Of a stretch of 64,000 nt of DNA, positions 1 to 64,000 are shown piece by piece (within the stretch, counting starts at the first letter, position 1; every line of letters starts with the position of its first letter). The translations under genes were made by a program, and so were the position numbers. The notes beneath the pieces are model-generated. The model was not told the origin of the DNA, made no database searches, and saw only the letters and a program-made list of their open reading frames with translations. The stretch comes from Obrimoposthia wandeli (Eukaryota): positions 62,001-126,000 of the forward strand of contig CDROCS010003914.1 of assembly GCA_977020255.1 (NCBI GenBank), in the 5' to 3' direction.

Positions 1-546
1 ACGCAAATGGGTATTTTTGATACCACCAGAAAAATTGATTTTCTATATGCTTTAGCCAAACTCAGTACTCAATCAACAACCGATATCATTATCAGCGAAG
101 CTAACTGGCCGATTACCGGTACAGCACCTTGGGCACCGACTAGTGAGACGGAATGTGTCGATGAAGAAACTTATGCTAATTATCTGCTGCGCTACTATTT
201 ATTAGCGCTAGGCAGTAAAAAAGTATCTAGTGTGTATTGGCACCAGCTAATAGCACCGGGTTTTGGTTTGATTGATAATCGCGAAGGACTCAATAAAAGA
301 GTTGCCTTTTATGTTTTTAAACAGATGTTGAGTGCTTTACAAAATGTGGTGGTTAAAGAGCTAAAAGTAACCGGACAGCGCTATCATTTACACTGTTATA
401 AAGAGCAGAAAAACATCAGTGTTGTTTGGCTAAACAGTGATGATAAGCAATTGTATGAAACTCTAGATAAAGTCTTCGATAAAACAGGGCAGTTATTGCA
501 AGCCCCCATTTATATAAGTGCTAGCCCTATCTATATTTTACATTAA
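1..546 (+). CDS. 5'-truncated glycoside hydrolase-like protein (clan GH-A-type C-terminal part)
   Basis: Frame is open to the window edge (ACG CAA ATG...). IIISEANWP resembles the strand-7 nucleophile motif of (beta/alpha)8 glycosidases, followed by VYWHQL..PGFGL. Family not pinned down. Confidence 0.45.
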   Translation, partial: TQMGIFDTTRKIDFLYALAKLSTQSTTDIIISEANWPITGTAPWAPTSETECVDEETYANYLLRYYLLALGSKKVSSVYWHQLIAPGFGLIDNREGLNKRVAFYVFKQMLSALQNVVVKELKVTGQRYHLHCYKEQKNISVVWLNSDDKQLYETLDKVFDKTGQLLQAPIYISASPIYILH

Positions 547-584
547 GGAGCAGTGGGGTCTGCAAAGAATTATTTGGATGCGTT

Positions 585-1493
585 TTAGTTAGACTTTTGG
601 TTCTTGTATTGAGTGGGACTCATGCCATAAAAAGCTTTAAAACAACGGCTAAAGTGACTGGTGTTAGAGTAACCTGTTGCAAAACAGGCTGAGGTTATAC
701 TCGTACCTGCTAAGAGCATTGTTGCCGCTTTTTTCAAGCGCAGCTGATATAAAAAATCTTTGGGGGTGCAGCCTAAGCTTTGTTTGAATTTTGCAAAAAA
801 TTTGGTTCTACTCATGCAAGCGAGTTTGCAAAGCTTATCGATATTCAGATTTTGTGCAAGGTTTTGTTTAATGTGAGAAACAACAGCATTAAGACCATTG
901 TGATCGGGTTGGGTGTTGCTGTGTGAAATAATAAACTCGCGTGTTTGATGCCTTAATAATCGAACAATAAGCTCTGTCACTGCAAGGTCAACCATAAAAC
1001 TGCGATCTTGATGATTCTCTGTATAAATGTGTACGATGCGGTTTAGCAATGCTTGTGTTTGAGCATTGTGATGGGTGTGTACGAGTTCTGTTTCGTATTG
1101 CCATTCGCGTTGATATTGGCTTAAAGACGATGCGGTATTTAATCCATTAACGACTTGTTTGACTCTATCAGTACTTATTTCAACCGCAAGGCAGGTGGTC
1201 GGTTGCTGGATGCAGGCAACTGGGAAATCTATTTCAACGGGGTTATTAGGTGCCATCACGAACGATTCATGGGGCAGAAAATCACATTGAAAATTATCTT
1301 GATTGGCGTGCATCACTTTTTTGCCGCTGACCATACCGCAAAACAATAGTTGATCAGAAACCAGTTCCACTCTAGAGGCTTGTTCAAACGTATCATAAAT
1401 GCTGAGCTCAGATTCAGCTGCTGCAAACGATACTTTATTTTCAACCAGCACTTGGGGTGCTTGTCGTTGCTGCTTTAAAATCTCCCGGATCAT
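585..1493 (-). CDS. AraC-family transcriptional regulator (N-terminal AraC_N-type domain plus C-terminal double HTH)
   Basis: C-terminal ACMSRTKFFAKFKQSLGCTP...ACFATGYSNTSHFSRCFKAFYGMSP is a typical AraC HTH pair. Divergent from the aldehyde dehydrogenase gene. Confidence 0.9.
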   Translation of the reverse strand: MIREILKQQRQAPQVLVENKVSFAAAESELSIYDTFEQASRVELVSDQLLFCGMVSGKKVMHANQDNFQCDFLPHESFVMAPNNPVEIDFPVACIQQPTTCLAVEISTDRVKQVVNGLNTASSLSQYQREWQYETELVHTHHNAQTQALLNRIVHIYTENHQDRSFMVDLAVTELIVRLLRHQTREFIISHSNTQPDHNGLNAVVSHIKQNLAQNLNIDKLCKLACMSRTKFFAKFKQSLGCTPKDFLYQLRLKKAATMLLAGTSITSACFATGYSNTSHFSRCFKAFYGMSPTQYKNQKSN

Positions 1494-1621
1494 AAATAAG
1501 CCTCAATGCATGGCGATATTTGAACTGACAGTAAACTAATGTGGATTGACAGCACAGCCAATTATTTTTTTTGTACTTAGGATAGTACACAAGACAACAA
1601 AAATAACTAGAGGTAATAGTC

Positions 1622-3139
1622 ATGATATATGCAAACCCAGGTTCTTCTCAATCCAGTGTTAGTTTCAAAAACCGTTATGAGAACTATATTAATGGCCAAT
1701 GGACTGCTCCAATAGGAGGTAAGTATTTTGAAAATATTACGCCGGTGACCGGAGAAGTTATTTGCGAAATACCTCGATCAGATGCACAAGATGTCAACGC
1801 TGCAATAGATGCTGCACATGCCGCAAAAGAAAGCTGGGCTGCCACTTCTGTAACTGAGCGCTCTAACATTTTATTAAAAATAGCCGATAAAATAGAAGAG
1901 AACCTAGAGCTTTTAGCACTCGCTGAAACTTGGGATAATGGAAAATGTATTCGCGAGACAATGGGAGCAGATGTACCGCTTGCTGTTGATCATTTTCGCT
2001 ATTTCGCCGGTTGTATTCGCGCCCAAGAAGGTTCTATAGGTGAAATCGATAACAACACTGTTGCCTATCATTTTCATGAGCCTTTAGGAGTGGTTGGCCA
2101 GATTATTCCATGGAATTTCCCATTGCTGATGGCTGCATGGAAAATTCCACCTGCACTAGCAACCGGCAACTGTATTGTTTTAAAGCCTGCAGAACAAACG
2201 CCTTTGTCGATTCTTATCCTAATGGAGCTTATAGGTGATTTATTACCAGCTGGTGTGCTTAATATCGTTAATGGATATGGCGCAGAAGCGGGGGAGTCAT
2301 TGGCTACTTCTAAGCGCATTGCGAAGCTTGCCTTTACTGGGTCAAGCCCCGTGGGTAAGAAAATTCTGAAAAACGCTGCTGAAAGCTTAATTCCATCAAC
2401 CGTTGAGCTAGGTGGAAAATCACCGAATGTATTCTTTGCAGATATCATGCAACACGAAGATGCGTATATTGAGAAGTGCTTAGAAGGCGCCGCATTAGCG
2501 TTCTTTAATCAGGGAGAGGTTTGTACCTGCCCATCGCGTTTATTGGTGGAAGAGTCTATTGCTGATGAGTTTATTGAGCGTTTGATAGCGAAAACCAAAG
2601 GTATAAAGCAGGGTAATCCGCTGGATACTGATAGCCAAGTGGGTGCTCAAGTATCTAAAGAGCAGTTTGATAAAATATTATCTTACATCGAAATCGGTAA
2701 GAACGAAGGAGCGACAGTCTTAACCGGCGGTGCAGATGAAAATGTCGATGGTTTAAAGGATGGCTTTTATATCCAGCCGACCTTGATTAAAGGCACCAAT
2801 GACATGCGCGTGTTTCAAGAAGAAATCTTTGGCCCGGTGATTAGTGTAACTACTTTCAAAGATGAGGCAGAAGCAGTCGCTATTGCCAATGACACGCCTT
2901 TTGGATTGGGTGCTGGTGTATGGACCAGAGATATGAATAAAGCTTATCGCATGGGGCGCAGTATCGAGGCTGGTCGCGTTTGGACGAACTGTTATCACCT
3001 CTATCCAGCTCATGCTGCTTTTGGTGGATATAAGGAGTCAGGGATAGGAAGAGAGAATCACAAGATGATGTTAGATCACTATCAGCAAACCAAAAACTTG
3101 TTAGTGAGTTACGATATTAATCCGCTAGGCTTTTTCTAA
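1622..3139 (+). CDS. aldB: NAD(P)-dependent aldehyde dehydrogenase, AldB/ExaC/AcoD type
   Basis: IIPWNFP, FTGS, ELGGKSP (catalytic Glu), [10 protein letters not shown] (catalytic Cys), [23 protein letters not shown]; 505 aa; SD GAGGT. Confidence 0.92.
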
Positions 3140-3151
3140 GCTAAGTAGACT

Positions 3152-3186
3152 TCACAAACAAGCACTTGATTAGTGTTTGTTTGTGA
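3152..3186. terminator. Bidirectional intrinsic terminator between convergent aldB and fimX
   Basis: TCACAAACAAGCACT-tgatt-AGTGTTTGTTTGTGA, a 15-bp stem with one non-Watson-Crick pair. Confidence 0.75.
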
Positions 3187-3229
3187 TATTTAAAAGAGCT
3201 TATTCGCTGAATTACGTATGATTTAGCGG

Positions 3230-5359
3230 TTAATTTCCAACAAAGTCATAACCCATTTTCTCGTCAGGGGCCTGTAAGTAATAGCCTTGCACCATTCCCA
3301 CACCAGACTTCCACAAAAGGCTCATAACTTTAGGGGTTTCAACTTGTGGTGCAATGGTTATTTTTCCAAGGTTGTTTAGATTGCTGAGCAAATCTTCAAA
3401 AGAGTTGTTGAAGTTACTGTCTTCAGCAAGCTCATGTATAAAGCTAGCGTCAAATTTTATGTAATCCGGGTCTAGTGTTTTTAAAATATTCTTTGAATCT
3501 TGGGTACTACCGTAATGTTTTAAACACAAGAGACAGTTTAGCTGGCGTAAACCATCGACAAAATGCTTAGCCCTAGAAAGCGAGTTAGCTGATTCGGTTT
3601 CGCTAATTTGAATAACTAGGTGGTCTGCTTGAATTCGGCTTTTACGCAATATATCAGCAATCCATAGCAACAGCGCTTCACCCTCCCAAACGGTATCTGT
3701 AACGCTGATAAAGAGTTTCAGTTTTTTGTTTTTGTCAAGCTCGCCCCTAAGTTGCTGGATGCTTTGGGTGATGACCCATTTATCCATTCTTTCATTTAAG
3801 TTGGCGTGCTCGACACCAGCTAAAAACTTGGCAGGTGGAATGTTTTGGTTGTTAGGTCCTATCATACGCAGCAGTACTTCATAATGTTGCTGTTCACTAT
3901 TAAAAACTAATGGCACTAAAGGTTGAAAAAGTAGGCGAAGGTTATTGTTTTCGATAGCTTGTGTGGCTTGAGCTGCAGTTTGCTTTTGATCGGCATTATC
4001 TTGGGCGTAGTTAATATCAAATGTGAGAACTTTAGGTTCATTCTCTGCTAACTTGGTGCATTGCAATATAGTTTGTTGACCTCGTTCAATTATTTGATTA
4101 ACGCTGGTGGTTGTATCTGTCATTGAAACTATCGCAATAGCAGGAGCAATTTGAAGGAGTTTTCCTTGGTAGTTACTGCCATGATTACTTAAACGAGAGT
4201 AGAGTGAGCTAGCGATCTCCAGTGTTTTATCAGCACTAGAGTCAGAGTAGATGACTGCAAATGTCTTTTCAGATAAGCGCGCCTTTATGTGCGTTTTGAC
4301 AAAAAAGTTATTTAAAATATCAGCGGTGTCGCGAGCCAGAGTTTTGCTAGCCTCGGTGCCTAGCTGGCTGCGAATTGTCAGTAAATTTAAAACTTCTATA
4401 TATATTAACTGGCAGTCGTTGCCACCTTGTTGAGCGTGTCGCAGGCTGTTTTCAAGCGCATCTGAAAAATACTCCAAGTTGTATAAGCCAGTGATGGGGT
4501 CTAATTCATCAAACTTACTTTGCTTACTTAAGCTTCTATCGTTTTCAATTGAGATTTCAATACATTCCATATCGTTGAAATGTGTTTGTTGCATGACAAT
4601 ATGCGCAGTAAAATTACTACTATCAGCACGCTTAGCTAGTAATTGATAAGGCTGTTTAGTTTGACCGCTGTCAACAAAGCTTGAGATCAGCTTACTCATG
4701 CCGTTTTTTTCTTGGGAGGCAACGCAATTGAGAATCGATTTATTAAGCAGCTGGTCTTTGAGTTGGTAGCCAAATAATTTACAAAAGGTGTCGTTCAGGT
4801 AAATAATCTTCTGATTGTAAATAAAGCAAATAGCTAGCGTCGATTGATCCATTAATACTCGACAGCGTTTTTGGGTTTCTGAAAGTTGTAACTGTATAAG
4901 GCGCAACTGCCTACGGTGTTCTAAATGGCTGTATTCTCGTTTAATATACAAAAGCAATAAAGGGTAGTCTTTAGCAGGTAAAACCGCTTGTACGTCATTG
5001 AGCAGAGCTTGTGTGATACTCTCTTGATCAGGGGTGTCAATTAACTGTATAACAGGGATATCTTTTTCTGAAAGTTTTAAATGCCTAGTCATGGCATAGG
5101 GGTCAAAGTTGCCCTGTTGAGTTTTACAAATAATAAGATCCCAAGAGCGCTCAGCAAGTGCTGCTAATAATTCCTCAAGGGTTGTAATGTTTTTGCCACG
5201 CGGTGCAAATCGATGGTTGCGCAAATAGGATATAGTCGCGCTGGTTTCACTATTGGTAAACTCGACAAATAATATATAAATATTCTGACGTGCTGTACTT
5301 AACTTGCCACCTGTACTTTTTTTATTTTGCACAAGATCTATGCTGGATATGCCACTCAT
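3230..5359 (-). CDS. fimX: FimX-like REC-PAS-GGDEF-EAL c-di-GMP receptor with degenerate motifs
   Basis: N-terminal REC (WDLIICK, no phospho-Asp), PAS, GGDEF replaced by RLSEKTF, EAL as YEVLLRM, DDFG loop as KHYGST. Same architecture as Pseudomonas FimX. Confidence 0.75.
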   Translation of the reverse strand: MSGISSIDLVQNKKSTGGKLSTARQNIYILFVEFTNSETSATISYLRNHRFAPRGKNITTLEELLAALAERSWDLIICKTQQGNFDPYAMTRHLKLSEKDIPVIQLIDTPDQESITQALLNDVQAVLPAKDYPLLLLYIKREYSHLEHRRQLRLIQLQLSETQKRCRVLMDQSTLAICFIYNQKIIYLNDTFCKLFGYQLKDQLLNKSILNCVASQEKNGMSKLISSFVDSGQTKQPYQLLAKRADSSNFTAHIVMQQTHFNDMECIEISIENDRSLSKQSKFDELDPITGLYNLEYFSDALENSLRHAQQGGNDCQLIYIEVLNLLTIRSQLGTEASKTLARDTADILNNFFVKTHIKARLSEKTFAVIYSDSSADKTLEIASSLYSRLSNHGSNYQGKLLQIAPAIAIVSMTDTTTSVNQIIERGQQTILQCTKLAENEPKVLTFDINYAQDNADQKQTAAQATQAIENNNLRLLFQPLVPLVFNSEQQHYEVLLRMIGPNNQNIPPAKFLAGVEHANLNERMDKWVITQSIQQLRGELDKNKKLKLFISVTDTVWEGEALLLWIADILRKSRIQADHLVIQISETESANSLSRAKHFVDGLRQLNCLLCLKHYGSTQDSKNILKTLDPDYIKFDASFIHELAEDSNFNNSFEDLLSNLNNLGKITIAPQVETPKVMSLLWKSGVGMVQGYYLQAPDEKMGYDFVGN

Positions 5360-5363
5360 TCTA

Positions 5364-5380
5364 GTTACACTCCTTGTAAC
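5364..5380 (-). promoter_or_regulatory. Candidate CsrA/RsmA hairpin over the fimX Shine-Dalgarno
   Basis: Minus strand GTTACA-AGGAG-TGTAAC, 4 nt upstream of the ATG, with GGA in the loop of a 6-bp stem. Confidence 0.55.
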
Positions 5381-5590
5381 AAAAATATTAAAAGAATAAT
5401 ATTAATTACGTCGAGTAGTAGGTTATAGCAGCTTTAATAAGGACTTAAAAGTAACAATGCTAATGGGCTCTATAAAATAAAATCGCAATTAGTTTCTTCT
5501 AGTTTGTTGAAAATAATAAAAAAGTATTTACAGTGGTTGTGACAGAATTTTAGAAGGCGAGGAAAAAAAAGTACCAGAAGGATAAGAAAT

Positions 5591-5665
5591 TGGCTGGGGT
5601 AGGAGGATTCGAACCTCCGCATGACGAGATCAAAACCCGTTGCCTTACCGCTTGGCGATACCCCA
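5591..5665 (-). tRNA. tRNA-Gln(TTG)
   Basis: TGGGGTATCGCCAAGCGGTAAGGCAACGGGTTTTGATCTCGTCATGCGGAGGTTCGAATCCTCCTACCCCAGCCA; cloverleaf with encoded CCA. Confidence 0.97.
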
Positions 5666-5679
5666 GTAACAATTTTCTT

Positions 5680-5756
5680 TGGTAGCAATGGCGGGACTCG
5701 AACCTGCGACCCTCGCATTATGAATGCGATGCTCTAACCAGCTGAGCTACATTGCC
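5680..5756 (-). tRNA. tRNA-Met(CAT), elongator, G1-U72 variant
   Basis: GGCAATG...TCGCA TTCATAA TGCGA...GCAGGTTCGAGTCCCGC CATTGCT ACCA; A51-C63 T-stem mismatch typical of elongator Met. Confidence 0.95.
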
Positions 5757-5820
5757 ATTGTACTACACGTAATTTAAATTTTACTAACACTTATTGAAGC
5801 ATGTCATATGAAATTTAAAT

Positions 5821-5895
5821 TGGCTGGGGTAGGAGGATTCGAACCTCCGCATGACGAGATCAAAACCCGTTGCCTTACCGCTTGGCGATACCCCA
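5821..5895 (-). tRNA. tRNA-Gln(TTG)
   Basis: Identical to the copy at 5591-5665. Confidence 0.97.
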
Positions 5896-5907
5896 GTAAC
5901 AAATGAA

Positions 5908-5984
5908 TGGTGGCAATGGCGGGACTCGAACCTGCGACCCTCGCATTATGAATGCGATGCTCTAACCAGCTGAGCTACATTGCC
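5908..5984 (-). tRNA. tRNA-Met(CAT), elongator
   Basis: Same as 5680-5756 except C72 (G1-C72 pair). Confidence 0.96.
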
Positions 5985-5992
5985 CTTCATTT

Positions 5993-6030
5993 GAGGCGCG
6001 AATTATTCTCTGTTTCGCCCTTTGTGTCAA
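5993..6030 (-). promoter_or_regulatory. Sigma70 stable-RNA promoter of the Met-Gln tRNA operon
   Basis: TTGACA-17 bp-AATAAT followed by GC-rich discriminator TCGCGCCTC, just upstream of the first tRNA. Confidence 0.7.
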
Positions 6031-6180
6031 CACCCTTTTTATAAAAAAGTTAGATAAGTTTGCTTTTTTTTAAAGGTGTCTATTTAATGATCAAAAATTT
6101 TATATAAGTCATTAATAGTCAATAAAATGCATCAGTGAGATGATTTTACTAGAGACTTGGTTTCTAGGTTAAATAAGCGC

Positions 6181-6217
6181 TTTAGAGTGTTAAGTGAAAA
6201 ATAACTAACACTCTAAA
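6181..6217 (-). terminator. Hairpin downstream of ychF
   Basis: TTTAGAGTGTTA-13 nt-TAACACTCTAAA, perfect 12-bp stem. Confidence 0.55.
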
Positions 6218-6249
6218 CAGGTTATTGTAAGTGGTGTTTAATAGGCCGC

Positions 6250-7341
6250 TTAAACGTTGAAGCGAAAATGTACAACGTCACCGTCTTTGGTGATGTACTC
6301 TTTGCCTTCTAAGCGCCACTTGCCAGCATCTTTTGCACCTTGCTCGCCTTTAAACTCGATGAAGTGCTCATAAGAGATAACTTCTGCGCGAATAAAGCCT
6401 TTTTCAAAGTCAGTGTGTATTACGCCAGCTGCTTGTGGTGCGGTTGCGCCAACTTTAACTGTCCAGGCGCGTACTTCTTTAACACCGGCTGTAAAGTATG
6501 TTTGTAAGTTTAATAATTCGTAGCCTGCACGAATAACTCTATCTAGGCCTGGCTCTTCCATGCCTAGATCTTCAAGGAATTCATTGCGCTCTTCATCATC
6601 AAGTTCAGAGATTTCAGCTTCTAGCTTGTTGCAGATAACCACAACGACTGCATTTTCAGTGGCAGCAATTTCGCGCACTTTATCAAGATGTGGGTTATCT
6701 TCAAAGCCTTCCTCATCAACATTGGCAATATACATAGTTGGCTTTACAGAAATAAGGTGGAATGTTTTGGCTATTGCCAATTCATCTTCGCTTAAATCTA
6801 AAGCGCGAACTGCTAGACCTTCTTCTAAGTGGGGAAGTAGCTTTTCAAGTACTGCTTGTGCGGCAACAGCTGTTTTGTCGCCGCCTTTAGCTAGCTTCTT
6901 ATTGCGTTGTAGCTGCTTTTCGACTGATTCTAAATCAGCCAGCGCTAGCTCAAGGTTGATAATATCGATATCCGCAGCTGGGTCGATGTTATTAGCCACG
7001 TGAATAACGTTTTCATCTTCAAAGCAGCGTACAACATGAGCGATAGCATCTGTTTCGCGAATGTTGGCTAGAAATTTGTTCCCTAGGCCTTCTCCTTTAG
7101 AGGCGCCGGCAACTAAGCCTGCGATATCAACAAATTCCATGGTGGTAGGCAATACGCGTTCAGGGTTAACAATTTCTGCAAGTAAATCTAAACGTGAATC
7201 AGGCATAGCGACGATGCCAGAGTTGGGCTCGATAGTGCAGAAAGGGAAGTTTTCAGCACTGATGCCCGCTTTTGTAAGCGCGTTAAAAAGTGTTGATTTT
7301 CCGACGTTTGGCAGGCCGACAATGCCACATTTGAAACCCAT
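6250..7341 (-). CDS. ychF: Ribosome-binding ATPase YchF
   Basis: [32 protein letters not shown] domain ([12 protein letters not shown]), 363 aa. Confidence 0.98.
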
Positions 7342-7522
7342 AATATAAATCCTTCGTATTGCTGTATCTCTGCAAAAGCACTATCTTTGAGCGTGTTTTG
7401 AGAGTATGAAATGAAAATTAACTGCCTACTTTTAAAACAGGCAAATTAGAATGGCGCCATTGTAAAGCACTGTACAAGTTTGTGGAAATTTAATTTAACG
7501 CGAGGGTGTTTATACGGTGAGA

Positions 7523-8113
7523 TTAGCTGGCTTTGAAGCTATGTAAGTTGTTCATAGCGATATTCCAATCACCAGATATAGCATTATTGGTAAATTGTAA
7601 TGCTTCGTCAGTCGCTTGTTGTGTCAAGCTTTGCTCATTGGAAGAAGCTTTTGCTAAAACAAAGTTGGCAACATCTTTTGCCGTTCCGGGATGACCTATG
7701 CCAATACGTAAACGATAGAAGTCTTTGTTGTTTCCCATCTTACTGATGATATCTCTAAGGCCATTATGACCACCGTGGCCGCCACCTTTTTTAAAGCGTG
7801 CAGTACCTGGGTTGATATCTAACTCGTCATGGGCGACAAGAATGTTTTGCAATGGAATTTTATAAAAATTAGCAAGTGCAGCGAGGGAGCTACCACTAAG
7901 ATTCATATAAGTATTAGGAATTAACAGATGTACATTTTGACCATTTAAAGACGCTTTCGCGTAACGGCCTTGGTACTTTTTATCTTCAACCAGACTGACG
8001 AGCAGCTTGCTAGCAAGCTGCTCGACATATTCTGCACCAGCATTATGACGCGTGCGATCGTATTTTGCCCCAGGGTTACCTAAGCCAACGATCAGTTCGA
8101 TTTTGTCATTCAT
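7523..8113 (-). CDS. pth: Peptidyl-tRNA hydrolase
   Basis: [33 protein letters not shown]. Start moved to MNDKIE (ATG at 8113) because the longer ORF overlaps rplY. Confidence 0.96.
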
Positions 8114-8141
8114 GCTGTTTTTCATAGGGCAGAAGCAGCGA

Positions 8142-8735
8142 TTATTCCGCTTTAGCACCACGTGGAGAATAAACATAACCAACACTTTGGTTATGATCAG
8201 AACCACGACGAAGTGCAGAAACTTCAACGCCTTCAGGAGTAACGATGTCTGACAAGTGAAGAACTTGACCGATTTCAACGTCAGCTAAATCAACACTTAC
8301 TGATTCAGGAAGATTGTTTGCAAGACAAAGTACTTCAACAACGTTTGCTTCTACTGCGAATTTAGCAGCGGCTTTAGCAACCACTGATTTTTCGAAGTTA
8401 TTGAAAGCAATAGGCACTTTAATGCTGATACGGCTAGTTTTATCAATACGTTGAAAATCAGCGTGTAATAAAAGAGGTTTAGCAGGATGACGCTGTAAAT
8501 CTTTGATGATTACTTGTTCTTCTTTTCCATCTACAACAAGTGTGATGATTGAGGAGAAAAAGTTGTCATTGTTAGTTAGCTTAACGAATTCTTTGTTGAT
8601 TAAAGAAAGAGAAAGCGGCTTAGTATCTGTTCCACCGTATACAACGGCAGGTACTAGACCTTCGTTACGCAGGCGGCGGCTCGCACCTTTGCCCTGATCT
8701 TCACGAATAACGGCTTCAATTGTAAAATTGCTCAT
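8142..8735 (-). CDS. rplY: 50S ribosomal protein L25 / Ctc
   Basis: [20 protein letters not shown]...HADFQR; position between prs and pth. Confidence 0.95.
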
Positions 8736-8755
8736 TTTTATACCTATATATAAAC

Positions 8756-8781
8756 CAGTGGAACCGCGACCAGGACCACTG
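8756..8781 (-). promoter_or_regulatory. rplY 5' leader hairpin (candidate L25 ribosomal leader)
   Basis: Minus strand CAGTGG-TCCTGGTCGCGGTT-CCACTG, 20 nt upstream of the start. I recall a TGGTCGC-loop hairpin in gammaproteobacterial rplY leaders. Confidence 0.5.
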
Positions 8782-8859
8782 TAGTTAAACTTAGCGTGCG
8801 TTGTTGCAGGCTAAGTTGATAATCTTTCGACGATATTGTCAAAAGAGTGTCAATGCATT

Positions 8860-9801
8860 TTAGCGGAACATTGCGCTAATTGATTCTTCGTTTGATACTC
8901 TGCGCAAAGCTTCAGCTAATAGCGGTGCTATCGTCAGTTGGCGTATTTTTGGACACGCAACTGAGCTGGCTGAAAGCGGTATAGTGTCAGTAACGATTAG
9001 CTCGTCAATGGCAGAGTTAGTAATGTTGTTTACCGCAGGTCCTGAAAGCACAGGGTGAGTTGCATAAGCGTAAACTTTAGCAGCGCCTTGATCCTTTAGT
9101 GCTTGGGCAGCCTTACAAAGCGTGCCGGATGTATCTGTCATGTCATCGATTAGAATACAAGTACGATCTTGTACATCGCCAATAATATTCATAACTTGCG
9201 ATTCGTTGGCTCGTTCGCGACGCTTATCAATAATGGCTAGATCACAGTCAAGCTGTTTAGCGACTGCTCTTGCACGTACTACACCACCAACATCGGGTGA
9301 AACAACCATTAAGTTTTCGTATTTCTGTTCAATAATGTCATCTAATAAAACAGGAGATCCGTATACATTATCTACTGGAATGCTAAAGAAACCTTGAATT
9401 TGATCTGCATGCAAATCCATAGTCATGACTCTATCAACGCCAGCATTAGTGATCATATCAGCGACGATGCGGGCACTGATAGCAACACGTGCTGAACGCG
9501 GGCGCCTATCTTGGCGTGCATAACCAAAGTAGGGGATAACGGCGGTAATACGTGTAGCTGATGCTCTACGAAGTGCGTCAACCATGACAATCAATTCCAT
9601 TAAATTATCATTGGTAGGTGCGCAAGTAGATTGAATAATAAAAACATCTTTACCGCGGACATTTTCCTGTATTTCTATACTCACTTCACCATCGCTAAAG
9701 CGTGCAACATGTGCCTTACCAATTGGAATGTCTAAACGTTCTACTACCTTGAGTGCTAGCTCTGGATTGGAGTTACCACTAAATACCATTAACTGAGACA
9801 T
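8860..9801 (-). CDS. prs: Ribose-phosphate pyrophosphokinase
   Basis: [46 protein letters not shown]; start MSQLMVF with SD AAGG. Confidence 0.97.
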
Positions 9802-9928
9802 GGAACATACCTTTTCGATAGTCATTGTAAATATTTACGTTCAAATAGTTGATTAAGCATTTTAAGTTAGTGCTGCGTAACCGAGATAAAATATATCAAA
9901 GAATCAAGTGTTTGAGAAATGTGATTCT

Positions 9929-9989
9929 ATTCGATCTCTTGGCTAAATTCTTTAGTCGATCAAAGCGTTAAAATACCGTAGCCATGCGA
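9929..9989 (-). pseudogene. Possible decayed tRNA-Gln remnant in the prs leader
   Basis: Blocks TCGC, CGGTA, AACG, TTTGATC and GAGxTCGAAT occur in the same order as in the intact tRNA-Gln of this window, at the position where tRNA-Gln normally lies. No intact cloverleaf. Confidence 0.3.
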
Positions 9990-9994
9990 AAATC

Positions 9995-10031
9995 GCGGCC
10001 ATATTCTGCTGTAAAAGTAGCCAAAGGTCAA
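9995..10031 (-). promoter_or_regulatory. Sigma70 promoter for prs with GC-rich discriminator
   Basis: TTGACC-17 bp-CAGAAT-ATGGCCGC. Confidence 0.6.
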
Positions 10032-10235
10032 GGATAGCTTGACGAATAATAGGCGTGGGTTGTAGATGGTTTTTTAAAGTGTTGGTGTCGTATGGTAAAT
10101 AGCGGCGAGAGTATAGGTGAATACCAACTGTGTAAGCTAATGATTACATAGTTAAAACAGAGTAAGTTATACGCTGTATAAGAAGATGAGTATGGCGAAG
10201 TAAGGCGGGGTTGTTTAGACTGAGTCCTTAAAGTG

Positions 10236-10271
10236 TGTTGCGCTTTATTTAAGTTAAGCGCAACAGTTTTT
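10236..10271. terminator. Intrinsic terminator hairpin downstream of lolB
   Basis: TGTTGCGCTT-10 nt-AAGCGCAACA, with a T-run on the + side and a weak one on the - side. Confidence 0.6.
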
Positions 10272-10295
10272 TACAGTTTTGAAAAGGGAAATGCT

Positions 10296-10907
10296 TTATT
10301 TCTTGGCGAGTTGTAAGTCGATATCCCACTTATAAATCACGAGTAATAAATTGAGATCTTCTCTTGATATGATTATCTTGCTAGGTAAAAAATTGCCTCC
10401 TACAGCTTTGTAATCGAGGTAGCTAATGCTCCAGCCGTCTTGAGTAAGCGATGCCAAGCGCTCATTTTTAAGTAGAACCGTGCTTTCAGATGACGGTGAA
10501 GGGATGCCTAAAATCCAGTATTTTGCATTTCGGACTGGTAGTTGCCAGCCTAAACGTTCTTGCAATAGAGCACTAGTATTGGGGCCGGTTAAAGGGGCTT
10601 CTTTGGGAATGTGCAAAGTAGCTGAGTTATTGTCGCCAAAGAGCTTTGGGCCGCTTTGGCCAAATGGCCCAGAAAATGAAATGTCATACTTTTTGTTTCG
10701 TTGTTGCCAGTGCACTTTCGCTTTCTGGGTCTTGTTGTTTACTTTAATGGCCACTTGCGCTCTAGCGTCCCATTCTAATAATTGTTGCATATTTTTTGCA
10801 TGTTTCTGCCAGGAAATACTGGGTTGTGGTGCTGTGTCAGTTTTTTGATATGTGCTGCAGCCGCTTAATAAAAACAGGCTGCTAATAATGCCGATTATTA
10901 ATTTCAT
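10296..10907 (-). CDS. lolB: Outer-membrane lipoprotein insertase LolB
   Basis: Lipobox LSGC, GPFGQ, LGWQLPV...YWILGIP, QDGWSISY; synteny with the TPR gene and hemA. Confidence 0.9.
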   Translation of the reverse strand: MKLIIGIISSLFLLSGCSTYQKTDTAPQPSISWQKHAKNMQQLLEWDARAQVAIKVNNKTQKAKVHWQQRNKKYDISFSGPFGQSGPKLFGDNNSATLHIPKEAPLTGPNTSALLQERLGWQLPVRNAKYWILGIPSPSSESTVLLKNERLASLTQDGWSISYLDYKAVGGNFLPSKIIISREDLNLLLVIYKWDIDLQLAKK

Positions 10908-12634
10908 TCTGGTTTCTCTAAAGATTTACGGGCTTGTTCTACAAACTTGCTGTCGGGATGAGTATCGCTTATTTTTTGGAAAATCTCATTGGCTCTTACG
11001 AGTTCTTTATTTCTTGCCAAAGCAGCAATGAGATGTGAAGCAACTTCTGGGTCATCGTAAAGAGTATAAGCTTGCGATAAGTATTTAACAGCTTCGTCAT
11101 ACCGTTTAAGCTTAAAAAGCACCCAGCCCATAGAGTCTATAGTGGCTGGATCTTTAGGTGAAAGTTTCAGCGCTTTTTCTATGAGTGTTAGTGCCTCGAG
11201 ATAGCGTGATGTTCTAATGGTTAAAGTGTAGCCAAGTGCGTTAAGTACCACAGGGTTGTCAGGGGTAAGCTTTAATACTTGTTTGAAATCAGCTTCAGCG
11301 GCGGCAAAGTTAGTGGGTTCGTAATAAGTGGCTCTTGCATATAGAAAGTCAGTGTTTTGGGGGTCTAGTGCAATACTCTTATTAAGTAGTTCAATCGAAT
11401 CACTAGTAAACTTGAATTTATCTAACCAATCGGCAAGCATTAAAATATAGGTGGTTTTATCGCGGCTAGATTTAGTGATCAACTCTTTTGTAATCGCTTC
11501 AACTTTGCTGCGATCTGACGCTTTTTTGTGTAAGCTAATAGCGCGGGTATGCGCTTGTAAAACATTGCTGCCGCTATTTACTTTTAGGTAATTGTTAATA
11601 GCTAAAGTGAGTTCTTTATCACGTTCGGCAATAATACCTAAATAGAAATATGGGGCGCTGATGGCGGGAGATTTAATTAATAAATCTAAAAAAATAGCTT
11701 TACTTTCGATAGCATGATCAAAGTCTAGTGCAGTGAGTGCTAAGTAGTTATGCAATGGGCGATCATTCGGGTTTTTTTCAAGTAATAGCTGGGTTTTTGC
11801 TAGTGCTTGAGTATCATTTTTTAGAAGGTACAATAGCTGGATTTGTAAAGCATTGTATTGGCGGTCATTACTGGTATCTTTTAATAAAATTTGTAGTGTG
11901 GCTAGGGCTTCTTTATAGCGAGTTAAACTTTTCAAAGTATCCGCTTTTTGATATAGAGCAGAAGGTGCGTCTGGGCTTAGTTTTATCGCGGTGTTGAAGC
12001 TTTGTAAAGCAGCTGAAGGCATGTTTAAATGTTTTTGTAAAATACCTAAAGTGACGTACCGATCACTATCTAGCCCATCCTGGGATGTAGCATTTTTAAG
12101 TAACTTAATATAAGACTTAACTTCGTTGGAACTCATATTGTTTAGTTGAGTTGTGAGTAGCAGTAGTACCTTGTTTTGGCCTAAACCTAAAGCGGTGTTA
12201 AAGTGAGGTAGTGCTTGAGAAAACTGTCCCTGGGTAATGAGTAATGTGGCAAGGATTTGATGAGGTTCTGGTTCCTGTGGTGCAGTTTTTGCCCATAAGT
12301 TAACAGCAATGATTAATCTTTTTGTATCTCGTAGGTGCTGAGCAATACGCACCGCCCTTTTAGCAATCCCCGCGTCCTTGGTTAACTTAGCTTGTTTTAA
12401 GTAATGATCTAAACTGTAGTCGTAATTGTTTTGATTGCCAGCAAGTTCAGCGGCAAGAATAGCATAAATGGTTTCACCATTTAGCTCTCCACTTTGGTAG
12501 TTGGTTGTGCTACTCGCTTCATCAGATGAGGAATGTAGTTCGGTAGCGCACCCAAATAAACCCATAAATGAGGCAATCAGTATGATGGGACGTATCGTCT
12601 TCACGTTAAAATAATATCCTTTATTTATACTCAT
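10904..12634 (-). CDS. Tetratricopeptide-repeat lipoprotein (conserved upstream of lolB)
   Basis: Lipobox LFGC; multiple TPRs; C-terminal LNALGYTL...DSMGWVLFK...EVASHL typical of this family. Confidence 0.88.
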   Translation of the reverse strand: MSINKGYYFNVKTIRPIILIASFMGLFGCATELHSSSDEASSTTNYQSGELNGETIYAILAAELAGNQNNYDYSLDHYLKQAKLTKDAGIAKRAVRIAQHLRDTKRLIIAVNLWAKTAPQEPEPHQILATLLITQGQFSQALPHFNTALGLGQNKVLLLLTTQLNNMSSNEVKSYIKLLKNATSQDGLDSDRYVTLGILQKHLNMPSAALQSFNTAIKLSPDAPSALYQKADTLKSLTRYKEALATLQILLKDTSNDRQYNALQIQLLYLLKNDTQALAKTQLLLEKNPNDRPLHNYLALTALDFDHAIESKAIFLDLLIKSPAISAPYFYLGIIAERDKELTLAINNYLKVNSGSNVLQAHTRAISLHKKASDRSKVEAITKELITKSSRDKTTYILMLADWLDKFKFTSDSIELLNKSIALDPQNTDFLYARATYYEPTNFAAAEADFKQVLKLTPDNPVVLNALGYTLTIRTSRYLEALTLIEKALKLSPKDPATIDSMGWVLFKLKRYDEAVKYLSQAYTLYDDPEVASHLIAALARNKELVRANEIFQKISDTHPDSKFVEQARKSLEKPE

Positions 12635-12637
12635 TAG

Positions 12638-12777
12638 TGTCCGGTTTAATTTTTGTTGTCCTGTAACTCATTGATTTTAAGTTAACCATAAGTGTTATTT
12701 GGCTGAAATAATCCACTTAACTATGGAAGAAAACCACAAATTAATGAGTTAGAGAGCTTACATTTTTTAACCGGACA
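12638..12777. repeat. ~140-bp element bounded by imperfect ~40-bp inverted repeats (TGTCCGGTT...AACCGGACA)
   Basis: Left arm TGTCCGGTT-N14-CTGTAACTCATTGATTT; right arm reverse complement TGTCCGGTT-N14-CTCTAACTCATTAATTT; internal AAGTGTTATTT/AAATAATCCACTT hairpin. Confidence 0.65.
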
Positions 12778-13358
12778 GCAATGATTAATACTCACTAAAT
12801 ACTGTAAATCAATTCGCATATTTATCATTTTGATCTAGTTTATCCTAAACAAAAGTGTATAGATAACCTAGCTCTAAATCTCCAACTAACTAAATTTTTA
12901 TCTGGTCGCTTAAGTTTGAAAAGCCGATATTAAAAAATTAGTTTGAAAGGGATGATGTTCTGGACCCAAGGTGAGGTTGTATGGTCACCATATTAGCTCT
13001 GAAAAATATTCATGAGCTATTCAAAATGCAAGAACTTGAAATTTGAGTCGTTAATCGGTATGAATTATCATAGTGTAGAATGACCGAGTGATTAAAAGAA
13101 GCTATGAAATAAATTCTAGCGTAAATTAAACTTGCTCATTGTCTTTATATTCATCTGACAAATAGACTGTAAATGAGTTTCATTGACAGTTGAAAAATGT
13201 ATTCTCTAGTAAAAAGCTGGATTTCGTACTACATAAGTAGTGTTTTGCTAAATAAAGCTGAGATTTAGCGAATATTTTCCCTAGAGTTGTTATTATATCG
13301 CGTTTTTTCATACTTAGTATTTTTGCTTTATTGGCTCTTACAAAATGACTCTTTTTCT

Positions 13359-14621
13359 ATGACCTTGTTAGCGTTAGGTATTAATCATAAAACGGCTTCT
13401 GTCGATATACGTGAACGTTTGGCTATTGCCCCTGCGGTAATGGATGATGCATTGTATGCTGTGCGTGAATTTGCAGATCTGTCTGAAATCGCAATTCTGT
13501 CGACTTGTAATCGAACGGAAATCTATTACTCAGCCAGTGTGGATAGTGAAGCAAAGGTAATGCAATGGCTAAGTGATTACAAAGCATTGCCGCTAGATGA
13601 TATACAACAAAACATGTATAGCTATAGTGACCAGTCTGCGATAGCGCATATGATGCGAGTAGCCTGCGGGTTGGATTCTTTAGTGCTTGGCGAGCCGCAA
13701 ATTCTGGGTCAATTGAAATCTAGCTTTGCTGTTTCTCAAAAGCTGAATTTAATGAAAGGAGAGTTAGGTCAGCTTTTCCAGCAGACCTTTGCCGTGGCTA
13801 AAAAAGTACGCACAGATACAGCCATTGGTGAAAATCCCGTTTCTGTCGCTTACGCAGCGGTGAGTTTGGCGCAGCATATCTTTGCTGATTTAGCGCAGAG
13901 CCGTGCGTTGCTAATAGGCGCTGGTGAAACAATAGAGCTGGTAGCTAGGCATTTAGTAAACGCAGGGGTAAAAGAAATTTGCGTAGCGAATAGAACGCTG
14001 GATCGCGCCGCTGCATTAGCTGCAAATTTTAACGGTGAAGCAATATTGCTAGGGGATATTCCTCATCAATTATATAAAGCGGATATTGTGATTGCTTCAA
14101 CGGCATCTCAGTTACCCATTTTGGGTAAAGGCGCAGTGGAAAGTGCTTTACAAAAGCGCAAGCATCAGCCGATGTTTATGATCGATATAGCGGTGCCCAG
14201 AGATATAGAAGTAGAAGTGAATGAGCTGGACGATGTGTATTTATATACAGTTGATGACTTACAGCAGGTGATTCAAGAAAATCAACAAAATCGTCAAGCT
14301 GCAGCACTAGAAGCTGAAAAAATTATCATAGAGGGCGTTGATAAGTTTGTTTTAAATCAGCGCTCTAGAAACGTGGTTAGTACATTGACCACTCTGCGCA
14401 ACCAAACTGAGTTGTTGCGTGATCAAGAGTTAGAAAACGCGCTGAAAAATTTGGCAAAAGGCGTTGATGCTGAGCAAGTAGTAGCAGAAATGGCGAGGCG
14501 TTTAACCAATAAGTTTTTGCATAACCCTAGTATTCAATTGAGAAAAGCTAGTGCTCAAGGACGTACCGATATTACTGAATTAGTTGAAGATATATTTCAA
14601 TTAGAGGGTGAACAAGATTAA
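13359..14621 (+). CDS. hemA: Glutamyl-tRNA reductase
   Basis: MTLLALGINHKTAS, LSTCNRTE, GLDSLVLGEPQILGQ, IGAGET, DIAVPRD. Start set at ATG 13359. Confidence 0.97.
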   Translation: MTLLALGINHKTASVDIRERLAIAPAVMDDALYAVREFADLSEIAILSTCNRTEIYYSASVDSEAKVMQWLSDYKALPLDDIQQNMYSYSDQSAIAHMMRVACGLDSLVLGEPQILGQLKSSFAVSQKLNLMKGELGQLFQQTFAVAKKVRTDTAIGENPVSVAYAAVSLAQHIFADLAQSRALLIGAGETIELVARHLVNAGVKEICVANRTLDRAAALAANFNGEAILLGDIPHQLYKADIVIASTASQLPILGKGAVESALQKRKHQPMFMIDIAVPRDIEVEVNELDDVYLYTVDDLQQVIQENQQNRQAAALEAEKIIIEGVDKFVLNQRSRNVVSTLTTLRNQTELLRDQELENALKNLAKGVDAEQVVAEMARRLTNKFLHNPSIQLRKASAQGRTDITELVEDIFQLEGEQD

Positions 14622-14732
14622 CAGTAAGTTTAGGGTATACGAAGTTTTGTCATGAGATAGCAAGGGTGTTTACAAGCCTGACCCTAGGTCGCTAAGTGAA
14701 TGCAACAAGTAGCACGTTTTGAGGAATAAAGG

Positions 14733-15815
14733 ATGAAACAATCCGTAAGATTAAAGTTAGAAAAATTAGCTGACCGGCACGAAGAGCTTGCGGTGATGAT
14801 GAGTTCTCCTGAAATTATTTCAGATCAAGAAAAATTTCGCTCTTTCTCCAAAGAATACGCAGAGATAGAGCCTATAGTAGAAACCTTCGCAAGGTATGGT
14901 GATGCGGAAAGAGACTTTGCTGAAGCTAAAATAATGGCTGAAGATGACGATCCTGATATGCGTGAAATGGCAGCAGATGAATATAAGGATTCTAAGGGAC
15001 GCATCGAAACATTAACAGCGCAGCTACAAATATTATTATTGCCTAAAGATCCTAATGATAGTCGCAATGTGTTTATCGAAGTGCGAGCGGGGACGGGTGG
15101 CGATGAAGCGGCTCTTTTCTCAGGTGACTTATTTCGTATGTATTCTAAATACGTAGATACAATGGGTTGGCGTATTGAGATTGTAAGCTCAAATGAAGGA
15201 GATCACGGCGGCTACAAAGAAGTCATCTCCCGTGTAATAGGTACGGATGTCTACTCTCATTTGAAATTTGAATCTGGTGCTCATCGAGTGCAGCGCGTAC
15301 CTGAAACTGAATCTCAAGGGCGGGTGCATACCTCTGCTTGTACGGTTGCTATTATGCCAGAAATGGATGAAGCGGATGAGATAAGTATCAATAAAGGAGA
15401 TTTACGCGTTGATACTTATCGTGCATCGGGTGCAGGTGGTCAGCACGTTAACAAAACAGATTCTGCTATACGCCTTACGCACATCCCTTCAGGGCTGGTG
15501 GTGGAGTGCCAAGAAGAGCGTTCTCAGCATAAAAACCGTGCTAAAGCGATGTCGTTGCTAGCATCGAGATTACAGGCGGCTGAAAATGATAAGCACACAG
15601 CTGAACAAGCAGATGCGCGTAAAAGCTTGGTAGGTAGTGGTGATAGGTCAGAGCGTATCCGCACTTATAATTACCCACAGGGCAGAGTGTCTGACCATCG
15701 TATTAACTTAACGTTATACAAGTTGGGCGAAGTGATGGAAGGGGAGTTAGGGCAAGTGATTGGGCCGCTACAGATTGAGCACCAAACAGAGTTGTTGGCA
15801 GAAATCGGTGATTAA
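14733..15815 (+). CDS. prfA: Peptide chain release factor 1
   Basis: PET tripeptide in [30 protein letters not shown]. Confidence 0.98.
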
Positions 15816-15827
15816 TAAGAGCTGCAG

Positions 15828-16670
15828 ATGAATGATTTAACGATTGCCCAAGCGCTTAAAAGAAGCGAGCTGTTAAGCGAAATTAGCGATACAGCTGAGT
15901 TAGATGTGCAGTTGCTATTGTTGGAAGTGTTGGAAAAGCCAAGTAGTTATTTGTTTACTTGGCCAGAACGAATATTAACAGCAGAGCAGTTACAGCGCTT
16001 TGAAGGTTTTCTCGCGCGGCGCATAGCAGGAGAGCCGATTGCCTTTATATTGGGTTATCAGCACTTTTGGACTTTAAAGCTTGCTGTAGCCAAAGACACT
16101 TTGATTCCGCGCCCAGATACAGAGCTGTTAGTTGAACAGGCTTTGCAATTGCTACCAAATAAAAAATGTAGAGTGGCAGATTTAGGAACAGGCACGGGAG
16201 CGGTTGCATTAGCGCTAGCAACTGAGCGTAGCCAGTGGAATATAGTTGCTTGTGATTATGTCGCTAGCGCAGCGGCATTGGCCGAGAGCAACAGGCAGAA
16301 TTTAAACTTAAACAATGTTGAAGTGCTCGAAGGTAGTTGGTTTGAGCCTTTATCTGGCAAGTTCGATTTAATCGTTTCTAACCCTCCTTATATTGACAAA
16401 CAAGACGCACACCTAAGCGAAGGAGACGTGCGCTTTGAGCCTTTAACAGCGCTAGTCGCTGATGATAATGGCTTGCAAGATATAAAACATATTATCCAAA
16501 CAGCGCCTAGTTATTTAGTATCAGGTGGCTGGTTGTTAATAGAGCATGGTTTTGAGCAAGCAAAATCAGTCAGCGACTGGTTTGTTGCTAATAATTTTAG
16601 CCATGTGCTGACCGTTAAAGATTTGAATAACAATGATAGAGTGACTTATGCTCAATGGCGGCAATCTTAG
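15828..16670 (+). CDS. prmC: Release factor glutamine methyltransferase
   Basis: LIPRPDTE, DLGTGTGA, NPPY, EHG; follows prfA. Confidence 0.96.
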   Translation: MNDLTIAQALKRSELLSEISDTAELDVQLLLLEVLEKPSSYLFTWPERILTAEQLQRFEGFLARRIAGEPIAFILGYQHFWTLKLAVAKDTLIPRPDTELLVEQALQLLPNKKCRVADLGTGTGAVALALATERSQWNIVACDYVASAAALAESNRQNLNLNNVEVLEGSWFEPLSGKFDLIVSNPPYIDKQDAHLSEGDVRFEPLTALVADDNGLQDIKHIIQTAPSYLVSGGWLLIEHGFEQAKSVSDWFVANNFSHVLTVKDLNNNDRVTYAQWRQS

Positions 16671-16759
16671 CGGTGATATCTATGCTGTGTCGTCTGCGTT
16701 ATGTAGTGTGTGCTGTAGTTAAAGATGTAATTATAGATGTAGAAAAGGAGAGGCGCTAA

Positions 16760-17527
16760 ATGTTGTCTGATGATCAGCTGTTACGTTATTCACGACAAAT
16801 CATGTTGGGGGATATTGATGTCCAAGGGCAAGAAAGCTTACAGGGCGCTAAGGTATTAATCATTGGTCTAGGCGGATTAGGCAGCCCGGTAGCAATGTAT
16901 TTGGCAGCCGCTGGCGTCGGGCATTTAACGCTGGTTGATGATGATGTGGTGGAAATCAGTAACCTTCAGCGACAAATTATTCATGATGAGCAGAGTGTCG
17001 GCAACAGCAAAGTGGCGTCTGCGAAAGCGCGCATCACAGCACTAAACGCTGATGTTGAGGTATGTTGTATTGAGCAGCGACTAATGTCACAAGAGCTTGA
17101 AGATTTAACAGCTCAAGTTGATTTAGTTGTCGATTGCACCGATAATTTTCAAAGCCGTTTTATGATAAACAAGAGTTGTGTAACGCACTTTACACCACTA
17201 GTTAGCGGTGCAGCGATACGCATGGAAGGGCAGTTATTAACAGTAGACCCAAGAGTGGCTAACAGCCCTTGCTATCAGTGTTTGTATCCAGTGGCAGGCA
17301 ATGATGATTTAAGCTGTGCGCAATCTGGAGTACTAGCACCGCTGGTAGGTGTGATTGGATCTATGCAAGCGATTGAGGCGATTAAAGTGCTGACAGGTGT
17401 TGGTGAAACTTTAGTGGGGCGGTTGCAGATATTTGATGCTAAAACAATGCAATGGCAAACGTTTAAGCTAAAAGCAGATGCTAATTGCCCAGTATGTGCT
17501 CAAAAGGTTGTTAAGAAGGTCAGTTAA
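16760..17527 (+). CDS. moeB: MoeB/ThiF-family adenylyltransferase
   Basis: RYSRQI, GLGGLGS, SNLQRQ, DCTDNF, CYQC and CPVC zinc ligands. Confidence 0.88.
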   Translation: MLSDDQLLRYSRQIMLGDIDVQGQESLQGAKVLIIGLGGLGSPVAMYLAAAGVGHLTLVDDDVVEISNLQRQIIHDEQSVGNSKVASAKARITALNADVEVCCIEQRLMSQELEDLTAQVDLVVDCTDNFQSRFMINKSCVTHFTPLVSGAAIRMEGQLLTVDPRVANSPCYQCLYPVAGNDDLSCAQSGVLAPLVGVIGSMQAIEAIKVLTGVGETLVGRLQIFDAKTMQWQTFKLKADANCPVCAQKVVKKVS

Positions 17528-17599
17528 AAGCTGTCTAAAAATTTTTTAATACAATGATATAGGGCGCTTAATGTTAAGCGCTTATAAGCAGATTAAGAG

Positions 17600-18565
17600 T
17601 TATGTGTAACGCGGTAAATTAATGTAAAGGTCCGTAATTAAATCTTCCAGAGTGCGATCTTGTGCGCTAATAACCCCTAGTTCATTTAAGATAGATCCTA
17701 CTGCGTAGCTGCCTTGTGCTACCGCACCTGCATGACATTGTGTTTTATTAATCACAACGACTCCTCTTTGTTTTGCTTCGCGCAAAGCTGTCATTAAATA
17801 CTGATTTTGATCAGGAGGGTTGCCAGCACCATAGCTGAGCATAACAACTGCTTTACAAGCTTTATTTAACAGTGTTGCGTCAATAACTTCGTTACTAATG
17901 CCTGGGTATAAAAATAACACCGCAACGCTGTTGGCTATAATGCTAGGTAGTTTGAAATCATAAAAATCAGTTGTCTGTAAAGATGATTGGTTATTGTGAT
18001 TATTCAATTCTAGCTGGATATTTGCAATAGCCAGAGGCGCTTTATTGGGGCTGTCAAAGGCTGCTAAGGCGCTACTGTGAACCTTGGTTGCAGCGTTAGC
18101 TGTCAGTAGTTTTCCGGCAAAGCATAGTGATACCTGGTAGGTCTTTGCTTTGCGTGCAAACAGTGCGGCATCTAATAAGTTCGTAATGGCATCGTTGCGT
18201 GCTTCGCAAAGTGGTATTTGTGAACCGGTGACTACTACCGGTTTTATGCACTCACCAAGTATATGGTGTAAAGCAGATGCTGTGTATGCCATGGTGTCAG
18301 TACCATGCAATACAATAAAGGCACTGAAGTCTTGGTAGTTTTCAATGATGCATTCGGCTATTTTCAACCAATCGCTAGGCTGAGCATTAGAACTGTCAAT
18401 TAAATGTTCAAACTCATGTACAGTAAAAGGAGATAAAAGCGCATATTGTTGAGCATTTAAGGAGTTCTTGATTAGTTCTTGGATGCCTTCGCTGGGCATG
18501 TAGCCTTGCTCACTTGGCTGCATGCCGATAGTGCCGCCAGTGTAAATAATTAAAATAGGTAACAT
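17600..18565 (-). CDS. ansA: Type I (cytoplasmic) L-asparaginase
   Basis: YTGGTIGM, HGTDTMAYTAS, VTGSQIP, TKVHS..AFDSPN. Confidence 0.9.
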   Translation of the reverse strand: MLPILIIYTGGTIGMQPSEQGYMPSEGIQELIKNSLNAQQYALLSPFTVHEFEHLIDSSNAQPSDWLKIAECIIENYQDFSAFIVLHGTDTMAYTASALHHILGECIKPVVVTGSQIPLCEARNDAITNLLDAALFARKAKTYQVSLCFAGKLLTANAATKVHSSALAAFDSPNKAPLAIANIQLELNNHNNQSSLQTTDFYDFKLPSIIANSVAVLFLYPGISNEVIDATLLNKACKAVVMLSYGAGNPPDQNQYLMTALREAKQRGVVVINKTQCHAGAVAQGSYAVGSILNELGVISAQDRTLEDLITDLYINLPRYT

Positions 18566-18586
18566 TGCTAAGGCTCTATATTGATG

Positions 18587-19867
18587 TTAGTCATCATCGT
18601 CATCAGCAGGTTGTGGCAACGCGAAAAGGCGTGACGATTTTATTTGATTGTCAGAAATCTGTAGCGTTTCAATATGATAATTTGCGACTTTGAGGCATAC
18701 ATTGGCTTCGGGAATTAACTCTAGGGTTTCAGTGATCAAGCCGTTAAGTGTTTTAGGGCCATTTGTAGGAAGGTTCCAGTTAAGAGATTTGTTGATATCT
18801 CTGATAAACACGGTACCTTCAATAATGTAACTTTCATCATCTTGCTGGTGGATTTCGTTATCTTGTTCGCGTTGTATGCTGGATAGCTCGCCAACGATTT
18901 CCTCTAAAATATCAGATAAAGTGGCTATACCTTGGATATCGCCGTACTCATCTACTACTAGCCCTAATCGGTGGTTTTCTTTTTGAAAGTTAAATAACTG
19001 CATTTGCAACGGTGTGCTTTCAGGTATGAAATAAGGTTCGCGTATTACTTGTACTAAAGTGGTTTTAGTTAAATTGTTTTGCTGGATAAGTTTGGTAAGG
19101 TTACGTAAGTGCAAGATGCCAATAACTTTGTTTATGTCGGTGTTGTAAACCGGTAGTAAAGTGTGTTCAGAAGTGGTGATGGTGTCGAGTATCTGCTCGA
19201 AATCTAAATCTAAATCGATTCCCAAAATTTCATTACGAGGAATCATTATGTCTTCGACGGTCACTTCGTTGAGTTCAAGTACACCCAGGAGCATAGACTG
19301 CTTACCTTTGGGTAAGGTCGCGCCAGATTCATTCACAATAGTACGTAGCTCTTCTGTGCTTAAATCTTGGCCCTGTTCGTTAATCGTTGAGATACCAAAT
19401 AAGCGCAAAATACCATTAGTGATTTGGTTGACTAAAAAAACCAATGGGTACATGATTTTAAGCAGTGGTCCTAACAAATATGCAGCAGGGAATGCTATTT
19501 TTTCTGGATGAAGTGCGGCAATGGTTTTGGGTGTGACTTCAGCAAAAATGAGGATGACAATCGTTAATATGGACGTGGCGATAGCAATACCCGCTTCGCC
19601 CCATAGCCTAACAGCAATAATTGTGGCGATTGAAGAAGCCAATATATTTACAAAGTTATTACCAATCAAGATGACGCCAATTAAGCGATCTGGGCGTAGT
19701 AATAATTTGTGAGCTTTCATCGCGGAAGGATGCTTTTGTTTGACTAAGTTTTTTAAGCGATAGCGATTGAGCGACATCATGCTCGTTTCAGAGCTAGAGA
19801 AAAAAGCAGAGCAGAAAATCAAGAAGCAGAGTACACCCAATAATAGGCTTATCGACGCGTCTTCCAA
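18587..19867 (-). CDS. CNNM/HlyC-CorC family membrane protein (DUF21-CBS-CorC; YfjD/CorB-like)
   Basis: SAFFSSSET, LIGNNFVNI, AEVTPKT, CBS pair (VDEYGD), CorC tail TLNGLI. Confidence 0.92.
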   Translation of the reverse strand: MEDASISLLLGVLCFLIFCSAFFSSSETSMMSLNRYRLKNLVKQKHPSAMKAHKLLLRPDRLIGVILIGNNFVNILASSIATIIAVRLWGEAGIAIATSILTIVILIFAEVTPKTIAALHPEKIAFPAAYLLGPLLKIMYPLVFLVNQITNGILRLFGISTINEQGQDLSTEELRTIVNESGATLPKGKQSMLLGVLELNEVTVEDIMIPRNEILGIDLDLDFEQILDTITTSEHTLLPVYNTDINKVIGILHLRNLTKLIQQNNLTKTTLVQVIREPYFIPESTPLQMQLFNFQKENHRLGLVVDEYGDIQGIATLSDILEEIVGELSSIQREQDNEIHQQDDESYIIEGTVFIRDINKSLNWNLPTNGPKTLNGLITETLELIPEANVCLKVANYHIETLQISDNQIKSSRLFALPQPADDDDD

Positions 19868-19980
19868 AGTGGTGAACCCTTAGTTGTTAAGTTGAGCGTA
19901 TTGTCTGATTAGCTACGCGTGCTGTCAATACAAAAAATAAGAAAGGGAATCTTAGTAGTTTTTTAACCAATAAAATACAA

Positions 19981-20787
19981 CTAACTCGTAGAGATGAAAA
20001 TTTCTAGGACCAGTTTTGAGCCAAAAAAGCCCAACATTAGCGATATAAAGCCGCCAATTGTCCAGTGAATTGCACGGGCGCCGCGCCAGCCCCAAAAATT
20101 ACGGCCAAATAGTAAAGTTGCAAATATTGACCATGAGACCAGGGATAAGAAGCTTTTATGCACTAAATGCTGAGCGATGATATTATCGACGAAGATAAAT
20201 CCTGTTATTAAAGCAGCTGATAACAGGATAAAGCCTGTCCAAAGCATTTCAAATAACAAGCGTTCCATTGTTTGTAAAGGAGGTAAAGAGTTAAGAAGTT
20301 TGCCGGAGATGTTATGTTTTAAAGCATGATTTTGTTTGTGCAGTAGTACTGCTTGAAAAGCAGCTAATGTAAAGACGCTATAGGATAAAATAGATAGTAG
20401 TATGTGGCTGATGACCCCGGTTGTGTAAGGTTTAGGTTCGGGATTAGCGAAAAAAGCATTAAGTAGAATTAACAATGCAGCCATGGGGAAAACAGCAATG
20501 AATAGGTTGTCAACCTTCTGGCGAAAGCTACTTATCAATAAAACGAGCGCGACTAACCAGCTAACTAATGAGCCACTGGTAAAAATACTTAGGTTGAGCC
20601 CTTGTTCCAAGTGTAAAGAAGCTTGCAGGATAAAGGTATGCATAACGATGGCGACAATAGCCAGTGTTTTACTGACACTTTTGTGCACGGTAAACGAAGT
20701 GCTCGTTTTATTTGTTAATTGTAAATACTGGATGGTTGCCGATGAACAATATAACAAGACTGTCATTACTACAAAAACCATTAACAT
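19981..20787 (-). CDS. ypjD: Cytochrome c assembly family inner-membrane protein YpjD
   Basis: LPPLQTMERLLF, HKSFLS, GWRG; divergent from ffh as in other Gammaproteobacteria. Confidence 0.88.
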   Translation of the reverse strand: MLMVFVVMTVLLYCSSATIQYLQLTNKTSTSFTVHKSVSKTLAIVAIVMHTFILQASLHLEQGLNLSIFTSGSLVSWLVALVLLISSFRQKVDNLFIAVFPMAALLILLNAFFANPEPKPYTTGVISHILLSILSYSVFTLAAFQAVLLHKQNHALKHNISGKLLNSLPPLQTMERLLFEMLWTGFILLSAALITGFIFVDNIIAQHLVHKSFLSLVSWSIFATLLFGRNFWGWRGARAIHWTIGGFISLMLGFFGSKLVLEIFISTS

Positions 20788-21225
20788 GCGTGTCTCCTTG
20801 TGGGGCCGTAGTTTGCCATAAATAAGTGATTGATTATAGATATATGGTGGTCCTTTTAAGGTAATTTACAATTTTTTTCAAAGTGGAAACAGTTAAATGA
20901 TAAGAAAGGTGGGCCGGCGGAATCTAGAGCAAAACAAATAAATGTTGCTATCAGCATTCGTCACCACTTCAATTCTTAATAATTCATTTCTATAGTTCTG
21001 ATTTAGTAAAGATTTTACGAGGTAATGAAGAGAAGCTGGGTGGAATGCTTGTATGGTAATAAATTGATTAAAAATTCATGCAAAGATGAAATGCTGTAGA
21101 AGAGTAGCGTTTACTTGAGTTACAATGCCTCCATTATAAATGTTAAAAAACATACAGGACATAACCTAAAGGCCTCGGGCTAAATAAACAGGTTTTGTTC
21201 ATAGTAAAAAATTTTTGAGGTAAAC

Positions 21226-22611
21226 ATGTTCGAGAATTTATCAGAACGCCTAACGGGAACTCTTAAAGCGGTAACGGGCCAGGCTAAATTAACTGAAGAT
21301 AATATTAAAGGTACTTTGCGTGAAGTGCGCATGGCGCTATTAGAAGCGGACGTAGCTTTACCTGTTGTTAAAGAATTTGTAAGCGGTGTAAAAGAGCGGG
21401 CAATAGGGCAGGAAGTTTCTGCTAGTTTAAAGCCTGGTCAGGTTTTCGTTAAAATAGTCAACGAAGAACTGATTCGCATCATGGGCGAATCAAGCTCAAG
21501 TTTAAATTTAGCGGCGACACCGCCAGCGGTTGTGTTAATGGCCGGTTTGCAAGGGGCGGGTAAAACCACGACGGTTGCAAAACTATCAAAAATTTTAAAA
21601 GAGCGTGAAAAGAAGAAAGTATTAGTTGTTTCTGCTGATGTATATCGCCCAGCGGCGATTAAACAGCTGCAGACATTGGCCGCGGAAGTGGGCGTTGACT
21701 TTTTTGCATCGAGCGAAGACCAGCGACCTCTAGATATTGTTAATAGTGCTCTGGAGCACGCTAAGCTACAGCATTTTGATGTTTTATTGGTGGATACCGC
21801 TGGTCGTTTAGCGGTTGATAGCGAAATGATGGCTGAAATAAAAGAGCTGCACACTGCTATTAACCCTGTTGAAACCTTATTTGTCGTTGATGCGATGACG
21901 GGGCAAGATGCAGCAAATACTGCGAAAGCTTTTGGTGAGGTACTGCCATTAACAGGTGTGATACTTACTAAAGCAGATGGTGATGCACGAGGTGGTGCAG
22001 CATTATCGGTCAGGCAAATAACAGGTAAGCCAATTAAGTTTATTGGCATGGGTGAGAAAATTGATGAGCTTGAGTCTTTTCATCCAGATCGTTTAGCTTC
22101 GCGCATATTAGGTATGGGCGATGTGCTTTCATTAATTGAGGAAGCCGAACGCAAGATAGATAAGAAAAAAGCAGAGAAATTTGCAGATAAAATGACTAAA
22201 GGTAAACGTTTTACCTTAGAGGATTTTAGAGAGCAAATTCAGCAAATGGACAATATGGGTGGCATGATGTCCATGATGGACAAAATGCCGGGCATGGGGC
22301 AGATGGTGCAGGCTGCACAAGCCACTCAAGCTGAAAAAGGTATGGGTAAGCTTGTCGTTATGATCAATTCAATGACCCAAAAAGAGCGTAGAAATCCTGA
22401 TATTATTAGTGGTTCGCGCAAAAAACGCATAGCGACAGGCTCGGGCACCCAGATTCAAGATGTAAACCGTTTGTTAAAGCAGCATAAGCAAATGGCTAAA
22501 ATGATGAAAAAAGTTTCTGGCAAGGGCGGTATGATGAAAATGATGCGTGGAATGAAAGGTATGATGCCTCCAGGAATGGGCGGCGGTGGCGGTTTCCCGC
22601 CTTCGCGCTAA
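21226..22611 (+). CDS. ffh: Signal recognition particle protein
   Basis: GLQGAGKTT, DTAGR, TKADGD, Met-rich M domain with SRKKRIA.GSG. Confidence 0.98.
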   Translation: MFENLSERLTGTLKAVTGQAKLTEDNIKGTLREVRMALLEADVALPVVKEFVSGVKERAIGQEVSASLKPGQVFVKIVNEELIRIMGESSSSLNLAATPPAVVLMAGLQGAGKTTTVAKLSKILKEREKKKVLVVSADVYRPAAIKQLQTLAAEVGVDFFASSEDQRPLDIVNSALEHAKLQHFDVLLVDTAGRLAVDSEMMAEIKELHTAINPVETLFVVDAMTGQDAANTAKAFGEVLPLTGVILTKADGDARGGAALSVRQITGKPIKFIGMGEKIDELESFHPDRLASRILGMGDVLSLIEEAERKIDKKKAEKFADKMTKGKRFTLEDFREQIQQMDNMGGMMSMMDKMPGMGQMVQAAQATQAEKGMGKLVVMINSMTQKERRNPDIISGSRKKRIATGSGTQIQDVNRLLKQHKQMAKMMKKVSGKGGMMKMMRGMKGMMPPGMGGGGGFPPSR

Positions 22612-22659
22612 TTTCTCATATACCGGCTAGTACCTGCTGGTAGTGTTGGCGAAAATATT

Positions 22660-22693
22660 TACTTATAACAGTTGTTTAACGCTGTTATAAGTA
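22660..22693 (+). terminator. Hairpin after ffh
   Basis: TACTTATAACAG-10 nt-CTGTTATAAGTA, 12-bp stem. Confidence 0.5.
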
Positions 22694-23011
22694 TCGCTGA
22701 TTATCCTAAATATTTTCCTTTGATAATAATTTATGTGTCACGTCTATTGCTTCCTCGCCTGCTACTGAATCCATGTAGTGCCTATCGATTTAAAGTGCTT
22801 TACTACTTGCTGAAGTTTACTCAGTATTTAATTGCTATTAAAACTTCACTTTTAACATGGAATCACGTAAAATCCGCCCTCGGAAAAATATTGTCTTCTT
22901 GTGTGAAGACACCGTTCTGGCTTAAATGTTTATTTGCAAAAATATGAATTTAGGTTGGGAAAATTAACGTTGGGTAATATTAACGCCCACGCAATATATA
23001 AAGGATCACTT

Positions 23012-23260
23012 ATGGTCACTATTCGTTTATCTCGTGGAGGCGCTAAAAAGCGTCCATTCTATCATATTGCTGTTGCTGACTCGCGTAATGCACGCGATGG
23101 TCGCTTTATTGAGCGTCTAGGTTTCTTTAACCCTATCGCCCAGGGCCAAGAAGAAAGCCTACGTATCAGCTTAGATCGTGTTGAATATTGGATGGGCAAA
23201 GGCGCTCAACCATCAGAGCGTGTTGCTCAACTGATCAAAGATGCGAAAAAAACAGCTTAA
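23012..23260 (+). CDS. rpsP: 30S ribosomal protein S16
   Basis: [17 protein letters not shown]...RDGRFIER; true ATG at 23012 behind SD AAGGA. Confidence 0.98.
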
Positions 23261-23283
23261 TTGTCTGTCCTTGAAGGTTCTCA

Positions 23284-23817
23284 ATGAAAACTTATAAAAC
23301 AGAAGATCTGACAATTGTCGGTCAAATTACTTCGGTATACGGTATTAAAGGATGGCTGAAAATCTATTCTCACACTGAACCGATGGATGGCATTCTTGAC
23401 TATAAGCCTTGGTTGATCCAGCAAAATGGTCAATGGGTGCCTATTAATGTTGAAGTTTCTAGAAAACACGGCAAGGGCTTAGTTGCCAAGCTGGAGAAAG
23501 TAGATGATCGTGATGTTGCTCGTCAGTACTGTGGTGCTGATATAGCGGTTGAGCGTTCTATATTACCCGTATTAGAAGTAGGGGAATACTACTGGAGTCA
23601 GTTAGAGCAATTAACTGTTTATACTTTGGCTGGTGTAGAGCTAGGCAAAGTAAGCCATCTGATTGAAACAGGGTCGAATGATGTACTTGTCGTAAAAGGT
23701 GATGATAATAGCATCGATTTACGTGAACGCATGGTTCCCTATTTGCCAGATCAAGTGGTTAAAGAAATTAACTTAGAAGAAGGTACTATGCGGGTCGATT
23801 GGGACCCTGAGTTTTAG
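23284..23817 (+). CDS. rimM: Ribosome maturation factor RimM
   Basis: VYGIKGWLK, GEYYWSQL, ETGSNDV, VDWDPEF. Confidence 0.96.
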   Translation: MKTYKTEDLTIVGQITSVYGIKGWLKIYSHTEPMDGILDYKPWLIQQNGQWVPINVEVSRKHGKGLVAKLEKVDDRDVARQYCGADIAVERSILPVLEVGEYYWSQLEQLTVYTLAGVELGKVSHLIETGSNDVLVVKGDDNSIDLRERMVPYLPDQVVKEINLEEGTMRVDWDPEF

Positions 23818-23820
23818 ACT

Positions 23821-24570
23821 GTGTGGTTTGGTGTAGTTTCTTTGTTCCCAGAAATGTTTGAAGCAATAACTCGCTTTGGCGTCACTGGCAGAGCATTAAA
23901 GCGTGGCTTAATAGACGTCAACTGTTGGAATCCTCGTGATTTCACGCATGACAGGCATCGTACAGTGGATGATCGTCCATTTGGCGGAGGTCCTGGCATG
24001 TTGATGAAAGTGCAGCCATTAAAAGATGCAATACAAGTTGCTAGGCAATCGGCCCCAGGGGAAGCTAAAGTAATTTATCTTTCACCACAAGGTCGTAAGC
24101 TAGATCATAAATTAGTGATTGAACTCGGATCGTGCGAAAGTTTAATATTGGTTGCAGGGCGCTATGAAGGTATAGATGAGCGTCTGATAGAATCGGATAT
24201 TGATATGGAAGTTTCTCTTGGAGACTTCGTGTTAAGTGGTGGTGAACTACCTGCCATGACGCTTATTGATGCAGTTGCAAGGCTAGTACCTGGTGTTCTA
24301 GGTCATGCTGATTCTGCTATAGAAGACTCTTTTGTAGAGGGGCTTTTAGATTGTCCGCACTATACGCGACCAGACGTTTTCGACGATAAGCAAGTACCTG
24401 AAGTGCTGCTCAGTGGAGATCACGCAAAAATCAAGCGCTGGCGTTTGAAGCAACAATTGGGAAGAACCTATATTAGGCGACCTGATTTGTTAAAGGCGTT
24501 AGATCTTAATAAGCAAGAGCAGCAGTTATTAGAAGAATATATCTGTGAAACTGAAAAGTTGCACAGTTAA
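23821..24570 (+). CDS. trmD: tRNA (guanine37-N1) methyltransferase
   Basis: [35 protein letters not shown]; GTG start. Confidence 0.97.
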
Positions 24571-24585
24571 CATTAGGAGCTACGC

Positions 24586-24942
24586 ATGAGCGGTAAGAAC
24601 TCTATTATTCAGCAAGTAGAAGCTGAACAAATGTCAAAAGAAATCCCTACTTTTAACCCTGGGGATACAGTTATAGTTAAAGTACGTGTTGTTGAGGGAA
24701 CTCGCAGCCGTTTACAAGCCTATGAAGGTGTTGTGATTGGTGTTCGTAATCGCGGTTTAAACTCTGCATTTACAGTACGTAAAATCTCTCACGGTGTTGG
24801 TGTTGAGCGTACTTTCCAAACGTTTAGTAAGGTCGTTGAAGAGATCGAAGTTAAGCGTCGTGGTGATGTTCGTCAAGCTAAACTATACTACTTGCGTGAG
24901 CTAAGTGGTAAGTCTGCACGTATTAAAGAAAAATTAGGTTGA
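24586..24942 (+). CDS. rplS: 50S ribosomal protein L19
   Basis: [30 protein letters not shown]. Confidence 0.98.
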
Positions 24943-24959
24943 TATTTTATTAACTCAGC

Positions 24960-24989
24960 AAAAAAGACGGTCTTGACCGTCTTTTTTTT
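24960..24989 (+). terminator. Intrinsic terminator of the rpsP-rplS operon
   Basis: AAAAAAGACGG-tcttga-CCGTCTTTTTTTT. Confidence 0.85.
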
Positions 24990-25188
24990 GGCCAGGGGTT
25001 ATTGAAATTAAATAACTTTTCGTTTTAAATGTTTTTGTGGCTGCAAGAGGAAATGTATTGTAGTTGTTATAATATTTGTATACAAATAGATAGATTTAAA
25101 AATTTGTTCACGAGCAAACTTAGATTTGACCGTTATTTTATGTAGATATGGCATCGTCAGGTTTTTATCAATCAATGGATGGATAGAG

Positions 25189-26490
25189 ATGTTTAGAAAG
25201 GTTGTGTGGTTTTTTTTGTTGGTGTTATTCCTGCTTGGTGCCCTTGCGGGCGGTTATTATTTCTATCAGTACAAAACCAAGCAACTCATCACAGAGTTGG
25301 TAGAGCAGTTTTCCCCGATTGCCGATATTGGGTTTGATCAAATTAATGTAGATTTAGAAGGTAAAGTTGAGTTGTTGGGAGTGAAAGTTTCTCCGCTTGG
25401 CTATAAAGATAATGTACATATCGATCAAATTGATATTGTGACTGATGACGTTTGGTCTCTACTTTCTGCTAATACTTGGTTTAAAAATAACCTCCCACAG
25501 AATTTGAATTTACAGCTATCTAGTATTATTTTTAATATTGATGCTGATTTTTTCCGAAGCGATGAGCTTTCAGCTAAGCAGGCGGTGACGCAGAAAACTA
25601 TCTGGGGATTGGCTTGCGCAGAAGAGGTAAGTTTTGTTTCATTGGCGAATAGCTTAGGTCTAACAAAAGTCCAAATAGATTCTCAAATCAAGTTACAAGC
25701 AATTAGCTCAAATAGAGAGCTTAGAGTAGCGGTTGCTGTAAGTGCGCCGGGCCTAGCAAAAAGTTTATTTGAGTTTCATTTGACGAGCAAAGTCCCTTTA
25801 AATTTTCACGATAGAATTGTTTTAAGCCAAACCGAAGTGGTAAATGGGCTGTTTAATATTAGCGATGTAGGTTTCAATATTAAGCGCTTGAAGTACTGTT
25901 CAAAAGAAGAAAATATTCCCGAGAGTAATTACCCTGACTATTTTAAAGCGGCTGTGCAGCTTAAAATGATTGGAGATGAAAAAACGGACCTTGTGGAACT
26001 AGAACAAAGTGTAATGACTTTTTTTGCGCCAAGATCGAATGTGTTAATGAGTTTAAAGCCAAAGGATTCATTATTTTTACCGGAAGTATTTGGGCAGCAT
26101 TTTGATTTCTTTAAATCAAAAGATTTAACGCTTAAAGTAAACAAAAAAGAAGTTTCAACTCGTTACTTGCCTTTATTAAAAGGCCACAGCATTGCAGTGC
26201 TTAAAGTTGATGATGACAAAGATGATGCTTTACTTGCCGATATTAAAGAGCAAGCCAAGAAAATAAAAAAATTAGATAATACACCGCGATATCGCAGTAT
26301 ACCTTTAGCTGAATTAGAGGGGCTGGTGGGCCAAGAAATTCGTCTAAAAACATTGTTAGGTAAAGAGCTTGATGGTGTATTGTTAAAATTTGAAGAGAAT
26401 AAGATTGTAATTCGCCGCCGAGTTGAGCAAGGTTTAGTTACTTATCCCATAATCAAAAAAAATGTCGATAGCGTTAAAGTTTTTCGTTAA
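25189..26490 (+). CDS. Hypothetical membrane-anchored protein
   Basis: N-terminal TM helix (VVWFFLLVLFLLGALAGGYYFY), beta-rich body, compact C-terminal ~60-aa barrel-like segment; ends 5 bp before xerD. Start could also be TTG at 25126. Confidence 0.75.
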   Translation: MFRKVVWFFLLVLFLLGALAGGYYFYQYKTKQLITELVEQFSPIADIGFDQINVDLEGKVELLGVKVSPLGYKDNVHIDQIDIVTDDVWSLLSANTWFKNNLPQNLNLQLSSIIFNIDADFFRSDELSAKQAVTQKTIWGLACAEEVSFVSLANSLGLTKVQIDSQIKLQAISSNRELRVAVAVSAPGLAKSLFEFHLTSKVPLNFHDRIVLSQTEVVNGLFNISDVGFNIKRLKYCSKEENIPESNYPDYFKAAVQLKMIGDEKTDLVELEQSVMTFFAPRSNVLMSLKPKDSLFLPEVFGQHFDFFKSKDLTLKVNKKEVSTRYLPLLKGHSIAVLKVDDDKDDALLADIKEQAKKIKKLDNTPRYRSIPLAELEGLVGQEIRLKTLLGKELDGVLLKFEENKIVIRRRVEQGLVTYPIIKKNVDSVKVFR

Positions 26491-26495
26491 CAAAA

Positions 26496-27413
26496 ATGGA
26501 CAAGCGGGTTAAAGCATTAAACGTTGAGTTAATGGATCAGCAGTTAATAATGCAGTTTGTAGAGTACCTTGCTCATTTTAAAAAAATCGCGCTTAACAGT
26601 AAGCTCGCTTATGAAAGAGATTTGCGCAGTTTTCAGCACTGGCTGAGCGATAGTCATTTGCATTTATTAGACGTTGATAATGCGATTGTTACTCAGTATC
26701 TATTGTGGCGTATGAGTGAAGGCTTTAAGCCTAGTACTAATGCTAGATCTGTCTCATGCTTGAAGAGCTTCTATAAATACCAATTATTGCAACGAAATAT
26801 AAAACAAGATCCTTGCTTTGGTTTGAAATTACCTAAGGTCGTGCCTCTTATTGGGCCTGTACTCACAAATAGTGAGGTAGAGCAATTACTTGCAGCGCCA
26901 GATATAGACACATCGTTAGGTGCGCGTGATAACGCAATGATATCGCTGCTGTATGCAACGGGGATCAAAGTGTCAGAGTTGATTGGTTTACGCGTTAGTG
27001 ATTTAGATTTAACTAATGCTTTGTTAACTATTAAGAAAAAAGCGGGCGCAGCAGATTTCCAGCAGCGTACAGTACCGATTACTAAGGAAACTTGTGGCTG
27101 TTTGCGGCACTATTTAAAAGATTCCAGGAAGGTTTTTTTACAAAAGACGGTTAGCGAGTGGCTATTTTTAAATCGCAGGGGACAGAATTTAACTAGGCAA
27201 GCTTTTTGGTATCGTATTCAGTATTACACTCAGCAGTTGTCACTTAAAAGTAATGTTTCTCCACAGCTGCTGCGTCGTGCCTTTGCAGTGCATTTATTGG
27301 AAAATGGAGTGGATTTAAAGCAGATGCAGAAAATGTTAGGACACAGTGCTCTATCTAGTACTCAAATATATTCGCAAATTAGTTCATATCGATTACAATC
27401 AGTTAGGAACTAA
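26496..27413 (+). CDS. xerD: XerD-like tyrosine recombinase with degenerate active site
   Basis: Syntenic (xerD-dsbC-hom-thrC) and aligns along XerD (AYERDL, LYATG, TRQAFW, LGH...TQIY). GLRVSEL is GIKVSEL and PHVLRH is PQLLRR. Confidence 0.8.
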   Translation: MDKRVKALNVELMDQQLIMQFVEYLAHFKKIALNSKLAYERDLRSFQHWLSDSHLHLLDVDNAIVTQYLLWRMSEGFKPSTNARSVSCLKSFYKYQLLQRNIKQDPCFGLKLPKVVPLIGPVLTNSEVEQLLAAPDIDTSLGARDNAMISLLYATGIKVSELIGLRVSDLDLTNALLTIKKKAGAADFQQRTVPITKETCGCLRHYLKDSRKVFLQKTVSEWLFLNRRGQNLTRQAFWYRIQYYTQQLSLKSNVSPQLLRRAFAVHLLENGVDLKQMQKMLGHSALSSTQIYSQISSYRLQSVRN

Positions 27414-27467
27414 TTACCTCCTCCCCTATCAAAATATTCTACTTAACATTCATGCTTTGGAACTCTT

Positions 27468-28238
27468 ATGCCTTATAAAAAATTTTTAATGACCGCTTCT
27501 TTAAAAGCTATTTTCGGTAATGCTGTTGCTGCGCTTTTATTATTAGGTGTCAGTAGCAGTGCTATGGCACAAACTACAGCACAATTGATACATGAAAGGC
27601 TAAATGCTAGTGGTGAAAACATACAAGTTGCATCTGTTATTGAAAGCCCGTGGAATGGAATGTACGAAGTTACATTGAAATCTGGAGCGGTGTTATTCTC
27701 TGATGAAAAAGCTGAGTATTTTGTGCTAGGGCAAATGCTGCAATTGAATGAAGGCGATCGCATTGTTAATTTATCAGAACAAAAATTTCAAAAGCAAGTC
27801 GCTTCTGAATTAGCGGCAGTACCGGGCGATCAGCAAATTATATATAAAGCTATCGGCAAGCAAAAAGCATCGGTAACAATATTTACGGATATTACTTGTT
27901 ATTACTGTCAAAAATTGCATAAAGCTATCCCTGAGTTACAGAAAAATGGCGTAACCGTGAAATATATGGCTTTTCCAAGAGCGGGGCTTAAATCAGAGGT
28001 CGCACAGCAAATGAGCGCTATTTGGTGCGCTAAAGATAGTACAAAAGCGTTAACAGATGCTAAACGTGGCAATAAAATAGATAGTGTAAAATGTGATGAC
28101 CCAGTGGCTGAACAATTTTTATTAGGACAGCAACTAGGCGTTAATGCAACGCCGACTTTATTTACAGAAGAAGGTGTTAAAATAGCTGGTTTTGCGTCAG
28201 CTGAAAGCTTGCTACAAGATTTAAATATTACTCAATAA
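27468..28238 (+). CDS. dsbC: Periplasmic disulfide isomerase DsbC
   Basis: Signal peptide, FTDITCYYC, MAFPRAG, cis-Pro loop NATP; follows xerD. Confidence 0.9.
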   Translation: MPYKKFLMTASLKAIFGNAVAALLLLGVSSSAMAQTTAQLIHERLNASGENIQVASVIESPWNGMYEVTLKSGAVLFSDEKAEYFVLGQMLQLNEGDRIVNLSEQKFQKQVASELAAVPGDQQIIYKAIGKQKASVTIFTDITCYYCQKLHKAIPELQKNGVTVKYMAFPRAGLKSEVAQQMSAIWCAKDSTKALTDAKRGNKIDSVKCDDPVAEQFLLGQQLGVNATPTLFTEEGVKIAGFASAESLLQDLNITQ

Positions 28239-28293
28239 TCGCTGGGCTGAAGTCAATTAAGCAAACAGTGTCGCCAATCTGCTATTTCTTTTC

Positions 28294-28327
28294 AAGCCGC
28301 ATATGATTTTCCATACGCGGCTTTTTT
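28294..28327 (+). terminator. Intrinsic terminator after dsbC
   Basis: AAGCCGCATATG-6 nt-CATACGCGGCTTTTTT. Confidence 0.75.
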
Positions 28328-28587
28328 GTGTTTAAGCGAAAACGTTGCACACAAAGGAGATGTTTTGTCTTGTAGAAACGACGGGTAAAAAAATTTCAAT
28401 GCGGCTTTAGTTTTTTAGGTCAAACTTAATTAACGAAAATGATGCAAAAAAAATCAAAAAACAGTGAAATACTTTGATTAATTAATAATCTGACAATAGT
28501 TTGTCGTGCTTATCTTAGCTATACTAGCGCTCCACTGCGGGTCATGTTGAGCTGTAGTTAAGTATGAATACACTGCGAGGAATTAGT

Positions 28588-29883
28588 TTGAAACTGGTAA
28601 AAGTTGGAATATGTGGTTTAGGTACTGTCGGCAGCGGTACATTTAATGTTTTAACACGTAACGCGCAAGAAATTAGCCGTCGTGTAGGCTGCGATATCGT
28701 GGTTGAGCAAATTGGTGCTCGTCGCGATCATGCTAACTGTATTACCACTGGTACCAATATCACCCGTGATATTTTTGAAGTAGCGACTAATCCAGATATT
28801 GATATTGTTGTTGAATTGATAGGGGGTTATGACGTCGCCCTAAAATTAGTGCTTACAGCTATCGAAAATGGCAAGCATGTAGTTACTGCTAATAAAGCTT
28901 TAATAGCAGAGCATGGCAACGAAATTTTCGCTGCAGCCAAGAAACATAATGTCATTGTCGCTTTTGAATCTGCTGTAGCCGGTGGTATTCCTATCATTAA
29001 AGCGTTGCGCGAAGGGCTTGCTGCAAATAAAATCAATAGCATAGCGGGTATCATCAACGGAACAGGTAATTTCATACTCTCTGAAATGCAAGAGAAAAGC
29101 CGCGATTTTGCAGATGTGCTACAAGAAGCTCAAGCACTTGGCTATGCAGAAGCAGATCCTACTTTTGATGTGGAAGGTATTGATGCAGCCCATAAGTTAA
29201 CAATTTTAGCGTCTATTGCATACGGCGTGCCATTACAGTTTTCTAAGGCTTACACCGAAGGCATTAGCAAAATTACTGCAGAAGATGTGAAATTTGCAGA
29301 TGAGCTTGGTTATAGAATCAAACACTTAGGTATTACTCGACGTGTAGAGCAAGGCATAGAGCTTAGAGTTCATCCTACAATGATTCCAAAGCAAACATTG
29401 CTAGCCAGTGTTAATGGCGTGATGAACGCAGTTCTTGTTGATGCAGATGCTGTTGGCCAAACATTGCATTACGGTGCAGGAGCCGGCGATGAAGCGACAG
29501 GTTCAGCAGTTATTGCCGATATTATTGATATTGCTAGAAGCATGATAAGCGGCCAAACAAGCGCTATTGCACCATTAGGTTTTCAAAGTGATGAATTATC
29601 TGATGCACCTATTTTACCAATGGATCAAACAGAAACAGGTTATTACCTACATTTAAAAGCCGCTGAGAAACCTGGCGTGCTGGCAGAAGTGACCAAAATA
29701 TTAGGTGACTGCGGTATCAATATTGAAGCAATAGTGCAAAAAGAATCGGATGCTGATTATGTTCCGGTCATTCTATTGACTCAACGAGTAATCGAGCAAA
29801 AAATGAATACTGCAATCAAGGCGATTGAAGCACTTGATAGTACTTTAGGGTCAGTGACTCGAATTCGTGTAGAGCTTTTATAA
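28588..29883 (+). CDS. hom: Homoserine dehydrogenase (with ACT domain)
   Basis: GLGTVGSG, VVTANK, ESAVAGGIP, GYAEADP, PGVLA ACT motif; TTG start behind GAGGA (ATG at 28564 also possible). Confidence 0.96.
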   Translation: MKLVKVGICGLGTVGSGTFNVLTRNAQEISRRVGCDIVVEQIGARRDHANCITTGTNITRDIFEVATNPDIDIVVELIGGYDVALKLVLTAIENGKHVVTANKALIAEHGNEIFAAAKKHNVIVAFESAVAGGIPIIKALREGLAANKINSIAGIINGTGNFILSEMQEKSRDFADVLQEAQALGYAEADPTFDVEGIDAAHKLTILASIAYGVPLQFSKAYTEGISKITAEDVKFADELGYRIKHLGITRRVEQGIELRVHPTMIPKQTLLASVNGVMNAVLVDADAVGQTLHYGAGAGDEATGSAVIADIIDIARSMISGQTSAIAPLGFQSDELSDAPILPMDQTETGYYLHLKAAEKPGVLAEVTKILGDCGINIEAIVQKESDADYVPVILLTQRVIEQKMNTAIKAIEALDSTLGSVTRIRVELL

Positions 29884-29897
29884 GGTAGATTACGACA

Positions 29898-31286
29898 ATG
29901 AAATATATATCAACTCGTGGCAAAGCGGCTGAATTAAATTTTGAAGAAGTACTGCTTGAAGGCTTAGCCTCAGATGGCGGTCTTTATGTACCTAAAGAAT
30001 TACCTAAATACAGCAAAGAAGAAATAGCCTCATGGGCTGGTCTTAGCTATGCACAGTTAGCTTTTAAAATAATTGCCCCCTTTGTTGGCGGTTGCATTAA
30101 CGATGCTGACTTGCAGAAAATGATTGATGAAACTTATGCAGGTTTTGATCATAGCGCAGTCGCGCCACTGAAAGGCTTGGGCACTAATGAATGGGTTTTA
30201 GAGCTTTTTCATGGTCCGACGTTAGCGTTTAAAGATTTTGCATTACAGTTGCTTGGTCGTTTAATGGATTATGTGCTGCAAAAACGTGGCGAGAAGCTGG
30301 TTATTTTAGGTGCAACTTCTGGTGATACTGGCTCTGCGGCTATCGAAGGTTGCCGTCATAGTGAATGTATCGATATCTTCATTATGCATCCCCACAATAA
30401 AGTTTCTGAAGTACAGCGTCGTCAAATGACTTGTGTGTTTGCCGATAACGTTCATAACATTGCTATATCAGGCAATTTTGATGATTGTCAGGAAATGGTT
30501 AAAGCGAGTTTCGCTAATACAGATTTTCTTAAAGGGCGTAAATTAGGTGCAGTTAATTCGATTAACTGGGCGCGCATTATGTCGCAGATCGTTTATTACT
30601 TTAGTGCATCTATTGCGGTAGGTGGGCCACACAGAGAGGTTTCTTTCTCTGTTCCAACTGGAAACTTTGGTGATATTTTTGCAGGCTATATAGCCAAGCA
30701 AATGGGCTTGCCTATTAAGCAGCTAATCGTCGCAACTAACTGTAATGATATTCTGCATCGTGCCATCTCAAATAACGATATCTCTAAAAATTCACTTAAG
30801 CATACTTTATCGCCTTCTATGGATATTATGGTTTCGTCTAATTTTGAGCGGTTACTGTTTGATCTTTATGATCAAGATGGAGCGGCAATCGAAGATTTAC
30901 AAGCGCGTTTTAAAACGCAGTCAGTCGCGTTGGCACAGCCACAAGCGGATAAAATACAAAGTATTTTTGATAGCGCGTCAGTTTCTGATGCCCAAACGTG
31001 TGAAACGATTAGTGCAGTACACAAAGAAACGGGCTATTTATTAGATCCTCATACGGCTATAGCGGTGCATGCCGCGCGTGAATTAAACGCTGATGCAGCT
31101 GTGCCAATGATAGTGCTGTCAACGGCGCACCCTGTTAAATTCCCTGAAGCTTTAGTTCAAGCAGGCTTAGAATCACCTGAACTGCCAGAACACATATCAG
31201 ATCTGTTTGAACGTGAAGAAGCGTTTACAGTGTTAGATAATGATCTAAAAAGCGTACAGCAGTTTATGATGGAAAAACTTACTTAA
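29898..31286 (+). CDS. thrC: Threonine synthase
   Basis: MKYISTRG, FHGPTLAFKDFA (PLP Lys), ATSGDTG, NSINWAR, PTGNFG. Confidence 0.97.
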   Translation: MKYISTRGKAAELNFEEVLLEGLASDGGLYVPKELPKYSKEEIASWAGLSYAQLAFKIIAPFVGGCINDADLQKMIDETYAGFDHSAVAPLKGLGTNEWVLELFHGPTLAFKDFALQLLGRLMDYVLQKRGEKLVILGATSGDTGSAAIEGCRHSECIDIFIMHPHNKVSEVQRRQMTCVFADNVHNIAISGNFDDCQEMVKASFANTDFLKGRKLGAVNSINWARIMSQIVYYFSASIAVGGPHREVSFSVPTGNFGDIFAGYIAKQMGLPIKQLIVATNCNDILHRAISNNDISKNSLKHTLSPSMDIMVSSNFERLLFDLYDQDGAAIEDLQARFKTQSVALAQPQADKIQSIFDSASVSDAQTCETISAVHKETGYLLDPHTAIAVHAARELNADAAVPMIVLSTAHPVKFPEALVQAGLESPELPEHISDLFEREEAFTVLDNDLKSVQQFMMEKLT

Positions 31287-31314
31287 ACAAACTTTTAAGT
31301 AAAATCCGCCTGCC

Positions 31315-31339
31315 AAAAGGTCCGTTTAACGGGCCTTTT
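31315..31339 (+). terminator. Intrinsic terminator after thrC
   Basis: AAAAGGTCCG-tttaa-CGGGCCTTTT. Confidence 0.75.
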
Positions 31340-31435
31340 GTGTTTGTAGCATTCTAGAATTAAGTCATAGCTAAAATGGCATCGTACTATCGATAAATTA
31401 ACAGTAGCAAGTTATTGTAATCATTAAGGTTAATC

Positions 31436-32242
31436 ATGGATCTATTTTATTTATTTTCAAAGTTATTCTGGTTTATCGCAAGTCCCGATAACTTTTTAAT
31501 TATACTGGTTTTTATCTCAGCTTTATTAATAGCTAAAAAGTCAAAATGGGGTTTAAGGCTGTTAGTTAGTGCGCTTATCTGTTTTATTTTAATTCTGTTT
31601 TTTCCTGTTGCTGATATTCTATTACGGCCATTGGAAAAGCGTTTCCCAATAGCTACACCGCTTCCTGAAGACGTCGAAGGCATTATAGTGTTAGGTGGAG
31701 CTGAGCGAGGAGAGTTAGGTTTGTTGTGGAAATCTGCACAATTTAATGCTGCAGCCGAAAGAATGATGGCAATTCCAACGCTGGCTAGGCGTTACCCGCA
31801 GGCAAAAATTGTTTTCACTGGCGGCAGTGGCTCTTTATTGCATCCAGAGGCAGTGGCCGCGAGCGCTACTTATCAATGGTTTGAAGAGCAAGGCGTAACC
31901 GATAGAGTGCTATGGGAGAAAGAATCGAGAAATACCTTTGAAAACGCAACGCTGAGTGAAAAAATGTTGAAAGAAGTGCCTAAAGGTCGCTGGCTATTAG
32001 TGACCTCTGCTTTTCATATGCCAAGATCTATCGGTATCTTTAGATTGCGTGGTTGGGATGTGGTTGCTTATCCAGTGGATTATTATTCACTCACCGCTAA
32101 TGGCTTTCGGTTAGATCCTAAATATTGGATGCATATTAGGGATCTCAACATAGCGCTCAAAGAGTGGATAGGCTTGTTTGTGTATTATTATACTGGCAAA
32201 ACAGATGCGCTATTTCCAGCACCTAAAGAAGTTATTAAATAA
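31436..32242 (+). CDS. YdcF/ElyC (DUF218) family envelope protein
   Basis: Two N-terminal TMs, IIVLGG, FTGGSG, ESRNTFENA, LVTSAFHMPRS, KEWIG. Confidence 0.9.
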   Translation: MDLFYLFSKLFWFIASPDNFLIILVFISALLIAKKSKWGLRLLVSALICFILILFFPVADILLRPLEKRFPIATPLPEDVEGIIVLGGAERGELGLLWKSAQFNAAAERMMAIPTLARRYPQAKIVFTGGSGSLLHPEAVAASATYQWFEEQGVTDRVLWEKESRNTFENATLSEKMLKEVPKGRWLLVTSAFHMPRSIGIFRLRGWDVVAYPVDYYSLTANGFRLDPKYWMHIRDLNIALKEWIGLFVYYYTGKTDALFPAPKEVIK

Positions 32243-32438
32243 GACAGTATTGACTGTTATTTAAGCAGTTAGATTGATAGAAAAATAATGCTCTAATATG
32301 CGCTAAACTTTCTGATAATTAATTGGCTTTTAGGTAAAATAATCGGCTGTATAGAAAACACGGTTATTTGGCTGAAAAACGCCTTGAAACTGCTTTATTT
32401 TTATAGTCAGAAAATGCGTTGTAACTAAGGTTTTTCCA

Positions 32439-34184
32439 TTGAAAAAAGTAGCTATACTGCGGCGAGAAACACCAGATACCAGCGCCAATATTTTCTCTCA
32501 ACTCCCATTAGCACTAGCAAAAGTATATGCGGCACGCGGTATTAGCGATCAAGCGCAACTTGGCAGAGCATTAAAAGATTTGTTACCTGATTCTGGGTTA
32601 ATGGATATTGATATTGCCACTAACAGAGTTGCCGATGCGGTCACTAAAGGCGAAAAAGTCATTGTTATCGGTGATTTCGATTGCGATGGCGCTACCAGCA
32701 CAGCGGTACTGATTTTAGGTTTGCGCATGATGGGTATTGCTAGTGTCGATTATCTAGTACCTAATCGGTTTGAATTTGGCTACGGGCTTTCGCCAGAAAT
32801 TGTAGAAGTAGCCGCGCAAGATAACCCACAATTGATTATTACCGTTGATAACGGGGTTTCAAGTATAGAAGGGGTGAATACTGCAAATGCTTTAGGTATT
32901 GATGTTGTGGTAACAGACCATCATTTAGCGGGAGATGAGCTACCGAAAGCCCTGGCGATTGTTAATCCTAATCGTAAAGATTGTCAGTTCGCTGCAAAAT
33001 CGACTTGCGGCGTTGGTGTAGTCTTCTATTTACTCATCGCTTTGCGTCGTAAGTTACAAGCAATAGGCTGGTTTGAAAGCCAAGTGATTGCTCAGCCTAA
33101 CTTAGCTTCTTTGCTTGATTTAGTTGCCTTAGGAACGGTGGCTGATGTAGTACCTTTAGAGCACAATAACCGAACGTTAGTTTATCAAGGTTTACAGCGT
33201 ATACGTGCTGGTCGAACAAGGCCCGGATTGAAAGCTTTGCTAGAAGTCGCCAATCGGCCTTTAGAAAAGTTAGTAGCCAGTGATTTGGGGTTTGTAGTTG
33301 CACCTAGATTAAACGCTGCAGGGCGTTTAGATGATATGTCTATTGGTATCGAATGTTTGCTTTGTGAAGATGAAGAGCAAGCGCGTGAATATGCGATTAG
33401 GTTGGATGAGCTTAACCTTGAAAGGCGTGCGATAGAGCAAGGGATGCAAGTACAGGCCTTACAGTTTTTAGATAAATTGGATGCGCAAGTTGACGTTCAA
33501 AATAGACAGTTAGCAACCGGTTTGTGCCTTTATAATGAAAGCTGGCATCAAGGTGTCATCGGTATTTTAGCATCGCGTATCAAAGACAAATTACATAGGC
33601 CTGTTATTGCTTTCGCCCCAGGCGATAGCGGTGAAATAAAGGGCTCGGCCAGATCGATTAGTGGTTATCACTTACGCGACGGTCTAGCTTTAATTGCAAC
33701 AAGGCATCCAAACTTGATTAAAAAGTTTGGTGGACATGCAATGGCAGCAGGTTTAACCATTGATGCTGATCGATTGCAGGAATTTGAAGTTGCATTTAAT
33801 AAAGTTGTGAGCGAAGGGATCGCTGAAGATGATTTAAATGCAAAGCTGTTGACTGATGGAGCTTTAACCGCAGCGGACATGAACGTGCAGCTAGCTAATT
33901 TGTTACGTGAAGCGGGCCCATGGGGGCATCATTTTGGCGAACCTCTATTTGATAACGAATTTAAGATTATCCAGCAGCGAATAGTTGGCAAGAAACATTT
34001 GAAATTAGTGTTGATGGAGCCTGAAACAGGGTTAGCCGTTGATGCTATTTACTTTAATATTGATGAAAATATATGGCCCAATGAATCAATTGAGCATGTG
34101 CGGGTTGTCTATAAACTTGATGTAAATGAGTTTCGTGGCAAGCGCAGTCTGCAATTGATGGTTGAGCATATAGTGACTGATTAA
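32439..34184 (+). CDS. recJ: Single-stranded-DNA exonuclease RecJ
   Basis: GDFDCDG, TVDNG, TDHH, LGTVADVV, PRLNAAGR, GGHAMAAG; TTG start. Confidence 0.97.
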   Translation: MKKVAILRRETPDTSANIFSQLPLALAKVYAARGISDQAQLGRALKDLLPDSGLMDIDIATNRVADAVTKGEKVIVIGDFDCDGATSTAVLILGLRMMGIASVDYLVPNRFEFGYGLSPEIVEVAAQDNPQLIITVDNGVSSIEGVNTANALGIDVVVTDHHLAGDELPKALAIVNPNRKDCQFAAKSTCGVGVVFYLLIALRRKLQAIGWFESQVIAQPNLASLLDLVALGTVADVVPLEHNNRTLVYQGLQRIRAGRTRPGLKALLEVANRPLEKLVASDLGFVVAPRLNAAGRLDDMSIGIECLLCEDEEQAREYAIRLDELNLERRAIEQGMQVQALQFLDKLDAQVDVQNRQLATGLCLYNESWHQGVIGILASRIKDKLHRPVIAFAPGDSGEIKGSARSISGYHLRDGLALIATRHPNLIKKFGGHAMAAGLTIDADRLQEFEVAFNKVVSEGIAEDDLNAKLLTDGALTAADMNVQLANLLREAGPWGHHFGEPLFDNEFKIIQQRIVGKKHLKLVLMEPETGLAVDAIYFNIDENIWPNESIEHVRVVYKLDVNEFRGKRSLQLMVEHIVTD

Positions 34185-34199
34185 CCCAAAGGAAAAAAC

Positions 34200-34376
34200 A
34201 TGAACGATTTTACTTTAGATGAATTAAAAACCTTGGCTGATGTATTTAACAGAGCAGCTATTAACAGTAATGAATTATTAGCAAACGATCTACAAAAAAG
34301 AATTGCGAGTGCTTTGGAGCAACGCGAAGAATTAGAAAGTTTAGACTTTGAAGACTGCCTTAGCTGTAAGCTGTAA
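34200..34376 (+). CDS. Small acidic protein (58 aa) with C-terminal CxxC, below the ORF-track cutoff
   Basis: MNDFTLDELKTLADVFNRAAINSNELLANDLQKRIASALEQREELESLDFEDCLSCKL*; SD AAAGGA 7 nt upstream; fills the recJ-nudF gap. Confidence 0.8.
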   Translation: MNDFTLDELKTLADVFNRAAINSNELLANDLQKRIASALEQREELESLDFEDCLSCKL

Positions 34377-34418
34377 GGTATTAACTTAGTAACAGTTAAC
34401 AGCTAGGGACATTGATCT

Positions 34419-35030
34419 ATGACTCAAAAAACCGTGTGGAAACCTCAATATAACGCAGGCGATTTTAGCGTAGAAGATAACGTTTTACTTGCTGATAGCT
34501 TCTATCAATTTCGCCGTTTAGATGTAATACACAAAAGTTTTAGTGGCGAAACGGTAAAGATTCAGCGCGATTTGTTTTGTAGACCCAATGCCGTAGCTGT
34601 GTTGTTATATGATGCTAAACTAGATAAAGTTGTGCTAATTGAGCAATTTCGTATAGGCGCTTTAGATCATCCACACAGCCCGTGGTTACTTGAACTTATT
34701 GCTGGAATTATAGAGCCCGGTGAAAGTATCGAAGAAGTAGCCAGACGTGAAAGTTTGGAAGAGTCAGGGGTTGAAGTAAATACGTTACAACACATCTGTA
34801 AATTTACACCCAGCCCAGGTGGTGCTCAAGAATACATTGATTTATTTTGCGCGACCATTGATTCGACTCAAGCAGGTGGGATTCATGGCCTTGCAGTTGA
34901 AGGCGAAGATATTAAAGTACATGTGTTTAGTGCCGAGCTAGCATTTGATATGTTGCGTACTGGAGAGATAGATAATGCTCCAGCAATAATCGCCTTGCAG
35001 TGGTTGCAATTAAATAAACGAAACCTGTAA
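34419..35030 (+). CDS. nudF: ADP-ribose pyrophosphatase
   Basis: Nudix box AGIIEPGESIEEVARRESLEESG, EQFRIGA, EGEDIKV. Confidence 0.92.
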   Translation: MTQKTVWKPQYNAGDFSVEDNVLLADSFYQFRRLDVIHKSFSGETVKIQRDLFCRPNAVAVLLYDAKLDKVVLIEQFRIGALDHPHSPWLLELIAGIIEPGESIEEVARRESLEESGVEVNTLQHICKFTPSPGGAQEYIDLFCATIDSTQAGGIHGLAVEGEDIKVHVFSAELAFDMLRTGEIDNAPAIIALQWLQLNKRNL

Positions 35031-35125
35031 GTCTTAGCAAATACGTTAATAATATATAAAACGTAACCGTTTATAACTGAAACTTGTATTGCTAACTATT
35101 CATTTGCTGTAGAAAGATTAATAAT

Positions 35126-35605
35126 ATGAAGACTAAATACGTACCAGATTTAACCAAACAAATGGCGGTATGTGAAGCCAATTATGCAAGGTTAATCAAG
35201 CTTATGCCTGATATTGAACGCTGTCAGCAACGTGACTTTATAGTGGATATGGCACAGCAGCAATCGGTTGTAAGTATTTGCGTGCTAGAACGGTTTAAGT
35301 TCACTAGCACGCTGTCTATTAGTCAAACCTTGGCTAGCACTAGTATGGATACTCAAATACAGCAACTAATCTCTCCTAAGCTACAAGTGCGTTTATATCA
35401 TGACGCCAATATGGCAGAAGTGATAAATCTAGCGAACCACGGGCAGCTTAAAGGTAAGTATTTATATCCCAATAAAGATATGCATCAAGTTGATGAAAAA
35501 ATACAGCTTAATGAGCATTTAGCACAGTGGTTGAGTCATTGTTTAACGCATGGCTATCATACTCAAGAAATATTTATCCAAAGCCACATAAATCAAAATA
35601 CTTAG
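35126..35605 (+). CDS. yqiB: DUF1249 family protein YqiB
   Basis: CEANYARL, VRLYHDANMAEV, DEKIQLN..L..WL; nudF-yqiB-cpdA synteny. Confidence 0.88.
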   Translation: MKTKYVPDLTKQMAVCEANYARLIKLMPDIERCQQRDFIVDMAQQQSVVSICVLERFKFTSTLSISQTLASTSMDTQIQQLISPKLQVRLYHDANMAEVINLANHGQLKGKYLYPNKDMHQVDEKIQLNEHLAQWLSHCLTHGYHTQEIFIQSHINQNT

Positions 35606-35633
35606 CATGACGTATAAAAGATGATTACAGAGC

Positions 35634-36392
35634 ATGAGTAGCACATTAAATTTACTACAAATCACAGACTGTCATTTGCAACAGTGCCCAGATCAAGCTT
35701 ATAAAAACCACTATCCTGATCAACGTTTAGATGCTGTCATTGCCCATGTTCAAGCTACGCAACCACATTCGCAGCATTTGTTACTCAGTGGTGACATAGC
35801 TCATTACTCATCATCAGCCGTTTATCAGCGCATTTTAGATAAAACCCAAAACTTAGCTGAGCAAATACATTGGCTGCCGGGTAATCACGACGATGCTCAA
35901 GTGATGCATAAATTTGTGGATATGCAGGAAAAAGTCATCATAAATGGCGACTGGGCAATTGTATTACTTGATAGCACCGCTAATCCAGATGGGGTAGGTA
36001 GCGGCTCGCTAAGCGATGCTGAATTAAGTTTATTAACAAAGCTAGATAGCTTAGACGTATCTCATATCTTAATTGTATTACATCATCCTCCTATTAATGT
36101 AGGTAGTCTGTGGCAAGATGCCATCAAGCTTGCAAACAGTGATGAGTTTTGGCAAAGGATAAAAAAATTGGCTAAGGTGCGCGCCATTAGTTTTGGTCAT
36201 CTTCATCAAGAACATCATTTAACAGAATTTGGCATTGAGTTGTTTTGTACTCCAGCTACAGCGCCACAATTTAAAAAAGAGCAATTATCACCGGTATTAG
36301 AAAGCGATCCAATATTGGGTGCACCTGCTTATCGAACGCTACAGTTGCTTGCTGATGGCAGCATAAATTCAAAGGTTCATAGAGTGCTATAA
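35634..36392 (+). CDS. cpdA: 3',5'-cyclic-AMP phosphodiesterase
   Basis: TDCH, SGDI, PGNHD, LHHPP, GHLH metallophosphoesterase motifs; synteny. Confidence 0.85.
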   Translation: MSSTLNLLQITDCHLQQCPDQAYKNHYPDQRLDAVIAHVQATQPHSQHLLLSGDIAHYSSSAVYQRILDKTQNLAEQIHWLPGNHDDAQVMHKFVDMQEKVIINGDWAIVLLDSTANPDGVGSGSLSDAELSLLTKLDSLDVSHILIVLHHPPINVGSLWQDAIKLANSDEFWQRIKKLAKVRAISFGHLHQEHHLTEFGIELFCTPATAPQFKKEQLSPVLESDPILGAPAYRTLQLLADGSINSKVHRVL

Positions 36393-36551
36393 GTACATTG
36401 CCTTTACGTTGTGCACAGTTATGTTGTTGGATTGAGGTTAAATACAGTGGCTCTTTTAAAATCAAAAATTGGTAGCTAATGAGAACATTTACTTGCAACT
36501 CACGCTCGGCTTAGGTAACTTTCATATTAAAACACTGTAAGGATAAACAGT

Positions 36552-37145
36552 ATGTCACTTGCTGTGATTTATATTCACGGTTTTAATAGTTCACCGCTAT
36601 CAACCAAAGCTAAACAGCTACAAGCTTATTTTACTGAAAATCAGCTGTACTCTAAAAATTATCAATTACATATTCCTGCTTTAGATTTTCAACCTGCAGT
36701 GGCTATTGCTCAGTTGTCAGCGCTTATAGAAAAGTGTCTTGATCAACAGGTTTTATTGATTGGTAGTTCTTTAGGCGGGTATTACAGCCTTTGGTTAGCG
36801 CAACAGTACCAGCAATGCAGCGCTGTGCTTATTAACCCTGCGGTTTACCCCTATTTATTATTGGCGCAGTTGTTAGGTGAAAACCAAAACATTTATACTG
36901 GGGATAAATACCAATTAACTACAGAACACATACAGCAATTGAAAGCGATAGAAGTAACACAGCTAACAGATCTACATCGCTATTTACTGTTAAGTCAAAC
37001 AGCTGATGAAACGCTAGATTATAGAGAAGCGGTGCAAAAGTTGCAGGGTATAGAGCAACGAGTTAGTAAAGGTGGGAATCATAGTTTTGAAAACTTTCAA
37101 GCTAGTATCCCACAGATATTAGAGTTCGTGGCTGGGAGTGCGTAG
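36552..37145 (+). CDS. yqiA: Esterase YqiA
   Basis: IHGFNSSP, GSSLGG nucleophile elbow, LINPAV, DETLD, GGNHSF. Confidence 0.92.
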   Translation: MSLAVIYIHGFNSSPLSTKAKQLQAYFTENQLYSKNYQLHIPALDFQPAVAIAQLSALIEKCLDQQVLLIGSSLGGYYSLWLAQQYQQCSAVLINPAVYPYLLLAQLLGENQNIYTGDKYQLTTEHIQQLKAIEVTQLTDLHRYLLLSQTADETLDYREAVQKLQGIEQRVSKGGNHSFENFQASIPQILEFVAGSA

Positions 37146-37273
37146 CAGTATAATGCAACAAGATAAAATTAAGGATTCATCTTTTATAATCAACTAAAGA
37201 TGATAGAGCCCGCTAGTAATTTCATACAGCGATGTTTCCTTTAAATGGAAAATTTGATCAGGACCAAGAGTAA

Positions 37274-39166
37274 ATGAGCAGTCAATATCAGGCAGATTCG
37301 ATAGAAGTTCTTAGTGGTTTAGACCCTGTTAGACGTCGCCCTGGAATGTATACCGAAACAGATAAACCCAATCATTTAGCACAAGAAGTTATTGATAACT
37401 CTGTCGACGAAGCATTAGCAGGTCATGCTAATCAAATCGATGTGATATTACATAAAGATGGTTTCCTCTCAGTATCAGATAACGGGCGAGGTATGCCTGT
37501 TGATATCCACCCAGAAGAGGGAGTAAGCGGTGTTGAGCTGATTTTAACCAAGCTGCATGCGGGTGCCAAATTTAGTGATGAAAATTACAGTTTTTCTGGC
37601 GGATTGCATGGGGTGGGCGTTTCAGTGGTAAACGCGCTCTCAAAAAGCTTAGAAGTGCAAATAAAACGTGAAGCACAAATTTTTAGTATTGGTTTTGCCG
37701 ATGGTGAAAAAATATCTGAATTAGAAGTGATTGGCACTTGTGGTAAGCGAAACACCGGAACAATGGTGAAGTTTTTAGCGAATCCTAAGTATTTTGATAC
37801 CCCAAAATTTAATATACCTAAGCTAAAGCACAACTTGCGAGCTAAAGCAGTACTTTGCCCTGGCCTAAAAATCACTTTTAGCGATCTAAGTGATAAAAAG
37901 AGTGAAAAAGAGAGTTGGTACTACGAAGATGGTCTAAGCGCCTATTTAACAGGAATGACGCAACTTTACGAAACAATCCCATTACAGCCTTTTGTGGGTA
38001 GTCTGCATGGGCAAGATGATGCCGTAGATTGGGCAGTACAATGGCTACCTGAAGGTGGAGAGCTAACCTGCGAGAGTTTCGTTAACTTGATCCCTACGGC
38101 GGTTGGCGGAACACACGTAAATGGTTTTAGAACAGGTTTGCTAGAAGCAATGCGCGAATTTTGTGAATTCAGATCGCTATTACCACGAGGTGTAAAGTTA
38201 ACTGCTGAAGATATTTGGGAACGCTGTAGTTATATCCTATCTGCCAAAATGCGTGATCCTCAATTTGCAGGTCAAACCAAAGAGCGCTTATCTTCCAGAC
38301 ATATAGCAGCGTTTATTTCTGGCGCTATCAAAGATGCATTTTCACTATGGCTAAATAAGCACGTTGAAGATGGCGAGAAGCTAGCGGAAGCTGTAATTGC
38401 CAATGCGCAAAAACGCTTACGCTCTAGTAAAAAAGTGGTGCGTAAACGTATTACAACAGGACCTGCGCTACCTGGAAAACTGGCAGATTGTTCGGGTACT
38501 GAAACGATGCGTTCAGAGCTATTCTTAGTAGAGGGTGATTCAGCTGGTGGCTCTGCAAAACAAGCAAGAGACAGGCAGTTCCAAGCGATAATGGCGTTGC
38601 GTGGTAAGATACTAAATTCTTGGGAAGTAGACTCTTCACAAGTGCTTTCATCAAACGAAATTCATGATATATCAGTGGCAATAGGGATTGAACCTGGTAG
38701 CGACGATATAAGCGGTTTGCGTTACGGCAAAGTGTGTATCCTAGCGGATGCTGATTCCGATGGAGCGCATATCGCCACACTAATTTGTGCTCTATTTTTG
38801 CGCCATTTCAAACCTTTAGTAAGTGCAGGGCATGTGTTTGTTGCCATGCCGCCACTTTATCGTATTGATGCAGCTAAAGATGTTTACTATGCATTAGATG
38901 ATGCTGAGCGCGACGGTGTGATTGAGCGTATTAAAGCCGAGCGAAAAAATGCCAAAGTTAACGTGCAGCGATTCAAAGGACTGGGTGAAATGAACCCGAT
39001 GCAGCTGCGGGAAACAACCATGGATCCAGATACCCGACGCTTAGTGCAGTTAACGATAGAACCGGACGATGATAGCCACGAAATGATGGATATGTTGCTA
39101 GCAAAAAAACGCGCTGGAGATCGCAAAACTTGGTTAGAAAGTAAAGGCGATTTGGCTAAAGTTTAG
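37274..39166 (+). CDS. parE: DNA topoisomerase IV subunit B
   Basis: RRRPGMY, EVIDNSVDE, GLHGVGVSVVNALS, VEGDSAGGSAKQ, ADADSDG, RFKGLGEM. Confidence 0.98.
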   Translation: MSSQYQADSIEVLSGLDPVRRRPGMYTETDKPNHLAQEVIDNSVDEALAGHANQIDVILHKDGFLSVSDNGRGMPVDIHPEEGVSGVELILTKLHAGAKFSDENYSFSGGLHGVGVSVVNALSKSLEVQIKREAQIFSIGFADGEKISELEVIGTCGKRNTGTMVKFLANPKYFDTPKFNIPKLKHNLRAKAVLCPGLKITFSDLSDKKSEKESWYYEDGLSAYLTGMTQLYETIPLQPFVGSLHGQDDAVDWAVQWLPEGGELTCESFVNLIPTAVGGTHVNGFRTGLLEAMREFCEFRSLLPRGVKLTAEDIWERCSYILSAKMRDPQFAGQTKERLSSRHIAAFISGAIKDAFSLWLNKHVEDGEKLAEAVIANAQKRLRSSKKVVRKRITTGPALPGKLADCSGTETMRSELFLVEGDSAGGSAKQARDRQFQAIMALRGKILNSWEVDSSQVLSSNEIHDISVAIGIEPGSDDISGLRYGKVCILADADSDGAHIATLICALFLRHFKPLVSAGHVFVAMPPLYRIDAAKDVYYALDDAERDGVIERIKAERKNAKVNVQRFKGLGEMNPMQLRETTMDPDTRRLVQLTIEPDDDSHEMMDMLLAKKRAGDRKTWLESKGDLAKV

Positions 39167-39309
39167 GTGTAAATAGCTCATGATTTATATATGAGCGACT
39201 AGCATAAATTGCATTGAGAAACCATCGCATAGCATTTAAGTAATATGCGTTGTAGATACCAAACAGCTAGCGCAGAGCGTGTAGATTTTAAAAGGTGTAT
39301 TGATTAATT

Positions 39310-41583
39310 ATGTCCAGTTTTATAACCGATGACAGTATAGAAGTACTGCCACTAAAAGATTTTACGGAAAAAGCCTACTTAGATTATTCTATGTACGTCA
39401 TTCTCGATCGCGCCTTACCGCATATCGGTGATGGGATGAAACCTGTGCAGCGCCGCATTGTGTATGCGATGAGTGAGCTAGGCTTAAAAAGTACCGCTAA
39501 ACATAAGAAATCAGCGCGTACGGTGGGTGATGTATTAGGTAAGTATCATCCTCACGGAGATAGTGCATGTTATGAAGCGATGGTGCTTATGGCACAGCCT
39601 TTTAGCTACCGCTACCCTCTAATCGATGGTCAAGGTAACTGGGGAGCACCGGATGATCCGAAATCGTTCGCTGCAATGCGTTATACCGAAGCGCGTTTAA
39701 CCCATTATTCTCAAGTATTGTTGCAAGAAGTAGCGCAGGGAACGGTTGATTGGGCGCCTAACTTTGATGGAACTTTGCACGAGCCTATTGTGTTGCCTGC
39801 TCGCTTACCTAATATATTACTCAACGGTGGTACAGGTATCGCAGTGGGGATGGCAACAGATATTCCACCGCACAATTTAGTAGAAGTCACTACTGCTTGT
39901 ATTCATTTACTGGAAAACCCACGGGCAACGCTAGAAGAAATTTGTGAATTTGTGCCAGGCCCAGATATGCCAACAGATGCAGAAATTATTTCTTCTAAAG
40001 AAGACTTACGCAAACTTTACACCAGTGGTAAAGGTTCAGTAAGAATGCGTGCATTGTGGAATAAAGAGCAAGGTGATGTGATTATCACCGCATTGCCACA
40101 TCAAGTGTCAGGGGCGAAAATTCTAGAGCAAATCGCTGGCCAGATGCAGCAAAAAAAGTTGCCGATGGTTGCGGATTTACGCGATGAATCTGATCATGAA
40201 AACCCAACACGCTTAGTTATAGTGCCTAGATCGAATCGTATAGATCTTGAGCAGTTAATGGCACATTTATTTGCATCGACTGACTTAGAGCGCACTTATC
40301 GTGTCAATATGAATATGATCGGTATTGATGGGCGTCCACAAGTAAAAGATTTACGACAAATTCTGACTGAATGGCTAAGTTGGCGTACTACGATTGTGCG
40401 CAAACGTTTGCAATATCGTTTAGATAAAGTGCTTGAGCGTTTGCATATCTTAGAAGGTTTAATGATCGCTTATCTGAATATTGATGAAGTGATCGAGATT
40501 ATTCGAACTCAGGATGATCCCAAATCGGTAATGATGGAACGCTTTAATATTTCTGATATTCAAGCAAATGCAGTATTAGATTTAAAATTACGTCATCTAG
40601 CTAAGCTTGAAGAATTTAAAATTAAAGGCGAGCAAGATGAGTTGGCACAAGAGCGCGATAAACTGCAGCTTATTCTAGGATCTGATCAGCGCATGCGTAC
40701 TTTAATTAAGAAAGAGCTAAAAGAAGATATGCAAGCCTATGGTGATGTTCGCCGTTCACCTATTGTTGCACGGGAAGAAGCGCGCGCATTTGATGAAAAA
40801 GATTTACTTTCATCAGAACCTGTAACAGCAGTGATTTCGAAACAGGGCTGGATTAGATTGGCCAAAGGCCATGATGTAGATGCCGCAGGATTAAGTTACA
40901 AATCTGGAGACAGTTTTAAAATATCTTGCCAGGGACGTATGAATCAGCCGTTAATACTGCTTGATTCAACTGGGCGTAGTTACACTATTGAAACTCATAA
41001 TTTGCCTTCAGCAAGAGGGCAAGGGGAGCCTATAACCGGTACTATTTCTATGCCAAAAGGTGCCACTATTGATGCAGCCGTGACAGGTGGCGATAAAAGC
41101 CAAGTGTTACTTGCGTCAGATGCAGGTTATGGCTTCTTAACAACCATTGCTGACTTATCTAGTAAAACTAAGAATGGTAAGGCTGCTTTAAGCTTATCTA
41201 AAAATGCACTGTTACTCACATCAACTAATATTGAAGTGGCTGGGGATAAGTTGCTGGCAGCGGTGACAAATGAAGGACGTATGTTAGTTTTCCCAATATC
41301 AGAACTACCTGAGCTTGCAAAAGGCAAAGGCAATAAAATTATCAATGTTCCAGCGGCTAAAGCGCTAGCGCGTGAAGAGCTGATGATTGAGCTGGTGGTG
41401 TTTAGCCCAACAGATACAATATTAGTACACTCTGGTAAGCAGCATTTACGTTTAAAGCCTTCCGATATCGAACACTTTGTTGCAGAACGTGGACGCAGAG
41501 GAAATAAATTACCAAGGGGTTATCAGCGGGTTGAACGTATGGAAGTTGTCAGTGATAGCCCACAGCAACTAGAAGGAGAATAG
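39310..41583 (+). CDS. parC: DNA topoisomerase IV subunit A
   Basis: [22 protein letters not shown] (wild-type quinolone-resistance region), AAMRYTE. Confidence 0.98.
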
Positions 41584-41604
41584 CTAGTTAGCATGCAAAT
41601 GCTA

Positions 41605-41636
41605 CAGCAAGCTTGGTTTAATCACCATGCTTGCTG
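41605..41636. terminator. Hairpin between convergent parC and the AhpA/YtjB-like gene
   Basis: CAGCAAGCTTGGT-ttaatc-ACCATGCTTGCTG. Confidence 0.65.
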
Positions 41637-41719
41637 CTAGATATTTATATCTAGTTTAAACTCCAAATAAAGTATCTAATTAGGATTGTTTATAGTATCG
41701 AGTAGCTAAACAATGTGAG

Positions 41720-43330
41720 TTACATGCTCTTAACTAAATGCCTAGCCTGCTTTTCTAGTAGTTCTTGGTAGCCGGGGTTTAGCTGCAGAATTAATATTTT
41801 ATCTTCTTCTTGTCTTTCCGTTACTGAAGCTTGTAACAGCGAATCTTTTAAAGCTTTGACTTCACTTAATGGCGTGTGACTAATAAGTTCATTGGATAGT
41901 GTTGTACGTGTTAGGAAGTGAGATTCTTCTCGCAAAATTTCCATTTTATTGCGGTTGCCGCGTACCAGGGCTATCTGAATGTTTAAGGTTGGTTGCATAC
42001 GCGTAATTTGGCGATGGTTATAATATTTATATAACTGGTTAAACAGTTTGGCAGCGCATAGTGCCTGGATACCATGGTTATCGTTAGAATCTTGATCATC
42101 AAATAAAATTCGAATATCGCCATTTGCTAACAACTCAACGTCCCCGCCATAGATGTTGATAACCAGTTTTACTAGACGTCGATACTGGCTAAGTAAGTTA
42201 TTATGTTCATCTGCATCTTCAATCGATGACCGACCGCTACTACAATCTATAAAGAGTAAGTATGCAGCATCAGAGCCTTTCAAACTTAACTCTGTTTGAT
42301 GTTCTAAAGAGTATAAATCTAGTTGTTCTTCATGAGGATGGTGCCTAAGCAGGGGGTTCTCATAGGTTTTACTGCTCACACTTAAATCTTCTTCTACTAA
42401 CTGTATTGATTGTGTCAATTCGATTTCATCGGCATTAGTTTTGTTCTGAGATTGCTTGATATCTGCTTGGTTGGTAAAGGGTTTGAAGTGTGGCATTCGT
42501 TGCTGACTGTCAGGTTTTAACAAGGAAACCAATCCTTGATTTTCAGCAGTGGTTGGTGTTTGAGCGCTTAACTGCGAAGGCGCTTCGCTGGCACTGGCCT
42601 GTGCTTCTTCGCAGTAAGTATCAGCAGTTGAAGCCGATTCCAAATCAACAATAGCAAGTGATATCGCGGGTGGACTGTTACTGGGGGTTGAAAGATCAGG
42701 TACTGTTTCAGTTTGGTGGATTAGTTGTTCTGATTTAGGCGCGGCTTGAGAAAGCTCCATTGAGAAGCGATGTTGAAGTAGTGGTTTATATTGGTTGCTA
42801 AAATCACGTAGTGTTTTTTTCGCCAAATAAGCAATAACAACCAGAGTTAACAAAGCAGTGAGCATTGCTAAAATAATAAAGACCCAAAGCAGTTTATTAA
42901 AAAAAATGTTGGCAGGTTCTGTATTGATGTAAAATATTATTTCGCCAATGGCAAGTTGCTGGCTAAAAACAATCTGCATTTGTGTTTCGCCAATATCAGT
43001 ACCCGCTCTAGCTAATAGTTTGCCTTTGGCGTTTGATAGAGTAATACCATGCACAAAATCAGCTTGTGCTAAAGTTTGCAAATAAACATTCATACTTAAA
43101 GTGTCATGAGTGAGTATCATAGGTTGCAAGGTAAGCTGAGCTTGCTTTTTAACGATTAACACTTGGTTATCTGTATAGAGCTTCGCTTGATTTTGAGACA
43201 TTACATAAATGAAAATGCTGCTAGCTAAAATGCATAATAGCATGACCAATGCAGCCGAAATCACCAATTTAGTTGGCGATGGCTCAAAAAAAGTTGTACC
43301 TGAGCTGGAATTTGAAAGGTTATTTGTCAT
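41720..43330 (-). CDS. AhpA/YtjB-like membrane protein with C-terminal degenerate class III nucleotidyl-cyclase-like domain
   Basis: TM1, periplasmic HDTLSMNVYL...GITLSNAKGKLLARAG domain, TM2, S/P/T/Q-rich linker, then LLFID...YGGDV...GDIRILF...IQIALVRG. Located downstream of parC as in Pseudomonas. Confidence 0.6.
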   Translation of the reverse strand: MTNNLSNSSSGTTFFEPSPTKLVISAALVMLLCILASSIFIYVMSQNQAKLYTDNQVLIVKKQAQLTLQPMILTHDTLSMNVYLQTLAQADFVHGITLSNAKGKLLARAGTDIGETQMQIVFSQQLAIGEIIFYINTEPANIFFNKLLWVFIILAMLTALLTLVVIAYLAKKTLRDFSNQYKPLLQHRFSMELSQAAPKSEQLIHQTETVPDLSTPSNSPPAISLAIVDLESASTADTYCEEAQASASEAPSQLSAQTPTTAENQGLVSLLKPDSQQRMPHFKPFTNQADIKQSQNKTNADEIELTQSIQLVEEDLSVSSKTYENPLLRHHPHEEQLDLYSLEHQTELSLKGSDAAYLLFIDCSSGRSSIEDADEHNNLLSQYRRLVKLVINIYGGDVELLANGDIRILFDDQDSNDNHGIQALCAAKLFNQLYKYYNHRQITRMQPTLNIQIALVRGNRNKMEILREESHFLTRTTLSNELISHTPLSEVKALKDSLLQASVTERQEEDKILILQLNPGYQELLEKQARHLVKSM

Positions 43331-43583
43331 TATTTCTAATTAATTTTAAATAGCATAAAATTTCTGTGTCAATAGGGATGATTAAGGAGTTGAGGGCGTA
43401 GTATAATTACATTTAATTCCCATTGCACCTTTGATAGATATTAGCTGGAAATTAACCGGTTGATTTTTTAATTATATTTTATAATGCGATTTAAAAATAA
43501 CAATTATTACTGATGACCTCATCACCCGAAGCCATAAATGACTATTAAATTAATTTAAAAATTAATGAGCAAGAGCGAAAAAA

Positions 43584-44840
43584 ATGAGTATTGAAAAATA
43601 CATGCAAGCATTAGGAGAAAAAGCGCGGGCTGCTTCTCGCACCATTGCCAGCGTTGATTCTAAACAGAAGAATTTAGCGTTACAGTATATGGCTGTTGCT
43701 CTTGATGAAAATCGTAGTGTTCTTATTCAAGCCAATGCTAGAGATATAGCAAATGGCGAACAAAAAGGCTTGTCGGCTCCTATGTTGGATCGTCTTAATA
43801 TTGATGATGCTAGCATTGATAAGATGATAGAAAGTTTAAAGCAAGTGGCTGCTTTGCCTGATCCCATCGGCGGGATTAGTGATATGCGGTTTCTCGATAG
43901 TGGTATTCAATTAGGGAAAATGCGTGTGCCATTAGGCGTGATCGGGATTATTTATGAATCCAGACCTAACGTCACGGTAGAAGCGGCGAGCTTATGTTTG
44001 AAATCGGGCAATGCAACTATTTTACGCGGTGGGTCAGAAGCGATTCATTCAAATAAAGCTATCGCTGAATGTATTTCTTTAGGTTTACAGGCAGCGAATT
44101 TACCCGCAGATGTAGTACAAGTTATTACCACGACAGATAGAGAGGCCGTGGGTAAGTTGATTACAATGACTGAGTATGTGGATGTTATTATTCCACGAGG
44201 CGGCAAAAGCTTGATTGAGCGCATTAGCCAAGATGCTAAAGTGCCAGTGATTAAACATTTAGATGGCATTTGCCATGTATATATCGATAGGGAGGCGGAT
44301 CTTAAAAAAGCTTCAGATATCGCATTTAACGCTAAAACACGCCGCTATGGTGTTTGTAATGCGATGGAAACATTGCTAGTACATAAAGATGTTGCTGAAC
44401 AAGTGCTACCTAAGTTGTGTGAACGCTTTAATGAGAAAGGCGTAGAGCTGCGAGGTTGTATAAGCAGTCAAGCTATTGTGGAATCGATGCTAGAGGCTAG
44501 CGAAGAAGATTGGTCAACTGAGTATTTAGCGGCAATTTTATCAATTAAGATAGTAGATAGTTTAAGTGCGGCTATTACACATATTAATACTTATAGCTCA
44601 GCTCATACTGATGCAATAGTGACTGAAAACTACACTAATTCTAGGATGTTTCTCAAACAGGTCGACTCAAGCTCGGTGATGGTAAATGCCTCAACGGCTT
44701 TCGCCGATGGTTTTGAATATGGCTTAGGTGCCGAAATAGGTATCTCAACGGATAAGATTCATGTCAGGGGGCCTGTTGGATTAGAAGGGCTCACATCGCA
44801 AAAATTTATTGTATTGGGCGATGGAGAAATTCGCCAATAG
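43584..44840 (+). CDS. proA: Gamma-glutamyl phosphate reductase
   Basis: [50 protein letters not shown]. Confidence 0.97.
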
Positions 44841-44842
44841 TC

Positions 44843-45508
44843 ATGTTAGATCAAGTAAATCAGAAAACAACAGTACCTGCTTATATATTTATGGGGGGGA
44901 CGTTTGACCCGGTACATTGTGGGCATATAGAAGGTGCTATAGGCGTTAGTCAGCTATTTGATAATAACTTGGTACATTTACTGCCAGCTAAAATACCTGT
45001 GCATAAACAGCAGCCTAGTACGAGTGTAGCGCAGCGCATAGCAATGTTAAAACTCGCTATCGAAGAGTATGAAACAATAGCGCTTGATTTAAGAGAAGTG
45101 GAAGCGACTACTGAATCTTTCACTATACAGTCTCTTAAGCAGTTACGATGCGAATTGGGTACAAAACGCTCTTTGATTATGGTTATCGGTATGGATTCCT
45201 TCCTTACGTTACCGCAATGGCGTGATAATGAACAATTTTTGCGACTGTGCCATATTGTGGTATTACAGCGGCCTAACTATCAACACAATACGTTAACGCA
45301 TCCCCCGCTATTCTTGGAAAATATAGTGGAATCAGTTGATGCGCTAAAAAGCAGCAGTGCAGGAAAGATATTCTTCCTGTCACAGCCACCGATAGATATT
45401 TCTGCGAGTGAAATTCGCCAGCAAATATCAAAGAGTAAAACGGCTAATTTGCTACCTGTTAAAGTAGCGAATTACATTAATAGACATCATCTATATCAAG
45501 AGATGTAA
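44843..45508 (+). CDS. nadD: Nicotinate-nucleotide adenylyltransferase
   Basis: GGTFDPVHCGH, IGMDSF, ISASEIR. Confidence 0.93.
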   Translation: MLDQVNQKTTVPAYIFMGGTFDPVHCGHIEGAIGVSQLFDNNLVHLLPAKIPVHKQQPSTSVAQRIAMLKLAIEEYETIALDLREVEATTESFTIQSLKQLRCELGTKRSLIMVIGMDSFLTLPQWRDNEQFLRLCHIVVLQRPNYQHNTLTHPPLFLENIVESVDALKSSSAGKIFFLSQPPIDISASEIRQQISKSKTANLLPVKVANYINRHHLYQEM

Positions 45509-45557
45509 GTGCGGGTTTTCATGCTCGTACAAATTTAAACTTAAGGTAACAGGCAAA

Positions 45558-45914
45558 ATGCAAAACGAAAAAGTAATTGAATTGGCAGTAGCTGAATTAG
45601 AAGAACTAAAAGCTATTAATATTGAAGTAATTGATGTCAGAGAAAAATCAAGTGTAACGGATTATATGATTGTCTGTAGCGGAACTTCTAGACGCCATGT
45701 GATGTCTATCGCTTCTAAAGTAGAAGATGAGTTAAAAGAAAAGTCTATTGTTGCGATTAGCAGTGAAGGGCATAAAAGTGGAGATTGGGTAATCGTGGAT
45801 TTATCTGATGTTGTTATCCACGTTTTAACCACTGAAGCTCGCGAATTGTATGATTTAGAAAAGCTATGGCGCTTTGATATGAAGCCAGAAGCGATTATCC
45901 AAGAAACGGATTAA
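45558..45914 (+). CDS. rsfS: Ribosome silencing factor
   Basis: SGTSRRHV, WVIVDLSDVVIHV, YDLEKLW. Confidence 0.95.
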   Translation: MQNEKVIELAVAELEELKAINIEVIDVREKSSVTDYMIVCSGTSRRHVMSIASKVEDELKEKSIVAISSEGHKSGDWVIVDLSDVVIHVLTTEARELYDLEKLWRFDMKPEAIIQETD

Positions 45915-45981
45915 TAGCCTGTTATCAAACACTAAAGAATCTCACTCAATACATTGTCAATAGGTTTGAAATAATAGCATT

Positions 45982-46449
45982 ATGAAAATTAAGTTATTGG
46001 CAGTCGGTGGAAAAATGCCTGCATGGGTTACTACCGGTTTTAATGAGTATAACAAACGCATGCCAAATGAATTGCATGTCGAGTTAGTAGAGCTTCCTTT
46101 AGGCCATAGAGGTAAAGGTGCGGACTTAGCTAGAGCCATTAAAAAAGAAGGGGATGCAATGTTAGCAGCAATCCCCAATGGTGATTGGGTAGTCGCACTG
46201 GAGGTTGGAGGCAAAAATTGGTCTACTGAGCAGTTAGCAACACATCTTGAAACTTGGCAGATGAACGGCCGTAATTTGTGTCTGCTAATTGGTGGGCCCG
46301 ATGGCTTAGATTCGCGTTGTAGTGCGATGGCAGATCAAAAATGGTCTCTTTCAGCTTTAACATTACCGCACCCATTAGTACGGATTTTATTATCCGAGCA
46401 ACTTTATCGAGCCTGGACTGTTACCCAGGGACACCCATATCATAAATAG
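45982..46449 (+). CDS. rlmH: 23S rRNA pseudouridine1915 N3-methyltransferase
   Basis: [20 protein letters not shown]...EQLYRA...HPYHK. Confidence 0.97.
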
Positions 46450-46454
46450 GTTTT

Positions 46455-48368
46455 ATGTCAGGATACGCACGTTTTAAAGATCACCCAGAAGAGCGCAGAA
46501 CTTTTCAATTAAGGGCGTTGATTGCTTTTCTTTTAGTGTTGATAGCGATGGGCGGCTTACTGTCGCGTATGTATTTCCTACAAGTTGTCGAGAATGATAG
46601 ATACTCTGCTATCTCTGATAAGAACCGTATCCAATTAAAACCGGAAAAGCCTACCAGAGGTTTAATTTTTGATCGCTCAGGGGTGTTAATTGCCGATAAC
46701 AAGCCCAGCTATAATGTCACAATATTAAAAGAAGAAATGGGAAAAGATTTAAATGACATCGTAGAGAGCGTTGCAAAGATCATTAATATTTCAGCAAGAG
46801 ATTTAGAACGATTTAATAAGCGTCTAAAAAGACGCCGTCGACCTTATGAATCGGTGTTGTTGCGCTCCAGATTATCTTCAGAAGAAATAGCAATGCTGTC
46901 GGTTAATTATCATCGTTTACCGGGTGTTAGGGTTGAAGCTGACCTTATTCGAGTATATCCCTATGGTGAAACGCTCGTTCACGCCATGGGTTACGTTGGG
47001 CGTATAAACGAAAAAGAATTAAATCGCGTTGATGAACGAAATTATGCTGCAACTAACTATATCGGCAAGTTAGGCATTGAAAAGTACTACGAAGAAGAGC
47101 TGCATGGCACTGTCGGTATGCGTAAGGTTGAAACTAACGCTCGTGGACGTGTAATGCGTGTGCTTGAAAAGCAAGAGCCTATCCCAGGTAGAGATTTACA
47201 GCTAACAATCGATTTACCACTGCAGCAAATTTCCGAAAAATTACTAGTAGGTGAAAAAGCATCGGTAGTGGCAATAGACCCCAAGACAGGTGGCATTTTA
47301 GCTTTGGTTTCCACTCCGGGTTATGATCCCAACTTGTTTGTGACAGGCATTTCAAATAAAGATTATAGCGCGTTGCGTGAATCCCCTGATTTACCTTTAT
47401 TCAATAGAGCGATACGCGGCGGCTACCCTCCAGGTTCAACAATTAAACCAATTACTGCACTGGCTGCAATAGATAGTGGTAGTGTTCCATTAACGCATAC
47501 CGTATACGATCCAGGGTGGTACACAATTGCGGATGATAGATATAAACGCAAGTATCGAGATTGGAAACGTGGTGGGCACGGCAAAGTTAATTTGAATTTA
47601 GCGCTAGCACAATCTTGCGATGTTTGGTTTTACGATGCCGCGCATAAAACGGGTGTGGATAATATATCTTACTATATGGATATGTTTGGGTTAGGTAAAG
47701 TCACCAGTTTAGATTTACCAGAAGCGATACCCGCTTTACTACCGACTAAAGAATGGAAGAAAAGGCGTTATAAACAAGCTTGGTATCCGGGTGATTCGCT
47801 AAATCTGAGCATTGGGCAAGGGTATCTAGTTACAACCCCACTGCAGCTTGCGACGACTGCAATGCTATTGGCTAACAGGGGAGTGTGGAAGCAGCCTAGG
47901 CTATTAAAAGGATTCAGAGAAGTTAATAAGCAAGGTGTTGTGACTTTGAAACAGCCAAGTATGCAAGGTCGTAACCCACAACCGGCAGATGTGAAGTTAA
48001 ATAATGATGCTTACTGGGATGATATTATTGCAGGTATGGTTGCGGTGGTGAACGGGCGCCGAGGAACAGCGCGCAAAATTGGTAAAAACTCGCCTTACAT
48101 CATGGCAGGCAAAACAGGCACAGCGCAAGTGGTTGGTATTAAGCAAGGTGAAAGGTACGATAAAAGTAAGCTCAAAAAGAAGTTTCAAGATCACGCTTTG
48201 TTTATTGCTTTTGCACCGGTTGATGATCCTAAAATTGCCATTGCGGTGGTGGTTGAAAATGGCGGAGGTGGTTCGAGTACTGCAGCACCACTGGCAAAAA
48301 AAATTATGGATGCTTACTTGTTAGGTGTTGATCCAGAACAGCAACAATGGGGTGGAGAGGTTTTATGA
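46455..48368 (+). CDS. mrdA: Penicillin-binding protein 2
   Basis: PTRGLI.DR, SxxK (PGSTIKP), SCD, KTG (GKTGTAQ). Confidence 0.96.
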   Translation: MSGYARFKDHPEERRTFQLRALIAFLLVLIAMGGLLSRMYFLQVVENDRYSAISDKNRIQLKPEKPTRGLIFDRSGVLIADNKPSYNVTILKEEMGKDLNDIVESVAKIINISARDLERFNKRLKRRRRPYESVLLRSRLSSEEIAMLSVNYHRLPGVRVEADLIRVYPYGETLVHAMGYVGRINEKELNRVDERNYAATNYIGKLGIEKYYEEELHGTVGMRKVETNARGRVMRVLEKQEPIPGRDLQLTIDLPLQQISEKLLVGEKASVVAIDPKTGGILALVSTPGYDPNLFVTGISNKDYSALRESPDLPLFNRAIRGGYPPGSTIKPITALAAIDSGSVPLTHTVYDPGWYTIADDRYKRKYRDWKRGGHGKVNLNLALAQSCDVWFYDAAHKTGVDNISYYMDMFGLGKVTSLDLPEAIPALLPTKEWKKRRYKQAWYPGDSLNLSIGQGYLVTTPLQLATTAMLLANRGVWKQPRLLKGFREVNKQGVVTLKQPSMQGRNPQPADVKLNNDAYWDDIIAGMVAVVNGRRGTARKIGKNSPYIMAGKTGTAQVVGIKQGERYDKSKLKKKFQDHALFIAFAPVDDPKIAIAVVVENGGGGSSTAAPLAKKIMDAYLLGVDPEQQQWGGEVL

Positions 48369-49501
48369 ACAAAGACTTTTCGCGTTCAATGGCTAACTCC
48401 AGTTCCCACTTGAAAACTAAGCCTGGATTATGGAGCTATACGCATCTAGATGCCCCACTTTTGATTTTAATCATTGCGCTGTGTGCGTTTGGGTTATTCG
48501 TTTTATACAGTGCATCAGCACAGGACTCTGGTTATGTCATGCGCCAGGGAGTTCGAATGGGCATCGGGTTTTTAGCAATGATTTTTGTTGCACAAATAAG
48601 TCCGAGTTTACTAGAGCGTTGGGCGCCATGGGTGTATGGATTAGGCGTTATACTGCTAATATGTGTATTGCTGTTTGGGGTGGGCGCAAAAGGAGCTCAA
48701 CGTTGGTTAGCGCTACCTGGTATTAGAATTCAACCTTCGGAAATTATCAAAGTAGTGCTCCCTTTAACGGTTGCTTTTTGCTTGGCAGGGAGGCCTTTAC
48801 CACCAACGATAAAGCAATGCAGTGTCGCGTTATTATTAATTGCTTTACCTACCTTATTAATAATGAAACAGCCTGATTTAGGCACTTCTTTAGTGATAGC
48901 ATCATCGGGTGTATTTGTATTATTATTTTCAGGAATTCGCTGGCGTTTTATTTTCTTGGCGTTAGCCGTTGCCGCTGCCTGTTTGCCGCTGCTTTGGATG
49001 TTTATGAAAGATTATCAAAAGCAGCGGGTATTGACTTTTCTAGACCCTGAGAGTGATCCGCTCGGTACTGGATGGAACATTATACAGTCAAAAACTGCAA
49101 TCGGATCAGGCGGTTTTAGCGGTAAAGGCTGGTTAGAGGGAACCCAATCGCAACTCAATTTTTTACCAGAATCGCACACAGACTTTATAGTTGCAGTTCT
49201 AGCTGAAGAGCAAGGGCTTTTAGGTGTAGCAACATTAATTGGTTTATATGTATTGATTATTGCTCGGGGTTTATGGATGGCTTCGAAAATTAGTGATAGT
49301 TTTGGTCGTTTAATTTGCGGTAGTATAATCTTAACCTTTTTTGTATTTATTTTTGTCAATGTAGGTATGGTCAGTGGCATACTACCGGTAGTTGGGCTGC
49401 CGTTACCGATGATGAGTTATGGTGGTACATCCATTGTGACTTTAATGATTGGATTTGGGGTTGTCATGTCAGTATATACCCACCGTAACATAGTCATTTA
49501 A
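48365..49501 (+). CDS. rodA: Rod shape-determining protein RodA
   Basis: GAQRW, QPSE, QPDLGT, PESHTDF, SYGGTS; ATG overlaps the mrdA stop. Confidence 0.96.
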   Translation: MNKDFSRSMANSSSHLKTKPGLWSYTHLDAPLLILIIALCAFGLFVLYSASAQDSGYVMRQGVRMGIGFLAMIFVAQISPSLLERWAPWVYGLGVILLICVLLFGVGAKGAQRWLALPGIRIQPSEIIKVVLPLTVAFCLAGRPLPPTIKQCSVALLLIALPTLLIMKQPDLGTSLVIASSGVFVLLFSGIRWRFIFLALAVAAACLPLLWMFMKDYQKQRVLTFLDPESDPLGTGWNIIQSKTAIGSGGFSGKGWLEGTQSQLNFLPESHTDFIVAVLAEEQGLLGVATLIGLYVLIIARGLWMASKISDSFGRLICGSIILTFFVFIFVNVGMVSGILPVVGLPLPMMSYGGTSIVTLMIGFGVVMSVYTHRNIVI

Positions 49502-49513
49502 GGATTGGAGAAG

Positions 49514-50506
49514 ATGAAGTTAGTTAAAATGTTCACTAGTTATCTATTATTGTGCGTCGCTATATTATCCCAGCCAGTGATGGCGGTCAGTTACGAGAAG
49601 CACCCAGAAGCTTTGCGATGGATGGATAATATGGTCAAAGAAGGTTTTTCTAAAGCGTATTTAAAAAAAGTACTAAAAAATGCTAGGCGTCAAAACTCTA
49701 TTTTAAAAGCATTTAACCGACCGGCAGAATCGCGTTTGAGTTGGACTAAATATAGAGCACGATTTCTAGAGCGCGGGCGCATCGAAAACGGAAACAAATT
49801 TTGGAAGAAACATCAGAAAACGCTAGCAAGAGCTGAACAACAATTTGGTGTCCCTGCACAAATGATAGTCTCTATTATTGGTGTAGAAACACGTTATGGA
49901 AAAGTGACGGGCAGCTATAGAGTGTTAGATGCATTAGCGACTATTGCTTTTGATTATAAGAGACGTGCAAAATTCTTTCAAAATGAGCTAAAAGAATTTT
50001 TACTACTGACAAAAGAAGTTAAAATGCCTTATACACAGCCTAAAGGGTCATACGCGGGGGCTATGGGTTATGGGCAGTTTATCCCTTCAAGTTATCGTAA
50101 ATATGCAATTGATTTCGATGGTGATGGAAAGATAGATATTTTGAAAAACCCAAAAGATGCCATAGGCAGTGTTGCCAATTATTTAGCGGAACACGGATGG
50201 TTAAAAAATAAAGCAGTCATTGTCGCTGCAAAAATGCCAAAAAAGATTGATAAGAGCTGGTATAACAATGGATTGGATTTGAAAGTAACTTTGAAACAGT
50301 GGCACAAGCGCGCTGTCAAAGGGGCAGAAAAGTTAGATCAATCATCAAAAGCAACGCTGATGAAATTAATGTATGACAAAAAAGATCAGTACTGGTTTGG
50401 GCTGCAAAATTTTTACGTAATAACTCGGTATAATCGCAGTAGGTATTATGCGATGGCTGTTTACCAATTAAGTCAAATCATTAAAGCAGAAAACAAGTTG
50501 AGTTGA
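49514..50506 (+). CDS. mltB: Lytic murein transglycosylase B family (SltB1-like, no lipobox)
   Basis: IIGVET (catalytic Glu), GSYAGAMG..QFIPSSY, DFDGDG EF-hand, YNRS..YAMAV. Confidence 0.92.
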   Translation: MKLVKMFTSYLLLCVAILSQPVMAVSYEKHPEALRWMDNMVKEGFSKAYLKKVLKNARRQNSILKAFNRPAESRLSWTKYRARFLERGRIENGNKFWKKHQKTLARAEQQFGVPAQMIVSIIGVETRYGKVTGSYRVLDALATIAFDYKRRAKFFQNELKEFLLLTKEVKMPYTQPKGSYAGAMGYGQFIPSSYRKYAIDFDGDGKIDILKNPKDAIGSVANYLAEHGWLKNKAVIVAAKMPKKIDKSWYNNGLDLKVTLKQWHKRAVKGAEKLDQSSKATLMKLMYDKKDQYWFGLQNFYVITRYNRSRYYAMAVYQLSQIIKAENKLS

Positions 50507-50514
50507 AGGATTAT

Positions 50515-51567
50515 ATGAATAAGTTTAATGCGTTACGCAATTTTATCGGTTTATTGGTTTTGACATTATTAGTGGTTGGTTGTTCTAACAAAGCTGAAGT
50601 AACCAAGGATAAGCCAACTAATCATGGCAGGTATAAAGTCACTAAAGACTATGGTCCAGATGCCGCTGTTGATGTTTCTCATGTGATTAATGCAGTGCCT
50701 AAAGATGAGCCATTGAGTAGAGGTGGCAATCGTAAAAACTATGAAGTGCTAGGAAAAAAATATTCTGTCATGAGCAGTGCAAGTGGCTTTAAAGAACGTG
50801 GCGGAGCCTCTTGGTACGGCAAAAAATTCCATGGTTACTTAACAGCCAATGGTGAAAAATACGATATGTTTGGGATGAGTGCTGCTCACAAATCTCTGCC
50901 AATACCTACATACGTGAAAGTCACTAATTTAGCGAATAACAAGCAAATTATTGTAAGGGTCAACGATCGAGGGCCTTTCCATAAAGGTCGAGTTATCGAC
51001 CTATCTTATGCGGCCGCTGCGAAATTGGATATGTTAAATAGTGGGACTGCTCAAGTTGAGCTAGAGGCGTTAAATGTCAAAACATGGAATAGTATCGGCA
51101 ACAAAAGCTTTAAGCCAAAAACTGAAAAATCTATAGGTAATAAATCATTTCTAACCACATCAGCTAATAAACCCAAAGTGATCGATAATCTACAAGTAAA
51201 TCGCCCGTCAATACCAGCCAATAATAGTAGAGCAATGACTAAAAATCCTGCTTCTAAAATCGTGGCTAAAGTAAGTAGTAGCGCTACTGGCAATTTGTTA
51301 AAAAATCCCCCCCGCACTGATAAATACTTAGGTATACACTATATTCAGGTGGGTGTTTATTCTTCAGAAGAAGCGGCGCATGCGGTGACTTTAAAAGTAA
51401 ACAACTTTGAATTGCCAGTGCTCATAAGTGAAATACAGAAAGAAAGCAAAGAGCTTTTTAAAGTGATATTGGGGCCAATGAAAAGTAGAAGTAATACAGA
51501 AAAAGTAAAGGCTGAACTTGCTGAGTTAGGTTTTTCAGGAGCGCATTTAATTGATTTACCCAAGTAA
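50515..51567 (+). CDS. rlpA: Septal ring lytic transglycosylase RlpA (DPBB plus SPOR)
   Basis: Lipobox VVGC, ASWYG.KFHG..TANGE, AAHKSLP, VNDRGPF, IDLSYAAA, C-terminal SPOR. Confidence 0.94.
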   Translation: MNKFNALRNFIGLLVLTLLVVGCSNKAEVTKDKPTNHGRYKVTKDYGPDAAVDVSHVINAVPKDEPLSRGGNRKNYEVLGKKYSVMSSASGFKERGGASWYGKKFHGYLTANGEKYDMFGMSAAHKSLPIPTYVKVTNLANNKQIIVRVNDRGPFHKGRVIDLSYAAAAKLDMLNSGTAQVELEALNVKTWNSIGNKSFKPKTEKSIGNKSFLTTSANKPKVIDNLQVNRPSIPANNSRAMTKNPASKIVAKVSSSATGNLLKNPPRTDKYLGIHYIQVGVYSSEEAAHAVTLKVNNFELPVLISEIQKESKELFKVILGPMKSRSNTEKVKAELAELGFSGAHLIDLPK

Positions 51568-51677
51568 GGAGCGCGAAAAATTTAGAACTTTATAGGGTGA
51601 ATACTAATTTGATAACAGTCATTAGTACTTTTAAAATCGCCAGGTTTACTAGACATTACTTTAAAAAAGGAATCAAC

Positions 51678-52847
51678 GTGACATTTTTGAATAAAAAGAA
51701 CATTGCTAGTGTTTTTATTATGTTCGCAGCTTTATCAGCACCAATTGTTTTGCAAGCCGCGCAACAACCAATACCCGCTGCCCCAAAAATAGCAGCCACA
51801 AGTTATATTATTATGGATGCGGACACGGGCGCTATCATTGCAGAAAAGAAAGCGAAGCAGCAGTTTCCCCCAGCAAGTCTGACCAAAATGATGACGAGTT
51901 ACATCACAGAATATGAATTGACAAAAGGTAATATCAGCGTCGACGATTCAGTGTTAGTGAGCGAAAAAGCGTGGAGCACTAAAGGCTCTAGAATGTTCAT
52001 TAAAGAAGGAACTCAAGTAAATTTGGGTCAGCTTTTAAAAGGAATAATCATTCAATCAGGTAATGATGCATCAGTTGCAATGGCTGAGCATATTGCTGGC
52101 AGTGAAGCCGCTTTTGCAAGTTTGATGAATCAGCATGCAAAGTTATTGGGTATGGAAAATACTAAATTTTCTAACGCGACAGGTTTGCCGCAAGAGAATC
52201 ATTACTCATCTCCCTATGACCTCGCATTACTAGCGAGAGCTATCATCCAAAAATTCCCACAGCACTACGGTATTTACTCTGAAAAGTATTTTACTTACAA
52301 CAATATACGCCAGCCAAATCGTAATAAACTGTTATGGCGTGATAAAACAGTTGATGGATTGAAAACGGGTCATACGGATGCAGCGGGTTATTGTTTGGTG
52401 GCATCAGCAAAACGCGATGGCATGCGTTTAATTACTGTAGTGTTAGGTACCAAAAGTGAAGAGGCAAGAGCGCGAGAGTCGCAAAAGCTACTTGCCTATG
52501 GTTTCCGTTTTTATCGCACCCATAAGCTTTATGAAGCGAATAAACAGCTTTCGCTGGTTAAAGTATGGGGTGGAAAAGAGTCCACTGTTCGTTTAGGTGT
52601 GGCAGATGCCTTAAGTGTTACAATACCTCGTGGGCAAGCTAAAGGCTTAAAAGCGACTATGGATATTAATACGGAAGTAAAAGCACCGGTTACGGCAGGT
52701 CAAATTTATGGTGTGGTTAGAATTTCTTTAGAGGGCAAAGAAGTTAAAACAATGCCTTTAGTTGCACTTAACTCCGTTGCTGAAGGCGGCTTCTTTAAAA
52801 AGATATGGGACAATATTCTATTATTTTTCATGAGTATTTTGAGCTGA
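51678..52847 (+). CDS. dacA: D-alanyl-D-alanine carboxypeptidase (PBP5/6)
   Basis: PASLTK, SGND, KTGHT; GTG start behind AAGGA. Confidence 0.93.
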   Translation: MTFLNKKNIASVFIMFAALSAPIVLQAAQQPIPAAPKIAATSYIIMDADTGAIIAEKKAKQQFPPASLTKMMTSYITEYELTKGNISVDDSVLVSEKAWSTKGSRMFIKEGTQVNLGQLLKGIIIQSGNDASVAMAEHIAGSEAAFASLMNQHAKLLGMENTKFSNATGLPQENHYSSPYDLALLARAIIQKFPQHYGIYSEKYFTYNNIRQPNRNKLLWRDKTVDGLKTGHTDAAGYCLVASAKRDGMRLITVVLGTKSEEARARESQKLLAYGFRFYRTHKLYEANKQLSLVKVWGGKESTVRLGVADALSVTIPRGQAKGLKATMDINTEVKAPVTAGQIYGVVRISLEGKEVKTMPLVALNSVAEGGFFKKIWDNILLFFMSILS

Positions 52848-52928
52848 GAAGTTTATCCGGTTAACTCATTCTTTAAGTGAAATATTTGAGTAAGAAAATG
52901 GCTATGTATCAGGTGTGTGTTTTTGATT

Positions 52929-53816
52929 ATGCATCCTAAAGATCTCGAAAATGATGCGCAAATAGTGTATCTCAACGGCTGTTTTATCCCTGCTAATCAG
53001 GCCAAAGTCTCAGTGTTTGATAGAGGCTTTTTGTTTGGCGATAGTGTTTATGAGGTTATTCCTTATTATAACGGGAAGGGCTTTCAGCTCACGGAACATT
53101 TGCAAAGGCTAAAACAGAGTTTAGCGGCTTTGAGTATCGAGACTAATATAGATTTTTCGATCATTTGCAATCAGCTAGTAGCAAAAAATGGTGCGGGTAA
53201 TCGCTCTGTCTATTTGCAAGTCACAAGAGGAGCAGGAGATAAGCGTAGCCATGCAATAAGCGCTGATATGCAACCGACCGTTTTTGCTTGCAGTAATGAA
53301 ATTGTCAACAACTATTACCAATCAACTGAGGCAGTGCTGGGTATAAAAGTCATTGTTTGTAAAGATTTACGATGGCAGCGCTGCGACATAAAATCAACCA
53401 GTTTATTGCCTAATATCTTAGTCATTGAGCAGGCTAGGCAACAAGGAGCACAGGAGGCGCTATTAATGCGTGATGCTAATGTCCTTGAAGGCGCTAGTTC
53501 GAATGTGTTCATCGTTGAAAACCAGCAGCTAGTGGCGCCGCCTGGCTCTAATGCCATTTTAAGTGGCACAACCAGTCAGCTGGTAAAAAAACTGGCCGGT
53601 GAAAACGAAATCATTTTGTTAGCCGAAAATATTAGTTATACACGTCTGATTGGTGCGCAAGAGGTTTGGATAACCAGCTCTACGCGCGGTTTGTTACCCG
53701 TACTGCAAGTTGATCAACATCAGATAGGCGATGGTAAGAAAGGCAAAATGTGGGAAAAATTTTACCAATTATTGGCAATACACCAGCAGCAGCTATTTGA
53801 CAATCACACTGAATAA
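52929..53816 (+). CDS. dat: D-amino acid aminotransferase (fold-type IV PLP enzyme)
   Basis: DRGFLFGDSVYEV, HLQRL, RxH carboxylate clamp (DKRSH), DIKSTSLL (PLP Lys), EGASSN. Confidence 0.75.
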   Translation: MHPKDLENDAQIVYLNGCFIPANQAKVSVFDRGFLFGDSVYEVIPYYNGKGFQLTEHLQRLKQSLAALSIETNIDFSIICNQLVAKNGAGNRSVYLQVTRGAGDKRSHAISADMQPTVFACSNEIVNNYYQSTEAVLGIKVIVCKDLRWQRCDIKSTSLLPNILVIEQARQQGAQEALLMRDANVLEGASSNVFIVENQQLVAPPGSNAILSGTTSQLVKKLAGENEIILLAENISYTRLIGAQEVWITSSTRGLLPVLQVDQHQIGDGKKGKMWEKFYQLLAIHQQQLFDNHTE

Positions 53817-53929
53817 AGTATTAAACATACTCTCTAGCTGTGAGCTCGAAAAATAAATACGTTCTTTTTTGCGCCTGAACGCACAATCTAGGATAATCGC
53901 TTTAATTTAGTAAAGATATAGATAAACTC

Positions 53930-54250
53930 ATGAAGAAAATTATGACTTTAAAATCATCAAAAAGCACTGTTAGTGTGATTGATGAACAACTGCCCCCTAA
54001 AATTGAATTTCCCTGTGCCGATTACCCGCTCAAAGTAATTGGGCATAATGCTGATGACTTAAAAGATTTTGTTATTGAGTTGTTGCTGAAATACGATGAG
54101 CATATTGATATGTCTAGAGTGACACATCAGGATTCGAAAAATGCCAAGTTTCGTTCAATTAGATTATTTATCACAGCACAAAGTGAGGAGCAATTAATTG
54201 CATTGAATGATGAGCTAAAAGCATCAGGAAGAGTGATTACAGTACTTTAA
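53930..54250 (+). CDS. ybeD: YbeD family (DUF493) protein
   Basis: [20 protein letters not shown]; precedes lipB. Confidence 0.9.
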
Positions 54251-54900
54251 TGAATACTGATAAAAAGCTAATCGTGAGGCATCTAGGCTTGCAGCCGTAT
54301 GAGCCCATGTGGCATAAAATGCAGCAGCTTACAAATACTAGAGACAGCAGTACATCAGATGAAATTTGGTTGCTTGAACATAAACCAGTATTTACCCAAG
54401 GTCAGGCTGGCAAAGCTGAACATGTGTTAAACCCTGGTGAGATTCCAGTGGTGCAAGTGGATAGAGGTGGGCAGGTAACTTACCACGGACCCGGCCAGCT
54501 AATAGTCTATTTAATGTTGGATTTACGACGTAATAAATTAGGTGTAAGAGATGCAGTTACGTTAATGGAAAACGCAATTATTAGTGTGTTAGCTAAACAA
54601 GGGGTAATTGCTTTTGCCAAAAGCGATGCGCCCGGAGTCTATGTAGGCGACACGAAAATAGCATCATTGGGGCTGCGTGTTAGAAAAGGTTGTACCTTCC
54701 ATGGCTTAGCGCTTAATTTAGATGTAAACAAGGAACCATTTTCGCGTATTAATCCTTGCGGCTATGCTGGGATGAAAATGAGTAATTTAACTGATTTTGT
54801 TGCTAATTTAGACAAGCAACAAGTAGCAACAGATCTTGCTGATTATATAGCAGTGCAAATCGGTTATAGCGACGTTATTTGTGCGAAAGATTTTAACTGA
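54250..54900 (+). CDS. lipB: Octanoyltransferase
   Basis: [39 protein letters not shown]. Confidence 0.97.
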
Positions 54901-54908
54901 GTGATTAT

Positions 54909-55907
54909 ATGACAGATATTGCGGATTCAGAGAATCAAAGAACTCGACCTAAAGGCAAGCGCCTTGATCAAGGTGTGAAGTTACGTGGTGCCGATAAAAT
55001 GGCGCGCATTCCTATTAGAATACTACCGACAGAAAAAGCAGATATGCTCAAAAAGCCGCCTTGGCTAAGAGTGCGTATGGGAAGTAATGCAGAAGTAAAG
55101 CGCATTAAAGCCAAGCTGCGTGAGCACAAATTATCTTCTGTATGTGAAGAGGCGAGCTGTCCAAATATTGGAGAGTGTTTCAGTAAAGGTACCGCAACTT
55201 TTATGATTATGGGAGATATTTGTACGAGGAGATGTCCTTTTTGCGATGTTGCTCACGGCAGACCCAATCCTTTAAATGAAAATGAGCCGCGTGAATTAGC
55301 TGAAGCTATTACGGAAATGGGCCTTAAGTATGTGGTAATTACTTCGGTTGACCGAGATGATTTGCGTGATGGTGGTGCTCAGCATATCGCAAACTGCATC
55401 ATTGAAACACGAAAGCGCTCAAGCACTTTGCAAATAGAGACCTTAGTGCCGGATTTTCGAGGACGTGCAGATAAAGCGATCGAAATATTAGCAAAATATC
55501 CTCCTGATGTGTTTAATCACAATATGGAAACGGTAGAGCGTTTGTTCAAGAAAGTTAATCCTGGCTCAAGCTACAAAGGGTCTCTAGAGTTACTCAGGGA
55601 CTATAAAGTCGCGATGCCGGATATTCGTACAAAATCAGGTATTATTGTTGGTGTGGGTGAAACAAACGAAGAAATCATACAAGTGCTAAAAGATTTACGA
55701 GCACACAATGTAAATATGGTGACACTGGGTCAATACATGCAGCCAAGTAGAGATCATCTACCTGTAGATCGATACGTGACACCAGATGAGTTTAATGAAT
55801 TTGCCAAAGTGGCAAAAGAACTAGGCTTTGATCATGTCGCCAGCGGCCCGTTGGTTCGCTCTTCCTATCATGCTGATCTTCAAGCATCGGGCATTTCAAT
55901 CGCGTAA
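54909..55907 (+). CDS. lipA: Lipoyl synthase
   Basis: [26 protein letters not shown]. Confidence 0.98.
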
Positions 55908-55949
55908 GCTATTTGAAAATGCTCGATGTAGTGTCAATGAGTAATTTAG

Positions 55950-55981
55950 AGCAAGGTGATTTAGCCTTGCTTTAGTTTTTT
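55950..55981. terminator. Terminator between convergent lipA and psuG
   Basis: AGCAAGG-8 nt-CCTTGCT followed by a T-rich tail. Confidence 0.6.
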
Positions 55982-55982
55982 C

Positions 55983-56906
55983 TTATAAAGCGCACAACTG
56001 TGTGGCAATTTTGGCACCCAGTGCAGCATTATTATAAACTAGTTGAATATTAGCTTCTAAGCTTTTACCTGCTGTCACTTTAGCAATACGTGCCAATAAA
56101 AAAGGGGTGCTTTTTTTACCGCTAACACCTGCTGCATTCATATCTATTATAGCTTGTTCTATAGTGTCAGAAATTTCTTTTGCATCCATTGAATACTGCT
56201 CAGGTATAGGGTTTGCGATAACGACACCTCCAGCCAGCCCTAACTGCCATTTTGCAGCTAAACTTTTAGCTATTTGTAGTGGGCTATCTTGTTGGCAGTC
56301 AACTTCAAAACCACTTTCTACAGTATAGAAAGCCGGCATTTGCTTAGTTTTGTATCCGATAACAGGAACGCCGTAAGTTTCTAAGTATTCAAGTGTTAAA
56401 CCTATATCTAGTATCGATTTAACACCGGCACAAACAACCGCGACAGAAGTGTTGGCAAGTTCTTGCAAATCTGCGGAAATGTCAAAACTTGTTTGTGCGC
56501 CACGATGTACTCCACCAATTCCACCCGTGGCGAATACTTTGATACCCGCCATTTGCGCAAGGATCATGGTCGTTGCAACCGTAGTGGCACCATCTTTTTG
56601 CTCTGCGACGATAAAAGGAATATCACGGCGGCTAGTCTTAATGACCGCTTGGCCAGATTTTCCAAGATATTCTATTTGATCTTTATCCAAACCAACCACA
56701 AGCTTGCCTTGTAAGATTGCAATTGTGGCCGGAACTGCGCCATTATCTCTAATTATTTGCTCTACTTGTAACGCTGTTTCAACGTTTTTAGGGTAGGGCA
56801 TGCCATGAGAGATAATAGTTGATTCTAGAGCGACTACAGGCTTGCCTGCGGCAATAGCGGCTGCAACTTCAGGGTGGATGACTAAATGTTTTTCCAGTGA
56901 GATCAT
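55983..56906 (-). CDS. psuG: Pseudouridine-5'-phosphate glycosidase
   Basis: VALESTIISHG, ATTVATT, ATGGIGGVHRG, DISADL, KSILD, TPFLL. Confidence 0.95.
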   Translation of the reverse strand: MISLEKHLVIHPEVAAAIAAGKPVVALESTIISHGMPYPKNVETALQVEQIIRDNGAVPATIAILQGKLVVGLDKDQIEYLGKSGQAVIKTSRRDIPFIVAEQKDGATTVATTMILAQMAGIKVFATGGIGGVHRGAQTSFDISADLQELANTSVAVVCAGVKSILDIGLTLEYLETYGVPVIGYKTKQMPAFYTVESGFEVDCQQDSPLQIAKSLAAKWQLGLAGGVVIANPIPEQYSMDAKEISDTIEQAIIDMNAAGVSGKKSTPFLLARIAKVTAGKSLEANIQLVYNNAALGAKIATQLCAL

Positions 56907-57991
56907 GTGAGGTCCTTCAATAAATTCTTAATAGTAGAAATCGAGAAATCTGCGTTAATAGTATCTTGGGTGGCAATAGCGCAATTTGCTGCTGCTAGAG
57001 CGAAAAAGCAGCTGTCGTGAATATGCATTTTTTGCATATGGCAATGAGCCAAAGCAGCTGTCATAGCATCTCCAGCACCATTACTGTTTTGTACATCGTT
57101 TGCTGCTAATTTAATTTGCTGTTGATGTTCGTGGTCCGAATAAAAAACACCATCTACCCCTAAACTGATGAATAAGCGTTTAACTCCCTGTTGATGAAAC
57201 CATTTAGCAAGTTCGGGAAGCTGCTTGTAATCATCAATTTTTATACCAGAGAGTGTTTCTGCTTCTAATAAGTTTGGCTTTAAACTATGTATCTGGTTCA
57301 GAAAAGGCATGATTTTAATAGCTTTAGCAACAGATACTGTATCGACGAAAATTTCTGCTTCAGGCAGCTGCTCAAACAAATATGCTAGTACTTCTGAAGT
57401 TAGGTTAGTGTCTATGACAATTAGGCTCGCTTGTTTGAGCAAAGGTAATTGTTTTTTAAAGTGAGCTGGCAGCAGTTGGTCAAGGATTTTCATATCGGCT
57501 ATGGCCATCTTCATTTCACCACTATCATCGATAACTGAAAGGTAACAAGAAGTGCTGTGGCCGTCTAATATAAGCATTTGCGAGGTATCAATGCCTGAGT
57601 TCTTACTTTGCTCAATAAGCTGCTGGCCGTGGCTGTCGTTGCCTACAGCGGCAATTAAGTAACACTTGTTGCCCAAGCGGCTTATATTTTCCGCAATGTT
57701 TCTGGCGACACCACCTGGGCTACTTGAAACGAAGCCAGGATTGGAAGTGCTAGCGCAGAAGTTGTGCTCAGGTTTGCCTAAAATATCCATATTAGCGCCG
57801 CCAATAGCGACGCAAAATTTCTCAGCCGCGATCACATAACCACGCCCTTCTATAATGCCTTTTGCGGTTAAATTAGTAATGTGACTAGCAATAGCGGATC
57901 GACTAATACCTAATTTTGTAGCTAGTTGTGCTTGTGAAATTAATGGATTAGAGCTGATAGCAGCAATGATTTGTTGTTCTCGTTCAGTCAT
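56903..57991 (-). CDS. psuK: PfkB-family kinase with N-terminal winged HTH (pseudouridine kinase, YeiI-like architecture)
   Basis: MTEREQQI...NPLISQ..LA..LGISRS HTH; GGANMD, GGVARNIAENI, GAGDA PfkB motifs; 4-bp overlap with psuG. Confidence 0.85.
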   Translation of the reverse strand: MTEREQQIIAAISSNPLISQAQLATKLGISRSAIASHITNLTAKGIIEGRGYVIAAEKFCVAIGGANMDILGKPEHNFCASTSNPGFVSSSPGGVARNIAENISRLGNKCYLIAAVGNDSHGQQLIEQSKNSGIDTSQMLILDGHSTSCYLSVIDDSGEMKMAIADMKILDQLLPAHFKKQLPLLKQASLIVIDTNLTSEVLAYLFEQLPEAEIFVDTVSVAKAIKIMPFLNQIHSLKPNLLEAETLSGIKIDDYKQLPELAKWFHQQGVKRLFISLGVDGVFYSDHEHQQQIKLAANDVQNSNGAGDAMTAALAHCHMQKMHIHDSCFFALAAANCAIATQDTINADFSISTIKNLLKDLT

Positions 57992-58000
57992 ATTCTGGAC

Positions 58001-58055
58001 TTATGTTGGTTAATGGACATAAATCAATTTTATAAGAAGAGCGATTAAAAAGCAA
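58001..58055 (-). promoter_or_regulatory. psuK-psuG promoter and candidate operator
   Basis: TTGCTT-17 bp-TAAAAT (58055-58027); palindrome TTATGT-N10-ACATAA at 58001-58022 over the predicted +1. Confidence 0.5.
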
Positions 58056-58200
58056 GAAGCCAGTGGATAGCGAGCTATTGATGCTAATTAGTGGTGTTAA
58101 TGAACTGAGAAATATGGGTAGCCTGTAAAATTTAATCTTAACTGTGCGCGAGTGTGTACTAGACTATTACAAATGGGATGGCAAATATTTAAGCAGTAAT

Positions 58201-59328
58201 TTAGGCATAGAAATTGTCTTCAAAACACTGTTGAATTATTGCAATATCAGCTTTATTGTCCAGCAGTGCAGTGACGCACTCTTTATCAAGTGTTTTACCT
58301 GCAAGCTCACCAAGCATTGCGAAGGCTTTTTCATTACTCCATGCATCTTTGTAGGGACGAACACTGGTTAATGCATCGAAGACATCGGCAACCGCAACGA
58401 TACGTGCTTCTAGTGGGATTTGATCGCCTTTCAAGCCACGAGGGTAACCGTGTCCATCGATTGACTCATGGTGAAACTCTATAATGTTGCGCAGCATCGT
58501 AATATATTCGATATTTTCTAGCTCAAAGTTCTCTAGTAAATCATCAATAATCTCACGTCCCATGGGTGCATGTGATTGCATGATTCGTTTTTCATCATTA
58601 TTTAGTTTGCCAGGTTTAAGCAACACGTTGTCGGGGATGCCGATTTTTCCTATATCGTGCAAAGGAGAAAACATAAAAAGATGTTCGATAAAGTCATCAC
58701 TTAAATTGTGTTGCCCAGCTAAGCTCATAGCAATGAGTCGGCTATAGCGAGACATACGATCAAGGTGACTTCCCGTTTCAGGATCGCGAACATGAGTGAT
58801 TTTGCCGGTGGTTTTGACTGCGGCAGTGAGCGTGTGAATTAAATTAGTTTCATTAATTACCATAAGAGAAATCATATGAGCATAGATATCTATTTGTTGA
58901 AGAATGCTTTCTGTGAAAACCTCTTTTTGAACAGAGTTGAAAAAAATAAAACCAAAGAATTCACCATTATTAAATATCGGTAAAGTATAGCTTGCAGCAT
59001 AGCCTTGGCGCCCTAGGCGTTCTACATGCTTATTATTACTGTTTTCAACAGTAAGGAAATTATTTATAACTCGTGGTAACCCTTTATCAATAATTTTCTT
59101 TAATGAGGGTGCTTCATCGAGATATGCTTGGTGATGAGTCAAAGAATTGTCATCATCACTGCTGTGGATATATGTTTTAATTAGTCCTGTAGCGGGATCA
59201 TAAATAGCTATAGCAATGCGGGCTATAAACGGAAATGCTTCGCTAATAACCTTATGCGTTGAGGATATTTTTTCATGCAATGAGCTATGCCCGTTAAGTG
59301 CATTAAGTCTATCGATATGTTCAGTCAT
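58201..59328 (-). CDS. GAF plus HD-GYP c-di-GMP phosphodiesterase
   Basis: RDPETGSH, LHDIGK, HHE..DG.GYP, ADVFDAL, RPYK all intact; N-terminal GAF-like domain. Confidence 0.9.
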   Translation of the reverse strand: MTEHIDRLNALNGHSSLHEKISSTHKVISEAFPFIARIAIAIYDPATGLIKTYIHSSDDDNSLTHHQAYLDEAPSLKKIIDKGLPRVINNFLTVENSNNKHVERLGRQGYAASYTLPIFNNGEFFGFIFFNSVQKEVFTESILQQIDIYAHMISLMVINETNLIHTLTAAVKTTGKITHVRDPETGSHLDRMSRYSRLIAMSLAGQHNLSDDFIEHLFMFSPLHDIGKIGIPDNVLLKPGKLNNDEKRIMQSHAPMGREIIDDLLENFELENIEYITMLRNIIEFHHESIDGHGYPRGLKGDQIPLEARIVAVADVFDALTSVRPYKDAWSNEKAFAMLGELAGKTLDKECVTALLDNKADIAIIQQCFEDNFYA

Positions 59329-59586
59329 AGGTTATTTACATCCTGATGAGTGTCATGGCTCTATTTTATCAGGTATTTTGACGTTTGGTGATAAAGTATG
59401 CCGTATTTGTAGAAAGTTTATAATTTGGGTTATAGCAGGGGTATTTTTACACTTCACTCAAATTAGTAGTATGCTCAGTTTTTGAACAACAACTAGCTGA
59501 ATACGAATTTATCAGCGATAATTTGTTGTATTTTTATACAATTCTCACTTGTTGGTAAAAAAAAATAACTTATTCTAGATATTCTA

Positions 59587-59622
59587 TTGACTCCTGCTGG
59601 TAAATCGATAAACTCTGCGCCC
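59587..59622 (+). promoter_or_regulatory. Stable-RNA promoter, tRNA unit 1
   Basis: TTGACT-16 bp-TAAACT-CTGCGCCC. Confidence 0.75.
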
Positions 59623-59629
59623 ATCTTCT

Positions 59630-59717
59630 GGAGGGGTGGCTGAGTGGCCGAAAGCACTGGTCTTGAAAACCAGCGAGTCGAAGGGCTCCCAGGGTTCGAA
59701 TCCCTGCCCCTCCGCCA
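59630..59717 (+). tRNA. tRNA-Ser(TGA)
   Basis: 88 nt, long variable arm GAGTC-GAAG-GGCTC, anticodon loop CTTGAAA, CCA. Confidence 0.97.
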
Positions 59718-59764
59718 TTAACTATTTTTACCAAATAATTAATGTGTATAGAAGATATCAGAGT

Positions 59765-59840
59765 TCCTCGATAGCTCAGTTGGTAGAGCAGTAGACTGTT
59801 AATCTATTGGTCGTAGGTTCAAGTCCTACTCGAGGAGCCA
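59765..59840 (+). tRNA. tRNA-Asn(GTT)
   Basis: TCCTCGA...GTAGACTGTTAATCTAT...TCGAGGAGCCA. Confidence 0.97.
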
Positions 59841-59849
59841 ATTCTGAAA

Positions 59850-59925
59850 GGGCCGTTAGCTCAGTTGGTAGAGCAGTTGGCTTTTAACCAATTGGTCGTA
59901 GGTTCGAATCCTACACGGCCCACCA
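59850..59925 (+). tRNA. tRNA-Lys(TTT)
   Basis: GGGCCGT...GTTGGCTTTTAACCAAT...ACGGCCCACCA. Confidence 0.97.
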
Positions 59926-59979
59926 CTTTCAGAAAGTGCGGTAATGTTTTAGATAGTAGAAAATAGTTTTATCAGACAG

Positions 59980-60055
59980 GGGCCGTTAGCTCAGTTGGTA
60001 GAGCAGTTGGCTTTTAACCAATTGGTCGTAGGTTCGAATCCTACACGGCCCACCA
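59980..60055 (+). tRNA. tRNA-Lys(TTT)
   Basis: Identical second copy. Confidence 0.97.
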
Positions 60056-60105
60056 CTGTTTGAAAGTATTAAATATTATTTATTTAACAATGAATAATAA
60101 ATAGG

Positions 60106-60141
60106 TTGACACAAGGCTGAAATTAGCTAAAATGTGCCTCC
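60106..60141 (+). promoter_or_regulatory. Stable-RNA promoter, tRNA unit 2
   Basis: TTGACA-16 bp-TAAAAT-GTGCCTCC with AT-rich UP-like region. Confidence 0.78.
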
Positions 60142-60150
60142 TTGTAGTTC

Positions 60151-60238
60151 GGAGGGGTGGCTGAGTGGCCGAAAGCACTGGTCTTGAAAACCAGCGAGTC
60201 GAAGGGCTCCCAGGGTTCGAATCCCTGCCCCTCCGCCA
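60151..60238 (+). tRNA. tRNA-Ser(TGA)
   Basis: Identical to 59630-59717. Confidence 0.97.
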
Positions 60239-60285
60239 TTTAATGTAGAAGTGCATTAAGTGATGGGAAGTTAGAAAAATGTAGT

Positions 60286-60361
60286 TCCTCGATAGCTCAG
60301 TTGGTAGAGCAGTAGACTGTTAATCTATTGGTCGTAGGTTCAAGTCCTACTCGAGGAGCCA
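60286..60361 (+). tRNA. tRNA-Asn(GTT)
   Basis: Identical to 59765-59840. Confidence 0.97.
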
Positions 60362-60373
60362 GTTTTACCGGAA

Positions 60374-60449
60374 GGGCCGTTAGCTCAGTTGGTAGAGCAG
60401 TTGGCTTTTAACCAATTGGTCGTAGGTTCGAATCCTACACGGCCCACCA
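60374..60449 (+). tRNA. tRNA-Lys(TTT)
   Basis: Identical third copy. Confidence 0.97.
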
Positions 60450-60513
60450 TCTCGGTGGATTTTTATTGCTTTCTTGTATTTTCTAATTTAAATTTTCCTC
60501 TTTATTCTTCAAA

Positions 60514-61020
60514 TTATTCTCTTTTATATTCAATATCTGTTATTTCATAATATGCAATAGAGCCGTCAGGCTTTAGCACTTCAGCTTCATCTCCAACTCG
60601 TTTTTTGAATAACGCTTTTGCTAGCGGCGAATCCATGCTAATTAATAGACCACTTGTATCTATTTCATCAGGTCCAATGATTCTAAAAGTTCGCAGCTGT
60701 TCTGCTTCATCTAGTAAAGTCACCCAGGCACCAAAAACAATGACGCTTGTGTCTTGAGGGGTCTGCGCAATGACATTTATATCGTCTAAACGCTTAGATA
60801 AGAAGCGTACGCGACGATCTATTTCACGTAGTAGGCGTTTACCTTCAGTGTATTCTGCATTATCAGAGCGGTCGCCTTGAGCGGCAGCTTCTCTGACGGC
60901 TTGCGTGATTGAAGGGCGCTTTTCCTTCCAGAGGTAGCGAAGCTCCGCACTGAGTTTGTTAAAGCCATTTTGAGTTATGTATTTAGAACTCTGTGGCAGT
61001 GGTGCTCGCCATCTTCCCAT
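60514..61020 (-). CDS. greB: Transcription elongation factor GreB
   Basis: YITQNG...L..EL.YLWKEKRP, AAAQGDRSDNAEY, REIDRRVRFL, ISMDSPLAKAL. Confidence 0.93.
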   Translation of the reverse strand: MGRWRAPLPQSSKYITQNGFNKLSAELRYLWKEKRPSITQAVREAAAQGDRSDNAEYTEGKRLLREIDRRVRFLSKRLDDINVIAQTPQDTSVIVFGAWVTLLDEAEQLRTFRIIGPDEIDTSGLLISMDSPLAKALFKKRVGDEAEVLKPDGSIAYYEITDIEYKRE

Positions 61021-61264
61021 GATTATTTCCAGTTAAATTGAAGCCTTATAGCTTTTTGAATGGTGGGTTAAGTATTGTAAGCTAATCTTTGGGCTTGATG
61101 TGATATTCTATTAAGAGGCGCGATAATTATCACGCATTAAGTTATTCCAGTACTAATAAAATATACAAATTCAGTAAAGTATTACCATGCATGGCCGATA
61201 AGTAAATTACTGGATAGTGTTACCTTTTAATATTTTTCAGCCAGTGAATCAACCTAGTGAAGTA

Positions 61265-61696
61265 ATGATGCAAACAGACCAAATACAACTAGAGCGAATT
61301 GAAACTTATACCGCGAGCCTTCCCAGCGCGATACAAGGTGCCAATGGCGCGCAGTTTGCTATGTTGTTGTCTCTCATTACTGCTAATCAAAATATTGGCA
61401 CCAGCTTTCAACTGCCAGCAGCGCAAACCGCTGAGCCAGTAGTGCTGCAATCTGTTTATCCCTCTGAAGTTGAAGTAAATAAGCCTGAGTTAGTTGAGCG
61501 CTTGAATAATTCAGTGAACCAGCTACGTTTTGGTGATTTTGCTTTTGTTAATGCATTCATAGAAACGATGGCAGAAGCGCCTAGAACAGCTCGGGCAGCG
61601 GCTGATCAGTTTGAAAAAGTCGCTTTAATGTCGTCGGGTAAGCTGATGTTGGATCATATTAATATCGCTAGGGGGAGTGTTGATATAGCAGCTTAG
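61265..61696 (+). CDS. Hypothetical protein (weak resemblance to VC2046/SO_2500 family)
   Basis: Clean ORF. AQFAMLLSLI recalls the ADFALLLAM motif of that family; recollection only. Confidence 0.55.
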   Translation: MMQTDQIQLERIETYTASLPSAIQGANGAQFAMLLSLITANQNIGTSFQLPAAQTAEPVVLQSVYPSEVEVNKPELVERLNNSVNQLRFGDFAFVNAFIETMAEAPRTARAAADQFEKVALMSSGKLMLDHINIARGSVDIAA

Positions 61697-61808
61697 TTGC
61701 TGCTGGGTATTCAATAAAGCTATTAATTACACTTTTTCCCGTGTATCTGCTTCTTGGTTAGCTGATTATTGAGCAATTAACACGGGAGTAGTTAGAAAAG
61801 TTTTCCTG

Positions 61809-62231
61809 TTAGCTTTTCCAGCTAATTAATGCTTGCTCACCATTTTCAATTCGCCACCATTGATCTTCTTCATTATCTTTATCTTCTGCATCGCTCCAGC
61901 CTGATTTGATGCAGCGAATCTGTGTGTCTAGTTGTTTAGATGCTTGTAAAGCGCAATCTAAATCGGTCGGCCAAGGTGTTTCATTATTTTTGAACCATAG
62001 GCTGCTCCAGGCTTTACCAGATACTTTCTGTTGTAAAGAGCACTCTACATATCTATCAGCAAATATAACTCGTAGCTCGTTGGAGTGATCTGTGCTCGAT
62101 ATCTCAGTCACTTCTCTGCATATTGTTTGCAGCCAATTGATTACATCATCGACACTTCGGCTTTTAATGTAAATTTCTAAATCGGGGTGGCGCGGCTGTG
62201 AGCTTAAGAGATCTGACATTGAATTATCCAT
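61809..62231 (-). CDS. Conserved hypothetical protein
   Basis: PDLEIYIK, WSSLWF...TPWPTDLDCA, RCIKSGW resemble a Pseudomonas hypothetical family; function unknown. Confidence 0.7.
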   Translation of the reverse strand: MDNSMSDLLSSQPRHPDLEIYIKSRSVDDVINWLQTICREVTEISSTDHSNELRVIFADRYVECSLQQKVSGKAWSSLWFKNNETPWPTDLDCALQASKQLDTQIRCIKSGWSDAEDKDNEEDQWWRIENGEQALISWKS

Positions 62232-62518
62232 GATAATAGTTTGATGGTATCAAGAGTGGCCATCATACAGCCAAGTTAAGGCAAGTAACAGTTAAGACAT
62301 TAAAGCTGTTTGAAGTGCTTCGATTGAAAGAGAAATAAATTGACGTTTGCTAAATGCGCTTTCGCTGTTTAACGATGCAGCGCTTGAATTTTTGTATTAA
62401 TTTATTTACCAGAAAAATGCTTAAAATAATTAAAAACCAATAGTTTTGTGTGTCTAGCTAGATCATTTCTATAGGCTAGCTGTTAAAATTCCCGTTTTTT
62501 ATTTTAAAGGATTAAGCA

Positions 62519-63823
62519 ATGAATAAAGCTTGGTGGTTTGGTGGTTTGGTAGTTACTGTTGGTATCGGCTTTGGGGCTGGAGTTGTTTTTACGGGCAAGC
62601 AGGTAAACTTAGAGTATCAGCGCTATGTGGCTGCCATTACGAAAAGCTACGTAGGTGTCGCTAAGGTTTCTTCTAGTATCGATGAATCGTTATTTTCCTC
62701 TGCTAATACGCTCACGTTAGACTTTTTAGACTTGTCTAAGCCTATCGCTGATTGGGCGGGCACTAATTCAGTTAGTTTTGATATTAATTACTCTCATCGC
62801 TTTTTAGCTAGTCGCAGTGTCGCAACAATTACTGCAGGGGATTTGTTAGATAAAGTTAAAAGTTATCAAGTAAATAAAGTGCAGTCGCCTTTAATTATAA
62901 ATAGCGATTACAGCTATAACATGCTGGAAAATACCGTAGAGATAGACAGCGTTCTTGTTTCGGATACTTTTTTAGCTACACAAAACGACGATAAATTGTC
63001 AATTGGAAGTTCTAAAGCTCAACTAAACTTAACAAAAGCGGCGCTTGAGTTAGATTGGGCTGTGACGCCAAGCTTTATTAAAGTAGGCGATGTTCGTACA
63101 GATATAGGTGAAATACGCTTAAAGGATCAAAGGAGTGTGCTTGAAGGAGATATTCTTGCAGCGAACTTTGCTGAGCAGTCTTCAGGTCAGTTTCTTATAG
63201 AAAGCATCAAGGTCAGTGATGTTGATACGCAACTGGAAATCGAGAAGTTCTTGGTCAAAGTAGGGCATCATATTAAAGAGCAGCGTGTATTAATTGATCT
63301 TGAGTATCAATCAGATTCCGTACAAGTGAAAGCGGGTCCTAAAAACTACCGTTTTGATAAGCCTGAATTACAGCTTGTTGTTGATTTAGATTATAATGCA
63401 ATGAAGGGATTTGTTGAAAAAATCCAAGAAATGCAGCAAGCAACAGGACCTATCAGTGATCCAGCCCAGTTATTGCCGTTGGTTAGCAGTATCACCGAGG
63501 AAAGTGTGAATTTTGATATTGAGCGTGTTTCTGTAACGGTTGATGGTGCAACGTTAGAGGGACAAGCGGGTTTGAAAATGGCACCTTTTTCTATTCAAGA
63601 AGCAATGCTAGATCGTCAAGGTTTGATGAAAAAAATGGATTTGCAAGCTGAATTATTAGCCCCTAAAAAGTTTGTGCAAGCGTTGCCAGGTTATGACCCT
63701 AAGCAATTACAGTTCATTGTAGGAATGGGGTTTCTTCGTGATGAAGGTGAGAGTTATAGCTTTGATCTAGACGTAACAAAAGGTGTGGTTAAAGTTAATG
63801 GAAATCAAATTCCTGGTTTATAG
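62519..63823 (+). CDS. YdgA/DUF945-family protein
   Basis: N-terminal TM anchor, SSIDESLFSSANT, beta-rich body, C-terminal GFLRDEGESYS.....KG.VKVNG typical of the family. Confidence 0.7.
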   Translation: MNKAWWFGGLVVTVGIGFGAGVVFTGKQVNLEYQRYVAAITKSYVGVAKVSSSIDESLFSSANTLTLDFLDLSKPIADWAGTNSVSFDINYSHRFLASRSVATITAGDLLDKVKSYQVNKVQSPLIINSDYSYNMLENTVEIDSVLVSDTFLATQNDDKLSIGSSKAQLNLTKAALELDWAVTPSFIKVGDVRTDIGEIRLKDQRSVLEGDILAANFAEQSSGQFLIESIKVSDVDTQLEIEKFLVKVGHHIKEQRVLIDLEYQSDSVQVKAGPKNYRFDKPELQLVVDLDYNAMKGFVEKIQEMQQATGPISDPAQLLPLVSSITEESVNFDIERVSVTVDGATLEGQAGLKMAPFSIQEAMLDRQGLMKKMDLQAELLAPKKFVQALPGYDPKQLQFIVGMGFLRDEGESYSFDLDVTKGVVKVNGNQIPGL

Positions 63824-63844
63824 GTTTATAGGTTTATAGGTTTA
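63815..63844 (+). repeat. Tandem 8-mer repeat (GGTTTATA)x3.75 spanning the stop codon
   Basis: ggtttata ggtttata ggtttata ggttta. Confidence 0.9.
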
Positions 63845-63849
63845 ATATC

Positions 63850-63885
63850 AAAAATGCTCGAGCAATTAATCGCTCGAGCATTTTT
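63850..63885 (+). terminator. Intrinsic terminator after the YdgA-like gene
   Basis: AAAAATGCTCGAGC-8 nt-GCTCGAGCATTTTT. Confidence 0.85.
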
Positions 63886-64000
63886 GAGAAAATAGAGGTA
63901 CCACTGAAGCATTTTATTAGCTGGCCTTTTCTATAATAGCTGCTTTTTTGATTGTTTTAAGCGGTTTCTCTATTGTCTCGTTTACCTTCTTCTTTATCTT

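What the first reader, a model, noticed from the sequence alone, without database searches (positions are those of the whole stretch)
26496..27413. Syntenic XerD with a crippled active site
Seen: catalytic Arg (E. coli R148) is Lys158 (AAA, 26967). Catalytic His (H244) is Gln257 (CAG, 27264) in PQLLRR. The GKGNKER hairpin carrying K172 is replaced by KKKAGAADFQQR. The C-terminal HHPR tail is missing. R260, H283, Y292 and the DNA-recognition TRQAFW motif remain, and the frame is intact over 305 aa. Established: XerD makes the first FtsK-activated strand exchange at dif, and these substitutions normally abolish or strongly impair cleavage. Inference: either chromosome dimer resolution here works differently (XerC-only catalysis, a single-recombinase system, or a second xerD), or this protein was repurposed as a DNA-binding or architectural factor. 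This is the best candidate for new biology in the window.
Basis: partly seen in the sequence, partly recalled or inferred. Interest (0 to 1): 0.7.

Follow-up and report, generated by a model that had tools for sequence, protein, structure and literature searches.

The report
Remodelled XerC/XerD pair in bone-worm symbionts
The odd XerD is real and belongs to a whole lineage of marine bacteria (the Osedax bone-worm symbionts and their kin) whose XerC partner has lost its catalytic tyrosine and whose XerD keeps only part of its active site. The chromosomal dif site and both genes are still conserved, so these bacteria probably separate their chromosomes in an unusual way.

Summary
The 305-aa ORF is the syntenic XerD (rplS ... 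xerD-dsbC-hom-thrC). It has Lys at Arg-I, Gln at His-II, a rebuilt beta-hairpin and no HHPRG tail. Arg-II, His-III and Tyr are kept. The hairpin Lys K172 is probably retained as K182; the residue lost is K175.

This is neither a sequencing error nor a lone decaying copy. In a tree, 25 such XerD proteins form one clade (support 100); three further database representatives carry the same signature. The clade includes Osedax symbionts Rs1 and Rs2. All lack Arg-I, His-II and the tail, and all keep Arg-II, His-III and Tyr.

The syntenic XerC of the same genomes has lost the nucleophile Tyr, His-III and the hairpin Lys, and mostly both arginines. This excludes XerC-only catalysis. Two complete clade genomes hold no canonical xerC or xerD.

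These genomes still carry:
- one canonical-type dif with a perfect XerD arm, lying opposite dnaA;
- FtsK with its gamma domain;
- RecA and RuvC.

Both genes are under purifying selection (omega about 0.14).

Best reading: a dif-bound pair in which only XerD can still cleave DNA and XerC is an architectural partner. The main rival is a purely structural terminus complex. I found no paper describing this.

The parts
26496..27413 (+). xerD ortholog with a variant active site (XerD*), 305 aa
   Evidence: PF00589 134.8 bits and PF02899 51.7 bits. TIGR02225 273.7 bits, below its cut-off. AF2 model pLDDT 88, with XerD 1A0P as best Foldseek hit.
26967..26969 (+). Codon AAA = K158, at the Arg-I (E. coli R148) position
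   Evidence: Across the clade this position is K, S, N or T and never R.
27033..27068 (+). Rebuilt beta2-beta3 hairpin, K180-R191 (KKKAGAADFQQR). K182 pairs with K172 in the HMMER alignment; there is a 4-residue insertion; Q189 sits at K175.
   Evidence: AF2 pLDDT falls to 69 here. Loop length and sequence vary across the clade.
27264..27266 (+). Codon CAG = Q257, at the His-II (H244) position
   Evidence: Gln in 80% of clade members, otherwise E or R.
27273..27278 (+). Codons CGT CGT = R260 (Arg-II, kept) and R261 (His in canonical XerD, Arg/Lys in most clade members)
27342..27344 (+). Codon CAC = H283 (His-III, kept)
   Evidence: Invariant in the clade.
27369..27371 (+). Codon TAT = Y292 (nucleophile Tyr, kept)
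   Evidence: Invariant in all 28 clade sequences seen.
25126..26490 (+). Upstream gene for a 454-aa membrane-anchored protein with no family match. It ends 5 nt before xerD*, so the two are probably co-transcribed.
   Evidence: Homologs also lie upstream of canonical xerD in relatives, so the gene is not specific to the variant.
27468..28238 (+). dsbC, the usual downstream neighbour of xerD, followed by hom and thrC
   Evidence: The same order is seen in G011 and in contig C6267.

Best explanation
SHOWN. The ORF is the vertically inherited xerD of an Oceanospirillales lineage that includes the Osedax symbionts Rs1 and Rs2. In this lineage the whole Xer pair was remodelled once.
- The xerC ortholog became a pseudo-recombinase. 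It has no Tyr, no His-III and no hairpin Lys, and usually neither Arg. Its N-terminal domain, the first two thirds of its C-terminal domain and its C-terminal 'AHPRA' tail are kept.
- XerD lost Arg-I, His-II and its own C-terminal tail. It strictly keeps Arg-II, His-III, Tyr and the Glu next to Arg-I.
- The clade genomes retain a canonical-type dif (11-6-11, perfect XerD arm, opposite dnaA), FtsK-gamma, RecA and RuvC.
- Both genes are under purifying selection.

INFERRED. XerC* and XerD* still bind the two arms of dif as a heteromeric complex controlled by FtsK. XerD* is the only subunit able to cleave and rejoin DNA, using a weakened or re-wired active site: K158, K182, Q257, R260, H283 and Y292, perhaps helped by R261. 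It exchanges one pair of strands. The resulting Holliday junction is finished by a route that does not involve Xer, such as RuvABC or replication. This mirrors the one-sided Xer reactions known from CTX phage integration. XerC* serves as DNA-binding scaffold and regulator.
For: - Clade-wide signature and single origin: (SH-aLRT 100).
- XerC* lies in dapF-DUF484-xerC-yigB synteny and lacks its Tyr. In the AF2 model, the part that should carry His-III and Tyr is one low-confidence helix.
- Asymmetry: over the same divergence XerC* lost every catalytic residue, while XerD* kept Tyr, Arg-II and His-III in all 28 sequences. Residues 251-305 of XerD* are its most constrained segment (omega 0.058).
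- dif: the pattern search hit 7 of 9 clade genomes; 6 of the hits are dif-like and one (G002) is doubtful. All 7 canonical controls have one site. Sites lie 49/51% and 45/55% around the chromosome from dnaA in the two complete genomes.
- FtsK-gamma is present in all 9 clade genomes; RecA and RuvC likewise.
- No canonical xerC or xerD and no shared third Xer-like gene in five clade genomes, two of them complete.
- Omega is 0.136 in the clade against 0.080 for canonical relatives; pairwise values are 0.13-0.14.
- In Cre, R173K works in vivo and H289Q works; only the Lys and Tyr are strictly needed (PMC2943603).
- Lys at Arg-I, with varied residues at His-II (twice Gln), recurs in other Xer-like lineages that otherwise look intact.
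- The FtsK-contact residue E184 is kept as E198.
- One-pair strand exchange finished by host functions is documented for CTX phage (PMC3442271 abstract).
Against: - Arg-I is replaced by K, S, N or T with no fixed substitute. Asn, Ser and Thr are not among the two Arg173 substitutions (Lys, His) reported as active in Cre.
- The hairpin Lys cannot be found in several members (Rs1 type, G012, G005).
- xerD* is locally the fastest-evolving gene. This pattern looks like erosion of a catalytic centre.
- In E. coli, dimer resolution needs both recombinases to be active (my knowledge, not tested here).
- No mobile element integrated at dif, or other footprint of ongoing Xer recombination, was seen in the clade.
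- The window bacterium's own dif was not found in the assembly.
- No biochemistry exists.
Confidence: 0.45

Rival explanations
1. A purely architectural terminus complex. XerC* and XerD* bind dif but neither does chemistry. The pair and the site are kept for catalysis-independent jobs known for XerCD-dif: recruiting or activating Topo IV for decatenation, stopping FtsK, or unloading condensin. Dimers would be avoided, tolerated or resolved elsewhere.
For: - XerC* certainly cannot cleave.
- In E. coli the inactive XerC K172A/Q mutants restore Topo IV cleavage at dif, so that role is structural (PMC4865107).
- B. subtilis XerD unloads SMC at the terminus (Karaboja 2021, as cited in PMC12322038 and PMC8357415).
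- Arg-I, His-II and the hairpin erode in different ways in different sublineages.
- The dif spacer varies freely, even between strains.
- xerD* evolves fast.
Against: - It does not explain why Tyr, Arg-II and His-III are invariant in XerD* when XerC*, which also only needs to bind, lost them all.
- Genomes of 5 Mb with RecA and RuvC should form dimers, and no substitute resolvase was seen.
- No MatP was found in the clade or its outgroups, and the SMC search was uninformative.
Confidence: 0.3
2. A third factor completes the reaction. XerC*/XerD* target dif, and another protein supplies the missing residues or the second strand exchange. Candidates are another recombinase, a nuclease or a trans-acting activator.
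For: - XerC* keeps its docking tail, and XerD* keeps half a pocket including the Glu that normally positions Arg-I.
- Activators of XerD other than FtsK exist, for example XafT of the TLC phage (PMC6744903 title and abstract).
Against: - No tyrosine recombinase other than XerC* and XerD* is shared by the five clade genomes searched.
- The genes beside dif are ordinary metabolic genes.
- The upstream 454-aa gene is not specific to the clade.
Confidence: 0.1
3. The window bacterium also has a canonical xerC/xerD elsewhere, and this copy is a spare paralog.
For: The 1.35-Gb mixed assembly holds many canonical xerC and xerD genes on other contigs, and the contigs cannot be binned with the tools at hand.
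Against: - This copy sits at the ancestral syntenic place.
- The canonical xerD genes inspected sit on other organisms' contigs. C122 has its own dsbC-recJ neighbourhood, C506 is a 3.8-Mb chromosome carrying both genes, and the others have about 30% or 35% GC.
- The complete genomes of Rs1 and CP093399 have none.
Confidence: 0.05
4. Neutral decay of a dispensable gene in a host-associated bacterium.
For: dN is several times that of neighbouring genes. XerD was not found in two near relatives, G003 and G007, whose completeness is unknown.
Against: - All 28 genes are intact across saturated divergence.
- Omega is 0.13-0.14, or 0.058 in the C-terminal segment.
- The cognate dif is conserved.
Confidence: 0.03

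Closest known systems
Canonical XerC/XerD-dif-FtsK dimer resolution (E. coli type)
   Same: Orthologous genes at the same syntenic places. A 28-bp dif of the same layout with an identical XerD arm, opposite the origin. FtsK with its gamma domain. The two-domain tyrosine-recombinase fold.
   Different: XerC has no nucleophile. XerD lacks Arg-I, His-II and the C-terminal tail, and its hairpin is rebuilt. The dif spacer is A/T only. The standard two-step exchange (XerD first, then XerC) is impossible.
One-sided Xer reactions (CTX phage integration)
   Same: Only one of the two recombinases exchanges strands; the partner is architectural and the junction is finished by host functions (PMC3442271; review PMC5357621).
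   Different: In those cases the silent partner is a fully competent enzyme held inactive by the site, and the active one is XerC. Here the partner is genetically dead, and the reaction would be the chromosome's own housekeeping.
Single-recombinase Xer systems (XerS/difSL, XerH/difH, XerL of Legionellales, archaeal XerA)
   Same: Dimer resolution with one catalytic recombinase species.
   Different: Those use one protein on a near-palindromic or special dif, often next to the gene. Here two different proteins and a canonical asymmetric dif are kept, and no recombinase lies beside dif.
Catalysis-independent roles of XerCD-dif (Topo IV scaffold in E. coli; SMC unloading by XerD in B. subtilis)
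   Same: They show that Xer proteins bound at the terminus have selectable functions without strand exchange (PMC4865107; Karaboja 2021 as cited in PMC12322038).
   Different: They were shown with laboratory mutants or in enzymes that are also active recombinases. No natural lineage with a dead XerC was found in the papers searched.
Active tyrosine recombinases lacking Arg-I at the usual place (IntDOT of Bacteroides; recalled from memory, not checked here)
   Same: A precedent that loss of Arg-I need not abolish activity if another basic residue takes over. Here R261 is a candidate.
   Different: A different family and a mobile-element integrase. No evidence of such compensation was obtained here.

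Membership tests
XerD (NCBIfam TIGR02225 equivalog) | Whole-protein score above the curated cut-off (329.6 bits) | tested here: not met
   273.7 bits. It is still the best-scoring family, ahead of XerC at 220.3 bits.
XerD | Orthology by position (xerD-dsbC neighbourhood downstream of the rpsP-rimM-trmD-rplS cluster) | tested here: met
   The variant clade branches among the XerD of related genomes, next to canonical G009 XerD (weak support, 74), on a long stem of 0.81.
XerD | Catalytic set R148-K172-H244-R247-H270-Y279 | tested here: not met
   K158, K182 (probable), Q257, R260, H283, Y292: two of six are substituted and one is uncertain.
XerD | C-terminal ...HHPRG tail that docks on the partner | tested here: not met
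   Absent in the window protein and in all clade members.
XerD | Cognate dif with a TTATGTTAAAT arm near the terminus | tested here: inconclusive
   A dif-like site was found in 6 of the 9 clade genomes searched (a seventh hit, G002, is doubtful), opposite dnaA in the two complete ones. It was not found for the window's own bacterium in the mixed assembly.
XerD | A catalytically competent XerC partner | tested here: not met
   The syntenic XerC lacks Tyr, His-III and the hairpin Lys.
XerD | FtsK gamma domain and its contact surface on XerD (E184, Y187, W188) | tested here: inconclusive
   FtsK-gamma is present in all clade genomes. E184 is kept as E198, but Y187 is Gly and W188 is Cys in the window protein.
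Tyrosine recombinase superfamily (Pfam PF00589 plus PF02899) | Domain scores above cut-off, the fold, and the nucleophile Tyr | tested here: met
   134.8 and 51.7 bits. AF2 pLDDT 88 with top structural hits XerD, XerA and XerH. Y292 is present.
Tyrosine recombinase superfamily | DNA cleavage and strand-exchange activity | not testable with these tools
   Needs biochemistry.

The most novel reading that the evidence does not exclude
A natural, long-lived Xer system in which XerC is a pseudo-recombinase and chromosome dimers are handled by a single, non-canonical XerD active site plus host junction-resolving functions. The alternative is that XerCD-dif survives purely as a structural organiser of the terminus in bacteria that resolve dimers by an unknown route. 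Either way, it is the first natural separation of the structural and catalytic roles of XerCD that I could find.
Probability: 0.7. Interest if true: 0.8.

Novelty: new variant of a known kind. Interest (0 to 1): 0.68.

Why it matters
XerCD-dif is treated as a near-universal and highly conserved machine. Its non-catalytic roles (Topo IV targeting, FtsK arrest, condensin unloading) have so far been seen only in laboratory mutants or in enzymes that also recombine. A free-living-size genome lineage that has kept dif, FtsK-gamma and both Xer genes under selection for a long time, while deleting XerC's chemistry and thinning XerD's, is a ready-made natural experiment. It can show which functions of the complex are selectable on their own. 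It can also show whether one active subunit type is enough for dimer resolution, and how far a tyrosine-recombinase active site can drift. The clade includes the Osedax symbionts, for which closed genomes exist.

Tried and rejected
- The first dif pattern had the spacer off by one base, so the positive controls failed. Searches are void. The corrected pattern worked.
- My 'K172' column was in fact K175/E176. This was corrected from the residue numbering and the HMMER alignment (note 4).
- The window bacterium's own dif was not found, either by exact or by loose patterns. The short pattern was swamped by an AT-rich host repeat. The DNA flanking the G001 dif pointed to contigs C2735 and C4396.
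- The two dif-like sites in MAG G005 are overlapping contig ends from two strains, not an element integrated at dif.
- The upstream 454-aa gene as a clade-specific partner is rejected; it also precedes canonical xerD.
- SMC (TIGR02168) gave no hit in either the clade or the outgroups. This is probably a limit of the tool with long queries and is uninformative. MatP is absent from both groups.
- The Karaboja 2021 paper is not held, so it is cited second-hand.
- A literature search for IntDOT found nothing.
- Earlier scan notes on recombinases near a dif concern another organism's contig in the same assembly.
- FtsK-gamma could not be compared residue by residue, because no sequence could be fetched.

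Full report
**1. The observation**

The ORF at 26496-27413 (+) is intact and encodes 305 aa. It matches Pfam Phage_integrase (134.8 bits) and Phage_int_SAM_1. Its best NCBIfam family is XerD, TIGR02225, at 273.7 bits against a cut-off of 329.6. The alignment to E. coli XerD (1A0P, E 1e-52) and the DNA itself confirm the following:

| E. coli XerD | Window protein | Codon |
|---|---|---|
| R148 (Arg-I) | K158 | AAA 26967-69 |
| H244 (His-II) | Q257 | CAG 27264-66 |
| R247 (Arg-II) | R260 | kept |
| H270 (His-III) | H283 | kept |
| Y279 (Tyr) | Y292 | kept |

TRQAFW is kept and the protein stops before the HHPRG tail.

One correction is needed. Numbering from R148 makes K172 the Lys of 'GKG'. 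HMMER pairs it with window K182, followed by a 4-residue insertion. The residue that became Gln (Q189) is K175. The hairpin is therefore rebuilt, but the catalytic Lys may survive. Gibb et al. note that this Lys sits in a variable-length loop and is hard to align (PMC2943603).

Contigs of a public run, probably the source sample, show the same letters and no indels, plus a co-occurring strain variant.

**2. Source**

The window lies on a 330-kb bacterial contig (C3914) inside a 1.35-Gb mixed assembly that holds a host and many bacteria. Gene order is ffh-rpsP-rimM-trmD-rplS-(454-aa gene)-xerD-dsbC-hom-thrC.

The nearest proteins are from 'Oceanospirillaceae' MAGs (83% and 78% identity). The next nearest are 43-50% identical, from a closed 4.79-Mb genome (CP093399.1), Osedax symbiont Rs1 (closed, 5.06 Mb) and Osedax symbiont Rs2.

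A second, related species in the same assembly (contig C6267) has the same gene order and its own variant XerD.

**3. A clade-wide trait**

I extracted XerD from 41 related genomes and from the database hits.

- 25 sequences lack Arg-I (K, S, N or T), His-II (Q, E or R) and the tail, and read S-T-x-x-Y instead of TTQIYTH.
- All 25 keep Arg-II, His-III and Tyr.
- They form one clade with SH-aLRT 100 on a long stem of 0.81. All other relatives are canonical (quick IQ-TREE).
- An exhaustive search of representatives added three more clade clusters with the same signature.
- The residue after Arg-II, His in canonical XerD, is Arg or Lys in most clade members.

**4. The partner**

In the classic dapF-DUF484-xerC-yigB position, the clade genomes carry an intact ORF of about 290-320 aa. 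This holds for the two species in this assembly (contigs C1089 and C6248) and for G001, G006, G011 and G012. The ORF scores only 103-123 bits on the XerC model (cut-off 335), and in two of the three scanned only over positions 1-231.

Alignments show no nucleophile Tyr, no His-III, no GKGxK hairpin and usually neither Arg. The N-terminal domain, the first part of the catalytic domain and the C-terminal Y..AHPRA tail are kept. In the AF2 model, the part that should carry His-III and Tyr is one low-confidence helix.

XerC-only catalysis is therefore excluded.

**5. The rest of the system**

- **dif.** With the corrected pattern, all 7 canonical control genomes have one dif. The pattern hit 7 of the 9 clade genomes; 6 of these hits are dif-like and one (G002) is doubtful. 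The dif-like sites read TCRTATAA, then six A/T bases, then TTATGTTAAAT.
- **Position.** Going round the chromosome from dnaA, the site lies at 49/51% in Rs1 and 45/55% in CP093399. It is intergenic and sits between ordinary genes.
- **Other genes.** FtsK with a gamma domain, RecA and RuvC are present in all nine clade genomes.
- **Other recombinases.** The two closed genomes contain no canonical xerC or xerD. The five clade genomes searched share no other Xer-like recombinase; the remaining hits look like integron-type, phage-type or IS-borne genes.

**6. Selection**

| Comparison | Omega |
|---|---|
| XerD*, window vs G001, whole gene (dN 0.146, dS 1.1) | 0.13 |
| XerD* N-terminal domain | 0.07 |
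| XerD* residues 251-305 (carry the retained catalytic residues) | 0.058 |
| Neighbouring genes | 0.03-0.11 |
| XerC* (C1089 vs G001) | 0.14 |
| Codon-model fit, 11 clade genes | 0.136 |
| Codon-model fit, 14 canonical relatives | 0.080 |

The neighbours also have much lower dN. Between Rs1 and CP093399, xerD* is locally the most diverged gene. Both genes are thus fast-evolving but clearly constrained.

**7. What the substitutions mean**

In Cre, only the hairpin Lys and the Tyr are strictly required. R173K recombines in vivo although not in vitro. H289Q is active, and Gln occurs naturally at that position (PMC2943603).

The window protein (K, probable K, Q, R, H, Y) is therefore weakened but not necessarily dead. 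Lys at Arg-I, with varied residues at His-II (twice Gln), also recurs in unrelated Xer-like lineages that otherwise look complete. Clade members with Asn or Ser at Arg-I and no hairpin Lys (the Rs1 type) look much worse.

**8. Mechanism**

Shown: a conserved pair of dif-associated proteins, one of which cannot cleave.

Inferred (0.45): XerD* is the only catalytic subunit. It exchanges one strand pair under FtsK control, and the junction is completed by RuvABC or replication, as in CTX phage integration (PMC3442271). The main support for this reading is:

- the asymmetry between the partners: XerC* lost every catalytic residue while XerD* kept three invariantly;
- the loss of the XerD tail, which normally acts on XerC, alongside retention of the XerC tail, which normally acts on XerD; this rests on the general model of reciprocal control and was not tested.

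Main rival (0.30): a purely structural complex. This fits the structural role of XerC in Topo IV targeting at dif (PMC4865107) and the mosaic erosion of the XerD* site. Minor rivals are a third factor, a hidden canonical copy and neutral decay.

**9. Limits**

- The assembly is mixed, and I could not bin it or find the window bacterium's own dif.
- The tree is the quick version.
- dS is near saturation in most comparisons.
- No experiment exists.
- I found no paper describing this state.

Noticed in passing
L043:5673-6560 (G000 contig C1089) and L044:5078-6031 (contig C6248): Syntenic xerC orthologs of the two related symbionts in this assembly. They are intact ORFs lacking the catalytic Tyr and most other active-site residues. 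This is the key companion of the finding but lies outside the window.
   Followed up: yes
L046:5005-5922 (G000 contig C6267, minus strand): A second, related species in the same assembly has the same gene order and its own variant XerD (Ser at Arg-I, Arg at His-II, 48% identical to the window protein).
   Followed up: partly
L045:6486-8027 (G000 contig C3914, about 130 kb beyond the window): A truncated tyrosine recombinase (117 aa, C-terminal part only) lies directly upstream of a 371-aa ORF that looks like an IS91-type transposase (judged by eye, not scanned). It looks like a mobile-element remnant on the same contig.
   Followed up: no
P0020, P0022, P0023, P0055, P0079, P0088, P0109 (L108:5001-5882 for P0055): An independent group that branches among Bacillota XerD. 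It has Lys at Arg-I and no GKG hairpin but keeps His-II, Arg-II, His-III, Tyr and an AHPRA tail. Further singletons with Lys at Arg-I and varied His-II residues appear in the exhaustive search. Arg-I to Lys seems to recur naturally in Xer-like enzymes.
   Followed up: partly
Protein ids P0159-P0164, P0170-P0174 and about 20 more: About 32 representatives of 420 aa or more, most of them 620-750 aa with two recombinase-like stretches, rank among the best matches. They may be tandem Xer-like fusions or merged gene calls.
   Followed up: no
L089:267-294 and L096:1498-1525 (MAG G005): Two strain versions of the same dif locus differ within the 6-bp spacer (TAATTA vs TTATTA) and in the XerC arm. The spacer differs in most clade genomes compared.
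   Followed up: partly
window:26053-28270 (run X1): The sample holds a second strain of this bacterium with many single-base differences across xerD* and its neighbours, and no indels.
   Followed up: no
G000, many contigs: An AT-rich repeat of the host genome contains ATAAACAATATTATGTTAAAT, which mimics the XerD arm of dif and swamps short dif patterns.
   Followed up: no
G003 and G007: Two of the near relatives sampled show no XerD-like gene at all. Their completeness is unknown, so this could be a MAG gap or outright loss.
   Followed up: no
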